A DNA stretch of 64,000 bases from NCBI GenBank assembly GCA_965219385.1, contig CBDCNM010000002.1:4288305-4352304 (forward strand), written 5' to 3'. Under the pieces are notes generated by a model. It was not told the DNA's origin. It searched no databases and saw only the letters and a program-made list of their open reading frames with translations. The position numbers and the translations under genes are program-made. Numbering within the stretch: position 1 is the first letter of the stretch; each line of letters starts with the position of its first letter. This DNA is from Candidatus Latescibacterota bacterium (lineage in GTDB: Bacteria; Latescibacterota; UBA2968; UBA8231). Positions 1 through 64,000 of this stretch are shown here, piece by piece.

Positions 1-1020
1 CCGGCCAGTTGGCCGAGGCCCTGCCCGGCATCGTGCCCGAGCAATTGCCCGGCCTGCGCTAATGTCATGGGCAGATTGAACATCGAGACGGAGCCTCTCG
101 GTGAAGAGCCCGACGAAAATCGACCGCCTTTCTTCTTTGTGGAGGCGGACGGTACCACCCCCATTACGGCCTATGACCTGCCGCGCATCGAGTCGGCCAT
201 TACCCAGACCATCGAGCTGGGCTACAAGGTGGTGGTGGCTGCGGATCTGTACCAGTCCAGGATCGAGAATTTTGTCGGGGCGATTTCGGTGGAGACTCCC
301 AATGTCTTCCTCGATCCGCAGAGTCTGGGCGCCGCCTTGGACGAGGGGATCGGCAAGGCCTTGTCCGATCCGGCCAACGCCGACCTGGCCGCGGCCCTGA
401 CGGCGCTGGACGCGGCGCAGGTGCCGGGGGTGGTGCAAGGCAACAACAACGGCACGCCGGTGGACGAACTGGCCGGCATCCTCACTGCGGGGGCGGCGGC
501 CATCCCCTACGGCACGGTCTCGCCTGAGCAGGCATCCGATCCCTACGCGATGATTATGAGCTACCGCAATTTTGAAGATGTGACCATCCGCGGGCTGGAT
601 CTGAGCCTGGCCTACTACCCCGCCGCTCACTGGAAGCTCACGGGGAACTACTCCTTCGTGGACGACAACTTGTTCGAGAATCTGAAGTTCTCCAAGGCCG
701 AGGGGGGCGCCGACATCGCCCTCAACGCGCCCCGGCACAAGGTCAAGCTGGGGATGGGCTACGACTTCGCCGAATGGGGGCTGGAGGTGGGTGGCCGGGT
801 GCGCTACATCGATTCCTTCCCCATGGGCTCGGGGGTCTACGTGGGCGACGTGGATTCCTACACGGTGCTGGACCTGAACCTGACCTACCAGTTGCCCCTG
901 GAGCAGGACCTGGTGCTGCGGGTCGATGCGAGCAACGTGCTGGACCAGGCCTATCGGTCGTTCGTCGGCGCTCCGGAGGTGGGCCGCCTCGTCTTCGGGC
1001 AGGTGGGGCTGGGCTTCTGA
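1..1020 (+). CDS. TonB-dependent outer-membrane receptor, C-terminal part (5' end outside window; apparent frameshift near 57-66)
   Basis: Beta-barrel strands, NAPxHK motif, LDLNLTY...ASNVLDQAY...GR terminal region and C-terminal Phe (GLGF). Coding-like sequence upstream of 67 is in another frame. Confidence 0.85.
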   Translation, partial: PASWPRPCPASCPSNCPACANVMGRLNIETEPLGEEPDENRPPFFFVEADGTTPITAYDLPRIESAITQTIELGYKVVVAADLYQSRIENFVGAISVETPNVFLDPQSLGAALDEGIGKALSDPANADLAAALTALDAAQVPGVVQGNNNGTPVDELAGILTAGAAAIPYGTVSPEQASDPYAMIMSYRNFEDVTIRGLDLSLAYYPAAHWKLTGNYSFVDDNLFENLKFSKAEGGADIALNAPRHKVKLGMGYDFAEWGLEVGGRVRYIDSFPMGSGVYVGDVDSYTVLDLNLTYQLPLEQDLVLRVDASNVLDQAYRSFVGAPEVGRLVFGQVGLGF

Positions 1021-1035
1021 GGGCGCCGCAAAGTA

Positions 1036-1077
1036 GGCAAAACGGGGGGCGGCTTGGCGTTCCCCGTTTTTTGTGCC
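1036..1077 (+). terminator. Rho-independent terminator
   Basis: aaaacgggg...ccccgtttttt stem followed by a U-tract, starting 16 nt after the receptor stop. Confidence 0.75.
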
Positions 1078-1219
1078 CAGCCGGTGTTTGAGGGCGTTGA
1101 TCTCATCGACCAGAAGGAATCGATTCTCGCAATGCGGCCATCCCGTCCATGAGGCGAGCCCCAAATCTGAGCGGCTGGAGTTGGGGCTGGGTGCTCGCTA
1201 CGCCGATTCGGGACGTAGC

Positions 1220-1248
1220 TTGACAGTTGAGTTGACAGTCCGTAAGTT
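1220..1248 (+). promoter_or_regulatory. Candidate sigma70 promoter for the oxygenase-MMPL operon
   Basis: TTGACA (1220-1225), 17-bp spacer, TAAGTT (1243-1248). A second ttgacagt direct repeat lies at 1232-1239. Confidence 0.5.
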
Positions 1249-1280
1249 AATGAAGTGTAGGTGGTTAAGTGATGCTGGAA

Positions 1281-1336
1281 CGCGGGACCTCGGGCGCGGG
1301 ACCTCGGGCGCGGGACCTCGGGCGCGGGACCTCGGG
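1281..1336. repeat. Perfect tandem repeat, 4 x 14 bp (cgcgggacctcggg)
   Basis: Units read directly at 1281, 1295, 1309 and 1323. Confidence 0.95.
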
Positions 1337-1372
1337 GCGTGGCTGTCGTTCGGATAATTCCCTTATTATCCA

Positions 1373-2566
1373 TTGGCAATGGACTTCTCAAAGGTTGCCT
1401 GCAATATGAAAGCGCCACAACCACCTTCGGCATACACCGAAGGGTACGCGAAGGCCCGCCTCTACGACCAGGAAGCGGCCGACAACTATATCAGGCACAT
1501 CTCCATTGGCGACCCAGAACTGGATCCGGTGATAGAGGAACTCTCCTCGTTGCCGCCTGGTGACCTGCACCGCTTCATCGGGGCTGGCATTGAGCAGCAG
1601 AATGAGGTTCTGAGCCAGGCGCCGCAGGTTCTGCGCGATTTCTTCAAAAACCTTGAAGAGCCTCCCTGGCTCGACTACGAAGCCTTTCGTCCGGGGAGAC
1701 GCGCCTTTCACGCAAACGTAGACCTCATGCTCGTCGCATTCGTTACGGGGGTGTTGGTGGAAGGCTTTTCGACGCTTATCGCCAAGTCGTTCAATATTAC
1801 CGGGCGGGTAGCGTCAACCAAAAGGCGCCTCCAGCAGAATAACCGCCACATGATGGATATTTTTTACCCCGGCGGCTTGCGGAGAGATGGCGATGGATAC
1901 AGGCTATCCACGCGCATTCGCTTCGTTCACAGTCAAATAAGGACCCTGCTGGCGAAATCCGACGATTGGGATCACGATGCTTGGGGCACGCCGATAAGCT
2001 CGGCGCACCTTGGTTTTGCCATCTCCGTCTTCTCCAAGCGCCTGTTGGAATACTCGATGTTGGTGGGCGCGAGTTTCAACGAGGAAGAAAAAGCAAGTGT
2101 TCTCAGTGTTTGGCGCTACAGCGGCTATCTCATGGGGATACCTGAGACCATCCTCTATACCAACGGAGAGGATGCGGAAAAAGTTTACAAGATCGCCTAT
2201 ATGTGCGAGCCGCCGCCGACGCCCGAATCGGTAACCGTGGCGAATATGTTGATCCAGGCCATTCCGACAGTTGCGGATATAACAGATCCAGTTGAACAGA
2301 AAAAATTGACAACTTTGGCCTACCGCCTTTCGCGCGCCCTCCTAGGAAACGAACTCGCTGACCAGTTCCAGTTTCCAAAGTCCTTTGCTGCGGGAACACT
2401 GTTCAGTTACCGATGGAAACAACGCTTTCTGAGACTTCTGAAGGCCAAACAGGTGGTCAGGTCAGAAAATTTTTCTCAGCTTCTCGAAATCTCGGTGTAC
2501 GACGAGGATGGAGTGAGTTACAAGATGCCCGACCACGTCCATACATCAAAATCCAGCCCTTGGTGA
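1373..2566 (+). CDS. MpaB/Lcp-like (DUF2236) oxygenase family protein
   Basis: 397 aa with GDPxLD, PPWLD, RIRFVHSQIR (conserved R..H), WGTPIS and WRYSGYLMGI motifs. The start may be the ATG at 1379. Confidence 0.8.
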   Translation: MAMDFSKVACNMKAPQPPSAYTEGYAKARLYDQEAADNYIRHISIGDPELDPVIEELSSLPPGDLHRFIGAGIEQQNEVLSQAPQVLRDFFKNLEEPPWLDYEAFRPGRRAFHANVDLMLVAFVTGVLVEGFSTLIAKSFNITGRVASTKRRLQQNNRHMMDIFYPGGLRRDGDGYRLSTRIRFVHSQIRTLLAKSDDWDHDAWGTPISSAHLGFAISVFSKRLLEYSMLVGASFNEEEKASVLSVWRYSGYLMGIPETILYTNGEDAEKVYKIAYMCEPPPTPESVTVANMLIQAIPTVADITDPVEQKKLTTLAYRLSRALLGNELADQFQFPKSFAAGTLFSYRWKQRFLRLLKAKQVVRSENFSQLLEISVYDEDGVSYKMPDHVHTSKSSPW

Positions 2567-2594
2567 GCGATGCCTGCACCGTCAATGGCCTGCA

Positions 2595-2718
2595 CTCGCA
2601 ACGCTGGTCATACCGGTCGTGACGGCTGGTGTTCGCTTTATCACTGACCAGCGATCACCGCATTCTGTTTAGCGAAGACAATCCGCAACTCGCCGCTTTC
2701 GACGCTCTGGAGAACACC
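2595..2718 (+). repeat. Degenerate copy of the MMPL gene 5' region (2777-2902)
   Basis: About 124 bp aligning with 2777-2902, with transitions and a small indel. Confidence 0.9.
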
Positions 2719-2719
2719 C

Positions 2720-5002
2720 ATGCGCCTGGAAAGCTACATCGCCGCCATTTTGCGCCGTCGGTGGCTGGTCGTTTTGCTCGCAACGCTGGTCATGCTGGCC
2801 ACGACGGCTGGTGTTCGCTTTATCACCGTTACCAACGATTACCGCATTCTGTTTAGCGAAGACAATCCGCAACTCGCCGCTTTCAACGCCCTGGAAAACA
2901 CCTACTCCGTTTCCAATACGGCCCTGATTGCCATGGCGCCGCGCGAGGGTTCGGTGTTCACCCGCGAGGCCCTTGGCGCGGTTGAAGAGCTGACCGAAGC
3001 TGCGTGGCGCGCGCCTTATTCCAGTCGGGTCAACTCCCTTACCAACTATACCCACAGCGAAGCCCTCGAGGATGAACTCATTGTCGCCCCGCTCGTCGAG
3101 GACGCGCCTTCACTGAGTGATACCGACGTGGCCCGAATTGAGGGGATCGCGTTGGACGCGGCTGAAATTGCCGGGCGTCTGGTCTCCCATGACGGACGCA
3201 CGGCCGGGGTGGCCATCAATTTCATCCTGCCCGAAAACCCGGACCAGGCCGTGGTCGAAATTACCGATTATCTCAATTCGCTCCTGGAGCAAGCCCGCAC
3301 GAGCCACCCGGATATTCATTATTACATGACCGGCGATGTCATCATGCACCGGGCTTTCGCCGATGCCACCCAGGACGACATGCAGACCCTGACACCTATT
3401 GTGTTTCTCATCATCGTAGGTGCCACAATTATTCTCCTGCGTTCGGTTCTCGGCACCGTGGCCATCGTTGCCGTGCTCCTATTCGTCATCAATACCACCA
3501 TGGGGTTTGCCGGTTGGAACGGCGTGGTGTTCAGCCCCACCAACGCCGGCGTGCCGATCATCGTCATGGTCATAGCCATCGCAGATTCAATCCACATCGT
3601 CACGACTGTCCTGCTAGGTATAAGACGTGGCCTGACCAGAAACGCGGCGATTGTCGAATCGATCCGCATCAATGCCTACCCGGTATTTATCACCTCGGTC
3701 ACGACTGCGATCGGATTCCTCAGCCTGAACGCCTCGGATTCGCCGCCTTTTCACATCTTGGGCAACTACGTGGCGTTCGGCGTATTATGCGCCCTCATAT
3801 ACACCATGACGCTCCTGCCGGCATTGCTCTCGATTCTGCCATTGCGCGCCCCCCGTGTCCAGTCCGAGGGAACCGCCTTCTTCGACCGCTTTGCCGACTT
3901 TGTCATCGCTCGGCGTACGTTCCTGCTTTGGTCCGTCACCTTGGTGGTAGTTGTTCTGGTAACCGGCATTCCCCGCATTGAACTAAGCGACAACATGGCG
4001 CAGTATTTTGATGACCGGTACGAGTTCCGGCGCGATACGGATTATGTCATTGATAACCTGACCGGCCTAGACAAGCTGGAATATTCGCTGAATGCAGGGC
4101 GCGAAGGCGGCATCACCGATCCCGACTATTTGCGCAAGGTTGACGCTTTCGCCGAATGGTACCGGCAGCAATCCGAAGTGACCCATGTCCAGGCGTTTTC
4201 GGATATTATGAAACGTCTCAACAAAAACATGCACGGCGATGATCCAGCCTTCTATTGCTTGCCCGAAGACCCGGACCTCGCGGCGCAGTACCTGTTGCTT
4301 TACGAGCTTTCGCTTCCGTTCGGCAGCGACCTCAACGACCGCATCGATGTCGCCAAATCCGCCACGCGTCTAGTCGTGGTGACCAAAAATGCGTGGTCGC
4401 GAGATATACGTGAACTCGATAAGCGCGCCCAGGTCTGGCTCCGCGCCAATGCACCCGCTTTTGCACACGAAGCATCGGGCCTGAGCGTTGTCTTTGCCCA
4501 CCTGTCTCTGCGAAATATCAACAGCATGTTGCGCGGTACGATCTTGGCCATGGCGCTCATTTCGTTCATCCTGATCTGGATTTTCAAGAGCGTTCGGATC
4601 GGGCTCCTCAGTCTTCTGCCCAATTTTATCCCCGCACTTATGAGCTTCGGCCTGTGGGGCTATCTCGTCGGCCACGTGGGCATTGCCTCCTCGGTGGTGA
4701 TCGCCGTTGTCTTCGGGATTGTCGTGGACGATACCATTTATTTTCTGAGCAAATATCTGAAGGCCCGCCGCGAGGGTCTTCCGGCACCCGAGGCCGTGCG
4801 CTCTGCCTTCCGCACTGTGGGCCATGCGTTATGGACGACGACCGCCGTCTTGTCGGCGGGATTCCTGGTGTTCGCCACATCGGGATTTGAGGTGAGCTGG
4901 GCACTCGGTCTTTTGGTCACGATTACGATTGTCTTCGCGCTTGTCGCCGACTTTTTACTCCTTCCGACTCTGCTGATTGCCATCGACCGGAGAAATCCAT
5001 GA
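2720..5002 (+). CDS. MMPL/RND-family lipid transporter
   Basis: 760 aa, two hydrophobic halves, IAIADSIH and GIVVDDTIYF motifs. Confidence 0.9.
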   Translation: MRLESYIAAILRRRWLVVLLATLVMLATTAGVRFITVTNDYRILFSEDNPQLAAFNALENTYSVSNTALIAMAPREGSVFTREALGAVEELTEAAWRAPYSSRVNSLTNYTHSEALEDELIVAPLVEDAPSLSDTDVARIEGIALDAAEIAGRLVSHDGRTAGVAINFILPENPDQAVVEITDYLNSLLEQARTSHPDIHYYMTGDVIMHRAFADATQDDMQTLTPIVFLIIVGATIILLRSVLGTVAIVAVLLFVINTTMGFAGWNGVVFSPTNAGVPIIVMVIAIADSIHIVTTVLLGIRRGLTRNAAIVESIRINAYPVFITSVTTAIGFLSLNASDSPPFHILGNYVAFGVLCALIYTMTLLPALLSILPLRAPRVQSEGTAFFDRFADFVIARRTFLLWSVTLVVVVLVTGIPRIELSDNMAQYFDDRYEFRRDTDYVIDNLTGLDKLEYSLNAGREGGITDPDYLRKVDAFAEWYRQQSEVTHVQAFSDIMKRLNKNMHGDDPAFYCLPEDPDLAAQYLLLYELSLPFGSDLNDRIDVAKSATRLVVVTKNAWSRDIRELDKRAQVWLRANAPAFAHEASGLSVVFAHLSLRNINSMLRGTILAMALISFILIWIFKSVRIGLLSLLPNFIPALMSFGLWGYLVGHVGIASSVVIAVVFGIVVDDTIYFLSKYLKARREGLPAPEAVRSAFRTVGHALWTTTAVLSAGFLVFATSGFEVSWALGLLVTITIVFALVADFLLLPTLLIAIDRRNP

Positions 5003-5820
5003 TTTCCACACGATCCATGCTGCCGTTTTTTGCGCTTTGTCCAATCATTTTGACTTGTCTTGGCATGGCAACGCCCGCTCATGCCGAAAGTGCCACCCCC
5101 GAGGAAACCGGGCTGAAAATCGCCCAGGATTCCCGCGCTCGCGAGGAAGGTTTCGGCAACTTTACGGCCCAACAAACCATGGTGCTGCGCAACAAACACG
5201 GGCAAGAGAGCCGACGCCAGCTCCGGGTAAAGGTTCTCGAGGTCCCCAGAGACGGAGACAAGAGCCTGTTTGTGTTCGACGAGCCGCGCGATGTCCAGGG
5301 AACGGCGTTGCTCATTCACGCGCACGCGCATCGGGAGAGTGCGGACGATCAATGGCTCTATCTACCCGCTCTGAAACGAGTCAAGCGCATTAGTTCGTCG
5401 AACCGGTCCGGCTCCTTCATGGGGAGTGAATTTGCCTATGAAGACCTGACCGCCCAAGTAGTGGAGAAATTCACCTACCGCTACCTGCGCGATGAGCCTT
5501 GCGGCGATTTAATATGCACGGTCTCCGAACGCTTCCCCGTGGACAAGAAATCGGGCTACAGCCGCCAACTGGTCTGGCGCGACAAGGACGCGCTTCGCGT
5601 CTGGAAAGTGCAGTACTACGACCGCAAGGATGCCCATCTTAAGACCCTCACCCTGGAGAACTACGAGCAGTATCTGGATCGTTACTGGCGCGCTGGCGAG
5701 ATGACGATGGAAAATCATCTGACCGGGAAAAGCACCGTTCTGACTTGGACGGATTTTCAATTCCAAACAGACCTCGATGACCGCGATTTCACCCGAACCG
5801 GGCTGAAACGGGCGCGTTGA
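4999..5820 (+). CDS. Outer-membrane lipoprotein-sorting (LolA-like) protein
   Basis: Signal peptide; DDQWLYLPALKRVKRISS..RSGSFMGSEFAYEDL motif; ATGA overlap with the MMPL gene. Confidence 0.88.
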   Translation: MISTRSMLPFFALCPIILTCLGMATPAHAESATPEETGLKIAQDSRAREEGFGNFTAQQTMVLRNKHGQESRRQLRVKVLEVPRDGDKSLFVFDEPRDVQGTALLIHAHAHRESADDQWLYLPALKRVKRISSSNRSGSFMGSEFAYEDLTAQVVEKFTYRYLRDEPCGDLICTVSERFPVDKKSGYSRQLVWRDKDALRVWKVQYYDRKDAHLKTLTLENYEQYLDRYWRAGEMTMENHLTGKSTVLTWTDFQFQTDLDDRDFTRTGLKRAR

Positions 5821-7070
5821 TGCTACTCCGTGCCGCTCTCGGTGCTGTCTGGATCTTGGCCTCGGCCTTTGCCGTCGAAGCACGCGCCGGAACCAGGATT
5901 GGCCACGAGTTTTCCGGGCGCTTGAATGTCGAAAGCCGATGGTTTCCTGAAGCCGGCGCCCATCCCGGCCAGCGCTCGCACGCGAGCGGCTTTGTTGCGG
6001 TGCCCAAACTCTATCTTGAAGACGTCGAAGGTAGAAGCCTCACTCTGGCACCGTTTTTTCGTTACGACAACGCGGATCTACGCCGCACCCATGCCGATCT
6101 GCGCGAAGCCTATCTGCTGCTATTCGGCGCAATCGGCGCTGGCGAATGGGAGTTGCGCGTGGGCGTCGACCGGGTGTTCTGGGGAGTCACCGAATCGCAA
6201 CACCTGGTCGATACCGTCAACCAGATCGACTTCGTCGAACATCCAAACGGAGAGGCCAAGCTGGGGCAACCCATGGTCCATTTCACTTGGTCTAGTGATC
6301 GGGGTGTGATGGAAATACTTGGTCTGCCCTATCACCGCGCGCGCACCTTTCCGGGCCGCTCCGGCCGCCTGCGCCTTCCGCTCGTCGTAGACGATGAGCA
6401 GGTCGAGTACGAAAGCGCGGCCGAGGAGCGGCACCTGGATCTCGCCACCCGCTACAGTCACAGTTTCGGATCCCTCGATATGGGTGTGAGCGCATTCGAC
6501 GGCACCAGCCGGGAGCCTTTTCTGCGGCCGGGTGGGGACCCTGACGCGCCGGCCCTGGTTCAGTACTACGCGCAGATCCGCCAGTTTGGGCTGGACGCCC
6601 AGCTAACTATCGGCTCCTGGTTGTTCAAGCTGGAGGCCATTCAGCGCGCCGGCGCTCGAAACCTTTCCGGCAGGGAAGAGGATTACGTGGCTTCCGTTTT
6701 TGGCGGAGAGTACACCTTCTATTCCGTATTTGGCTCCGCTGCCGATCTCAGCCTACTCGGCGAATGGAATTACGATGGGCGGGGCCGCAATGCGACCCCA
6801 GGGCGCTCGCCCAATACGCTCGAAAACGATCTCTTCTTCGCCGCGCGCCTGGCGCTAAACGATGTCCAGAGCAGCGAAATTGTCGCCAGTATTCTGGGAG
6901 ACGCCGACCGGGCTACACGCGCACTGGCGGTCGAATTGGACCGGCGCATCTCCGACCAGTGGTCTGTGACCCTAGAGTCGATCTATCTCCTCAGTATCGA
7001 CAAAGCGGATATCCACTACGAGACACGGCGCGACAGCTTCATTGATCTGGGCCTGATGTATAATTTCTAG
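5817..7070 (+). CDS. Outer-membrane beta-barrel protein of the MMPL/LolA-like operon
   Basis: Signal peptide, DLREAY, VFWGVTES..LVD..NQ, C-terminal YNF; overlaps the upstream stop. Confidence 0.75.
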   Translation: MMLLRAALGAVWILASAFAVEARAGTRIGHEFSGRLNVESRWFPEAGAHPGQRSHASGFVAVPKLYLEDVEGRSLTLAPFFRYDNADLRRTHADLREAYLLLFGAIGAGEWELRVGVDRVFWGVTESQHLVDTVNQIDFVEHPNGEAKLGQPMVHFTWSSDRGVMEILGLPYHRARTFPGRSGRLRLPLVVDDEQVEYESAAEERHLDLATRYSHSFGSLDMGVSAFDGTSREPFLRPGGDPDAPALVQYYAQIRQFGLDAQLTIGSWLFKLEAIQRAGARNLSGREEDYVASVFGGEYTFYSVFGSAADLSLLGEWNYDGRGRNATPGRSPNTLENDLFFAARLALNDVQSSEIVASILGDADRATRALAVELDRRISDQWSVTLESIYLLSIDKADIHYETRRDSFIDLGLMYNF

Positions 7071-7074
7071 TTCG

Positions 7075-7300
7075 GGGGATTCGCGGCCAGCCCATCCGGT
7101 TGGGCGGCGAAATTCAGCTCCGGCTGCGGGTCGGGCCGCGTCCACCGGCGGCGCCCGTGACGGCAGGCCGCCGCCTGCAAGGTAGGCGTGTACCGAGGGG
7201 GTCGGTCAGGGCGGCAATGATCCTCATACAGCCACCGCACGCCGGACACTGGCTGTCCACTTGCTGGCCGATAGCCGCGTCCATGGAGCCGCGCATTATG
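7075..7300 (-). pseudogene. IS91-family (rolling-circle) transposase C-terminal remnant
   Basis: CPACGGxMRIIAALTDP followed by frameshifted ...RPDPQPEL, resembling IS91/ISCR transposase C-termini. Confidence 0.6.
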
Positions 7301-7393
7301 CCGTCGCCTCGACGAGGGCGTTGCGAAATTTCACAAAGCTGTGAGAGTGGTTGCAGTCCAGGTTGATGTGAGCGGCAATGGTACGCGCCGCTT

Positions 7394-7711
7394 CTACCTT
7401 GCGCAACCCGTTTTTGAAGTAGCCACCGTTCTGCAAGATGCGTTCAAACGCCTCCCAAGTGCCGCCTGTTGCTTGAGTCTATGGCAATTATCGTCATCGC
7501 AATCAACCACCACGACGATGTGCCCATAGTTCGACGGCCAATGGGCATAACCCTTTAGACGAGCCTGTAATTTACCCAACATGTCTGTCTTGCCCTGAAA
7601 CGCATGGACGCGAAAGGTGCAGTCGGAAAATAGGCGTGGGAGTAATACACTCAGGAATGCCTCCATAGAAGGCTCTTCGACCAGAAACTCCAGATGGGGA
7701 TTTGTCATCAT
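7394..7711 (-). pseudogene. DUF4276-like (TOPRIM-like) partner of the ATPase, 3'-truncated
   Basis: LEFLVEEPSMEAFL, FQGK.D.L.KL..RL.GY and VVVVDCDDD motifs; only 105 aa. Confidence 0.7.
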
Positions 7712-8408
7712 TCATCCCTTCTGAATGGCCCAGTGGCCCCGCCTTGGTTGACCAGTGGATCGCCCACGTTGAAGTAGCCTTCCATCCACAGGTGGCTGAG
7801 CAGTGCGCCTTGGTCCATAAACGCACGCACCTCCCCTACATCCGCGACGTATTGTGTTTGCGTGTAGCCTCGCTCGTCGCGCCAGAGAACGCGCACCTCT
7901 TTGGGCTGTAAGGCGTCGAGAAAAAAAGGCGAATGCGTGGTGACCAGTAGCTGGGTGCGCTCGCTGGCTGCGCGGCACTCCTCGGCCAGTTCCACAAGCA
8001 GCCGGGGATGGAGGAAGTTCTCCGGCTCCTCAATGCCGATAAAGGGCGGTGGGGCCGGGTCGTGGAGCAGGACCAAGTAGGTCAGCATTTTGAGCGTACC
8101 GTCGGAGGCGAATCGCGCCAGCACCGGGTGGCTGAACGGGGCGTCCTTGATTTGCAACAGCAGGCGACCGTCGGGCATGGCATCGGCCAGCACCTTCTCA
8201 ATGCGAGGTACGCGCCGGCGCAGCCCCAGCTCGAAGCACTCCGCCAGAAACGCGAACACATCAAAACGGTGGACTTGCCGCTGCCGTTGGGGCCGAGCAG
8301 CACCGTCAGCGGTGTCAGATTTTTGAACTCGACATGCCGTAGGGCGCGGAAATTCTGCACCTTCAGATATTCAATGCGTGCCGGGGTAGTGGGTTGTACA
8401 GTGGTTAA
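7708..8408 (-). pseudogene. ABC/AAA_21-type ATPase; frameshifted, internally deleted, start displaced to 14262 by insertion
   Basis: Walker A GPNGSGKS in one frame; SDGTL signature, Walker B IGIEEPE and TTHSP in another; middle region missing. Confidence 0.85.
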
Positions 8409-9116
8409 GAGCCTATACGAAAATTGATTTCCTATTGATAAACAGGTCTTGGCGCCCTACGCTTTCCTTACATCTGACCCTCAACCAAGAGTCGGTTCCG
8501 CCCGTGGGTCAAACCAGGCGTGTTTCTCCGAGCCTGGCAGACGGTGTTGGACTACGATGATACGCAAGGGGGCATTGCTTGGAAATGGCAAGCCCTCGAT
8601 GGGGTAATTACCAAAGCGCCGTTGGGCGGCGAGGATACCGGTCCGTCGCCGGTAGATCGGGGTAAAAAGGGTACCAAACGGTCGGTATTGACCGACCCGC
8701 GAGGCGCGCCGCTGGCCGTGGAAATAACCGGAGCCCATACGCCCGACAAAACGGGGGCGCTGGCGACGCTGGAGGGCATCGTCGTGGAGCGGCCCGAGAA
8801 AGTCGTCTATCGGCTACATCATCGGTGTTTGGACAAAGGCTATGACTACGCCGAGGTCATCGAAGGGGTCGAGCAACGCGACGATCACCTACACTGGGCC
8901 AAAACTAAAGCAGAAAAAGCCGCTACACCCACCCAAAAGAAACATCCGGCTCGTCGATGGGTGGTGGAAAGAACCCATGCTTGGCACCATCGGTTCCGCC
9001 GGCTGCTGATCCGATGGGAGAAGAAAACTACCCATTACCAAGCATTAATGCACGTAGCTTCTGTGCTTATCATTTTTCGAATCGTCGAACGGTTGACGTG
9101 ATTTTCGTATAGGCTC
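8409..9116 (+). mobile_element. IS5-family element, copy 1 (708 bp; truncated transposase 8520-9101)
   Basis: 16-bp terminal inverted repeats gagcctatacgaaaat; DG..TKAPLGG, DKGYD and RWVVERTH motifs. Confidence 0.92.
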
Positions 9117-10805
9117 TTAGGGACTCTGGCAGTAGCAGCACCCTCTCAAATAGGGATAATTCTTACGCTGTCCTTTATCGTATAACTTGACAGTCCACAT
9201 TGTCTTATCATATGTCCGCAAGGCCAACTGCAAGAGCTTGTCGCGATTGATATAGGCAAGGTCATCTTCTATTGTGAATGTTTCAAGACTATAGTATCTA
9301 CACACCTGCGTTGTGTCTATTCCTACATAGTTTGACGACCCCCAGTGTATTCCTGCATAGTTTGTGTTTGGAGGACCATCTTGCATAATTTGCTTCGAAG
9401 ACTTCGCTTCGTACAACCTTGCCTGATAGTGCAGTCCTTGCCGTGGGCGATTCTCGAGTATGATCTCCAATATATAATCTCCGCGAAGTAAACCTCGGAT
9501 GTTTGAAGCATCTTTTAATGGTAATACATTTTGAACCAGACCACGTCTGCTTATATCGTCAACGATTAAATCCCGAACCTGCTGTTGTACTAGCGATCTT
9601 TGCCTTCCATTCACTTTGTTGGTTGCTCCGGGCAAGATACGAGTGCCTGCTGCTGCCATGTTGGTTATTTTGGCGTCCACCCAGAGAACACCTACTGACT
9701 CATAGGTATCAAGTCTACCCCATCCCGTGTCCGGTTTCGAGATGGCAAAAACGTTTTCATCGAATGAATTGTACCTGACTGGTTGAAGGTGTCCACCATC
9801 CTCAATTTGATGCCACACAAGAGCCCGCCCTTCGAGTTTGTAATCAAGAAAGCGCTTCTCTCGCCACCTATCCCCTACCTGAAACTGCTCCGCGACCAGC
9901 AAGCTGGTTTGAGAGTCAAAGAGCGCTCGGAACGGTGGACTTCCATATTTCATGTCTTCGACAAGTATAACGTGGTGTGACCTACTGTATGGGTTGGTCT
10001 GGAATCCAATGTAAGTAAGCTGCACACCGTCTCCCAGGTAGCGCGATAGAAAATCCCAGCGTTCAGCCCGTCGTTGCACTTCCCGCAACCCTTTGTCTTT
10101 TAGTGGAAATCCTTGACCAAATACGTCGATCCATCCTCTCTCACCATTGTAGACGATACGAGCCCCCCCAGGCAAAAACTCTGCAAATTTACTACGTGTG
10201 CCATAGTTCTTATGAAACCGATCTGAGTAGCTTATATACCGAAGGGAGGTCAACGCATCAAGGCCGCCCATAGCGTCTACTGCCTCCATTACAATATTTA
10301 GGGCATGAGAGCGGCTACGGCTCTCCGCATCATGAATGTCGACATCTGGCAACACCAATCGTTCAAAAGATTCTAGCTCTTCTACCTTCCGCCGAGACAT
10401 CTCCAACAGGTGTTGTTCAAGTGACATTAGCGAGTCTGCAGGAGTCGCAGATACTCTGCCTGTCTTCTTCATGTCAATAAGGTCATCTGACACCAGCAAG
10501 GACTCGGGAAGAGCAGGAACCTCAAGGTGATCTGTGATGTCTTCAGGAACATCCTGCGGTACGTCGATTTCCTCCATGCGCTCCATCTCTACCTCAGGTA
10601 AAGCTTCTGGTGGCGATGATTCTAAACGTTTTGGTCCTACATGTTCAAACTGGTAGCGAACAGGATGCAGGATTCGATCCACCGGATCTTTCGCCCAGCG
10701 TTGGAAGGTGAATAACATCAGCAAGTGAAGGATGCATGAAAGTAGAAAAGCTACTCCGACGCGGCGCCTATCTATCGATTTTCTCTTTGAATGATTGTTA
10801 AACAA
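9117..10805 (-). CDS. Hypothetical N-terminally membrane-anchored protein (transposon cargo)
   Basis: 562-aa ORF, TM segment with SxxLH, visibly lower GC. The stop codon coincides with the TTA at the IS boundary. Confidence 0.7.
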   Translation of the reverse strand: MFNNHSKRKSIDRRRVGVAFLLSCILHLLMLFTFQRWAKDPVDRILHPVRYQFEHVGPKRLESSPPEALPEVEMERMEEIDVPQDVPEDITDHLEVPALPESLLVSDDLIDMKKTGRVSATPADSLMSLEQHLLEMSRRKVEELESFERLVLPDVDIHDAESRSRSHALNIVMEAVDAMGGLDALTSLRYISYSDRFHKNYGTRSKFAEFLPGGARIVYNGERGWIDVFGQGFPLKDKGLREVQRRAERWDFLSRYLGDGVQLTYIGFQTNPYSRSHHVILVEDMKYGSPPFRALFDSQTSLLVAEQFQVGDRWREKRFLDYKLEGRALVWHQIEDGGHLQPVRYNSFDENVFAISKPDTGWGRLDTYESVGVLWVDAKITNMAAAGTRILPGATNKVNGRQRSLVQQQVRDLIVDDISRRGLVQNVLPLKDASNIRGLLRGDYILEIILENRPRQGLHYQARLYEAKSSKQIMQDGPPNTNYAGIHWGSSNYVGIDTTQVCRYYSLETFTIEDDLAYINRDKLLQLALRTYDKTMWTVKLYDKGQRKNYPYLRGCCYCQSP

Positions 10806-10963
10806 TGATCTGATCCGGCTGGATTTGGGTCAACTTTGGTTGGTCTCGCATGATGTTGAATCCATTTCAGGTAACGTGCTCGCGGGCTGCGAACTCGCCG
10901 CAGGCGCAGCCCGACGTGCTAAACCGAAGGCGGCGGTCTCCTCGCATGACGCCCGAGCGAAAT

Positions 10964-11211
10964 CTACTCCTTGATTGAAGTCACGAATTTCCTCAGATGA
11001 TATCGTAATTCTCTCTCGTGCGTGAGCCAGATCGCATGGGATGCACCTTGTATTCGGACGAAGTTTCCTTTCGGCATGAGGCTTGCTAGTTGCTCTACGG
11101 GCCACGAAGGGCGAATGTCGGCTTCCCCAAACAAGAAGATCGACGGCACTTCCAGGTCAGCGATGTTCCGTAAAAGATCTGGGTTACGAACATACTCTCT
11201 CCAAGACGCGC
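10964..11211 (-). pseudogene. Alpha/beta hydrolase C-terminal fragment
   Basis: ...DLEVPSIFLFGEADIRP...GASHAIW (catalytic D and H region); 5' part cut off by IS elements. Confidence 0.7.
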
Positions 11212-11214
11212 TTA

Positions 11215-12086
11215 GAAGCTGTTGAGTTAAAAAAGCTCTGTATGTATTGTATGTATAATGTATTGCTTGCTGTCTTTTTTGCGCAGGGAGGCTTTTAGTA
11301 TGGGCGGGTATCCAAGTGACTTGACGGATCCAGAATGGGCCCTGATCGCGGGGTTTTTCGACCGTCCTGATCCCCGGGGCAACCCCGGCAAGTATGCCAA
11401 ACGCGAGGTGGTCAATGCCATTTTATAGGTCGTCAAAGGGGGTATTCCGTGGCGGATGCTGCCGCTTGATTTTCCCCCTTGGGATACCGTCTAGGACCAT
11501 TACCGACGCTGGAATCAGCGTGGCGTGTGGGAACAAGCCCTGGACGCGCTGCATGAGCGCGCCCGTCACAAGCAGGGCAAAAACGAGCATCCGACCTATG
11601 CCTTGATCGATTCGCAATCGGTTAAAACCCAATAGGCCAGTCAGGATCGAGGCGTGGATGGGGGGAAAAAAGATCAAAGGCCGTAAACGCCACCTCGCCC
11701 CCGATACGCTGGGTAATATGCTGACCGTCCAAGTACATGCCGCCAATGGGGCCGATACTAGCCAAGGATGGGACGTATGTGATCGGGTCGCGGAAAAAAG
11801 TATGATTCGGTCGAAGCCTTCTGCGGCGACCAAGGCTATCGCGGTACCACCGTTGCATTCGTTGAAAACCTGTTGGGGTTGCGACTCGATATAGCGGATA
11901 AACCAACCCAAGGGTTCCAAGTGGTGCCCAAACGCTGGATCATCGAACGAACCTTGGCTTGGTTGGGTGGATTTCGACGCTTGGCCAAAGACTTCGAAAT
12001 CCTCACCCAATCCGCAGAGAACATGATTCGTATTGCCATGATAAAGATTACGGTCGCTAAATGCATCTGAATAACTCAACAGCTTC
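11215..12086 (+). mobile_element. IS5-family (IS1031-like) element, 872 bp, transposase pseudogene 11300-12070
   Basis: TIR gaagctgttgagtta; TTA target duplication (11212-14 and 12087-89); YPSDLTD.EW, IDSQSVK, KGRKRH and RW.IERT motifs; three in-frame TAG stops plus frameshifts. Confidence 0.92.
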
Positions 12087-12093
12087 TTACTAA

Positions 12094-12801
12094 GAGCCTA
12101 TACGAAAATCACGTCAACCGTTCGACGATTCGAAAAATGATAAGCACAGAAGCTACGTGCATTAATGCTTGGTAATGGGTAGTTTTCTTCTCCCATCGGA
12201 TCAGCAGCCGGCGGAACCGATGGTGCCAAGCATGGGTTCTTTCCACCACCCATCGACGAGCCGGATGTTTCTTTTGGGTGGGTGTAGCGGCTTTTTCTGC
12301 TTTAGTTTTGGCCCAGTGTAGGTGATCGTCGCGTTGCTCGACCCCTTCGATGACCTCGGCGTAGTCATAGCCTTTGTCCAAACACCGATGATGTAGCCGA
12401 TAGACGACTTTCTCGGGCCGCTCCACGACGATGCCCTCCAGCGTCGCCAGCGCCCCCGTTTTGTCGGGCGTATGGGCTCCGGTTATTTCCACGGCCAGCG
12501 GCGCGCCTCGCGGGTCGGTCAATACCGACCGTTTGGTACCCTTTTTACCCCGATCTACCGGCGACGGACCGGTATCCTCGCCGCCCAACGGCGCTTTGGT
12601 AATTACCCCATCGAGGGCTTGCCATTTCCAAGCAATGCCCCCTTGCGTATCATCGTAGTCCAACACCGTCTGCCAGGCTCGGAGAAACACGCCTGGTTTG
12701 ACCCACGGGCGGAACCGACTCTTGGTTGAGGGTCAGATGTAAGGAAAGCGTAGGGCGCCAAGACCTGTTTATCAATAGGAAATCAATTTTCGTATAGGCT
12801 C
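12094..12801 (-). mobile_element. IS5-family element, copy 2 (inverted, apparently identical to copy 1)
   Basis: Same TIRs, same 708-bp length and identical 193-aa translation; flanked by TAA on both sides. Confidence 0.92.
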
Positions 12802-12804
12802 TAA

Positions 12805-14253
12805 GCTCGATTTTATCCAAACGCGCATGGCAGGAGGCCGGTATCCTCCGTACTGTTGATGGTATCCAAGCATCGACAGCCCAGGAGAAACCGATGAGCC
12901 CCCTGCCGAAAGATATAATAACGATTTTGTCGCCCTTTGCCCCCCTTTTTTCGAGCCGCGTTTGGCCGCAGGCTCAGACGCTGTTGGTCGGGGCGCTGTT
13001 AGCCCCGGGTAAACGCACGGTCAGCGCCGTGTTGGAGGTGTTGGGCTTGAGCCAACAGCCTACCTTTCAAACCTACCACCGGATCCTCAACCGCTGTGTG
13101 TGGTCGCCCCTGGCCGGCAGTAAGCTACTCCTCCAGGCGTTGGTGGCCGCCTTTGCCCCCCACGGGCCCCTGGTCCTGGGCCTGGATGAGACCATCGAGC
13201 GGCGCCGGGGCGCCCAGATTGGGGCCCGAGGCATCTACCGGGATCCCGTCCGCTCGAGTGGGCCCCACCTGGTCAAGGCTAGCGGCTTGCGCTGGCTGTC
13301 GTTGATGCTGGTAGCGCCTATCCCTTGGGCGGATCGAAGTTGGGCCTTACCCTTTATGAGTGTGCTGTGTCCGTCGGCCCGCTACTATACTCAGCGCCAG
13401 CGCACCCCCCTCACCCTGTTGCAACGGGGGCAGACTATGCTCAAGCTGGTAGCGCGCTGGCTGCCCACCCGCCGGCTGGTCGTGGTCGCCGATAGCACCT
13501 TCTCCGCCTTGGCCTTTCTCGACGCGGTTCGGCCCCACGTGGGGCTGATTACCCGCTTGCGGTTGGATGCGGCCCTGTATGACCCACCACCAACCCGCAC
13601 GCCGCACACGCGGGGACGCCCCCGCGGCAAAGGCGCCCGGCAGCCCACCCTCCAGCAGCACCTGGACGATCCGACTACCCCTTGGCACCCCCTCACCCTG
13701 GACCGGTGGTATGCCGCCGGCCCCTATACAGTGGAAACCTACAGCCAAACGGCGCTGTGGTATCACACTGGCTTGCCCGCCGTGCCCCTCCGCTGGCTGC
13801 TGATCCGAGACCCGGCCGGCCGCTTCGCGCCCCAAGCCTTGCTCTCGACCGATGTGCGTCTGTCCCCTCGGCAAATGCTGACCTATTTTCTCCAACGCTG
13901 GTCGGTAGAAACTACCTTTGAGGAAGCCCGCGCCCATCTGGGCATGGAAACCCAACGCCAATGGAATGAGCGGGCCATTGCCCGGACCACGCCGGTCATC
14001 TTGGCCTTGTTTAGTCTGGTCGCCCTCATCGCCAATCGGCTGGCCCCCAAAAGCGCCTCCCCCTGCCATGCCACGGCCTGGTATGGCAAACGAAAACCCA
14101 CCTTTTCCGATGCCGTGGCCTGGGTCCGACAACGGCTCTGGCAGGCTTTTTCCAACCTGCCCAACCAACACGACCTGATAAAAATCCCTCGAAGCCTACT
14201 CAACCGCTTGATACACACCGTCTCGTACGCTACATAAATGGATAAAGTCGAGC
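12805..14253 (+). mobile_element. IS701-like element with intact DDE transposase (12894-14237)
   Basis: TIRs gctcga(t/c)tttatcca; TAA (or CTAAG) duplication; LDETIERR, VADS and RWSVETTFEE motifs. Confidence 0.88.
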
Positions 14254-14537
14254 TAAGTTCATATCTTTCTGAGCGCCAATGGCGACAGCAAGGCGTCGTG
14301 CCGTCCGAACGTAACCGCCCGCGACGGTGAGTGATCACGAATTCACGTCTACGTAGCTGTTCTGTCCGAGGTTTCGAGCCTGATTTTCAGCGTCGGAGTT
14401 GCAGGCGTTCTCGTAAATTGGCTGGGACACGGCATAGATATGTAAATTTCGTTCTGCATGACAAAGACGTTGACACGTGTGCCGTATTCGTCATCTTTGG
14501 GCATCGATAAACTCCTTTTTGAGTCTCCAATCCTGTA

Positions 14538-15476
14538 CTACTCGAGCGCGGCGACATCGTGCAGGGCGGCGGGAAGGCTGAAGCGTACGTTCTCGACAAT
14601 GCCGTCTATGGTTGAAATTTCCAGGTCAGCGTATCCTCGCAGTTTCTCAATCAACTCATGCACCAGTTCCTCGGGTGTCGAGGCTCCGGCGGTAATGCCG
14701 ATGCTCTCTTTCCCCAGCAGCCACTCGGGATTGATCTTGGAAGGATCCTCGATCAGGTAGCTCGGCACACCACTATCGTTGCTGACTTCGCACAAGCGAT
14801 TGGAGTTGGAGCTGTTTTGTGCGCCCACCACCAGTACCAGCTCCACCTGGGCGGCAAGTGCGCGCACGGCAGCCTGACGGTTCTGGGTCGCGTAGCAGAT
14901 GTCCTTGACGTCCGGTCCGACAATGTTGGGGAATCGCCGCCGCAGTGCCGAGATCACCTCCCGGGTATCGTCAACCGACAGAGTAGTCTGGGTGATGTAG
15001 GCGACCTTTTGGGGATCGCGCACCTTCAGCGCTGCTATCCCTTCCACGTCACTGACCAGAGAAATCCGTCCCGGAATCTGTCCCATGGTGCCTTCGACCT
15101 CGGGATGGTCCTCGTGACCGATCAGGATGATATCGTAGTCTTTGGCAGCGTAGCGCCGGCCCTCCTTGTGCACCTTGGAGACCAGGGGGCAGGTGGCATC
15201 GAGCGATCGCAGGGCGCGCATCGAGGCGTCCTGCTCAACCTTCTCCGACACGCCGTGGGCACTGAACACGGTGATGGCGCCATTGGGAATTTGTTCGATC
15301 TGTTCTACGAACCGTACGCCCTTCGCTTCCAGGTTTTCCACTACCCTCCGGTTGTGGACGATCTCGTGTCGCACGTAGATCGGGGGTCCGTACTGTTTAA
15401 GTGCCGCTTCGACGATCTCGATGGCGCGTTCAACACCAGCACAAAATCCGCGCGGTTGAGCTAAAATGACTCGCAT
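14538..15476 (-). CDS. ispH: 4-hydroxy-3-methylbut-2-enyl diphosphate reductase
   Basis: [38 protein letters not shown] and GASTP motifs. Confidence 0.97.
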
Positions 15477-15558
15477 CGTTACCCTCCATTACTGGTTGAT
15501 TAGCGCGATTCTGGTCGCAACAATCCAGCCATACTCTAACACTAAGTTCGTTTTGCTG

Positions 15559-16626
15559 TCAATTGTGTGAACAGAGGTGCCTTCCCACTCCGGCACGAGG
15601 GAGACTTCGGGTCAGTGCCTCGAAGAGGAACTTCAGAGCCAAATTTGAGCGCACCAAGGCGCTGGTGACGATGGCGACCGCCCACACGCTACGACGCGAG
15701 ATTCTTACTTCCTTCCCGTCCCTGAACGTCGGTGTCGCGTGAATGCGGCGCAGGGTGAGCACGGCCATCCCCAATGCCCACAGGCAGTGTCGACGGATGC
15801 CGGTTTCACGGGTGGGAATAATCTGGATGAACCGCAATGCGTTCGCAAGATGCTGGCGGGCGATCGCCACGAGTTCGAATAGCCCTTTGATGAAGCCGGG
15901 GTCGTCTTGTCCTGCGGACAGGGAGCGCAGTTCGAAACCAGCTCTAAGGAAGATGTCCCGTGGCAACCAACACGCACCGCGACTCCGGTCGTCCCACATA
16001 TCCTTAAGGATATTCGTCATTTGCAACCCTTGGCCAAAAGAGACGGACAGCGCAAGCAAATCCTCGCGTCGCTCGCCGATCTCGGCGGAATAGTCGCAGA
16101 ACAGCTCGGTGAGCATTTCGCCGACCACACCGGCGACATGATAGCAATAACGATCAAGATGAGGAAGGTCGTTCAAGCCGTCGGATGTCGCGTTCTGTTG
16201 AAACTCCGCCATTCCACGCGACATGATCCTCACGCAGCGTTCGAGTGCGCTTCGCTGGGCGGCACTAAACCCGTTATTGATGCGGATGACCCGGGCGGTG
16301 TTGGCGATCAGGTCATGCTCGCTTTCGGTAGTCGAAGACGACAGCAACGCGCCGAGTTCGCGTGCGAAAGGAGCCGCTTCTTCTCGACCTGCAACGACCT
16401 CGACAAAGCGTTCCGAGAATGCCTTCTTCTGCCTAGCGGACAGCGCCGGCTCGTCTTCAATGGTGTCCGTGATTCGGCACAGGAGATAGGCATTGCCCAC
16501 CACATCGCGTAGGGTGCCTGGAAGCTGTGGAATAGTAAGGGCAAAGGTGCGGGAAACGCCTTGCAGGATTTCCGCCTGGTAGGCGAAATCACTGTTCGTC
16601 AACCCGTTTGAGGAGGACGTCGTCAT
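15559..16626 (-). CDS. Squalene synthase-like (farnesyl-diphosphate farnesyltransferase; squalene/phytoene synthase family)
   Basis: [28 protein letters not shown] and [10 protein letters not shown] motifs. Confidence 0.88.
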
Positions 16627-16730
16627 CCCAACCTTCGTCCCGCTTTCTCGTAGTATGCGTATCTAATAGAAATTATATGGACTTATTGTGAGTCTGTCAA
16701 GTTTTCTGGGTAAGTGGCCATATGGCGCCG

Positions 16731-16819
16731 TGCCCGTCCAACAGGGCGGCGATCGCGGCCAGCCGCTCCAACTCGCTCTCCCAGTCGCCGTTGACTTTGA
16801 CCTTAAAATAGGTCAGCCC
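16731..16819 (-). pseudogene. Small enolase-superfamily (mandelate racemase-like) gene fragment
   Basis: Reverse strand reads GLTYFKVKVNGDWESELERLAAIAALLDG (KxK motif); no start or end. Confidence 0.45.
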
Positions 16820-16909
16820 CTAGTTTGTTTACAAAAGATAGTCAAGAGTCAAACTGTAATGGTAGGAAAATCTCAATTGGTCAGTAGGGGGCGTAGGTGA
16901 ACTGGATAC

Positions 16910-18061
16910 TCAACGCAGTTCTTCGGCCGCAGCGCACATTGCCTTCAGCTTGTTCAATGCGATCTCGTCGTTGTTCACCGGGCGATTCGAGAACGTGGCG
17001 AACCCACAGTCCGGGTTGAGAAAAAGCCTTTCTCTGGGGTAGCGCTCGAGCGCACGCTCGACCCACTCGCGAATCTCCTTTGCCTTTTCGACGCGTTCGG
17101 TGCGCGGGTTGACTACGCCCAGGCCGAGCTCCTTGCCGTCGAAATCGAGCAGGTCGCCGGCCCGCTCCGTGGCGTACTCCAGGACCAGCTGTTTGACGTT
17201 CATGCGTTGCAGGTAGGGGGCCAGCGGGTCGTAGCTGCCGCGCAGCAAGGTCGACTCGTCCTGGCTCCAGTTGCCACGGCAGACATGGACCCCGATCCGC
17301 GCGGCGCGGGCTTTGAAGTCGATGCCGTCGAGGACGCGATTCATCAACTGGACGGCGAACTCGAGTTCCTTGCTCGGATCGTTGGTCGACGCCAGATGGG
17401 CGCACATGAAAGTGCGGGCCTGGCCCTGCGCGAATACGAGCTCGGTGAGCACGGGTTCGTCGAACTGAATGAAGTCGGCCCCGGCATTGAGCAGCTCGTC
17501 GATTTCCTCGCGCAGCACGGAGACCACCGCATCGCCCAGCGCCTCCTTGGTTTCGTAGTGCGGCCGGCTCACCTCCTTGACGAACATGCCGCGCGTCAGC
17601 AGATAGGGCCCCGGCAACGGGACCTTGACCGGTTTGTCGGTGTGCTGCTTGAGGAAGCGCAACTCGTCCGCGGCCAGCGGCGCGCGACGCGACACCGGGC
17701 CGGTGCAGGTGGCGTTGGAGATCGAAAAGGCCGGCACGTCGAGGGTCCGCAGGATCCGTTCGAAGCCCGCCTTGTCTTCGATCACCTCGAGCATCTCCGC
17801 CAGCGTCATCATCCGCACGCCATCCAGCTTCTCCGCCACGAAGGAAAAAAAAGAATCGCGGCGCTGTTCGCCGTCCGTGACCATGTCCACGCCCCCCTCG
17901 TCCTGCAGCTTGAGGACGCGCAGCACCTCCGCGTCGGCGATGCGCTCGAACGCCTCGGGCGCAAGCTTGCCGCTGCGCTTGGCCTTTTGGGCCCGCAGCA
18001 GGTCCCTGGAGCGCGGCCAGCTCCCCACAAGCGCGATGGGCAGGGGCGGAAGGGGCATCAT
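16910..18061 (-). CDS. Cobalamin-independent methionine synthase-like (MetE core) Zn enzyme
   Basis: VGSWPR, TDGEQRR, IQFDEP, HVCRGN and NPDCGF motifs; start overlaps the upstream stop. Confidence 0.85.
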   Translation of the reverse strand: MMPLPPLPIALVGSWPRSRDLLRAQKAKRSGKLAPEAFERIADAEVLRVLKLQDEGGVDMVTDGEQRRDSFFSFVAEKLDGVRMMTLAEMLEVIEDKAGFERILRTLDVPAFSISNATCTGPVSRRAPLAADELRFLKQHTDKPVKVPLPGPYLLTRGMFVKEVSRPHYETKEALGDAVVSVLREEIDELLNAGADFIQFDEPVLTELVFAQGQARTFMCAHLASTNDPSKELEFAVQLMNRVLDGIDFKARAARIGVHVCRGNWSQDESTLLRGSYDPLAPYLQRMNVKQLVLEYATERAGDLLDFDGKELGLGVVNPRTERVEKAKEIREWVERALERYPRERLFLNPDCGFATFSNRPVNNDEIALNKLKAMCAAAEELR

Positions 18062-18879
18062 CGAGGCGCCTTGAAGAAACGGGTGAGCTCGCAGGCCGCC
18101 TTCAGCGGGCCGAATCCGCTCGTCCGTCCCGGTTCCCACTTCTTCAGACCTTCGAGGTCCATCATTTCGCGGTGCTGGGGATTGTCGTAGTCCATGGCGA
18201 ACAGCGCCTCGAGAAAGGCCTCTTCGCGCGCCTTTGGGAAGCTCTCCAGTACCGTGAATACGCAGTGGTCGAACTTCGGGGTGGTGGCGACGATCCCGTA
18301 CTCCGAGGCGTTGATGGTGCCGTCCCGGGTCCAGCCCTCCCAGTTCAGATCCAGCAGGCAACTGGCGTCGACCTGTCCTGCCTCCAGCGCTTTGAAGGCG
18401 TCGAGTTCGCCGCCGATGTGGTCGCCGTGCTTGCCGACCAGGACATCGAAACGCCGGACCGCGTAGTCCTCATCGGCGGTGAGCCCCGCCTCCTGGAGGA
18501 TCTGGACCGGGATGAGGGTCGCCTGGGGCGAATCCTTTGCCCCGAAGCCAATGGTCTTGCCCTTGAGGTCGGCAACAGATCCGATCCCGGAGTTTTTCCG
18601 GGCGATGATGTGGGTGCAGCGGTCGCGGTCCGTGTCGCGCATCGAGATCGCACGGCACGCCCCGCTGGCGCGGCGCTGCGCGTCGATCCAGGCCAGCGGC
18701 GAGTTCCACGCCATGTCGACATGGCCGCGGATCAGCGCGTCGACCTGCAGCTCGTAGTTGGTGAAGAACACGACATCCATGGGGACGCCGCTCTCTTCGA
18801 AGTACGCCCGAATGATGTCCCAGATGACCGAGACTTTCGGGTCGTAGAGAACGGCTCCCACGATAAGGGGCTTTGGCAT
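18058..18879 (-). CDS. PhnD/phosphonate-binding-fold protein without signal peptide
   Basis: DLKGK..FGA.DS and AWNSPLAW motifs; no N-terminal signal. Confidence 0.75.
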   Translation of the reverse strand: MPKPLIVGAVLYDPKVSVIWDIIRAYFEESGVPMDVVFFTNYELQVDALIRGHVDMAWNSPLAWIDAQRRASGACRAISMRDTDRDRCTHIIARKNSGIGSVADLKGKTIGFGAKDSPQATLIPVQILQEAGLTADEDYAVRRFDVLVGKHGDHIGGELDAFKALEAGQVDASCLLDLNWEGWTRDGTINASEYGIVATTPKFDHCVFTVLESFPKAREEAFLEALFAMDYDNPQHREMMDLEGLKKWEPGRTSGFGPLKAACELTRFFKAPR

Positions 18880-18910
18880 TTTGATCCCTTTCTTCCCAGT
18901 GAGGTCCGGG

Positions 18911-19369
18911 CTACACCGCGATGTGCAGCTCCAGGTTGAAGTGGACGACCGGCGCGAGGGTGCGATACAGGGGAGAACGCGTCAGCATCTCGTCCCAGGC
19001 GACGCGGATGTCCTCCTCTTCTTCCAGCGTCTCGACGTACACCTTGATGGTCAGCTCCTTCAGACCCGTGTGTCCTTCCTCGCCGACCACGCCCAGGTAG
19101 GCAAGGGCGTTGTCGAGTTCACCCTGAACCACGGCCTCCACATTGTCCACCTCGAGGCGCCGGCGATGGCAGCGCTCCTTCATCCCCGCCACCAGGTCCG
19201 CGCCGATCGCGCCGAGCAGGTATTCGAGGGCCGACGAACGGACCGCCTGGGCATCGAACGAAATCGGCGCGCCGACCTCAAAGCGGTTTGTCCGGGCGTA
19301 GACCACGGCACCGCGCTGGTCGTCGGAGGCGACCCGTACCGACCAGCGCAACGGATCCTGGCGCGTCAT
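18911..19369 (-). CDS. OsmC-family protein
   Basis: 152 aa; EYLLGA.GA, V.G.LD and SPL..TL pattern; canonical cysteines absent. Confidence 0.65.
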   Translation of the reverse strand: MTRQDPLRWSVRVASDDQRGAVVYARTNRFEVGAPISFDAQAVRSSALEYLLGAIGADLVAGMKERCHRRRLEVDNVEAVVQGELDNALAYLGVVGEEGHTGLKELTIKVYVETLEEEEDIRVAWDEMLTRSPLYRTLAPVVHFNLELHIAV

Positions 19370-19540
19370 TGCCAGCCGCCCGGTCGACGGGTCTGCCGGC
19401 CGGTGCCCAGGCAGGCGCTGCAGAAACGCTTCCGATCCAGCGTCAGCCCCGAGCCCGTCCGGCAGAGCGGCCCCTCGTCACCGCAGGGTCCGCCGCCTTC
19501 TGGCTGCTCCGCCTTGTTGTCCGCTCCCGAACTCATCGCG

Positions 19541-20656
19541 CTAGAACAGGTCCATCCCACAGACGGCCTTCCCGATGAACTCGTAGAGCGCGTCGGTCAC
19601 GGGCGCCATCACGGTCGCGGCGCGGCTGTCCCGGAAAAACCGCTCCACCCCGAGGTCCTTGCGAAACGCTGCGCCGCCGCACACCCGCATGGCCAGGTCG
19701 TGCACCTCGAGGGCGGTCTCCGCCCCCACGACCTTGGATTCCAGAACGCGGAGCGTGGCATCCTCCCGTCCATTCTCGACGGCCGCGACCGCATCCTGGA
19801 GAAATCCGTCCGCCATGTCGATCTTCACCCGCATCTTCGCGATGTGGCCCCGGACCTGGGGCAGGTCGGCAAGACGCGATCCGTCGTACTCGTACGCGGA
19901 ATGGGTGACGTGGCCGACGGCCCGATCCAGCACGCCCTCCATCATCCCCACCGACACCGCGCAGTTCTGGAGGCAGAAAATCGGCAGGACCGCGCCCATC
20001 ATCACCTCGAACCCCTGCCCGTCCTCTCCCAGGCGATCCGACCCCTGGACGAGTACATCGGTGGCCGTAATCGGCGCGGACCCGTTGCCGCGAAGACCAA
20101 GGCCGTCGAACGGCTTCGGGATCTCGAGTCCCCTGGCGTCGGCGGGCACCGCCCAGATCGTGCTCGGGCCTTCGGCGGCCACGGGGCGACTGGACCAGAC
20201 GTACACATCGCACTCTCCCGCCGAGGTGGTGAGTTGCTTGGACGCGTTCAACTGGAACCCCTGTCCGTTCTGTGTCGCCGTGCTGACAGGCATCCAGAAG
20301 TGGCTGCGCGACCCGAATTCGGAGAAGGCCAGGCTCGTCAGCTTCCCGGCGGCCGCAATAGACCGCCGCAACGCCTCGGTCCCGTAGCGCTCGATGACGT
20401 TCGCGGCGGAGTAGTGCATCATCGCGATCATCGCCGTGGAGGCACATTCGTGGGCCAGCGCGCGGACGACGGAGGCGCAGGCCCCGAGGCCCTGTCCGAG
20501 TCCGCCCATTTCCTCGGCGGATACGAGGCCGAGCAATCCGGTTTCGCGCGCCGTGTCAATCGCTTCCCGCGGAAAGCGCCCGCGCGCGTCCACATCCGCC
20601 GCGTGTTTCCCGGCGACGGATGCGACTTTTGTAGCAAGTTCGAGGTAGTCGGACAT
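19541..20656 (-). CDS. Acyl-CoA dehydrogenase-family flavoprotein
   Basis: LAFSE.GS, LNASK..TS, GLRGNGS and VCGGAAF..ERFFRD motifs. Confidence 0.9.
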   Translation of the reverse strand: MSDYLELATKVASVAGKHAADVDARGRFPREAIDTARETGLLGLVSAEEMGGLGQGLGACASVVRALAHECASTAMIAMMHYSAANVIERYGTEALRRSIAAAGKLTSLAFSEFGSRSHFWMPVSTATQNGQGFQLNASKQLTTSAGECDVYVWSSRPVAAEGPSTIWAVPADARGLEIPKPFDGLGLRGNGSAPITATDVLVQGSDRLGEDGQGFEVMMGAVLPIFCLQNCAVSVGMMEGVLDRAVGHVTHSAYEYDGSRLADLPQVRGHIAKMRVKIDMADGFLQDAVAAVENGREDATLRVLESKVVGAETALEVHDLAMRVCGGAAFRKDLGVERFFRDSRAATVMAPVTDALYEFIGKAVCGMDLF

Positions 20657-21002
20657 CTGGCTTCCTTTCGTGAGGTGAATCGGCCGCGGTATCCACTCCC
20701 ATCACCTGACGGGGCATCGAGGTGGCGAGCGCAAACCAGTGCGGTCGACGCGGCGGAAAACCAGACCAAGGAGGTCATGCCACCTGGATGGAGGCGCGTC
20801 AGCCGACGCGGTGGAGAAGGTATGAGAGACGGTTTATCATAGCGTGGAGTATCCAATGCCTGCGGTCGCTACGAGATAACGGCTTGAATATATACTAAAG
20901 AGGGATTGGCGACAAGAAAATAGAAAAACTCTGCCCCTTGCGCCTAGCCTGCTCCAATTTCCTCATACTTGTGTCAATACGGTCCTCCCTGTAAACCCAC
21001 GG

Positions 21003-21031
21003 TTGACAGATAAGAATCCGCCCCGTATTTT
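21003..21031 (+). promoter_or_regulatory. Candidate sigma70 promoter
   Basis: TTGACA-17bp-TATTTT upstream of hairpin element copy 1. Confidence 0.55.
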
Positions 21032-21081
21032 CGCCCTTCCAGAAAATCAGTACATAACGAAACCGGATGACCCTACCCGGA

Positions 21082-21274
21082 TCGAGGTCGCAAGGGGATG
21101 GGGCCGGCGGCGTTTTGTGGGGGTGGGGGTGGGCGGAACCCGGATCCAGAGGCCCGGCCGCTCTTGGCAGCACGAACTGAGGCAGAAAAAGCGCCAAAAG
21201 GTCTCCCCACCCCTCTTCGGGCGTCACCAAACGCCAGAGGCCCTGTCCCCTTGTGACCAGCCGCCGATTTCGTC
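21082..21274 (+). repeat. Dispersed structured leader element, copy 1
   Basis: Long imperfect stem with GGCGTTTT...AAACGCCAGAGGC core; homologous to the copies at 25368, 25737 and 53860. Confidence 0.8.
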
Positions 21275-21329
21275 AACTACTGAAAATCCCTGGACCAATC
21301 TGAAAAACCGCGCAAGAAACGGAGATATC

Positions 21330-22384
21330 ATGCCTGTTCTGAACGCAGAAAAGCTAGAAAACGCATGCGCCCGCGTCCTGTCTGGCGCCGGCGTAGATCC
21401 CCAGGAAGCGCAGCAGGTAGCCCACTCTCTCCTGCTGGCCAACCTCATGGGCCACGACTCCCACGGCGTCATCCGCCTGATCCAGTACATCGAATACCTG
21501 CGCGACGGCCGTTACAAAGCCGGCCAGCAGATCCAGATCGTGCGCCAGGCCGATGCCTCGGCCGTGGTCGACGGCGGCTATGGATTCGGCCAGACCGTCT
21601 GCCACCAGGCCATGCAACTGGCCATCGAAAAGGCCAGAGCGCGCTCCGTGGGCGTGGTGGAACTGTTCAATAGCAGCCATATCGGCCGCCTGGGGGAGTA
21701 CGTGGAAACAGCCGCCGAACAGGATATGATCGGGATCGTGATGTGCAACAATCACGGGGTCGGCCTGTGGCAGCCCCCCTTCGGCGGTGTGGACCGGCGC
21801 ATGTCGCCCAATCCCCTCGCCGTGGGCATTCCCACCGGCCGGGATTTTCCCATCGTGGTGGACATGACCTCGAGCGTGGTGGCCGAGGGCAAAATCCGGG
21901 TCAAACGCAACCAGGGCGAAAGCATCCCGGAAGGCTGGGCCCTCGACGCCGAGGGCAACCCGACCACCGACCCCGAGGCCTTCTACGGCCCGCCGCGCGG
22001 CGCCATCCTGCCCTTTGGCGGCATTGCCGCCCACAAAGGCTATGCCCTCGGCGTGGTGGTGGACATCCTTTCCGGCGCCCTGGGCGGGGCCGGGTGCAGC
22101 CGCGATCCCGAAGCAAGCGGAGGCCGCAACGGGGTCTTTATCATGGCCATCGACATTGCCGCCTTTACGGGCCGGAACCAGTTCCAGGAGGAGGTGAATG
22201 CCTTTATCGACTTTTTGAAAAGCTCCCGCCTCATGCCGGGCTTCGAGCAAATCTTCCTGCCCGGCGAGATCGAATACCGGATGCGGCGACAAAGAGAACG
22301 CGAAGGACTCGCCATAGACGACGAGACCTGCCGCCAGATCCACCAGGCCGCCCAGACCGTGGGCGTAGAGATCGACCTGGAGAG

Positions 22385-22388
<4 letters not shown>
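21330..22388 (+). CDS. Ldh_2-family (malate/L-lactate dehydrogenase-like) oxidoreductase
   Basis: GHDSHG, HIGRLG, NPLA.G, DMTSS and HKGYAL motifs; GGAGA RBS before the ATG at 21330. Confidence 0.9.
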
Positions 22389-23737
<1,349 letters not shown>

Positions 23738-23791
23738 GTCGATCTCCTTTTTCAAATGGTCCGCTTTTGCCTGCTCTATTCCTTGCGCTCT

Positions 23792-24973
23792 TCACTCGGC
23801 GATTCCGCAGAAATGGGCCGCGGTCAAAGCATAGACCCGGGCCGCCCGCTCCATGCGCTCGATCGAGACCCACTCCACATCGGCGTGGGCGGTTTCGTTG
23901 GAGGGACCGTAGTAAAAGGTCGGCACTCCGCTGCCGTTTGCGTAGAGGTTGGCATCCCCCACGATCCGCATACCCACGTACTCGGGCTCCCGTCCGTTCA
24001 CCCGGGCATGCGCCCGGGCTGCCGCCTGCACCGCCGGATCGTCCTGCGGGGTCTCGAAGGGCTCGCGCTCGTGCTCCATGCGCACCTCCAGCTCGAGCTT
24101 ACCTGCCTGCGCCAAGGGCCTGGCCAGTTCCTCGAGCTCGGCCAGGGCATCCGCGGCGGTCTTTCCCGGGGCCCAGCGCAGGGTACCGGTGAGGCTCGAA
24201 TGCAGCGGTGTCCGGTTGAAGTAGTCTCCCGAGTGCACGATCCCCAGGTCGATGCGCTCAGGGCCGGCGAGGGGATGGACCGGGCCGGCGTCCATTTCCT
24301 CCTGGCGCTGGTGGATTCGCCGGATCAGATCGCCCACGTAGCGGAGGGGATTTTCCGCAAAAGGCACATACTGGGTGTGTTGCCCCCCACGGTCGGATTC
24401 CAGCTCCAGGGTGAAGACCATGGAGCCCATGCTCATCACCCACAGCCGGTCCCCCCCCTCTACGATTGCGATCCGGTCGCCCTCCACCCGGCCGCTGTTT
24501 ATATCCTCGATCAGGGCTTGGGGCCCGTCTTTGTGCGCTTCTGGCTCCTCGTGACCTACCACCGCGGTCAGCACCAGATCTCCTTTGAGCCGGACCCCGG
24601 ACCGCAGCAGAGCACGGGCCGCACCCAGCATGGCGGCCATGCCCCCCTTCATGTCCGTACTGCCCCGGCCGTAAATCAAGTCCCCCTCCCGCCGGCAGGG
24701 CCAGCAGTCGCCGATGGGAATGGTATCCAGGTGGCCATTGAGCATCAAATTGGGCCCCGTGCCGCTGCCCTGGATCCGGGCGTAGAGGTTGTTCCGCCCC
24801 GGCGTGACCTCGCGGACATCCACTTCCAGGTCCAGCCCCCGCAATTTATCCTCGAAGCAGCGGCACACCTCCTCTTCGTCCATGGTCACACTCGGGATCT
24901 CCACCAGGTTCATGGCCTGCTCGGCGATCCACTCGCCGTCAATGGCGCTCAAAATGGTTTCAGAATCGTTCAT
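23792..24973 (-). CDS. M20-family metallohydrolase (ArgE/DapE-like)
   Basis: NGHLDT, GRGSTDMKGG, HEE and AHADVE motifs. Confidence 0.9.
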   Translation of the reverse strand: MNDSETILSAIDGEWIAEQAMNLVEIPSVTMDEEEVCRCFEDKLRGLDLEVDVREVTPGRNNLYARIQGSGTGPNLMLNGHLDTIPIGDCWPCRREGDLIYGRGSTDMKGGMAAMLGAARALLRSGVRLKGDLVLTAVVGHEEPEAHKDGPQALIEDINSGRVEGDRIAIVEGGDRLWVMSMGSMVFTLELESDRGGQHTQYVPFAENPLRYVGDLIRRIHQRQEEMDAGPVHPLAGPERIDLGIVHSGDYFNRTPLHSSLTGTLRWAPGKTAADALAELEELARPLAQAGKLELEVRMEHEREPFETPQDDPAVQAAARAHARVNGREPEYVGMRIVGDANLYANGSGVPTFYYGPSNETAHADVEWVSIERMERAARVYALTAAHFCGIAE

Positions 24974-25076
24974 GTGGTCGCCTCCCGGCAGCTCTCCTCT
25001 CGTGCGAGTCCCAGGGATTTTTCCGGCGGATAATCTCGGTAGTAGCCCCCTTGCAGGCGAATGGCTCCATTTTCTT

Positions 25077-25328
25077 TCATAACCTCGTCTCCTCGCGCGG
25101 CAAAGTTGAAGGCTCACAGGAAGTTGCGGAAGAATTCCGCGGAATCACCCGGGAGCCGCGCACGTTCATGTGGTTGATCGCAAAATCTTTCCACGGATTA
25201 ATGTAACCCATGATATCCGCTGGGGCTATTCTAGATTCGGCCGCCGTGGTCCAGGTGGTCATGGTGCCGCCCTGGGACAGCCCCATCATGCCGATGCGCC
25301 CGGGATCTACTGCCGGCCGGGTTTCCAA
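25077..25328 (-). pseudogene. Alpha/beta hydrolase (esterase) internal fragment
   Basis: VDPGRIGMMGLSQGG nucleophile elbow in only 83 aa. Confidence 0.65.
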
Positions 25329-25367
25329 CTACAGCAATTTTCAAGAGCCTACCTATTTTCAGCACTG

Positions 25368-25536
25368 CACGGAATCGGCGGTTGGCCGTGCGGGGCTTGT
25401 GCCTCTGGCGTTTTACGATGCCCAGGGCGCTCTTACCCCCTTCCACTCCCCCAGGCAGGCCTGAGTCCCAGAGCCCCCTTTTCCCCGCTCCACCCCCCCA
25501 TAAAACGCCGACGGCAAAATCCCCTCCCGCCCTTGA
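25368..25536 (-). repeat. Dispersed structured leader element, copy 2
   Basis: Near-identical to 53860-54030. Confidence 0.9.
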
Positions 25537-25672
25537 GGGCCAAATAGCTACGGGTATTCCGTGAAGTACTGATTTCCGCCGAAGAGCTTGGGCTTGACTT
25601 GATTTCACTGCTCCATTGATAAAGATATAGCAAATCTCGCGGTCCAGATCGCGGACAAAATGGCTCGACAGG

Positions 25673-25701
25673 TTGCCAGCAATAAAGAGCCCCTTTATAC
25701 T
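25673..25701 (+). promoter_or_regulatory. Candidate sigma70 promoter
   Basis: TTGCCA-17bp-TATACT upstream of element copy 3. Confidence 0.6.
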
Positions 25702-25736
25702 ATCAATACATGACGAAACCGAGTGACCCCACAGGC

Positions 25737-25928
25737 TCGAGGCCGGAAGGGAATGCTGCCGGAGGCGTTTTATGCCGAGTGGGGCGCGGGGCGGAATAGA
25801 CCAAGGAGCCCAGCCGATTTTCGGGGTGTCCCCTGAGGCGAGCCCGCCCACCACAAAAAGGTCACTCCACCAGCTGGGCGCCTCGTGAAACGCCAGAGGC
25901 AGCATCCCTTTCGGCCGTCCGCCAATCC
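25737..25928 (+). repeat. Dispersed structured leader element, copy 3
   Basis: Same core motifs; ends immediately before the AGGAG RBS of the PhyH gene. Confidence 0.8.
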
Positions 25929-25939
25929 AGGAGTACGAC

Positions 25940-26737
25940 ATGCTGGCCGACGAACAAAAGAATTTCTTCAAAACCTTTGGTTTCCTGGTCCTGCGCCAGG
26001 TATTCACCCCCCAGGAAATAGACCAGATCCGCCACGAATCCGACCGCATCCTGCTGGAAAACCGGCAGGGCAGGCCCTTCCCGGGCACCAAGCGCCAGGC
26101 CATGATCCCCTTCTTCGAGCACAGCCCCGCGCTCTTGTGGCTGCTCGAGGACGACCGCATCTACCAGCTGGGCATCGATTTGCTGGGCCCCAACTTTATC
26201 CTCAACGCCACCGAGGGCAACCTGCACGTGGGCGATACCCAGTGGCACGGCGGTGGTCCCGAAGCCGAAGTCGTGCCCCACATCAAGATCGCCTTCTATC
26301 TCGAGCCGACCACCAAAGACACCGGGGCCCTGCGCCTCATCCCCGGCTCCAACTACCCGGAAATCAGGCAGCACCTGCAGCCGCTGACGGCCCAGAACGA
26401 CGATCCGAGCGCGAAACCCTTCGGGGTCTCCGGCGCGGAAATCCCCTGCCAGGCCTTCGAATCCAAGCCCGGCGATATCGGCATATTCTCGGAGTACACC
26501 TGGCACGCGGCCTTTGGTGGGGCCCCGGGACGCTCCCAGCACGCCATCAACTTCATCGCCAATCCGGAGACCGACGAGCAGGTCGCTCATATCCGCGGTC
26601 TGTATGAAAATTGGCTCTATTCACTGCATCCTCTGGAGGTGTTGATCAACAGCGATCGGCCCCGACTCAGGGGCATGGTCGAAAAGCTGGTGGAGATGGG
26701 CTTCGAACCACCTCTACCCACCCCCATCTTCACCTAA
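25940..26737 (+). CDS. PhyH-family Fe(II)/2-oxoglutarate enzyme with HxG in place of HxD
   Basis: F.TFGFLVLR, QWHGGG, GALRLIPGSN, PGDI..F and WHA motifs. Confidence 0.85.
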   Translation: MLADEQKNFFKTFGFLVLRQVFTPQEIDQIRHESDRILLENRQGRPFPGTKRQAMIPFFEHSPALLWLLEDDRIYQLGIDLLGPNFILNATEGNLHVGDTQWHGGGPEAEVVPHIKIAFYLEPTTKDTGALRLIPGSNYPEIRQHLQPLTAQNDDPSAKPFGVSGAEIPCQAFESKPGDIGIFSEYTWHAAFGGAPGRSQHAINFIANPETDEQVAHIRGLYENWLYSLHPLEVLINSDRPRLRGMVEKLVEMGFEPPLPTPIFT

Positions 26738-26838
26738 CCCCCTTGAGCCGTGCAATTCATCAGAGCCAAAGATGGATCTACAGGCCGGCATGCTGGTCGA
26801 AGCCTGCTTTGTCGCCGAGTTTCCCCAGGAGTGAGCCA

Positions 26839-27696
26839 ATGGAAACCCCGCTCGAAGAAAATCTGCGCCGCCTGAAGACAGACGGCTTCTGCATTCTCGA
26901 GGCCATCATCCCCGCCGCCCGGGTCGGCGAAGTCAGGGAGAGCGTGGTCCAGGCCCAGGCCGCCCATCATCAGGAGGCCGAGGCCGATCTGGCCCAAACC
27001 AGGGCCCGCGGGCACCGCATCGGGGCCCGCGGCGTGGCCAACCTCAAACAGATCATCAACGCGACCCAGAGCTTTGTCCCCTACCTGGCCGACCGGCGGA
27101 TTCTGGATATCGTCGAGGCCGTCTTCGGCCCGCACGCGCGGGTTTCCTCCACCAGCTGCGTCATCAACTACCCGGGCAACGAACGCGGCTATCTGCACGC
27201 GGACTGGCCCTACAACGCCACCAATGCCTCGCACGTGCCGGCGCCCTACCCGGACGCGATCCTGCACCTTTCGAGCATCTGGATGCTGTCGTCCTTCAGC
27301 GCCGAGACCGGCGGCACCATTGTCCTGCCCGGGAGCCACCGCAAGCTCGACAACCCCGCTTCAGGGAAAATGAGCGCCATTGATTGCGACACTCCCTACC
27401 CGGGCGAAATGCACGTGAGCGGCGCCGCCGGCAGCGTCCTGCTCTACGACAGCCGGCTGTGGCACGCAGTGGCATCCAACCACAGCGACCAGCCTCGGGT
27501 GGCTCTCCTCGTCCGCTACGCGCCCTGGTGGCTCAACCTGAACCCCACCATGATCGGCACCCCGGAACACACCAGCATGGTGGTGGAAACCGGCGGCAAA
27601 AACTACGAAGCGCCCCCGGTGCGCGCCGCGGTCTACGACGCCCTGCCCGAGGATGTAAAACCGCTCTACCGGCACTGGGTGGAAGGTCGCGTATAA
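26839..27696 (+). CDS. PhyH-family Fe(II)/2-oxoglutarate dioxygenase
   Basis: DGFCILE, LHADWP, GGT.VLPGSH and DSRLWH motifs. Confidence 0.9.
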   Translation: METPLEENLRRLKTDGFCILEAIIPAARVGEVRESVVQAQAAHHQEAEADLAQTRARGHRIGARGVANLKQIINATQSFVPYLADRRILDIVEAVFGPHARVSSTSCVINYPGNERGYLHADWPYNATNASHVPAPYPDAILHLSSIWMLSSFSAETGGTIVLPGSHRKLDNPASGKMSAIDCDTPYPGEMHVSGAAGSVLLYDSRLWHAVASNHSDQPRVALLVRYAPWWLNLNPTMIGTPEHTSMVVETGGKNYEAPPVRAAVYDALPEDVKPLYRHWVEGRV

Positions 27697-27699
27697 GAG

Positions 27700-28183
27700 C
27701 CCCAACGCCTCTTACCCTGGTGGACTGTTTCCCCCCGGTGCTCGAAGCGGCCGGGGTGCGGCCGGTGGAAGAGGATGAAAACTTGCCCGGCGCCTCGCTC
27801 TGGGAGCTGGCGCGGACAGACGACAGGGAGCGCACGATTTCAGCGAGTACCACGCGGTGGGCACGCGCCATGCGTCCTATATGCTGCGCAACGGACGCTA
27901 CAAGTACGTGTATCACGTCGCCCAAAAGGACCAGCTCTTCGATATGGTGCAAGATCCGCTGGAGCGCAAGGATCGGATCGACGAGCCTGGGTGCGGAGCG
28001 GTCGTCGAGGGCTTCGAGCAGGAATTGCGAGCTTTGCTGGATCCGGAAGAGGTCGATGCACGGGCGCGGGCGGCTCAGAAGAGGAGGCTGGAAGAGCTGG
28101 GGGGTGAAGAGGCTCTGCTGCGACGAGGAGCGTTTCGGAATTCTCCGGTGCCGGGAGAAAAGCCGGCGTTTCGACCCTACTGA
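27700..28183 (+). pseudogene. Sulfatase (choline sulfatase-like) C-terminal fragment, frameshifted
   Basis: LVDCFP, LPGASL, SEYHA, MLR.GRYKY and QLFD...DP.E motifs; N-terminal catalytic part missing. Confidence 0.75.
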
Positions 28184-28244
28184 GCGAGAGGGCACCCTGC
28201 GGCCCGGCCCCTGGAAAACCCCTCGAGAACCTCTGCCGCGCTGC

Positions 28245-30233
28245 CTAGGCGAACGGCACCGGAATCCCGTCGCCATGCCAGGGGAAGGCATAACTCGGGG
28301 CATTCACAAAGCGATTCAAACCCGCCTCCACCCGAATCGCAGTGGACGGCGGCAACTCCACCGCAAAGTACTTGCCATCCACCTGCGCCACCGACTCGCC
28401 GTCCCGGCCCTCCTCGCGGTACCTGATCCGCGTAAACCCATGCTCGCCAAAGGCCCCGGCCTGCACAATCAGATTGCGGGTCTCATTGCGACCGGTATTG
28501 ACCAGCTGCAATCCCACCACATCGGCCCCCAGCTTGTCGACCAGGGCCGCCACCTCGAGCGGCAGGCCCGGGCGGGCGCGGTCCTGGTCGAAATAGCGCA
28601 CCGTGGCGCGCAGCAGACCCCCGTTGTAAATGGACTGAGGCGCGCCCAGGGTCACCTGGGTCAGCCCCTTGGTCAGCACCGGCTGATTCGGGAACCGGTT
28701 GGTGGTAATCATCTCGTAGTGGGTGCGTTCGTCCAGACGCATCTCCTGGAATTTCTCCAGGGCGTGGTGGTACTCGGCCCTGAGAATCTTTTCGGGCCAG
28801 TCCGGATTCTTGCCGTCGTAGTACTGGAAGCGGGCGAATTCGGTCTGGCCTCGATTCTTTTCCCCCAGCTGCGCACCGACCTCGTTCCAGTCGCGCTCCA
28901 CCTCGCCATCGCGCACCGAGGTGATCAACTCGTAGTCCTCCCGGGCCATGGAGGCGTGGTAGAGGTGCACCAGTTCCTGGGCCCGCATGGGGCTGGGGGG
29001 CTGCCAGTAGCCCCGCATCTCGATACCGTCGATTTCGTGCAGGCCCGGGGGTTGCCGCAGATCCCAGCCGTCGGGGCCGTAGCGAATGGGCACCAGGAAC
29101 TGGCCGTCCTCGCGCTTGAAGCCGTTGTCGAGGATCAGCTTGAGCTGCGAGCGCAGGAAGTCCAGATAGCCGCTGTCGCCGGTGAGCAGCTGGCAGCACT
29201 CCACCGCGATGTTGATGCCGTGGAACATGATGTTGAACCCCTGGTAGTGGTTCCAGCCGTACTGTCCACCCCACCACCCCCCCTCGCGGCTCCCGCCGAT
29301 AACCCCCTGGGCATCGACGTTGTCCGGGGTGATGCCCCCATTTTTCTCGGTGCGCTCCATCCAGGCCCCGGTGTAGTCCAGGACCCACTGCTTGTACTTC
29401 TGGTCTCCGGTGTGGAGGTAGGCATGGGTCACCAGGGCCGTGGCCGCCAGGCTGTTGGGGGTGTCGCACTGCAGCACCAGCCTGTTGAACAGGTCGACGA
29501 TCTGCCGCCGCCGCTGAGCATCTTCGAACCAGCGGGGCTCCAGGTCTTTGACGATGGGATAGAGACTGGCGCGCACCCCGTAGTAGTTGGCCTGGCCCCC
29601 GAGCCCGCGCCCTCCCCAGAGCATGGTGTTGGCGTCATGGGCATCCCCCTCTAGCTTGGGTCCCTGGCTCGAGTGGAAGGGCGAGCGCAGGATGCGATGC
29701 GCGGGATCGTAGTTAGGCGCTTCGGGGTCCTCGCCGATGAACATGGCGGCAAAACGCCGCGCCCGACGCAAATTTTCCGAGATGGTCGGATCGGCCACGC
29801 CAAAATCGTAGAAGGCCATATTGCCTTCGCCCAAATGGTGCCACTCGGTGACCTGGGCCATGTTCCAGAACTCGTTGTGGATGGAGGGCCGGAAGACCTT
29901 CTTGTGCTTGTTGTGCACCGGACGGTGGTTGAAGCTGTCGTCGCTGATGCGGGTGGTGGCATTCCACTGCTGCAGATGGATGTCCAGCATGTCATCGGCG
30001 CCGCCGATGGCGTAGAACAGGCCGAAGTTGTAGAACTGCTCGTAGAGATCGTCCACGTCCTCGGCCAGCAAGGTGCCGCCGCCGCGCTCGATGTACTTGC
30101 GGGTGAACAGACGGGCCGACTCCTCCATCAGTTCGATCAAATTGCGCTCCATCAAGGCCCAGGCCGGCGGCGCTCCGAGCCGGGTTGCCCTGAGTTTTGT
30201 CATGCCCGGGATTTCGATGGGTTTTGCTGCCAT
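28245..30233 (-). CDS. Conserved-looking hypothetical protein (662 aa, Trp/Tyr-rich)
   Basis: Long ORF with host-like codon bias and an AGGAGG RBS; no motif recognised. Confidence 0.8.
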   Translation of the reverse strand: MAAKPIEIPGMTKLRATRLGAPPAWALMERNLIELMEESARLFTRKYIERGGGTLLAEDVDDLYEQFYNFGLFYAIGGADDMLDIHLQQWNATTRISDDSFNHRPVHNKHKKVFRPSIHNEFWNMAQVTEWHHLGEGNMAFYDFGVADPTISENLRRARRFAAMFIGEDPEAPNYDPAHRILRSPFHSSQGPKLEGDAHDANTMLWGGRGLGGQANYYGVRASLYPIVKDLEPRWFEDAQRRRQIVDLFNRLVLQCDTPNSLAATALVTHAYLHTGDQKYKQWVLDYTGAWMERTEKNGGITPDNVDAQGVIGGSREGGWWGGQYGWNHYQGFNIMFHGINIAVECCQLLTGDSGYLDFLRSQLKLILDNGFKREDGQFLVPIRYGPDGWDLRQPPGLHEIDGIEMRGYWQPPSPMRAQELVHLYHASMAREDYELITSVRDGEVERDWNEVGAQLGEKNRGQTEFARFQYYDGKNPDWPEKILRAEYHHALEKFQEMRLDERTHYEMITTNRFPNQPVLTKGLTQVTLGAPQSIYNGGLLRATVRYFDQDRARPGLPLEVAALVDKLGADVVGLQLVNTGRNETRNLIVQAGAFGEHGFTRIRYREEGRDGESVAQVDGKYFAVELPPSTAIRVEAGLNRFVNAPSYAFPWHGDGIPVPFA

Positions 30234-30239
30234 TTTTCA

Positions 30240-30580
30240 GTGCCCTCCTGGACGAATGCGGCTTCGCCGGGATGCAGTTTACCGAGCTCCTGGCGAAGAC
30301 CGGAATCACCTGACGCAGAATCACATAACCCTGGTCAATGAATTGCTCTTTGCCGGTCGTGAACGGATGCTGCGGAGTGTGGTTGGGTAGCGAACGTCCG
30401 AACAATCTACGGAGAGATCCCGGAAAAATCAATGCCGTTGCCGTCGGAAAAGTTCGATCCGGTGCGCGCCATGCCAGGTGCTTGAGATTCCCTGCTGTCC
30501 AGAGGGGCATCCGTGGCCACCACGATCATGCAGGAGCCGTCACCGGAATCTTCCTCCTGCCCGGCCGTTGATGGTTCAGG
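30240..30580 (-). pseudogene. Fused gene debris: DmpA/P1 peptidase fragment plus PhyH N-terminal fragment
   Basis: DGSCMIVVATDAPL..MARTGS (30407-30580) and EQFIDQGYVILRQVIP (about 30290-30350). Confidence 0.6.
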
Positions 30581-30694
30581 AAGAACTCGGTTCCAAGTTC
30601 TCCTGACCTTGGCCACCAGCATCCGGGCGAGCAGCGGAAAAAGTCCCGCTTCGGGCGCAAAGATCGAGGGCCCGCCCCGTTCAGATCGGCGCCT

Positions 30695-33600
30695 CTATTT
30701 CAGCAGGGTGATCTTTTTTACCAGGGCCTGCTTTCCAACGGTCAAGCGATACAGATACATCCCCGAGGCCACCGACCGGCCCTGAGCGTCCCGGCCGTCC
30801 CACACCAGGGTGTGCTGCCCCGCCGCCAAAGAGCGCTCCTGCGCGATCGTACGCACAACCTGCCCCCTGAGATTGTAGAGGACCAGCGAGACGACCCCGC
30901 GGGCCGGCAGATGGAACTGAATCGTGGTGTGGGGGTTGAACGGGTTGGGCGCGGCCCGCACACTGAACCGATAGCGCACCCCATTGCTCAGACCCGTCAC
31001 CGTGTAGCGGGTCGTCCCCGCGCTGCTGCCCGAAATCGCCGTCCAGTTCCGGAACCCGGTCCACCTCCCCTTCGCCGGATGGTAGCGATCCCCCCGATAC
31101 TGCCACTCGGTCACCGAATCATCGTCCAGATCGTCCCACTCCAGCGCCGCCTGCCCATTGCCCGCCGTCGCGGTCAGACCCGTCGGCTGATCCGGCAGCG
31201 GCGGATTGGGCGTCACCTCGGCGGTAGCCGAGCCGGGCCCCTCTCCGGCACTATTTTTAGCCCGCACGCTGAACCGATACCGCACCCCGTTGCTCAGCCC
31301 TGTCACCGTGTAGCTGGTCGTCCCCGCCGAGCTGCCCGAAATCGCCGTCCAGCCCCGGAACTCGGTCCACCTCCCCTTCGCCGGATGGTAGCGATCCCCC
31401 CGATATTGCCACTCGGTCACCGAATCATCGTTCAGATCATCCCACTCCAGCGCCGCCTGCCCATTGCCCGCCGTCGCGGTCAGACCCGTCGGCTGATCCG
31501 GCACGGCCACCACGTCCCGCAGGGTCACCGTCGCACTCGCCGGCGTGCCCGCACTCACCCCCGAAGGCAGCGACCCCAACCCCAGGCTCACCGTCTCATC
31601 GGCGCCGTCCCCGTCCACGTTGGCCGTGATCGTGAAGGTGCGGGTGGACTGGCCGCTGGTAAACGACAGCCGGCCCCCACTCAGCCCCCCCACCGTGTAA
31701 TCGCCCCCCTCCGTGCCCGAAGCCGCCGTCACCCGAATCGGAATGCTCACCGACCGGTCCGTCGCCGGCGACAAAACCACCCCCACCGACACCGCTGCCC
31801 CTCCCTCCGTTGCCTGGTACGAGGAGGCACTATAGGCCACCGTCAAGAGCGTCACCTCGGCGGTAGCCGAGCCGGGCCCCTCGCCGGCGCTATTTTTGGC
31901 CCGCACACTGAACCGATAGCGCACCCCGTTAGTCAGGCTCCCCACCGTGTAGCGGGTCGTCCCGGCGCTGCTGCCCGAAATCGCCGTCCAGTTCCGGAAC
32001 CCGGTCCACCCTCCCTGGTAGCGCTCCCCCCGATATTGCCACTGGGTCACGGTCGCGTCGTTCAAGGCATTCCAGCGCAACGACGCCTGCCCATTGCCCG
32101 CCGTTGCGGTCAGACCCGTCGGCTGATCCGGCTCGGCCACCACGTCCCGCAGGGTCACCGTCGCACTCGCCGGCGTGCCCGCACTCACCCCCCGAAGGCA
32201 GCGACCCCAACCCCAGGCTCACCGTCTCATCGGCCCCATCCCCGTCCACGTTGGCCGTGATCGTGAAGGTGCGGGTGGACTGGCCGCTGGTAAACGACAG
32301 CCGGCCCCCACTCAGCCCCCCCACCGTGTAATCACCCCCCTCCGTACCCGCATCCGCTGTCACCCGAATCGGAATGCTCACCGCCCGGTCCGTCGCCGGC
32401 GACAAAACCACCCCCACCGACACTGCCGCACCTCCCTCCGTTGCCTCGTAGCTTGACGCACTGTAGGCCACCGTCAGCAACACCGCCTCGGCCGGGGCCG
32501 ACGCCTCGCTCGGCCCGGCCGGATTCTCAGCCCGCACGAAAAACCGATAGCGCACCCCATTGCTCAGCCCTGTCACCGTATGGCTCGTCGTCGTCGAATC
32601 ACTGTCCGCAATCCCCATCCAGTCCTGAAACCCGGTCCACACATCCTTCGTCGGATAGTACCGATCCCCCCGATACTGCCACTCGGTCACCGTCGTATCG
32701 TGCAGCGCGTCCCAGCGCAGCGTCACCTGCCCCGCACCCGCCGTCGCCGTCAGATTCTGGGGCTGATCCGGCACGTCCCGCAGGGTCACCGTTGCACTTG
32801 CCGGCGTACCCGCACTTACCCCTTCCGGCAGCGGCCCCAGCCCCAGGCTCACCGTCTCATCGTCCGCGTCCGCGTTGGCCGTGAGCGTGAAGCTCTGGGT
32901 GGACTCGCCGGGGGTAAACGACACCGTGCCCTGACTCAGCCCCCCCACCGTGTAATCGCTCGCCTCCGTGCCCGCATCCGCTGTCACCGTGATCGGAATA
33001 CTCACTGCCCGGTCCGTTGCCGGCGACAAAACCACCCCCACCTCCACCGCCGCGCCCCCTTGCCACGCCTCATACTTCGACGCCCTATAGGCCACCGTCA
33101 ATACCACCACCTCCGGCAACTGCACCTCCCGCAGGGTCACCGTTGCACTTGCCGGCGTGCCCGCACTCACTCCTTCCGGCAGCTCCTCCAACTCCAACCC
33201 CAGACTTACCGTCTCATCGTCCTCGTCCTCGTCCACATTGGCCGTAATCGTGAAGGTCTGGGTGGACTGACCGCGGGTAAACGACACCGTGCCCCCACTC
33301 AGCCCCCTCACCGTGTAATCGCTCTCCTCCGTGCCGGCATCCGCCGTCACCGTGAGTGGAATACTCACCGCCCGGTCCGCCGCCGGCGACAACACCACCC
33401 CCACCTCCACCGCTGCGCCGCCCTCCGTTGCCTCGTAGCTTGACGCACTGTAGGCCACCGTCAGCAACACCGCCTCGGCCTCGTTCGACGCCCGGCCCGG
33501 CCCCGCCCTATTTTTGGCCCGCACATTGAACCGATAGCGCACCCCGTTGGTCAGATTCGGCACCGTGTAGCTCGTCGTCCCTGCGTTGCTGCCCGGAATC

Positions 33601-36600
33601 GTCGTCCAGTCCCGGAACCCGGTCCACACATCCTTCGTGGGATGGTGCCGATCCCCCCGGTATTGCCACTCAGTCACCGAATCATCGTTCAGATCGTCCC
33701 ACCCCAGCAACACCTGCTCATTGCCCGCCGTTGCCGTCAGAACCGGCGGATTCGGCACGTCCAGCAGGGTCACCGTTGCACTCGCCGGCGTGCCTGCACT
33801 CACCCCTTCCGGCAGGGTGCCCAACCCCAGGCTCACCGTCTCATCGTCCCTGTCCGCGTCCTCGTTGGCCGTAATCGTGAAGGTCCGGCTGGACTGGCCA
33901 CTGGCGAACGACACGGTGTAGGCGTCCGCCTCCGTGCCCTGAGTCAGCCCCCCCACCGTGTAATCGCTCTCCTCCGTGCCGGCATCCGCCGTCACCGTGA
34001 GTGGAATACTCACCGCCCGGTCCGCCGCCGGCGACAACACCACCCCCACCTCCACCGCTGCGCCGCCCTCCGTTGCCTCGTAGCTTGACGCACTGTAGGC
34101 CACCGTCAATACCACCTCCGGCAATTGCACGTCCAGCAGGGTCACCGTCGCACTCGCCGGCGTGCCCGCACGCACCCCCGAAGGCAGCGGCCCCAGCCCC
34201 AGACTTACCGTCTCATCGTCCTCGTCCACGTTGGCCGTAATCGTGAAGGTCTGGATGGACTGGCCGCTGGTAAACGACACCGTGTAAGCGCCCGCCTCCG
34301 TACCCTGACTCAGCCCCCCCACCGTGTAATCGCTCGCCTCTGTGCCCGCCTCCGCCGTCACCGTCAGCGGAAGGCTCACCGCCCGGTCCGTCGGCGGCGA
34401 CAACACCACCCCCACCTCCACCGCTGCGCCGCCCTCCGTTGCCTCGTAGCTTGACGCACTGTAGGCCACCGTCAATACCACCTCCGGCAATTGCACGTCC
34501 AGCAGGGTCACCGTCGCACTCGCCGGCGTGCCCGCACGCACCCCCGAAGGCAGCGGCCCCAACCCCAGGCTCACCGTCTCATCGTCCTCGTCCTCGTCCA
34601 CGTTGGCCGTAATCGTGAAGGTCTGGATGGACTGGCCGGGGGTAAACGACACCGTGTAAGCGCCCGCCTCCGTACCCTGACTCAGCCCCCCCACCGTGTA
34701 ATCGCTCGCCTCTGTGCCCGCCTCCGCCGTCACCGTCAGCGGAATACTCACTGCCCGGTCCGTTGCCGGCGACAACACCACCCCCACCTCCACCGCTGCG
34801 CCGCCCTCCGTTGCCTCGTAGCTTGACGCACTGTAGGCCACCGTCAGCAACACCGCCTCGGCCGGGGCCGACGCCTCGCTCGGCCCGGCCGGATTCTCAG
34901 CCCGCACGAAAAACCGATAGCGCACCCCGTTGGTCAGGTTCATCACCGTGTAGCTCGTCGTCCGGGCCGGGCTGTTGTCCATCCTCGTCCAGCCCCGAAA
35001 CTCGGTCCACCCTCTGCGTGGGATGATACTGCTCCCCCCGATACTGCCACTCGGTCACCGAATCATCCTCCAGATCGTCCCACCCCAGCAACACCTGCCC
35101 ATTGCCCGCCATCGCCCGCAGATTCTGGGGCTGATCCGGCACGTCCAGCAGGGTCACCGTTGCACTCGCCGGCATACCCGCACTCACCCCTTCCGGCAGC
35201 ATCCCCAACCCTAGACTCACCGTCTCATCCTCCTCGTCCTCGTCCACGTTGGCCGTGATCGTGAAGGTCCGGATGGACTCGCCGCGGGCGAACGACAGCG
35301 TGCCCCCATTCGAGCCCCCCACCGTGTAATCGTCCTCCTCCATGCCCATGCCCTGCATCAGCCCCTCCACCGTGTAATCGTCCTCCTCCGTGCCCGAATC
35401 CGCCGTCACCGTGATCGGAATGCTCACCACCCGGTCCGTCATCGGCGACAGTTTCACTTGCACGGAGACCGCCGTGCCCCCTTCCTGCGCCTCGTAGCTC
35501 GACGCACTATAGGCTACCGTCAGCGGCTGCACCGCCGTGCTGCCTCGCTGCTCTGTGGACCAGGGACCGATGCCTTCATCGTTCTTGGCCCACACCCGCA
35601 CCCTGTATTCGGTGTTAGAAGCAAGCCCGGCGAGGGTCGTGCTGCTCGTGGGCATGCCGTTCTCGATCTCGATCTCCGTGGAAGACAAAGGTTCATGTCC
35701 AAACATAGTACAAACATCGAAGTCGGATGGACAGGCTTCCACACGGTATTTGCTGAGGGGCGGGCCGGTGTTGACCGGCGGCATCCAGCTTACCACCAAC
35801 TCCTCATGCCCATTGGTCTCCGCAGGTTCCACCGTCACATCTGTCGGCACCCCCGGCGGCTCGTCCACGTCAATGATATTGATCATCACACTGATCGTGG
35901 CGTCTACCGCGGTGCTGGGTTGGCCCGCTTCATTCTTGCCGTCGCTCACGCCCACCGTCACCGTGTGTTGCGTGGCCGCCTCATAGCTCAGCGTGGTCGA
36001 CGTCGCGCTCTCACTCACCGTAATCTGGCCGCTGCTCTCATTGATAGCGAACAGGTCGCTGCCCGTCAGCGAATAGCTCAGCTCATCGTCCTGGTTGCTG
36101 TCCTGCGCCGTCACCGGCGCCCCCACCTCAGTGCCGGCACCGCTGTTCTCCGCCACCTCGCGCTCCAAGCCTTCCTGGTCAAACGAGGGCGCCGTGTTGC
36201 TACCCAGCTTACCCGAAGGCCTGGCCGAACGCTGCGCCGATGGTAGCCCGGCACCGACGGCGTTGACCGCCCGCACCTCGAAGGTGTACTGGGTGCCGTT
36301 GGTCAGGTCGGACACCGTGTGGCTCGTGGGGTTGCTGCCCCCTATCTCCGTCCACGCCGACCAGGCGGCCCTGGCCCCGAAGCTAATGTACCGATACTCA
36401 TACGCCGTGATGGTCTCATCCTCCGGGTCGTCCCAGAACAATTCCACGCGCCCGTTGAGCGGATTGGTGCTGAAATTGGCCAGCGTGGCCGGCGTCGCGT
36501 TGAGGACCAGGAAGTAATCGAACGCGGCCGTGGGGGCCCCCTGGGCACCGCTAGCGCTGCCGACCCCCACCACCCCGTCCGCCGGCGCCCCGAGCGAAAC

Positions 36601-39600
36601 CGCCGTGTGCGTCAGCTCGCCGTTGACCCACACCCATACCTGCTCGAGGCCAACCTCCACCCGCACGCTATACCAGGTCTCGGCCTCCAACGCCACCGTT
36701 GTGCCTTGAACGACCTCTTGGCCATTACTAGCTCGTGTAGACAGCTGCACCAAATCCTGCGCCGCCGACAACTGCACCCGGAAGGAGTCACTTTGACCGG
36801 CCTGCATGTACAGCACCTGCCCAGCCGCCCCCCGAACCCGTGTCTCCACCGTATAGCTCGTACCGTCGATCCGCTGGTACGACCGCGTCGAGCCCTCTGC
36901 ATGGGCGGCCACCTGGTAGGTGCCCTGAGCGGCCTCCCCACTCCAGGTGCCCACCGCCCCGGTCCAGCCGCTACTGACCCGGCCGTGGGAAAAATACTCC
37001 TCCAGCGCCAACCGGCCCCGGGCCTGGCCCGCCCGCTCCGTGCCCCCATACCGGCCCAGGTCAATACGCCTTCCCTCCTCGGCGGGAAGGTCGCTGACGC
37101 CGGGCGTGCCCAGGTCCAGCCCCGGCGAGTCGGCCTGGAGGGTGTAATCGCCCATGGCGGCATCCCTGAACTTCGGGGCGCTCCACAACGCCCGCCGCGT
37201 GCTGGCCACCGTCCCGCTCAGGTCCGCATCGCCGTTGGCATGCCCCAGGTAATAGTCTACCCTCACTACCTCCTCCGCCTTCTCCGAAACAGCCCCCTGG
37301 GCCACCACGCCTCCCCCGGGAAAACCCGACGCGATCGTGTTGCGCACCACACCCGACGTCCCCCCCTTGAATTGAATCCCCTTGCCCCGGTCGCCTCCGG
37401 TCGAGTGCAGCGTGTTGTTGACGATCTGGGTGTTATCACTGCGCTGGCCCCACACCTGGATCTTGTAGGGGCCACTGCCGGTGAACAGATTCTGTTCAAT
37501 CCGCGTGCCCGAGGCCCGTTCGATCTGAAGGCCCCGACGACAGCCCTCGATGGTGTTGTTGCGAATAACATTGCCCCGGGGATCAAACCGCAAGCTGCCC
37601 GAATTGCCCTTGATATGAAGCCCCAGATCGCAGTTGCGGATGCGGTTGCCCGTCCCGATCGTGGCGCCCCCCAGGGTCCACTCCACCGTCTCCAGATGCA
37701 CTCCGGTCGTGGCCTTTTCGATGGTGCAGCCCTGCACCACCGAACTCGTGGTGTGCGTCAACGGATCGCCATACAACACCAACCCGCCCCACTTCGCATC
37801 ATCCGCCGACTCATCGGCCGAGGTGAACGTCACCCCCTCGGCGATCAGCGTCCCATACACCACAAGCTCGGCCTTGGTTGTATCCAAGCCCGAGGCCATC
37901 ACGTCTCCACTCCCGGACAGTCGCACGGTCGTGTTGGGATTGATCGTCAACGTCACCCCCTCCTGAATCGTCACGTCGCCGCCGACATACACCGTGCCGC
38001 TCCAGGTCGTGTTCCGCTCAAGCGCGCCGGCCCAGTAATTGAGATAGATGTCCACCTCGGCATAGTCGCCCTCTAAAGCATCGCGATGGATGCGGATATT
38101 GCGGAACGCCAGACGGGCGGGAGCGATAGGGTTACCACTCAGGACATAGCGCAGATGCGTCAGGTCCGTCGCCTGTATGACCGTCGGCCGATGCTCGCTC
38201 CCCGGCAGCGGAGGAAACGGGCCGTCCTGCTCCACGGCCCCAAACGGATCGGACAGGCGGTCCTGCCATACGTAGGTATAGTTGGCATCCCTCATCCTCA
38301 TCGGTTCCGGTTGCTCCGGTCGCTGCCGGGCATCGAAAATCGAGCGGCCATCCGCCGGAATGAGCATGGCATTGATGGAGCGTCCAGCGGCCATCCGTCG
38401 CCACAGGAGCAGACCCGGCGATTGAGTAAACTGGTGCCAGCCGGTATACTGACCGAACCCACTAACCGTGCGGAAATCCAGGAGGTAGTGCTGACCGTTG
38501 ACCCCCTCAATTACGTAGAAATGCCCCGGCCCCGGCTCGATGCGCTGGTTGAGGGTGGTCGTCGTGATGTCCACACGGGTATTCCACCCTAAATCCATCC
38601 GGAACAAGGGATTGAAGGGGTTGGGACAAGAGCGATATTCCGCGGTAGACCCCCCATCGCCGACCATTTCGGGCCCATGGGCCCCGCTCTGCATAGAGCC
38701 CCACCCCGACAGGTTGGCCCCGCCAAACTCCACGGTCAGGGTTTCCCCGCCAGACATGTAGCTGTCCCCCGTTGTTTGACTTGTGTACGGGTTCGTCCCA
38801 ACCCATGCTCCACTGGGATGATCAAAGCCCAGCAGGTGGCCGATTTCGTGGACATGGGTCCCTATACCCGCGAACTCGTCGACGCTGTGGTTGTCTCGGT
38901 CGTCGCCCCAGCCCTCGCGCTCGCCCATCACGTAGCGGTAGCCGACTTCATCGGCAGAGGGCGCACTGGGCCATGTAATCTCGTCCGCTTGCGGATGGAT
39001 CAGACTGGGCGGGCTTCTGAGGTAATACGTGGGCCCCGAATGCAGGTAGAGCACCTTGTGGCGCAAGCGGCGCTCTCTGTTGTAGGAGTTGTTGGGGATG
39101 TCGTACTCCTCCATGTCCGGTATGTCCGGGTACCAGATGTCCACCGAGTCCTGCGCCGCCCGCTGGGCGTCGTCCCAGAAGGCGTCTTCGTCAACTGAAT
39201 TAATATTAATCCCGGCATAATGGGCCTTGGTTTGCGGCAGCTCGACCCAGCGGGGATCGTCTCCATCGGCGGGATTGATCAGGCGAACCCGCAGCTCGAA
39301 GGCCCCGCTGGAGACCGCATCGAAGTAGGCCCGCACACTGCCGTAGACCTCCGGCAGCATATGCCCGTTGCCCACCGTCTGATGGGTGCCGACAAAGTCC
39401 GGCAGATCGTCATAGCCGCCGCTGAACAGCCGCTCGAAATCGCGCCGGGTGTAGGATCATTTGCATCCTCTCCGGGGTTGGTACCGTAGGGCCGGTCGTG
39501 CAGGTGATAGTCGTAGCCGCCCGCTCGCTCCGTCGCATCGGCAAAGGTGACCAGCACCACATCCAGCGTACAGGGCGTGTCCCAGGTCTGCGGCCATTGG

Positions 39601-39665
39601 GCGCCGAGGGCAGTGGCCCAGAGCAACGACGGCAGGGCGGCAAGGAGAGTGCGTCTTGTCCTCAT
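30695..39665 (-). CDS. Giant (~3000 aa) secreted M6-like metalloprotease/adhesin with beta-helix, Fn3, cadherin-like and Calx-beta-like repeats and a FlgD-Ig/T9SS-like C-terminal domain; split by three frameshifts
   Basis: Signal peptide at 39665; HEIGHLLG zinc motif; repeated Fn3 (YRFxVRA) and TVAYSASSY..EGG units; PNPFNP...WDGRD..G..VASG.Y.YRL tail; frameshifts near 39450, 35010 and 32190. Confidence 0.85.
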
Positions 39666-40444
39666 TGGTCGTCTCTCCCCCCCGTCGAGTGCGCCAACAG
39701 TGACTGCTTCACCTGACCCCAGGACGACGACGACGAGGCCGTGGGGATCAGCGCGTCTTCATACTCCACCTGAGTGCCCCCCAAGACCGCGTAGAGGGGT
39801 TTTACTTCGTTGATGAATAGGGGATAATCGGTCCCGAAAATTGCCCAACCACAGCTACTGATGCCATAACCCGCGAGAAAGTTACACGCCCGTCCGCCTT
39901 CGCCATTACCATAAAACCCAAACGCATACCATGGCACAGGATTGAGGCCTGCTACCACCGTGACCCGGTTGTCCCCCTCCACGGTCGGGATATCGTATTC
40001 CGTCTCATACACATCCAGCCCCTCATAGATGTAATTCGTCGAGGGGCCGTAGCCCTCGGCGGTGCCGTCGAAGCGATAGAGGGCTTGCTCGCCGCCGGTG
40101 TACTCCATCAGGTGGGTGCCCGCCCAGCGCAGCTTCTTGCCAGCAATGAAATGCGGCGGTGCCGGCGGCCAGAACGCCGGCATGTCGCTGAGTACGTAGT
40201 AGGTCTTGTCGTCAATCTCCTCCGTCCGCTCCACCGTGATCGTGAGCTGGCGCTCCCGATCCGCGTACGTGGACCATTGGCTGTAATCGGAGTCATAGTC
40301 GCTGTACCTATGGTAGTAGGTCCACGAGTTGCCCACGGCCAGGGGCAGGTAGTCGGCCACATCGTCGTCCGTGGCTGTGGCCGGCTGCGCCCCGCTCAGG
40401 CCGAGTAGGGCCGTTAGAGTGAGGTGGATTGTCTGTGTTCGCAT
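39662..40444 (-). CDS. Secreted protein with PLAVGNSWxY domain and C-terminal SWGQVK motif
   Basis: Own RBS and signal peptide (MRTQTIHLTLTALLGL) inside the fused 562-aa ORF; ATGA overlap with the giant protease. Confidence 0.75.
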   Translation of the reverse strand: MRTQTIHLTLTALLGLSGAQPATATDDDVADYLPLAVGNSWTYYHRYSDYDSDYSQWSTYADRERQLTITVERTEEIDDKTYYVLSDMPAFWPPAPPHFIAGKKLRWAGTHLMEYTGGEQALYRFDGTAEGYGPSTNYIYEGLDVYETEYDIPTVEGDNRVTVVAGLNPVPWYAFGFYGNGEGGRACNFLAGYGISSCGWAIFGTDYPLFINEVKPLYAVLGGTQVEYEDALIPTASSSSSWGQVKQSLLAHSTGGRDDQ

Positions 40445-40479
40445 GGTACTGTCCTCCATCATTGAGGGATGGGTAATGC

Positions 40480-41350
40480 GTTTGCTGGGGTACCAGATGT
40501 CCACCGAGTCCTGCGCCGCCCGCTGGGCGTCGTCCCAGAGGAGGTGACGCATACGTGGATCATCCCGGTCAATTTCGGCATAATGGCCTTTGGTTTGCGG
40601 CAACTCGATCCAGCGGGGATCGTCTCCATCGGCGGGGTTGATCAGGCGAACCCGCAGCTCGAAAGCCCCGCTGGAGACCGCATCGAAGTAGGCCCGCACA
40701 CTGCCGAAGACGGTCAGGTTTTCCGTAGATTTACCTGGTGCCGTATGGGCTATGGTACCCGTATAAGCCGGCACCCCCTCGTACCCCCCGTTGAAGAATT
40801 GATTGTACAGGGCCATCGTGTAGCCCCAGGATTGATCGTAGTCGGCGTATCTGCTACCTCCCGAAGCCTGGTCGGCAAAGCTGACCATGACTACATAAAT
40901 GTCACAAGGGTCATCATCCGTACAGGGCGCGTGGGCAGGAGCTCCGAAACGCCCCGTGGCCCCTTCTTTTTGGGGAATTCTGACATACCCTCGTGCGATA
41001 CGCTCGGCCTGGAGCGCCGCGCGCCGGGCGTCGCTGCGCTGGAGGTGCTTCTCGATGCCGTGGGTTGCCGGATCGTCAATGCCGACTTTGGCACGTGAAG
41101 CCCGATATTCGCCCTTGCTGTCCAGTTCGGCGTAGTACAGGTAGTCATCGGTTGGACTATCCACGAACGCGTACCCATCCGCAGTGACCCAGTTGATCTC
41201 GAGTTCGTCGCCGAACACACGGGCGCCAAAGATCGTGCCGTCGGGCTGGGTGAAGGGCACCACCTGGTTGACGGTTTTGGCCTGAACATGGCCGGCGCTT
41301 GACCCCAACGCGATCAGCACCCACAAAAGCGCATATCGACTTTTCATCAT
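40480..41350 (-). pseudogene. Truncated N-terminus of a second M6 protease paralogue
   Basis: Signal peptide and QPDG..F.....GDE propeptide; about 40490-40710 nearly duplicates about 39130-39345; ends before any HExxH. Confidence 0.75.
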
Positions 41351-42105
41351 TTCAGATCTCTCATTTCAAACAGGTGAATGAATTCTTGCTTCAAAACGCC
41401 CCACGACAACTTCCTTACCGAAGTGTCCCAAAAGATGCAGGGCGATTCCTCTCTCGCAGCCAATACCTTTGCCGTCGGATCGTTCCAGAAGTCCCACTTC
41501 TCACCATTTATGACCGCTTCCCGCGCGTGAAGGCCAGGAGCATACGTCATACCAAAGTTTTCAAGGAATTCCACCTCTCTACCACGCAAGGGATCATTAA
41601 ACCGAAAACTAAAAGTGCGAAGGGAGTCGGCATGTATAGGGCAGCCTGCTTTGCGAGGGAGGCCCGGAAGAAGGGCGTGGGGGACTACAAAAACCAATGT
41701 ATCTGATTCTGTTTCGGGAATGGCGTAGCTGTAATCCCCCCCCTCGTTGACCGGGTATCCGCCGAACCGGTATAGCGCAACGTCCCTGTCCGGTTGGCGA
41801 AACAGGAGACGATCGCCTTCCCAACGCACCTTCTTTCCCGCCAAAAAGAAGTAGTCCACAGGGGGGTCCTCATACGGCATGTCGCTGAAGACATGGTAGG
41901 TATGCCCTTCAATGTCTTCCGTGTGGGTAATGCTAATGGTTACACGTCTATATCCTTCCTCACCAAAAAAATGCGAGTAAAACCAACTATTCCCGACCGC
42001 CAACGGCAGCATTTGGTGGATTTGCTCGTCGGCCTCGGCCCAGGACGCAGCCCACGACAAACCCCAGCCAAGTAGAACGACAGCACTCCACTTACACAGC
42101 TTCAT
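41347..42105 (-). CDS. Secreted protein with PLAVGNSWxY domain and C-terminal SWGVLK motif
   Basis: AAGGAG RBS and signal peptide; paralogue of 39662-40444 (shared SDMP and AGKK.RW.G). Confidence 0.8.
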   Translation of the reverse strand: MKLCKWSAVVLLGWGLSWAASWAEADEQIHQMLPLAVGNSWFYSHFFGEEGYRRVTISITHTEDIEGHTYHVFSDMPYEDPPVDYFFLAGKKVRWEGDRLLFRQPDRDVALYRFGGYPVNEGGDYSYAIPETESDTLVFVVPHALLPGLPRKAGCPIHADSLRTFSFRFNDPLRGREVEFLENFGMTYAPGLHAREAVINGEKWDFWNDPTAKVLAAREESPCIFWDTSVRKLSWGVLKQEFIHLFEMRDLK

Positions 42106-44369
42106 GGGGTTCTCCTTTTTGTTGTAATAAGAAATTCTAGCGGTATACGTGATCCCCAAATACAATTCAAACCACGTGATCGCGGCCCCTCCGGATCGGT
42201 CGCCCTATAGGTGGCCACCGCGTCCGTGCCGTTCTCGGCGAAAGACACCGCCGTGGGCCCGCCCGTGATTACCGGCGGCTCGTTGACGTCGATGTCCCGC
42301 AGGGTCACCGTCGCACTCGCCGGCGTGCCCGCACGCACCCCCGAAGGCAGGGTGCCCAACCCCAGGCTCACCGTCTCATCGTCCTCGTCCTCGTCCGCGT
42401 TGGCCCTGAGCGTAAAGGTCTGGGTGGACTGGCCAAGGGTAAACGACACCGTGTAAGCGCCCGCCGCCCCCGCACTCAGCCCCTCCACCGTGTAATCGCC
42501 CGCCTCCGTGCCCGAATCCGCCGTCACCGTCAGCGGAAGGCGCACCGCCCGGGTCGCCTGGGCCGACAAGGCCACCCCCACCTCTACCGCCGCGCCCCCT
42601 TCCCGCGCCTCGTAGCTCGAGGCCCCATAGGCCACCTGCGGCTGGACCGGGGTCGCCCGCACGGCCTCCGTAGACGCCCCCAGCCCCGCATCCATTTGCG
42701 CCCGAAGCTTGAAGCGATATTCTACTTGGGCAACCATAGACATGCCGCCCTCGTACTCAACGGGCTTATGATAAAGATAGAGGTTTAAATTACGCTCCGC
42801 CCCAGGATCACTGGCCGTCTCAGGCCACGTGTCCTTCCAGCGCAACTGAAAGTGAACAGTACCTGGTGGCAAGAAGACCTCGTTGCCCGTGGCATCGGTA
42901 TCATCATCAAACTCCAGGAAGTTATTATTATTGTCAGCAATAAAGCTAATTTCTGAGTTTGAAAACCACGTGCGCTTCGCATCATTTCCCGCCCCATTGA
43001 CCCAGATAATTCCGGCCTCCACGGCGGCGTTCACCGAGTTCAGCGGGCTTCTCGGATTCATTGATGTCCCGTCGCCCGGCCCATCCCATGGGGTACCCGC
43101 TGAAAAATTGATGACCTGGACCCCCTCACCGATCATCCAGGCAACGGCGTCATTCCTTTCCGCTGGTGAGGATGTATCCGATATGTAAAGAGACACGTTG
43201 GGCGCGATACCGAGCAGGGCCTCCGTGACAACGGTGCCGTGGTCGGTGTTATTGGCGCAGTCTGAAACGTTGCTACTTGGATCCTCATCCTCACCGCGGT
43301 GGCATCGTGCCATGACCGTGACCGTGGCCGTGTCCACCATGGTGCTGAAGTCTTGGAAGCCTCCGTCGATCACGCCCACGCGGATGCCTTCGCCCTCGAT
43401 GCCGGCCCCGTGCCACGCCGTTGCCCCGTGCTTACTGGCGGGCGTATCCTCCTCGGAGGAGCCGTTGTTCTGCAGAGGGATGGACGGATACACCTTCTCG
43501 ATCCTGAGGACGCCGGCTTGTTCGGACAGGCGCACCAGCAGCGACACGGGCACCCGAGCCCAAAGCAGCCCCTGAATGACGCTTGCGCTATCGCCCTGCC
43601 AGGTGTCCGCAGAAATGCCCTGGTCTGCGAGAAAGCGGGCCACCGCGTCAACCCGCGCGGGCGTGTCGGTTTGAATTTTCACCCGGACGGAGGGGGCCGG
43701 CGGCGCCGGGCTCCGCGCTCCTGATCGCCCTGTCGGGCGTGCGTCCTCGTAGGCCTCGACCCGATCACTGAGCGAACCCAGCTTGGGATACCGGTACGGC
43801 CAGGGCAGACCATGCACGGTCAGGCCGGTCAGACCCGACAGCGACGACGCTTCCGTGAGCGGGGTGAGCGCCAGATACAGATCGGTCAGACGGGTCAAGC
43901 CCGACAGCGACGACACCTCCGAGAGCGGGTTGCCTTGAAGATTCAGATAGGTCAGGCCGGTCAAGCCCGACAGCGGCGACACATTCACCACCGCGTTGCC
44001 CGACAGACTCAGCCACGTCAGGCCGGTCAAGCCCGACAGCGGCGCCAGGTCGGAGATGGCGTTGCTGTTTTCCCAGGGCCATTTCCTGGGGCCCGGCCCC
44101 AGATCCAGCCGGGTCAGGCCGGTGGCCCATTCCAACCCGGTCAACGCGACGATGCTCGCATCCGGCGCCTCCAGGACGGTCAACCGCGCCAACGCCACCG
44201 CGGGGATCGGCGCCCCCTCCGACAGACCGAGGCTATCCTCCAGCACCGCCCGCAGCCTGGGATCCGGCACGGTCACAACTTCCTCCGGGGCAGGGTCGGT
44301 CTGCGCCCCCCCGGCCGACAAGCTCAGGTAGATGAATCCGAGGGCAACGAAAGTCCTAACGCTGAGCAT
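42102..44369 (-). pseudogene. LRR + propeptide + S8 subtilisin-like protease + Fn3/Calx-beta/cadherin fragments; internally deleted and truncated
   Basis: VGVIDGG (Asp), DHGT (His) and AGND (oxyanion Asn) are present; no GTS catalytic-Ser motif; cadherin-like domain breaks off. Confidence 0.75.
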
Positions 44370-44458
44370 GGTCGTCTGCTCCTGATAGAGGTTGGCGGGC
44401 GATCCGAGGGGAATGGACCCGCTGAACAATGGTAGAATATGGCATAGCTACGGCCGCC

Positions 44459-46086
44459 CTACTTGAAACGATTCTTTATCGCACCCCAGGATTCTTCTTC
44501 AATTACAGCGGGAGCGAGGAACACGGCTGGATACACCTTCCTGATTCTGCTGCTGACGCCGGGCAGTTCGGACAGGGGCACCAGCAGCGGCACGGGCACA
44601 CAAGCCCCAATCAGCCCCGGAGGGTAGGCGTCCTCGTCCTTCCAGATGTGGCGCGGGGGGATGGAGATGCCGTGGTCTGCAAGAAAGCGGACAACCACGT
44701 CAACGCTCTCTATCGTGTAGATTCCAATGTCCACATAGATTGACGGGGCCGGCTTGGACGGGTCCCATGTGAGGAAAGCCCCAGGGAAAGGTGGGGCGTA
44801 GAGATCGCATTTCCCAGGAACGACGGTGTTCGTCACGCGCCCCGCCGCGAGCGCGTCCTCGTAGGCCTCGACCAGATCACTGAGCGAACCCAGCTGGGGA
44901 TACCGGTACGGCGGGAGCATAAAATGCACGGTCAGGCCGGTCAGCCCCGACACATCCACATCCCGGTCGATATACAGATCGGTCAGGCCGGTCAGCCCCG
45001 ACAGCGGCGATCCACATCCCGGTCGATATACAGATCGGTCAGGCCGGTCAGCCCCGACAGCGGCGACACATCCACCACCCAGTTGTGCTCCAGACGCAGA
45101 GCGGTCAGGTTGGTCAGACCGGCCAGGGGCGACAAATCCGAGATGTTGTTGTCCGAAAGACCCAGATAGGTCAGGTTGGTCAGACCGGCCAGGGGCGTCA
45201 CCTCCGTGAGCGCGTTGGACGAAAGACGCAGCCAGGTCAGGTTGGTCAGGCTGGCCAGCCCCGCCACCTCCGAGAGGTCGTTGCGCGCCAGATTCAGATA
45301 GGTCAGGTTGGTCAGGCTGGCCAGCCCCGACACCTCCGTGAGCGCGTTGGACGAAAGACGCAGCCAGGTCAGGTTGGTCAGGCCGGCCAGCCCCGACACC
45401 TCCGTGAGCGCGTTGGACAAAAGACGCAGCCAGGTCAGGTTGGTCAGACCGGCCAGGGGCGACAAATCCGAGATGTTGTTGGACGAAAGATCCAGCTCGG
45501 TCAGGTGGGTCAGGCCGGCCAGGGGCGACAAATCCGAGATGTTGTTGTCCGAAAGATCCAGCCAGGTCAGGTTGGTCAGGCTGGCCAGCCCCGACACCTC
45601 CGAGAGGTCGTTGCGCGCCAGATTCAGAGAGGTCAGGTGGGTCAGGCCGGCCAGGGGCGACACATCCACCACCCAGTTGTGCGCCAGATCCAGCTCGGTC
45701 AGGCCGGTCAGGCCGGCCAGGGGCGACACATCCGAGATCTTGTTGCGCGAAAGATCCAGCTCGGTCAGGTTGGTCAGGCCGGCCAGGGGCGACAAATCCG
45801 AGATCCTGCTGTGCTCAAGATTCAGAGAGGTCAGGCCGGTGGCAAATTCCAACCCGGTCAACGCGAAAATGCTCGCATCCGGCGCCTCCAAAACGGTCAA
45901 CCGCGCCAATTCGACTGCCCGGATCGGCGCCCCCTCCGACAGGCCGAGGCTATCCTTCAGCACCGCCCGCAGCCTGGGATCCGGCACCCTCACAACTTCC
46001 TCCGGGGCAGGGTCGGTCTGCGCCCACCCGGCCGACAGGCTCAGGTAGATCAATCCCAAGGTAACCCCACTTTTAAAGCCGTGCAT
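44459..46086 (-). CDS. Internalin-like LRR protein 4 (frameshifted by a partial duplication near 44950-45060)
   Basis: Signal peptide, PD..LR cap, 22-aa LRRs, propeptide-like domain, EEESWGAIKNRFK tail. Confidence 0.85.
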
Positions 46087-46142
46087 GATCTTCTCCTCCT
46101 GCTAGAGGATGGCCGGGTAGCGAAAGGCCCGCCACGGCCGTC
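46087..46142 (-). repeat. 56-bp intergenic RBS-containing repeat between LRR genes (also 47484-47539, 49537-49592, partial 51033-51068)
   Basis: ...ctttcgctacccggccat(c/t)ctctagcaggaggagaagatc-ATG precedes each LRR gene. Confidence 0.92.
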
Positions 46143-47483
46143 CTACTTGAAACGATGCTTTATCGCACCCCAGGATTCCTCTTCGATTACAGAGGGACTC
46201 CCATATGAGGCTGGAATTATGATCCCGACTTCGTAGACGCCGGGCTGTTCGGACAGGGGCACCAGTAGCGGCACGGGTACACAAGAAGAAAGCAGCCCAT
46301 ACCAGAAGGCGCCTTCGGGATCGTCCTTCCAGATGTACGCGGCGATGCCGTGGACTTCGAGAAAGCGGGCGACCGCGTCAACGCGCGACCGCGTGTCGGT
46401 TTTAATGTCTACATAGATTGACGGGGCCGGCTGCGCCGGATCCCATGTACGGAAATCCCCAGGGTAAGGTCGGTCGTAGAGATCGCATTTCCCAGGAACG
46501 ACGGTGCCCGTCACGCGCCCCGCCAAGAGCGCGTCCTCGTAGGCCTCGACAAGACGACTTAACGAATGCAGCTGGGGATACCGGTACAGGGGGAGCATAA
46601 AATGCCGGGTCAGGCCGGTCAGATCCGACAGCGGCGACACATCCACATCCCGGTCGATAAACAGATTGCGCAGGCTGGTCAGGCCGGCCAGGGGCGACAC
46701 ATCCGTGATCCAGTTGTGCGCCAGATCCAGATAGGTCAGGCCGGTCAAGCCGGCCAGGGGCGTCACATCCGAGATGTTGTTGCCCGAAAGATCCAGCCGG
46801 GTCAGGCCGGTCAGACCGGCCAGGGGCGTCACATCTGAGATCCCGTTGTCCGCAAGATCCAGCCAGGTCAGGCCGGTCAAGCCCGACAGCGGCGACACCT
46901 CCACCACCGCGTTGGACGAAAGATATAGATAGGTCAGGCCGGTCAGGCCGGCCAGGGGCGACACATCCACCACCCAGTTGGCCGAAAGATTCAGCCAGGT
47001 CAGGTTGGTCAGGCCGGCCAGGGGCGACACCTCCGAGATGCTGCTGCCCCTAAGACCCAGATAGGTCAGGTTGGTCAGGCCGGCCAGGGGCGACACATTC
47101 ACCACCGCGTTGCCCGACAGACTCAGATAGGTCAGGCCGGTCAAGCCCGACAGCGGCGCCAGGTCGGAGATGGCGTTGCTGTTTTCCCAGGGCCACTTCC
47201 CGGGGCCCGACCCCAGATTCAGCCGGGTCAGCCCGGTGGCAAATTCCAACCCGGTCAACGCGGCAATGCCCGCATTCGGCGCCTCTAAGACGGTCAACCG
47301 CGCCAATGCGACCGCAGTGATCGGCGCCCCCCTCGACAGACCGAGGCTATCCTCCAGCACCGCCCGCAGCGCGGCGTCCGGCACGGTCACGACTTTCTCC
47401 GCTGGCGGGTCGGTCTGCGCCCCCCCGGCCGACAGGCCCAGGTAGATCAATCCCAAGGTAATCCCACTTTTAAAGCCGTGCAT
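46143..47483 (-). CDS. Internalin-like LRR protein 3 (intact)
   Basis: 446 aa; signal, cap, LRRs, propeptide-like domain, EEESWGAIKHRFK tail. Confidence 0.9.
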   Translation of the reverse strand: MHGFKSGITLGLIYLGLSAGGAQTDPPAEKVVTVPDAALRAVLEDSLGLSRGAPITAVALARLTVLEAPNAGIAALTGLEFATGLTRLNLGSGPGKWPWENSNAISDLAPLSGLTGLTYLSLSGNAVVNVSPLAGLTNLTYLGLRGSSISEVSPLAGLTNLTWLNLSANWVVDVSPLAGLTGLTYLYLSSNAVVEVSPLSGLTGLTWLDLADNGISDVTPLAGLTGLTRLDLSGNNISDVTPLAGLTGLTYLDLAHNWITDVSPLAGLTSLRNLFIDRDVDVSPLSDLTGLTRHFMLPLYRYPQLHSLSRLVEAYEDALLAGRVTGTVVPGKCDLYDRPYPGDFRTWDPAQPAPSIYVDIKTDTRSRVDAVARFLEVHGIAAYIWKDDPEGAFWYGLLSSCVPVPLLVPLSEQPGVYEVGIIIPASYGSPSVIEEESWGAIKHRFK

Positions 47484-47539
47484 GATCTTCTCCTCCTGCT
47501 AGAGAATGGCCGGGTAGCGAAAGGCCGGCCACGGCCGCC

Positions 47540-49536
47540 CTACTTGAAACGATTCTTTATCGCGCCCCAGGATTCTTCTTCAATTACAGCGGGAGTGTCA
47601 AACCTGGGTGGAATCACCTCCTCGATCCTGAGGACGCCGGCTTGTCCGGACAGGGACACCAGCAGCGGCACGGGCACACAAGCCAAAAGCTTCCCCTGAA
47701 TGGTGCTTGCGCTATCGCCCTTCCAGGTGTCCGCGGCGATGCCGTGGTCTGCAAGAAAGCGGGCGACCGCGTCAACCCGCGCGGGCGTGTCGGTTTCAAT
47801 GCCCACATAGATTGACGGGGCCGGCTGCGCCGGATCCCATGTACGGAAATCCCCAGGGGAAGGTTGGTCGTAGAGATCGCATTTCCCAGGAACGACGGTG
47901 CCCGTCACGCGCCCCGCCAAGAGCGCGTCCTCGTAGGCCTCGACAAGACGACTTAACGAATGCAGCTGGGGATACCGGTACGGGGGGAGCATAAAATGCC
48001 GGGTCAGGCCGGTCAGATCCGACAGCGGCGACACATCCACATCCCGGTCGATATACAGATTGCGCAGGCCGGTCAAGCCCGACAGCGGCGACACATCCAC
48101 CACCCAGTTGTGCTCCAGATGCAGAGAGATCAGGCTGGTCAGGCCGGCCAGGGGCGTCACATCCGAGATGTTGTTGTCCGAAAGATCCAGCCAGGTCAGG
48201 CCGGTCAGATCCGACAGCGGCGTCACATCCGAGATGTTGTTGTCCGAAAGATCCAGCCGGGTCAGGCCGGTCAGGCCGGCCAGGGGCGCCACCTCCGTGA
48301 GCGCGTTGTCCCTAAGATATAGATGGGTCAGGCCGGTCAGGCCGGCCAGGGGCGCCACCTCCGTGAGCGCGTTGTCCCTAAGATATAGATGGGTCAGGCC
48401 GGTCAGGCCGGCCAGCCCCGACACCTCCGTGAGCGCGTTGCGCTCAAGATCCAGAGAGGTCAGGCCGGTCAGGCCGGCCAGGGGCGCCACCTCCGTGAGC
48501 GCGTTGTCCCTAAGATATAGATGGGTCAGGCCGGTCAGGCCGGCCAGGGGCGCCACCTCCGTGAGCGCGTTGTCCCTAAGATATAGATGGGTCAGGCCGG
48601 TCAGGCCGGCCAGGGGCGCCAGGTCGGAGATGTCGTTGCGCTCAAGATCCAGAGAGGTCAGGCCGGTCAGGCCGGCCAGGGGCGCCAGGTCGGAGATGTC
48701 GTTGCGCTCAAGATCCAGAGAGGTCAGGCCGGTCAGGCCGGCCAGGGGCGCCACCTCCGTGAGCGCGTTGTCCCTAAGATATAGATGGGTCAGGCCGGTC
48801 AGGCCGGCCAGGGGCGCCAGGTCGGAGATGTCGTTGCGCTCAAGATCCAGAGAGGTCAGGCCGGTCAGGCCGGCCAGGGGCGCCAGGTCGGAGATGTCGT
48901 TGCGCTCAAGATCCAGAGAGGTCAGGCCGGTCAGGCCGGCCAGGGGCGCCACCTCCGTGAGCGCGTTGTCCCTAAGATATAGATGGGTCAGGCCGGTCAG
49001 GCCGGCCAGGGGCGCCAGGTCGGAGATGTCGTTGCGCTCAAGATCCAGAGAGGTCAGGCCGGTCAGGCCGGCCAGGGGCGCCAGGTCGGAGATGTCGTTG
49101 CGCTCAAGATCCAGAGAGGTCAGGCCGGTCAAGCCGGCCAGGGGCGACACATTCACCACCGCGTTGCCCGAAGACTCAGATAGGTCAGGCCGGTCAAGCC
49201 CGACAGCGGCGCCAGGTCGGAGATGGCGTTGCTGTTTTCCCAGGGCCACTTCCCGGGGCCCGGCCCCAGATCCAGCCGGGTCAGCCCGGTGGCCCATTCC
49301 AACCCGGTCAACGCGACAATGCCCGCATCCGGCGCCTCTAAGACGGTCAACCGCGCCAACGCCACCGCGGAGATCGGTGCCCCCTTCGCCAGACCGAGGC
49401 TATCCTCCAGCACCGCCCGCAGCGCGGCATCCGGCACCCTCACAACTTCCTCCGGGGCAGGGTCGGTCTGCGCCCCCCCGGCCGACAGGCCCAGGTAGAT
49501 CAATCCCAAGGTAATCCCACTTTTAAAGCCGTGCAT
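47540..49536 (-). CDS. Internalin-like LRR protein 2 (1-bp deletion near 49170)
   Basis: 66-bp units with a 198-bp higher-order repeat; gcccgaagac here versus gcccgacagac in paralogues. Confidence 0.85.
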
Positions 49537-49592
49537 GATCTTCTCCTCCTGCTAGAGGATGGCCGGGTAGCGAAAGGCCGGCCACGGCCGCC

Positions 49593-51032
49593 CTACTTGA
49601 AACGATGTTTTATCGCGCCCCAGGATTCTTCTTCAATTACAGCGGGAGTGTCATACCGGGGCGGAGACGCCTTCGCGATAAAATGCACGGTCAGGCCAGT
49701 CAGATCCGGCAGCGGCGACACATCCACATCCCGGTCGATCCACAGCTCGCGCAGGCGGGTCAGGCCGGCCAGGGGCGACACATCCGAGATCCTGTTGCGC
49801 CCCATATGCAGATAGGTCAGGCCGGTCAAGCCGGCCAGGGGCGTCACATCCGAGATGTTGTTGAACGAAAGATTCAGCCAGGTCAGGCGGGTCAGGCCGG
49901 CCAGCCCCGACACCTCCGTGAGCGCGTTGGCTTGAAGACTCAGCTCGGTCAGGTTGGTCAGGCCGGCCAGGGGCGACACATCCGTGAGCGCGTTGCGCCG
50001 AAGACATAGATGGGTCAGGCGGGTCAGGCCGGCCAGCCCCGACACCTCCGTGAGCGCGTTGAACGAAAGATTCAGCCAGGTCAGGCGGGTCAGGCCGGCC
50101 AGCCCCGACACCTCCGTGAGCGCGTTGGCTTGAAGATTCAGCTCGGTCAGGTTGGTCAGGCCGGCCAGCCCCGACACCTCCGTGAGCCTGTTGCGCTCAA
50201 GATTCAGCTCGGTCAGGTTGGTCAGGCCGGCCAGGGGCGACACCTCCGTGAGCCTGTTGCGCCAAAGATCCAGCTCGGTCAGGTTGGTCAGGCCGGCCAG
50301 GGGCGACACATCCGTGAGCGCGTTGTACCCCAGATCCAGATAGGTCAGGTTGGTCAGGCCGGCCAGGGGCGACACATCCGAGATCTTGTTGTCCGAAAGA
50401 TCCAGCTCGGTCAGGTTGGTCAGGCCGGCCAGGGGCGACACATCCGAAATCGCGATCCGACTGCCCCTACTATCCTTAGCGTTCCCAAGATTCAGCTCGG
50501 TCAGGCTGGTCAGGCCGGCCAGGGGCGACACCTCCGTGAGCCTGTTGCGCCAAAGATCCAGCTCGGTCAGGTTGGTCAGGCCGGCCAGGGGCGACACATC
50601 CGAGATCTTGTTGTCCGAAAGATCCAGCTCGGTCAGGTTGGTCAGGCCGGCCAGGGGCGACACATCCGTGAGCCTGTTGCGCTCAAGATCCAGATAGGTC
50701 AGGCCGGTCAGGCCGGCCAGGGGCGCCAGGTCGGAGATGGCGTTGCGATTGGGCCAGGTCCTCGTGGAGTCCGGCCCCAGATCCAGCCGGGTCAGTCCGG
50801 TGGCAAATTCCAACCCGGTCAACTCGACAATGCCTGCATCCGGCGCCTCCAGGACGGTCAACCGCGCCAATGCGACAGCAGTGATCGGTGGGCCGAGCCG
50901 ACGCTCCAGCACCGCCCGCAGCCGGGCGTCCGGCACGGTCACGACCGCCGGGGGCGGGTCGGTCTGCGCCCACCCGGCCGACAGGCTCAGGTAGATGAAT
51001 CCCAGGGCAATGCAACTCTTAACGCGGTGCAT
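49593..51032 (-). CDS. Internalin-like LRR protein 1 (intact, no propeptide-like domain)
   Basis: 479 aa; LRRs run straight into the EEESWGAIKHRFK tail. Confidence 0.9.
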   Translation of the reverse strand: MHRVKSCIALGFIYLSLSAGWAQTDPPPAVVTVPDARLRAVLERRLGPPITAVALARLTVLEAPDAGIVELTGLEFATGLTRLDLGPDSTRTWPNRNAISDLAPLAGLTGLTYLDLERNRLTDVSPLAGLTNLTELDLSDNKISDVSPLAGLTNLTELDLWRNRLTEVSPLAGLTSLTELNLGNAKDSRGSRIAISDVSPLAGLTNLTELDLSDNKISDVSPLAGLTNLTYLDLGYNALTDVSPLAGLTNLTELDLWRNRLTEVSPLAGLTNLTELNLERNRLTEVSGLAGLTNLTELNLQANALTEVSGLAGLTRLTWLNLSFNALTEVSGLAGLTRLTHLCLRRNALTDVSPLAGLTNLTELSLQANALTEVSGLAGLTRLTWLNLSFNNISDVTPLAGLTGLTYLHMGRNRISDVSPLAGLTRLRELWIDRDVDVSPLPDLTGLTVHFIAKASPPRYDTPAVIEEESWGAIKHRFK

Positions 51033-51289
51033 GATCTTCTCCTCCTGCTAGAGGATGGCCGGGTAGCCGGGGTGGGTAGTCGGCCGCCGCGTAGTCGGTG
51101 GCCGCGGCCGGCAGGGCCCAACTCAAGCCGAGCAGGGCCGTTAGAGTCAAGTACAGCGTCTGCGTTCCCATGATGCTTTTCCTCCATCATTGAGGGGGGG
51201 ATCAGAATTCCAATGCCAGCAAAGGGCTCGAAAGCCCCCAGACCGTTGCTAACGCGATCCCAAGCCCGTTTGAGCCGGTTAGCAACGAC

Positions 51290-51500
51290 GAAAAAGCCCG
51301 ATAGCAGGCCATGGAGCCCCCTCGGCGTCCCCTGCCCGGTGATTGTGCGCATCACCAACCCCAGATTGAAGGCGCCGCCATGAATACACCGGCGTTTGTA
51401 GATCTTTTCATGGCCACGCAGGGGCGTACGTCGCATGTCCCCCGTTTCATACGCGTGGGCCGAAACTACGTTCCGTATACTCAGCGCGACGCCGTTGCAA
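51290..51500 (-). pseudogene. IS1182/IS5-like transposase C-terminal remnant
   Basis: AHAYETGDMRRT.LRGHE.I.KR..IH..AFNLGLVMR...G.GTPRG. Confidence 0.6.
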
Positions 51501-51650
51501 GGCCGGACCACGGGCCCCTCGTAGGCGCCGTCGGTAAGCAAAGGCGGCGGCTTCTTTCCTTCATCGTACAGGCTCGCCTCCAGATTGTCCGTCCGAACAG
51601 GCATGAAGGTGCTCATGATTTCTCGTCTCCAGGCTTTGGGTAGCAACCAT

Positions 51651-53822
51651 TCAGCCATCCTCGCAATGAACGACGCATACCTCGCCTGACGACATCTCCA
51701 GTTGAAAGGCCCCGTCGCTCAGATCGAGTTCTTGTTCTTGCAGCAGATCGCGGGCGGCTTTGATGCCCCAGCGCGGTTTCACCTGCGCGTTTGCGGTGCT
51801 GTCCTCCAGGTTGAGGAGAAAGACCAGAGAACCGCCCTGCTTGGAAAAGCGGCGGAAGGCGACGACGCGGTTGCCGGCGATCTCGAACCACGAATCCACC
51901 CCTGCACCCTCTATCAGCGCCAACGCGACATCGTCGTGCACCAGCTCCACCGGCGCGGGCGACCCGGGCTGGCCGGTCACGTTCGAAAACGACGTGGCCG
52001 CCAGGGTAAACCCGAACCAGGTGAAGCGCCCATCCGCCGACTGCACGCCCACCACGTCGTCTCCAAGAGTGGCGCTGGGCCTGGTGTCGCCGCGCGGCTC
52101 CAGGATCGAGTAGGTGGTTGAGGAGGAGACCTCGAACTGGCCGCACTCCATCTTTAAAATGTTCCTGCCGGCCCGCACATCAAAATCATTGACCACGTCG
52201 AAGTCGGCGATGCGACACTCGATCAGGTCGTCGAGGCCTTCGGGCGGCTTGTAGCTCCAGTGGCCCTTGCCGGCGAAGGTGGCGAAGTAGCCGTCGGCGA
52301 CCAGGTGCGGCCCGTCCGCTTGCTCGAGCAGGCCGCGCAAGCGGGTAAGGGCCGCGGCATCCAGCGCTGCGAAGTTGGGCAGGTACACCAGCTTATAGTG
52401 CGACCAGTCCATGGCGGGGGTCACCAGGTCCATGGCCACGCTGTGGGGCCACAGGGCGCGGTACAGGGCGCGGTGCCGCTGGATGAACCTGGTGCCCATG
52501 CCGTTGAAATCGAACAGGTTCTCGCTCGGCCCACTGTAGGCGATGGCCAATTCGGCGGGCGGAATCGAAAGGGGTAGATGGGGCGCAAGCTCGTCGATCT
52601 GGGCGATGACCTTCTCGGCGGCCCGCAAGCGCACGGTCGGCTCGCCGTCCAGGGCCGCGATGTTCAGGCCGGGGGCCTCAAAGGTCATGTACTCCGGCCG
52701 GTACTGCCAGAACATGGCGCCGGCCCCGCCTTCGATCAGGGTCAGCCAGACGTACAGGGCCGACTCCTCGCCCAGGGTCATCTTTTCGCTCGGCTGCAAG
52801 CCGCCGACGAAGCTGCCGTAAATCTCCTCGTTCCACCAGCGGTTGTCTCGCCCCATGGCGCGGCACCATTGAAAGCCGTAGGCTTCGCAGGCAATGCTGT
52901 AAGGTTCGTCGGTCGTCAGCCGGTTGGCCGAGTGGTGCGACAGGCCCCAGCTGTCGACCTGCGGGCTGACGGTCTCGTGGTGGGGGGCCGGGTACGAGCC
53001 GCCGTGAGAACGCTGCTCGTGTTTGCCGTCGAGGCGGTCGACCAAGTCGGCCATCCAGCCCAGGTGGTCGGCCATGTTTTCGTAGTGGAACTGGAGGTAG
53101 AGGCGCATCTCCACCAGCGCCTCTTTGCTGCGCGGGGCGTCGACATCCTCCCACGAGCGATAGCGGCGGAGCAGATACTGGTTGAGTTCATCCAGGGTGT
53201 AGCGCTGGTAAAGCCAGTCCTTGTACTTGGCGATGGTGTAATCGTTGTAAGGTGGATACGGCTCGGGAGCGGTCCAGGCGCTCGCCAGGCCAATGCCGTC
53301 CCAGGTGCCCCAGATGCCCATGGCTTCGTGGTCTTTGTAGCGCGGCACCAGCTGGCGGATGTAGCGTTCGACGTAGACCCGCCACCTGGGGTGGTCGAAA
53401 TTGTGGGTCATGGATCCGTGCGGCGCGAAGGCGCCGGCCCTGTCCTGCTGCACGCTGCCGTCGCGCCACACCACCCGCATGTCCGGGTGCTGGCGCAGCA
53501 TCCAGGCCGGGCAGGCCATGTGGGTGCCCAGGGGGGCATCGATCCAGACCTTCAAGCCGTGTTTGGCGGCCAGGTCGAAGAGCAGGTCCAGGTCGTCGAA
53601 CTCGTAGCGATTCGGCAGGGTCTCGACCCAGTTCCAGCTGTACCAGACGCGGATGAGACTCATGCCGATAGCGCTGATGCGGCGAAAGTCCTCATCCCAG
53701 AACTGGGGCGGCGGCGCCGGCGGGCGGTAGTATTCCGTGCCCACGGGGAAGGGCCTGGCGAAGATGGCGGAAAGGTCTTTTTTGTGGCTGCGCAGTTGCA
53801 TCCAGGTGCTGTCTGGGCCCAT
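51651..53822 (-). CDS. GH42-like (beta-galactosidase family) protein with trimerisation-like domain
   Basis: GTEYY, W..D...I...G...IR, WNWVE...Y.FD.LD, P.W....PD and FWQYR motifs. Confidence 0.75.
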   Translation of the reverse strand: MGPDSTWMQLRSHKKDLSAIFARPFPVGTEYYRPPAPPPQFWDEDFRRISAIGMSLIRVWYSWNWVETLPNRYEFDDLDLLFDLAAKHGLKVWIDAPLGTHMACPAWMLRQHPDMRVVWRDGSVQQDRAGAFAPHGSMTHNFDHPRWRVYVERYIRQLVPRYKDHEAMGIWGTWDGIGLASAWTAPEPYPPYNDYTIAKYKDWLYQRYTLDELNQYLLRRYRSWEDVDAPRSKEALVEMRLYLQFHYENMADHLGWMADLVDRLDGKHEQRSHGGSYPAPHHETVSPQVDSWGLSHHSANRLTTDEPYSIACEAYGFQWCRAMGRDNRWWNEEIYGSFVGGLQPSEKMTLGEESALYVWLTLIEGGAGAMFWQYRPEYMTFEAPGLNIAALDGEPTVRLRAAEKVIAQIDELAPHLPLSIPPAELAIAYSGPSENLFDFNGMGTRFIQRHRALYRALWPHSVAMDLVTPAMDWSHYKLVYLPNFAALDAAALTRLRGLLEQADGPHLVADGYFATFAGKGHWSYKPPEGLDDLIECRIADFDVVNDFDVRAGRNILKMECGQFEVSSSTTYSILEPRGDTRPSATLGDDVVGVQSADGRFTWFGFTLAATSFSNVTGQPGSPAPVELVHDDVALALIEGAGVDSWFEIAGNRVVAFRRFSKQGGSLVFLLNLEDSTANAQVKPRWGIKAARDLLQEQELDLSDGAFQLEMSSGEVCVVHCEDG

Positions 53823-53859
53823 GTTCGCGTTCTTGTTGTGGGTGGTGCTTGGAGAACTT

Positions 53860-54030
53860 CACGGAATCGGTGGGTGGGGCCGTGCGGGGCTTGTGCCTCT
53901 GGCGTTTTATGATGTCCAAGGCGCTCTTGCCCCTCGCTACCCCCCCAGGCAGGCCTGAGTCCCAGAGCCCCCTTTTTCCCTGCTCCACCCCCCCATAAAA
54001 CGCCGACGGCAAAATCCCCTCCCGGCCTCC
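53860..54030 (-). repeat. Dispersed structured leader element, copy 4
   Basis: Near-identical to 25368-25536; ends about 37 nt upstream of the GH42-like start. Confidence 0.9.
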
Positions 54031-54098
54031 GGAGTATTGTCCGTCTGTGAACCGCTCAAAGCCCGCATAAAGGAAGGCTCTCTATGAACGATTTTCAA

Positions 54099-54127
54099 AG
54101 TCTAAGTCATACCAAGTGAGACTGCAA
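54099..54127 (-). promoter_or_regulatory. Candidate sigma70 promoter
   Basis: TTGCAG-17bp-TAGACT on the minus strand, upstream of element copy 4. Confidence 0.5.
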
Positions 54128-54415
54128 GTTTCAGGTGGGGTGGATTCCCAAGTGTCGTAAAAAAGTCCTGTATGGACCACTGAGAAAATACTTGGGGATG
54201 CTTGAGCATCCGGGCATACAGCGCCGCAAGGCCAGGACAAGCGTAGCAAGAGTGCCTATCTTTCAATAGATTAATGGATCAGATGGTATCCTGGATGGGG
54301 GCAGAAGCGCTCTCAAAGTCGTTGCCCGGTTGCGAAAGGCCGACGTCACACGGCTACAAAAATCATTGCAGGGGCGAGGTGAAGTCGTCCCTTTAACCAC
54401 GAGGAGCTCAAAAAA

Positions 54416-55978
54416 ATGCCGAAACCACCCGATTACGGAGTCATCTACAACTGGGACGGAGCGCCCCATGGCTACTCCGAGTACCCGCAAACCAAGGAGC
54501 AATTCCTCGACAAGACCTACGCCGTCATGAAGGATACCCAGGTCGGGGCCCACTTCTGGAGCCTGGGCGGTTCGGAGCTTGGGCGCTGGCGCCGCGGAGA
54601 GATCGCCGCGCGCGCGCCCGGGACCTACCAGAGCGCCGGCCACTTCGTCGGCTCCGAGAACCTCATCGCCATGTACGAGCGCGGGGAGGATCCGCACGAT
54701 GCCCTGATCGAACGCGGTCACCAACTCGGCCTGCACGTGTACGGCTCGGTGCGGATGAACGACAACCACTTCGGCGGCATGCAGCCCGGGGATATGGCCG
54801 GCTCGAAGCATCCGGCCCTGGCCGATTTCCGCCGCGCCCATCCCGAGTACCTCATCGGGGATCGCACCACAGAGTGGTTTGCCCTGTCCTACGACTTCTC
54901 CATCGCCGAGGTCCGCCAGCGCCGCTTCGACAGCATCAAGGAGCTGTGCGAGCTCTACGACTGGGACGGGATCGAGCTGGACTGGCAAAGGCATGGCTTC
55001 CACTTCGACCAGGACTACGGCTATCGCTTCCGCTATACCCTGACCGATCTCCAGCGGGCGGTGCGCCGTCTGACCGACGAAATCGGGGCGCGGCGGGGCC
55101 GGCCGTTCTACCTGGCGGCCCGGGTCAATGGCTACCTGGACATGTGCCACAACATCGGCTACGACATCCAGACCTGGGTCGAGGAAGGGCTGGTCGACAT
55201 CCTGATTCCCGCGGGCGGCGCGGCCACGGAGACCGAGGCCGAGGTGGCCCGGTTCAAAGAGGTTTGCGCCGGGTCCGATGTGGTGGTCTACCCGGGCTTC
55301 GACTCGGGCGTGCCCGGGCTGTCGCCGCATCCGGAAGGCGCCTACATCAAGGACCAGATGATGACCCGCGCTATTTCCGCCCGGCACTACGCCCAGGGTG
55401 CGGACGGGATCTACGTGTTCAATTGGCACGCCGATGGGGAGACGCGCCGCGACCTGCTGAGCACCATCGGCGCGGCCGAGACCCTGCGGCGGAAGGACAA
55501 AATATACGCGGCGACCCGTCGATTCCTGGTCTACGAGGGCGAGTGGCGGGGTGCCTACAGGAACGACCGAATCCGCGGAACTGTGCCGGTGCCGCTGAGG
55601 GAGACCATCACCGGCGATGGGCCGACGATCGTCCTCGAGGTGGCGGACGATCTGGCGCAGGATGTGCCGTCGAGCCTGGAGCTGCGGGTGCGGCTGGAGG
55701 ACTGGTTGAGAGGAGACGTGGTCCGGGTGGAGCTGGACGGCGCGGAGCTGGAGGGCCTGGAAGCGACCTACGAACTCGCGTCGCCGCTTTCAGCGGTCAG
55801 CGCCACGGTCTGGCTATCGAAGGCGCTGAATCCCGAGGCTGTGTCCAGGGGCATCCACCAGGTCAAGGTGGCCCTGGTCGAACGGAACCGGCTGCTGGAC
55901 TCGGATATCGTGCTTACGGACGTGGAGCTCGTGGTCAGGTTCGGGGAGGCTGCATCCAGGACACAAGGGGGCGGATAA
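54416..55978 (+). CDS. GHL10-like TIM-barrel protein, no signal peptide
   Basis: S.RMND.H, HPEY, YDWDGIELDW.RH and GADGIYVFN motifs. Confidence 0.7.
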   Translation: MPKPPDYGVIYNWDGAPHGYSEYPQTKEQFLDKTYAVMKDTQVGAHFWSLGGSELGRWRRGEIAARAPGTYQSAGHFVGSENLIAMYERGEDPHDALIERGHQLGLHVYGSVRMNDNHFGGMQPGDMAGSKHPALADFRRAHPEYLIGDRTTEWFALSYDFSIAEVRQRRFDSIKELCELYDWDGIELDWQRHGFHFDQDYGYRFRYTLTDLQRAVRRLTDEIGARRGRPFYLAARVNGYLDMCHNIGYDIQTWVEEGLVDILIPAGGAATETEAEVARFKEVCAGSDVVVYPGFDSGVPGLSPHPEGAYIKDQMMTRAISARHYAQGADGIYVFNWHADGETRRDLLSTIGAAETLRRKDKIYAATRRFLVYEGEWRGAYRNDRIRGTVPVPLRETITGDGPTIVLEVADDLAQDVPSSLELRVRLEDWLRGDVVRVELDGAELEGLEATYELASPLSAVSATVWLSKALNPEAVSRGIHQVKVALVERNRLLDSDIVLTDVELVVRFGEAASRTQGGG

Positions 55979-56012
55979 ACCTGCTGATGTTCAATTCAAG
56001 AGGGAGTTTGAG

Positions 56013-57182
56013 ATGCAGACTGCGGATGCCGTAGTCATCGGCGCCGGCATCAACGGCGCCTCCACCGCCTACAATCTGGTGGCGCGCGGCCTCAAAAACG
56101 TCGTCCTCGTAGAGAAACAACTCATCGCCTCGGGCGGCACCGGCCGCTCGGCCGCCATCATCCGCCAGCACTATTCCAACGAGGAGCTGGTGCGCCTGGT
56201 CAAACGCAGCGTCGACATCTTCCACGACTTTGACAACCTGGTCGGCGGCGACCCTGGTTTTATCAATTGTGGCTGGGCTTTTCTGATTCCCGAAGGCGTT
56301 TCCGATGGTTTTACGGCCAACCTGGAAATGGGGCAGCGGCTGGGCGTGGAGGTGCGCGAAATTTCGCCCGAGGAGCTCAATGAAATAGAACCTCGAGTCG
56401 AGCTTGCCGACGTCCACCGCGTGGCCTATGAACCACGGTCCGGGTACGCCGATCCGCGGGCCAGCACCCACGCCTACACCAAGCGGTTCGTCGACCTGGG
56501 CGGAGCACTCTGGCAACTCACCTCGGCGGAGGGGCTCATCACCGAGGGCAGCCGGGTCAAAGGGGTGCAGACCGACGCCGGGGGAATATCCACCGACATC
56601 GTGGTCAATGCCGCCGGCCCCTGGGCCGACCGCGTCGCCCGGTGGGCCGGGATTGATTTGCCCCTGGAGATCACGCGGGAAGAGGAGATTATCTTCGATA
56701 CCGCCAGCGCCGGAGGGCCCCCCAGGCTTTGCTTTTCCGATATGGCCAAGGCCATCTACTACCGCCCCGACGGGGCGAACCGGACCCTGGTGGGGCGGGG
56801 TTTTCCCAAGGACTACGAATACGTCGAGCCCGATGGTTACAACCAGGAAGTCGATGTCTCGTTCATTGCCGAAGTAACCGGACGCCTGCAGGAGCGCTGG
56901 CCCGGCTTCGACCAGGTGCTTGCGCTCAATTCCTACACCGGGCTCTACGATGTAACCCCGGACTGGCACCCAGTTCTGGGGCGGGTTGACGGGGTGGAGG
57001 GCCTGTACCTGTGCGCCGGTTTCAGCGGCCACGGCTTTAAGATCGGTCCGGCCATCGGCGAAGTCATGGCCGAAGAGATCGTCGACGGGGGCGCCCATTC
57101 GATCGACATAACCCGCCTGAACCTGCGCCGCTTCGCCCAGGACACCCTGATCGGCGCTGCCTACGGCACCAACCGCGCCTGA
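56013..57182 (+). CDS. FAD-dependent amine oxidoreductase (DAO/sarcosine oxidase beta-like)
   Basis: VIGAGING, TGRSAA, NAAGPW, TPD.HP and GFSGHGFK motifs. Confidence 0.92.
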   Translation: MQTADAVVIGAGINGASTAYNLVARGLKNVVLVEKQLIASGGTGRSAAIIRQHYSNEELVRLVKRSVDIFHDFDNLVGGDPGFINCGWAFLIPEGVSDGFTANLEMGQRLGVEVREISPEELNEIEPRVELADVHRVAYEPRSGYADPRASTHAYTKRFVDLGGALWQLTSAEGLITEGSRVKGVQTDAGGISTDIVVNAAGPWADRVARWAGIDLPLEITREEEIIFDTASAGGPPRLCFSDMAKAIYYRPDGANRTLVGRGFPKDYEYVEPDGYNQEVDVSFIAEVTGRLQERWPGFDQVLALNSYTGLYDVTPDWHPVLGRVDGVEGLYLCAGFSGHGFKIGPAIGEVMAEEIVDGGAHSIDITRLNLRRFAQDTLIGAAYGTNRA

Positions 57183-57253
57183 ACGGGGACCGTGAGGCCG
57201 TGGGTCTTGAGGGTACGGGCATCCCTGATTTATTGGGGCCCGGCAGGTCGTCG

Positions 57254-58018
57254 TTATTTTCCCGGTTCACTCATCCCGAACGCGTGCAGGTAGATCCGCG
57301 TGATCTGGTTGAGGTTGCCGTAGAAGGCGCGCACCTCCGGGTCGGGATGGTCCTTCCAGAACATAGGAGGAATAAGCGAGTCATCGGCCAGGTAGGGGCG
57401 CTGGCGGTGTCCGTAGTAGACCTGCACGGTCTTGCGCTCGCTCCGGGTCGGCCGGGTCGTAGCGGTGTGGAGCACTGCTACGTTGAAGAGACAGACCGTG
57501 CCGGCGGGACCGTGGATATCAATGGAGCCGTCGCGTTCGAGTTGTTGGGCCCGGTCCTCGAGGATGGGTTCATCCACGGACTCGGGCGACAGCGAGAAGC
57601 AGTGGGTGGTCTCGTCGACATCGGTGAGATAGAGCATGAGCTGGATGAAGTCCAGGCGCAGGGGGTGCTCGAGCCAGTGCGGTCTATCCCGGTGCCAGCC
57701 CTGTTTCAATGCTCCGTCGTGGGGGCCCATGTGGCGAGCGCCGATTTCGCCGAAGCAGACCGGGCCGCCCATGAGTGCTTCGACGGCCTGCAGGATAAGG
57801 GGGTGGCGGATGACTTTATCGAATGCGGGAGAGGTGATCAGGGCGTCGTAGTTGCCATCCTGGGTGCCGCGGCGAGCCCAGCGCAGCGGTACCTTGCGGC
57901 GATCGGCGTCGAAGATTTCGGTGAATTCCCTTACTTCGTCGGGGGTTACCAGGTCGGTGCGCACGACATACCCGTAGTGGCGAAAAAAATCGAGATCAAA
58001 CTCGGTCAGGACGCTCAT
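57254..58018 (-). CDS. PhyH-family Fe(II)/2-oxoglutarate dioxygenase
   Basis: F..YGYV, WHRD, YLTDV and AGT..LF....LH motifs. Confidence 0.85.
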   Translation of the reverse strand: MSVLTEFDLDFFRHYGYVVRTDLVTPDEVREFTEIFDADRRKVPLRWARRGTQDGNYDALITSPAFDKVIRHPLILQAVEALMGGPVCFGEIGARHMGPHDGALKQGWHRDRPHWLEHPLRLDFIQLMLYLTDVDETTHCFSLSPESVDEPILEDRAQQLERDGSIDIHGPAGTVCLFNVAVLHTATTRPTRSERKTVQVYYGHRQRPYLADDSLIPPMFWKDHPDPEVRAFYGNLNQITRIYLHAFGMSEPGK

Positions 58019-58213
58019 GATGGGTTCCCGGGTTGGGTGAAGGTTTGAGGAAATCGTCAGAATTAATCCTTGTCCGGTTTCGCTGTCAAGGGGAGTGGAC
58101 CGGGCCGTGCCAGGGCGATAAGCTGGTGCTCCTTGATCGTTGCAATAGTACGGAGTATCTTTCCTGGACCAAGCGATTGTGGACAACACCGAGTATGGAA
58201 AAAGGAGATTGCC

Positions 58214-59791
58214 ATGCCTTCACCAGCTGAGGCCCCCAGGGTTCTGTCCAACGACGATGGCTGGATCCTGAGTAGCTATGGACCGCCCATCGCCATCGAC
58301 GATCTGCGCGACAAGATGATCGCGCCCCATGCAGGTTCGCCCATAGATACCTTCGTCTGGAGCGTCGGGGGGCGCGAGGTCTTCTCGTACGAGACCGAAA
58401 TAGGAGAGCGCTTTGCCCAGGATGTCGAGGAATTCGACAATCCAGCGGACCGGGTCCGGGCCGGGAACCTTCGCCATTTGATTGCCAATCACGGCGGTCC
58501 GGTCGCTGTAATCGCGCGGCTGTGCCGCGAGACCGGGCTGAAGTTCTTCCCGTCCCTGCGGATGAACACCCACTACAACACCGACGAATCCGACCTGTCC
58601 TTCGGCCGCTTTCGCCGGGATCATCCCGAGTTGCTGATCGGGCGGCCCGGTGAAGAACTGGCGGCAGGCAGCCCGATGTGGGGCCTGCGCACCGGCAAGG
58701 ACTTTGCCTTCCCCCAGGTCCGCGATTTCATGAACAGCATCGCCGGCGAATTGCTGGAACGCTTCGACGTCGACGGGATCGAGCTGGATTTCATGCGCCA
58801 CCCGGGGGTTTTCCGTCCGGATGAGGCCGGCGCCAATCGCTACCTTTTGACCGACATGGTCCGGCAGTTGCGGCAACGCATGGAGGCAATCGGCCAAGAA
58901 AAGGGACGGGAGCTGGAGCTGGCGGTGCGCCTCGCCCCGACGCTGGCCGACTCGGAGCGGCTTGGCATGGAGGCGGAAGTCTGGATCAAGGAAGGATTGG
59001 TGGACCTCGTCGTCACCGGGCTGGGCTTCAACCCGTTCGAGGCCAAGGTCGCGGAGTTCGTCGAGGCGGCGGCGGGCACCCGCTGCCGGATCCTCGGTTG
59101 CTTCGAGGCCCTGCGGCCGGTCATGGACACCGAGGTGCTGCGGGCCATGGCCGCGCGCTACTGGGACGCCGGCGCCGACGGGCTCTACTTTTTTAACTTT
59201 TACAGCATGGCGGCGGAGTGGAAGAAAAACGTCGTTGGCGAACTGGTCAATCCGGAGGCCCTGGCGCGGCTCGACAAGATTTACGAGATCGACACGGCGC
59301 GGCCGAGTGCGCCCGATTCCCAGATCGGCCACGCCTTTCGCTACTGTCTCCCGCTCGAACAGCTGCCCGTGCGCCTGGAAAAGACCCACACCGATCGCGG
59401 GGCACTCCTGCATTTCGACATCGTCGACGATCTGGAAAGCGCCAGGGAGAGCGGCGCTCTGGCACGGTGCGTGCTGGGCCTGGGCTTCCAGAACCTGAGC
59501 GCGGAGGACCAGATCGAGGCGAAACTCAACGGTCAGATCCTCGAATGGGGGACGCGGCGAGTGCCGTCGGGGCCGTGGACCCGCCAGGGCTACGAAGGGC
59601 TCTGGAACTTCTATCCCTCCAGGACGATACCGGTTCCGTTCGAGTCCGATCCGGTGGAGTTCGAGGTGGATGTGCCTCCAATCAGACAGGGAAGAAACCA
59701 GCTGGAGGTGCGCCTGGTCGAGCGCGGGGGCGCTGCGCAGACCGTCCCTGTTGTCCAGGACGTGCGCATCTGGATCAACTATGGACCCTGA
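58214..59791 (+). CDS. GHL10-like TIM-barrel protein, paralogue of 54416-55978
   Basis: SLRMN.H, HPE, DGIELDF.RH and GADGLYFFN motifs; AAGGAG RBS. Confidence 0.7.
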   Translation: MPSPAEAPRVLSNDDGWILSSYGPPIAIDDLRDKMIAPHAGSPIDTFVWSVGGREVFSYETEIGERFAQDVEEFDNPADRVRAGNLRHLIANHGGPVAVIARLCRETGLKFFPSLRMNTHYNTDESDLSFGRFRRDHPELLIGRPGEELAAGSPMWGLRTGKDFAFPQVRDFMNSIAGELLERFDVDGIELDFMRHPGVFRPDEAGANRYLLTDMVRQLRQRMEAIGQEKGRELELAVRLAPTLADSERLGMEAEVWIKEGLVDLVVTGLGFNPFEAKVAEFVEAAAGTRCRILGCFEALRPVMDTEVLRAMAARYWDAGADGLYFFNFYSMAAEWKKNVVGELVNPEALARLDKIYEIDTARPSAPDSQIGHAFRYCLPLEQLPVRLEKTHTDRGALLHFDIVDDLESARESGALARCVLGLGFQNLSAEDQIEAKLNGQILEWGTRRVPSGPWTRQGYEGLWNFYPSRTIPVPFESDPVEFEVDVPPIRQGRNQLEVRLVERGGAAQTVPVVQDVRIWINYGP

Positions 59792-59800
59792 GTTAAGGAG

Positions 59801-61342
59801 GTGAAGGAGGTACCTGTGGCACACTATACCACCCTCGAAAATCTGAGTGAATTCGGACCGTGGCTATACGAGGGTCGCGCCGAAGGAGTTTTGCTGGGGG
59901 CCGCCATCCTGTTTTTCGCGGCCATGGCATGGGCGGAAGAGCCGGTCTACCCGAAGACCGGCCCGGTCGAAGAGGGGTTTTCGTGGCGCGAAGAGATCGC
60001 GGGGAAGATTCCGCCCCTCGAGCATGACCGGGGCGAACGCTGGCCCATGATCCTGTGGGACAGCGTGGGTTTTGAGCCGCTGTCCGCGGAGGTGCATCAG
60101 GCGCTGTTGGCGCGGGGTATTGTGCAGCATATTCGCATGGAAACAAAGATGATCGCCACCGCCAAAGCCCTCCAGGAGGCGGGGGCGCCCGTCGTCATGG
60201 TGCAGGGCGCCAGCGGCACCTGGCGCTACCAGATGGGCGGGGCTGAAAGCGAGTGGGCCCACCAGTTCGAGGCGGGTTACACCCCTGAGTCGAAGCGCCT
60301 CCACGCCTGTCCGCACCGATTTGCCGGCTATGCGGTGCGGGCCGATACCGTGCGCCAGATCCTGGGCGCCTTCAAGGAGGCCGGGGTTGTGGTGGATGCG
60401 GTCTGGATGGACTGGGAAGACGATCCTTACGTGCCGAGTACCAAGGGCGATCTCTACGAACAGGCCCGCCACTGCCAGCGCTGCCGCGCGGAGCTGCCGC
60501 CCGCGGTCCTGGAGGATGAGGAGCGCTTTCTGGATTACTGCTGGCGGCTCTACCAGGAACTCAACGGGGCTTACCTGGCAGGGCCGGTGCTCGAGGTGTT
60601 TCCCCGGTGTTCGGTTACCAACTGGATGATCCTCTACTCGACGCCGGAGCGGACGGCCCGGCACTGGAACGACCGGACCCTGGCGCCGTTTATCCCGCCC
60701 GTTTTCAACGCCACCAACCCGGTGGCCTACGGCAACGACAAGTTCTGGCGCGCCGCCTGGAAAGACGGATTTCCCCTCGACCGCGAGCACGTGGATCAAT
60801 TCTATATGCACCTGATGCTGCGCATGGTCTCGGACGACGCGGCCAACCGGCAGCGCTATCGGCCCGAGACCAAGAGCTTTCCATGGGTGGTGCGCTGGTG
60901 CCCGGATATCAACGACCCCAAGATCCCGATGATGAGCCGCGAGGCGTACCGGGAATCGCTGCGGCACATGTGGCTGCGCGGCGTCGACGGGATGCAGATC
61001 TTTCAGCCGCGGCGTCCAGACTACCATCACATCTCCGTGGGCGAGGTCTACGATGCGGTCGCGGTGTACGACGAGATGCTGGCCTACCGGGAATTCCTCG
61101 ACCACGGCAAAATCCTGAGCACCGACGTGCCCGTCCTCCAGGACGACGGCGTGGTCTGGTCCGGGCTGCGGCTGGAAGACCGGGCTGTGGTGCGGGCTTA
61201 CGCGCAGAGCAAGGGCAGGGCCGTCTTTGAGATTCAGCCGTGGCCGTCGACCAGGGTGGAACTGGTTGCGACCGACCAGGGCAGGACCTACCTGCTCGAA
61301 CGGGTGGGGAACGAGGTGGAGGTGGAGGACCTCGGCCGTTAA
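59801..61342 (+). CDS. Hypothetical protein (start uncertain; signal-like segment near aa 30-45)
   Basis: 513-aa ORF with host codon bias; CxxC motif. Confidence 0.7.
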   Translation: MKEVPVAHYTTLENLSEFGPWLYEGRAEGVLLGAAILFFAAMAWAEEPVYPKTGPVEEGFSWREEIAGKIPPLEHDRGERWPMILWDSVGFEPLSAEVHQALLARGIVQHIRMETKMIATAKALQEAGAPVVMVQGASGTWRYQMGGAESEWAHQFEAGYTPESKRLHACPHRFAGYAVRADTVRQILGAFKEAGVVVDAVWMDWEDDPYVPSTKGDLYEQARHCQRCRAELPPAVLEDEERFLDYCWRLYQELNGAYLAGPVLEVFPRCSVTNWMILYSTPERTARHWNDRTLAPFIPPVFNATNPVAYGNDKFWRAAWKDGFPLDREHVDQFYMHLMLRMVSDDAANRQRYRPETKSFPWVVRWCPDINDPKIPMMSREAYRESLRHMWLRGVDGMQIFQPRRPDYHHISVGEVYDAVAVYDEMLAYREFLDHGKILSTDVPVLQDDGVVWSGLRLEDRAVVRAYAQSKGRAVFEIQPWPSTRVELVATDQGRTYLLERVGNEVEVEDLGR

Positions 61343-61391
61343 AAGCATGAGTTACTCGACCCAGCCAGGGCACAGATTAGGAGGAGGACTC

Positions 61392-61545
61392 ATGAAGATC
61401 GGTTATTCTACCTGGGGCATGCCCAAATTGCCCATTGACGAGGCCCTGGAACACCTGTCCGGTCTGGGCTTCGACGGGGTCGAGCCTACGGTCATTCGCG
61501 GTTATAGCACCGAGCTGGACACCTTGAACGCGGCCGCGCTCGGCC
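61392..61545 (+). pseudogene. Sugar-phosphate isomerase/epimerase (xylose isomerase-like) N-terminal fragment
   Basis: GGAGG RBS, MKIGYSTWGM...LGFDGVE, then runs into a convergent gene. Confidence 0.7.
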
Positions 61546-61547
61546 GG

Positions 61548-61835
61548 CTATTTGACCACCACCACCTTGCGCGACGAGATGATTCCCCAGGTGACCCCCC
61601 CGATGAGTGCGTCGATGAAACCGGCCCCTGTCTTGATGGTGTAGTCCTCGGCTCCGCCGGCCATGGCGCGCGTATCCACCCTGTTGAGCGGCGCCACACC
61701 AAAGAGAATGTAAAACTGCCGTGTGGCGACCACATTCGTCCCTTGTGCCCCCTCGCCCACCACGTGCACGTGGGCAGCGCAGCCGGCCAGGACGAAGACG
61801 GCCAGTAGCAATAGAGCAGTCAACTTCTTCTTCAT
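61548..61835 (-). CDS. Bor/Iss-like small lipoprotein
   Basis: LAGC lipobox, 95 aa, YILFG motif. Confidence 0.7.
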   Translation of the reverse strand: MKKKLTALLLLAVFVLAGCAAHVHVVGEGAQGTNVVATRQFYILFGVAPLNRVDTRAMAGGAEDYTIKTGAGFIDALIGGVTWGIISSRKVVVVK

Positions 61836-61847
61836 GGAATCCCTCCT

Positions 61848-62423
61848 TTAGGGAATAATGTGAATGGAAGAAAGCACGGACTCGTAGGTCTTGATCATGG
61901 CACCGGTCCACGCTTTCCGGATGAGTACGTCCAACTGGTACACTGCCACGGGGGTCTGGACGAAGACCTGCCTGACGATAAAGCCCGAGCGCACAAAAGA
62001 GTATTCCCGCAGCGCCACCGCCTCCGAGTATAGAGATCGCACCCGCAGGAAGTCGTCCTCCGAACGGCGCTCCACCGGCTCGTACCCAGCCAGGTAGGCG
62101 AAGTCGGCGGACGGCTCCTGATCGACGATACGACTGAGGACAAACGCGTGCCCCGCCGCCAAGCCGCAGAAGTGTTTGATTTCGTATTGAAACCCGTGCC
62201 GATTGGCCTGGTTGGCCCGCGTCTCCATTACCTGCCGAAGGCTGTCGGGCAAGGCCGCGCACGCCTTGGGAAAAGCCAACTCCAGCGCCCCGAAACGCGC
62301 CGCCTCCCGCAGCAACGCCCGGTCATGGGCCAGGGAAGCCAAATGGCCCGTTTGGGTCTCGTCTGCGGCCGACGAAGCCACGACACAGCAGACCAGGAAT
62401 GCGGATACCGGAGCCGGTTTCAA
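61848..62423 (-). CDS. Hypothetical exported protein
   Basis: Probable TTG start overlapping the upstream TGA; signal-like N-terminus. Confidence 0.5.
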   Translation of the reverse strand: MKPAPVSAFLVCCVVASSAADETQTGHLASLAHDRALLREAARFGALELAFPKACAALPDSLRQVMETRANQANRHGFQYEIKHFCGLAAGHAFVLSRIVDQEPSADFAYLAGYEPVERRSEDDFLRVRSLYSEAVALREYSFVRSGFIVRQVFVQTPVAVYQLDVLIRKAWTGAMIKTYESVLSSIHIIP

Positions 62424-63643
62424 AACCACATCCCTCCGAATCCCCCTCCGCCGAAGGAAATGGAGATACCCAGTGTCACCGGCATCACATCCCGGGTCGG
62501 TAACTGAAAAAAGGGCCGGTCCACCCGCAATTCGAGCTTGAGGCGGACACTGGTGAGACGCATGGCCTCTATTCCGCCAACGGCATAGCCCCCCAGGCCA
62601 TTGCCATCTTCCAACTCCCGAGACTCCCAATCATCCTCCCACCAGTCCCGATCCTCATCCCACCGGTTTGCTTGTTCATAACCGGCCCAGATATGGGAGA
62701 ACCCACCGCCCACATAGGGCGAGAAATTCTGCTTGTTGAAGAAGTACCTTCCGCCGATTCCCCAGGAGAAGAAGTGAAAGCTGTCGCCCTCATTGTCCTC
62801 GCCTCCGGCGCCCCAAAACTCGGTCCCCAAGGCATAGGATGGTGTCTCGTGAAACCACCCAAGGGTGTATCCCGGCTTGGCGATCATGTCCGCGTCCGTG
62901 ATAAGGGCGAAGGTCCCGAGGAGCCCTATGTCCCAAAAGGACTCACCAGGTATCTTCCGGTGCACACGAGCCTCCTGTTGGACGACACTCTCCATGTCAA
63001 CCGTGGAAGCGAGCGATTTTCGGTGGACGAGCGCATCAACCAATCGCGGCGCGGCCGAGACCATTTCTTCGATACTACCCAATTGGATCTGGCGCTCGAT
63101 TAGGACCGTTCCGATGGGGTTTTCGTGACTCAATCGGACCAGGATCTTTTGACCCAGGCGGTGCAAACCCAGCCGATAAACACTCGCCGAGTCCGGCGTA
63201 CGGTAAACGGGCTCGCCGACCGGTATGCCCTGCTTGCGCAACTCGTCACATATCAGCAGGGCCGCGGTGCGCGCGTCGGCTTCCGGGAAACCCGAATGCT
63301 CTCCAATCAAGCAGACAGCCGGGGTTGGTATCGGCTGAGCGGCCTGCGCCGACGGCGTTCCGGTTTCGGCCTCAGGGGCCGGGGCATCCTTTTCAGCACC
63401 GACGTACTCCCCCACCTCCATCGCAGGTTCCCTGCCGATTTCGGCGATTTCGTCCATGGTATAGACGAATACGCTGCCGCCTTGGGTTTGTATCTTCAGC
63501 GATTCGCCCGGAATCTGCTCGATGATGGTGCCGCGGATAACGCTCCCATTCTTCAAGTGAACGACATCTTCCATCTGCTGAGCGAAAACCGTCGAAGTCG
63601 CTACAAAAACGGTCAGACAAGAAACCAGGATAAACCGTAGCAT
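62420..63643 (-). CDS. Exported protein with N-terminal LKNGS.I.G.IIE domain and C-terminal outer-membrane barrel-like domain
   Basis: Signal peptide, GGRYFF...SPYVGGG strands, C-terminal Phe. Confidence 0.7.
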   Translation of the reverse strand: MLRFILVSCLTVFVATSTVFAQQMEDVVHLKNGSVIRGTIIEQIPGESLKIQTQGGSVFVYTMDEIAEIGREPAMEVGEYVGAEKDAPAPEAETGTPSAQAAQPIPTPAVCLIGEHSGFPEADARTAALLICDELRKQGIPVGEPVYRTPDSASVYRLGLHRLGQKILVRLSHENPIGTVLIERQIQLGSIEEMVSAAPRLVDALVHRKSLASTVDMESVVQQEARVHRKIPGESFWDIGLLGTFALITDADMIAKPGYTLGWFHETPSYALGTEFWGAGGEDNEGDSFHFFSWGIGGRYFFNKQNFSPYVGGGFSHIWAGYEQANRWDEDRDWWEDDWESRELEDGNGLGGYAVGGIEAMRLTSVRLKLELRVDRPFFQLPTRDVMPVTLGISISFGGGGFGGMWF

Positions 63644-63905
63644 ATATTCCTCCATTCTTTGCGTGAGACGGAGTAGGGCTTCCGGCGCGGTGGCTTCAAC
63701 CGCGGTGAACATCGAAAAACCGCAATATAGATCTGCGTGTCAAGACGCCTTCGACCGTCACCAGCCTGGACAGGTAGGTGCCACTGGTCAAGGAAGGCTT
63801 ACTCATCCTGTTCATCACAGGATATGTTCTGAAGCTGCCCACAATCCTTGTATATTAAGCAGACCGCGTCCTGCAGATCCTGCCGGGCCTCTTCGATTTC
63901 AGATT

Positions 63906-64000
63906 TTAGGGACCCAAGGCGATATCTTTTGGCCACGCCAATCCGTCGTCTTCAGAGACGAGGGTTTCGATTTGGGATCCGTCGAGGTTGGCCCGCCGAA
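63906..64000 (-). CDS. C-terminus of an LDL-receptor class B (YWTD-like) repeat protein (partial)
   Basis: Reads RRANLDGSQIETLV...L.WP.DIALGP-stop. Confidence 0.6.
   Translation of the reverse strand, partial: RRANLDGSQIETLVSEDDGLAWPKDIALGP

Follow-up and report, generated by a model that had tools for sequence, protein, structure and literature searches.

Leader hairpins of a Latescibacterota bacterium as probable parts of an ISH3-type MITE

Four hairpins and the family they belong to

The window, the whole 64,000-nucleotide stretch of a Candidatus Latescibacterota genome analysed here, carries four related hairpin elements, each pointing at the next gene (of the Ldh_2, M20, PhyH and GH42 families, respectively; Table 1). 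They lie where an earlier sequence-only reading had put them, and that reading was also borne out in the invariance of AAACGCCAGAGGC and GGCGTTTT among the four copies, in the close likeness of copies 2 and 4 (about 90% identity), in the stable folding of copies 1 and 3 (z -4.0 and -3.1) and in the outer stems of these two, which differ in sequence and keep their pairing. Across the alignment of the four, GGCGTTT is invariant together with AAACGCCAGAGGC. The extents originally given locate the hairpins correctly, but the real unit is longer and is framed by terminal inverted repeats (TIRs) and a target site duplication (TSD) that had been overlooked; the upstream 'atcagtacat..acgaaaccg' noticed in copies 1 and 3 is likewise real, but it is the left TIR. 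Sigma70-like promoters had been claimed for three copies, and two of the four pass a promoter scan. Copy 2, said to precede an esterase fragment and M20, does point at the M20 gene, but at a distance and across a 37-aa ORF without a Pfam match. To judge from its letters, the decayed right TIR of copy 3 (25929-25939) likely serves as the PhyH ribosome-binding site.

Table 1. Coordinates of the window copies, their neighbours and related elements elsewhere (positions refer to the window; G and L handles denote other genomes and loci)
Feature	Position	Strand	Remarks
Sigma70-like promoter TTGACA-17-TATTTT	21003..21031	+	16 nt 5' of copy 1; consensus match only
Copy 1, left TSD AAAAT	21043..21047	+	
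Copy 1, full MITE, subfamily B, 235 bp	21048..21282	+	TIR pair and exact 5-bp TSD
Copy 1, left TIR (CAGTACATAACGAAAC)	21048..21063	+	near-identical to the ends of the ISH3-type IS L349
Copy 1, internal hairpin	21086..21258	+	outer stem, 3x3 loop GGC/AGA, central stem, G-rich loop
Copy 1, right TIR	21267..21282	-	
Copy 1, right TSD AAAAT	21283..21287	+	
Ldh_2-family gene	21330..22388	+	after copy 1
M20 peptidase gene	23792..24973	-	385 nt after copy 2
Copy 2, full MITE, subfamily A, 212 bp	25360..25571	-	TSD GAAAT/AAAAT (4/5)
Sigma70-like promoter TTGCCA-17-TATACT	25673..25701	+	2 nt 5' of copy 3; consensus match only
Copy 3, MITE, subfamily B	25704..25938	+	decayed right TIR
AGGAG in the decayed right TIR of copy 3	25929..25933	+	6 nt 5' of the PhyH start codon
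PhyH gene	25940..26737	+	after copy 3
GH42 gene	51651..53801	-	after copy 4
Copy 4, subfamily A	about 53852..54033	-	left TIR lost, right TIR partly decayed
ISH3-TIR MITEs with other cargos	L169, L207-L209 (G020); L176, L210 (G089); L126, L113, L095, L094; L192-L197 (G153)		

Four sponge metatranscriptome runs of one study contain contigs that match 21142-21327 (X1), 25749-25951 (X1) and 25749-25900 (X2) exactly; these contigs over copies 1 and 3 have a depth of 3-7, give neither strand nor ends and may include DNA carry-over. The Ldh_2 gene is mostly uncovered by RNA contigs. An IS701-like element with about 36 copies in the genome is represented once in the window (12894-14237, plus strand), alongside two IS5-type copies (8400-9130 and 12100-12700); matches to DDE_Tnp_1 in this genome number at least 150.

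A profile built from the four window copies finds 111 matches genome-wide, and the invariant 13-mer occurs 50 times. Merging the profile matches with solo ends gives 136 family loci, some of which span only 22-24 nt and are less certain. All are intergenic and non-coding, and none of the 136 interrupts a called gene. The ends are 16-bp TIRs (CAGTACTTCACGRAAT), paired in 48 cases, with 46 of the pairs spanning 36-292 bp and the remaining two, long pairs, surrounding ordinary genes. A 5-bp TSD is exact in 21 of the 46 paired copies and agrees at four of five bases in 13 more, while exact flanking repeats of 3, 4 or 6-10 bp occur in 0-1 of the 46 and those of 2 bp in five. The TSD follows the pattern A-N-N-N-T, with A at -5 in 41/46 and T at -1 in 43/46 on the left side, and A in 39/46 and T in 37/46 on the right. 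Copies within this genome are at most 96% identical, and no replichore bias is visible by eye. A 35-bp repeat lying about 95 bp from one family copy was considered and set aside as a different repeat. A second MITE family (C1:1131518-1131665 and C2:11129-11276 of the studied genome, G000, and about nine more copies) measures 148-149 bp, with the TIR CAATAGTTCGGACACTTTTT and a 4-6 bp AT-rich TSD; one of its copies abuts a copy of the family studied here.

Ends of the ISH3 type around unrelated interiors

ISH3 insertion sequences are described as having CRGT ends and a 5-bp direct repeat whose terminal bases are A and T, and their transposase carries a Y-2-R-3-E-3-R motif (De Palmenaer 2008, PMC2266710); a 5-bp TSD is given as typical of the family elsewhere (PMC7002104). 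The CAGT end of the MITE fits the CRGT rule (PMC2266710, table), and the ends of ISH51 and ISH27-3 each agree with it at 12 of 16 positions. A closer relative is found in another bacterium, where L346 is a complete 1307-bp IS with ends matching the MITE TIR at 16/16 and 15/16 positions and an exact TSD (ATACT). Its 402-aa transposase carries the motif (YRRRFGIESGYR), and the sole NCBIfam match of the protein is ISH3 (NF033541), full-length, at 197 bits and thus below the cut-off of 225. A search with NF033541 of 251 genomes of the class of genome G168 gave a match in 23. Among the 28 loci examined, L345, L347, L348 and L349 have ends that agree at 13-14 of 16 positions, and those of the others besides L346 agree at 8-12. 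The 2008 account calls the family archaeal (PMC2266710), whereas the MITE here is bacterial.

The four hairpins are thus almost certainly parts of copies of one ISH3-type MITE. This makes the second option of the sequence-only reading, a leader-associated MITE, the right one, now specified by TIR, TSD and autonomous relatives. An ISH3 transposase was not found in this assembly (94% complete), where the best profile score is 20 bits and tblastn with six ISH3-locus proteins gives no match, nor in 40 relatives searched with the L146 protein; a transposase in the same genome is not required of a MITE. Within the phylum, genome G031 has one ISH3-type gene locus with 11/16 ends; there L146 (G031:C260) holds two tandem ISH3-like transposase genes that share ends. 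None of the multi-copy IS of the studied genome has CAGTAC ends, and they were rejected as mobilisers.

The same TIR with exact TSDs surrounds unrelated interiors in G153, G020 and G089, at several Chloroflexi loci and in one Latescibacterota record (Table 1). Since the same TIRs enclose unrelated interiors, the mobile unit is the ends and not the interior. One wrapper holds many cargos, the MITEs with ISH3-type TIRs having differing internal palindromes or short repeats, and several of these palindromes we take to be REP-like. An IS1182-like partner, a DUF772 transposase inside a TIR pair at L191, was considered as well. It is an independent IS, bounded by ends of its own and sitting inside a G153 MITE, and the TIR pair is present at 0 of 11 homologous loci. 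The nesting there has three levels (L191:533-2733), with the IS1182-like IS inside an ISH3-type MITE and itself split by a small element; the element that splits the transposase resembles the second MITE family. A pattern scan of genome contigs gave 114 matches, mostly by chance, of which 15 have a partner end of at least 12/16 and about seven are convincing. A pattern scan of metagenomes for the MITE gave 0 matches, and blastn against plasmids gave two, both by chance.

Several features of the family have precedents. Co-transcribed, folded and orientation-dependent MITEs, covarying REPIN arms and polar G4 repeats are described in the literature (also PMC13343696, PMC7736831). ISH3 elements (ISH51, ISH27, ISH3B) share the CAGT ends, the 16-bp TIR and the 5-bp A..T duplication (PMC2266710), but the MITE here is non-coding, spans 36-292 bp, carries a hairpin cargo and has no partner found in the assembly. 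The Correia/nemis, ERIC, RUP and BOX MITEs are likewise reported as intergenic, TIR/TSD-bearing, co-transcribed and folded, some of them upstream of genes and with orientation-dependent effects on mRNA (PMC10969869, PMC3184786, PMC3049150); here, in contrast, the mobiliser is another, no internal promoter was found and what folds is not the TIRs but an internal rod, whose G-rich loops are asymmetric and conserved. REPINs are described with a long hairpin and copy-specific compensatory changes in its arms (Bertels and Rainey 2011, PMC3116915), whereas the element here is asymmetric, with DDE-type TIRs, a TSD and no adjacent RAYT gene. The GGGAATC/GGGGAYT repeats of Xanthomonas and Nostoc are also intergenic G-tracts polar toward neighbouring genes, but are described as simple heptamer arrays that near starts lie mostly on the non-coding strand (PMC4692102); in the present family the coding strand is the G-rich one, and the tracts are divided between the two sides of a duplex. 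Neisseria REP2 is a repeated structured 5' leader ahead of many genes, with a promoter, RBS and ATG and no TIR (PMC3184786), whereas here the promoter lies outside and an RBS-like motif is present only in copy 3. The main texts of two MITE surveys, as far as consulted, do not mention ISH3 (PMC11602168, PMC10969869), and a literature search confined to main texts outside subscription journals listed no paper devoted to the family or to MITEs of the ISH3 kind in bacteria.

Structure and conservation of the hairpin

The full layout of the hairpin is an outer stem, a 3x3 loop, a stem, an asymmetric G-rich loop, a further stem, a second such loop and a terminal hairpin. It recurs in G103, G013, G016 and G018 and, less completely, in G141 and G003; the second G-rich loop is absent from window copies 1 and 3. 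By blastn among 30 relatives, homologues were found in G003 and G004, and a covariance model, with 21 candidates scored per genome, matches in seven of the 75 other family genomes examined and in none of 56 from outside the family. As the sequence-only reading held, no known riboswitch is recognised, the window and eight homolog loci having no Rfam 15 match at the gathering score and only generic hairpins among matches by E-value. In G103, about three hairpin cores stand in tandem directly before a gene with a clear RBS (L277/L285, G103:C3:5926787-5927200).

Most of the comparative evidence comes from G004, where, of 210 candidates, 40 were scored and 30 with both anchors, picked by core similarity, were analysed. 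No two of these copies are more than 87% identical, and their TIRs are unclear, with remnants in G003 and a few G004 copies. The outer 20 bp make 15.6 of 20 Watson-Crick pairs with the copy's own arm and 10.6 with the arms of other copies. A structure alignment of 29 G004 copies (L262, out of register, was excluded) and the four window copies was scored against a structure of 56 pairs, with 90.1% of cells paired against 79.7% after shuffling and 40-50% after sliding, and with double changes at 33 of the 56 pairs against 19 after shuffling; since the copies share ancestry and themselves supplied the structure, these figures do not amount to a probability.

Selection for structure on the transcribed strand, as proposed from the sequence, is supported for the core, with its covariation and near-invariant G-U pairs (32/33 at columns 44/167, and 28/33), but not for the outer stem, which has no sense-strand excess of G-U: its isolated mismatches are A-C in ten cases, G-U in five and others in three. 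The 3x3 loop is never closed (29/29). When G004 copies are compared with one another, identity falls to 0.42 in the distal stem and to 0.40-0.46 in the loop spacers, against 0.90-0.97 in the core helices and the short GGGA strand. In the studied genome the hairpin is often incomplete: among the 46 paired copies, both arms of the central stem are present in 14, the 3' arm only in 18, the 5' arm only in one and neither in 13, and even in the young subfamily A the outer stem is imperfect. About 60 nt 5' of the G004 core lies a conserved TTGAMC-17-CATAYG; of the 20 copies that bear the hexamer, 17 have this segment end 4-7 nt short of the first base of the stem. As an internal sigma70 promoter it was rejected, CATAYG following 0 of 1092 -35-like hexamers upstream of genes in G000.

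Each G-rich loop sets a short GGG strand opposite a long strand of G-tracts with free spacers. The tracts are fixed in 26-29 of 29 G004 copies around free 2-nt spacers, and the short-strand GGG is kept across genera. Four G3 tracts are available in 22/29 copies for loop 2 and in 11/29 for loop 1, a count that includes Gs that could pair in helices. Of the clusters with a G4Hunter score of at least 2, 40/408 overlap the family, which makes up 0.3% of the genome. Such loops are predicted to be capable of G-quadruplex formation. The quadruplex mode of ViennaRNA places a G4 in 14 of 33 minimum-energy folds, the split arrangement being beyond that mode. RNA quadruplexes are reportedly depleted in bacteria, as a 2016 title by Guo and Bartel has it.

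Orientation relative to genes and competing explanations

Gene context was taken from hexamer-based gene calls (4494 genes). By gap, the 136 loci are divided into 50 divergent, 45 tandem sense, 24 convergent and 17 tandem antisense. The claim that the element is always sense-oriented in a 5' leader thus fails genome-wide, where 95/136 have a sense gene downstream and 41/136 face the 3' end of a gene. A bias is nevertheless present. Within 100 nt, the sense end has a start codon in 71 cases and the antisense end in 16, and in divergent gaps 37 of 50 loci are closer to the gene they point toward. Consensus promoters (the pattern of this genome being TTGACA-17-TANNNT, 102/293) read into the element in 15 sense and one antisense case, the -10 box ending 0-24 nt before the left end in 13 of the 15. 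Core-less short copies (loci below 100 bp) are also skewed, with 23 against 7 in tandem gaps. The IS701-like element has a tandem-gap skew of 15:5, and two IS5-type elements have 12:6 and 1:6; given the similar skew of the IS701-like element, part of the bias may be generic. That the TSD might be the -10 box itself was rejected, the hexamer being flush with the TSD in 18/65 cases and at 646/3000 control sites. In G004, genes were placed by tblastn, and of 30 copies 14 lie before a sense gene, ten face a 3' end and six are unplaced.

The sense strand is G-rich (79 G and 56 C per 212 nt over 31 copies) and folds with a mean energy of -93 kcal/mol, against -86 for the antisense strand, the sense being better in 25/31 copies. 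Of the 39 genes after long sense copies 35 were scanned at the protein level; three more are window genes. Pfam matches were obtained for 29 of the 35, in unrelated families including AccA, NDK, RelA/SpoT, signal peptidase, carbamoyltransferase, GcvT, CcmE and two PhyH, and the want of a common function rules out a ligand regulon. Together with the loci at gene 3' ends and the loss of one or both stem arms in 32/46 paired copies, this tells against the other option of the sequence-only reading, a new cis-regulatory RNA with a riboswitch-like regulon. Conserved internal loops and the metabolic genes behind the window copies would speak for a metabolite-sensing riboswitch class, which is nonetheless very improbable in view of the unrelated neighbours, the lack of an Rfam match, the TIR/TSD anatomy, the frequent deletions and the promoter scans of the window copies, in which no expression platform was seen.

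The account we favour, and consider moderately probable as a whole, is that of a passenger MITE with ISH3-type ends and an older hairpin cargo, whose C-rich strand is likely purged from leaders. An ISH3 transposase acting in trans likely spread the MITE into AT-rich A-N-N-N-T sites next to promoters or to the ends of genes, and AT-rich targeting in a genome of 60% GC would put copies at or just past -10/TSS regions. In sense, the G-rich strand would close into a rod ending 10-50 nt before the ribosome-binding site and be tolerated. Rho prefers C-rich RNA, and a rho gene is present in this genome. The antisense strand would expose C-rich loops that may load Rho or otherwise block read-through, so that such insertions would be purged from leaders and survive behind stop codons. 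The cargo may now be decaying in this genome, its core loops probably being kept by selection at the level of host or element. Copying from one arm to the other in the DNA, through template switching as it occurs at quasi-palindromes (PMC3820800), probably maintains the pairing of the outer stem, and the strand-neutral mismatches of this stem fit such a process. Against the passenger account stand the lack of an ISH3 transposase in this assembly and in the 40 relatives, the sub-cut-off score of L346, the skew of the IS701-like element and the -10 hexamer that is not enriched flush with the TSD; its purge step is also weakened by the good folding of the antisense strand. A pure passenger would moreover leave unexplained both the contrast between core (90-97%) and spacers or distal stem (40-46%) in G004 and the common fold in seven other genera.

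Another reading, which we judge unlikely, is that of a domesticated structured leader with the MITE as mere deliverer. A two-junction quadruplex-duplex RNA rod, structurally conserved in at least eight genera of one family, would have been seeded into dozens of unrelated 5' leaders and kept there as an all-purpose modulator of mRNA stability or read-through, each junction combining three G-tracts of the long loop strand with one GGG of the short strand and responding, for example, to K+ or a binding protein. The covariation, the invariant G-U pair, the open 3x3 loop, the fixed G-tracts with their cross-genus GGG, the share of strong G4Hunter clusters and the RNA contigs over copies 1 and 3 are consistent with it, and the G004 copies, so dissimilar and without clear TIRs, appear old and in place. 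However, these copies were chosen by core similarity (30 of 210), the helices require some of the counted Gs, loop 2 is missing from copies 1 and 3, most paired copies here have a broken stem, 10 of the 24 placeable G004 copies face a gene 3' end, the neighbours are unrelated and the RNA contigs are of low depth, strandless and from one study. Could the constraint on the hairpin instead be element-level, the hairpin being an old REPIN-like replicator that an HUH enzyme mobilised in the form of folded single-stranded DNA and that the ISH3 MITE captured once? REPIN spacers are reported to covary likewise (PMC3116915), other MITEs of the same TIR carry REP-like palindromes, the outer-stem mismatches are strand-neutral and G103 has the tandem triple copy. 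This is nonetheless quite improbable: the RAYT/IS200 lead came to nothing, no family copy lying within 3 kb of the five Y1_Tnp genes above cut-off and only one sub-cut-off fragment lying 330 bp from a copy; the element lacks the symmetry of a REP doublet, and the TIR remnants in G003 and a few G004 copies indicate that the ISH3 wrapper is old. In the studied genome, one divergent gap, flanked by rho and a carbamoyltransferase gene (G000 C2:1263396-1264655), contains both a copy of the family and a fragment of a broken Y1 transposase. Polarity, finally, might arise at insertion, through a transposase coupled to open promoter complexes, and not by later selection. The position of the -10 boxes just before the left end and the skew of the core-less copies favour such a coupling, but the target pattern is symmetric, 41/136 loci face gene ends and the short copies may be post-insertion deletions, and we regard it as decidedly unlikely.

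The movement of the MITE is ordinary and its structurally constrained, G-rich cargo is unusual. The minimum yield is a bacterial ISH3-type MITE class in which one TIR holds many unrelated hairpin cargos in two phyla. It is also a trap for motif finders, as strong covariation and a leader position can stem from a transposon. At the same time the family offers a rare natural data set, in which a stem drifts yet stays paired while the adjacent loops are frozen, and which separates the copying of DNA arms from selection on RNA. If the G-tract loops do fold as quadruplex-duplex junctions in RNA, they would be a natural bacterial counterpart of folds obtained as selected aptamers.
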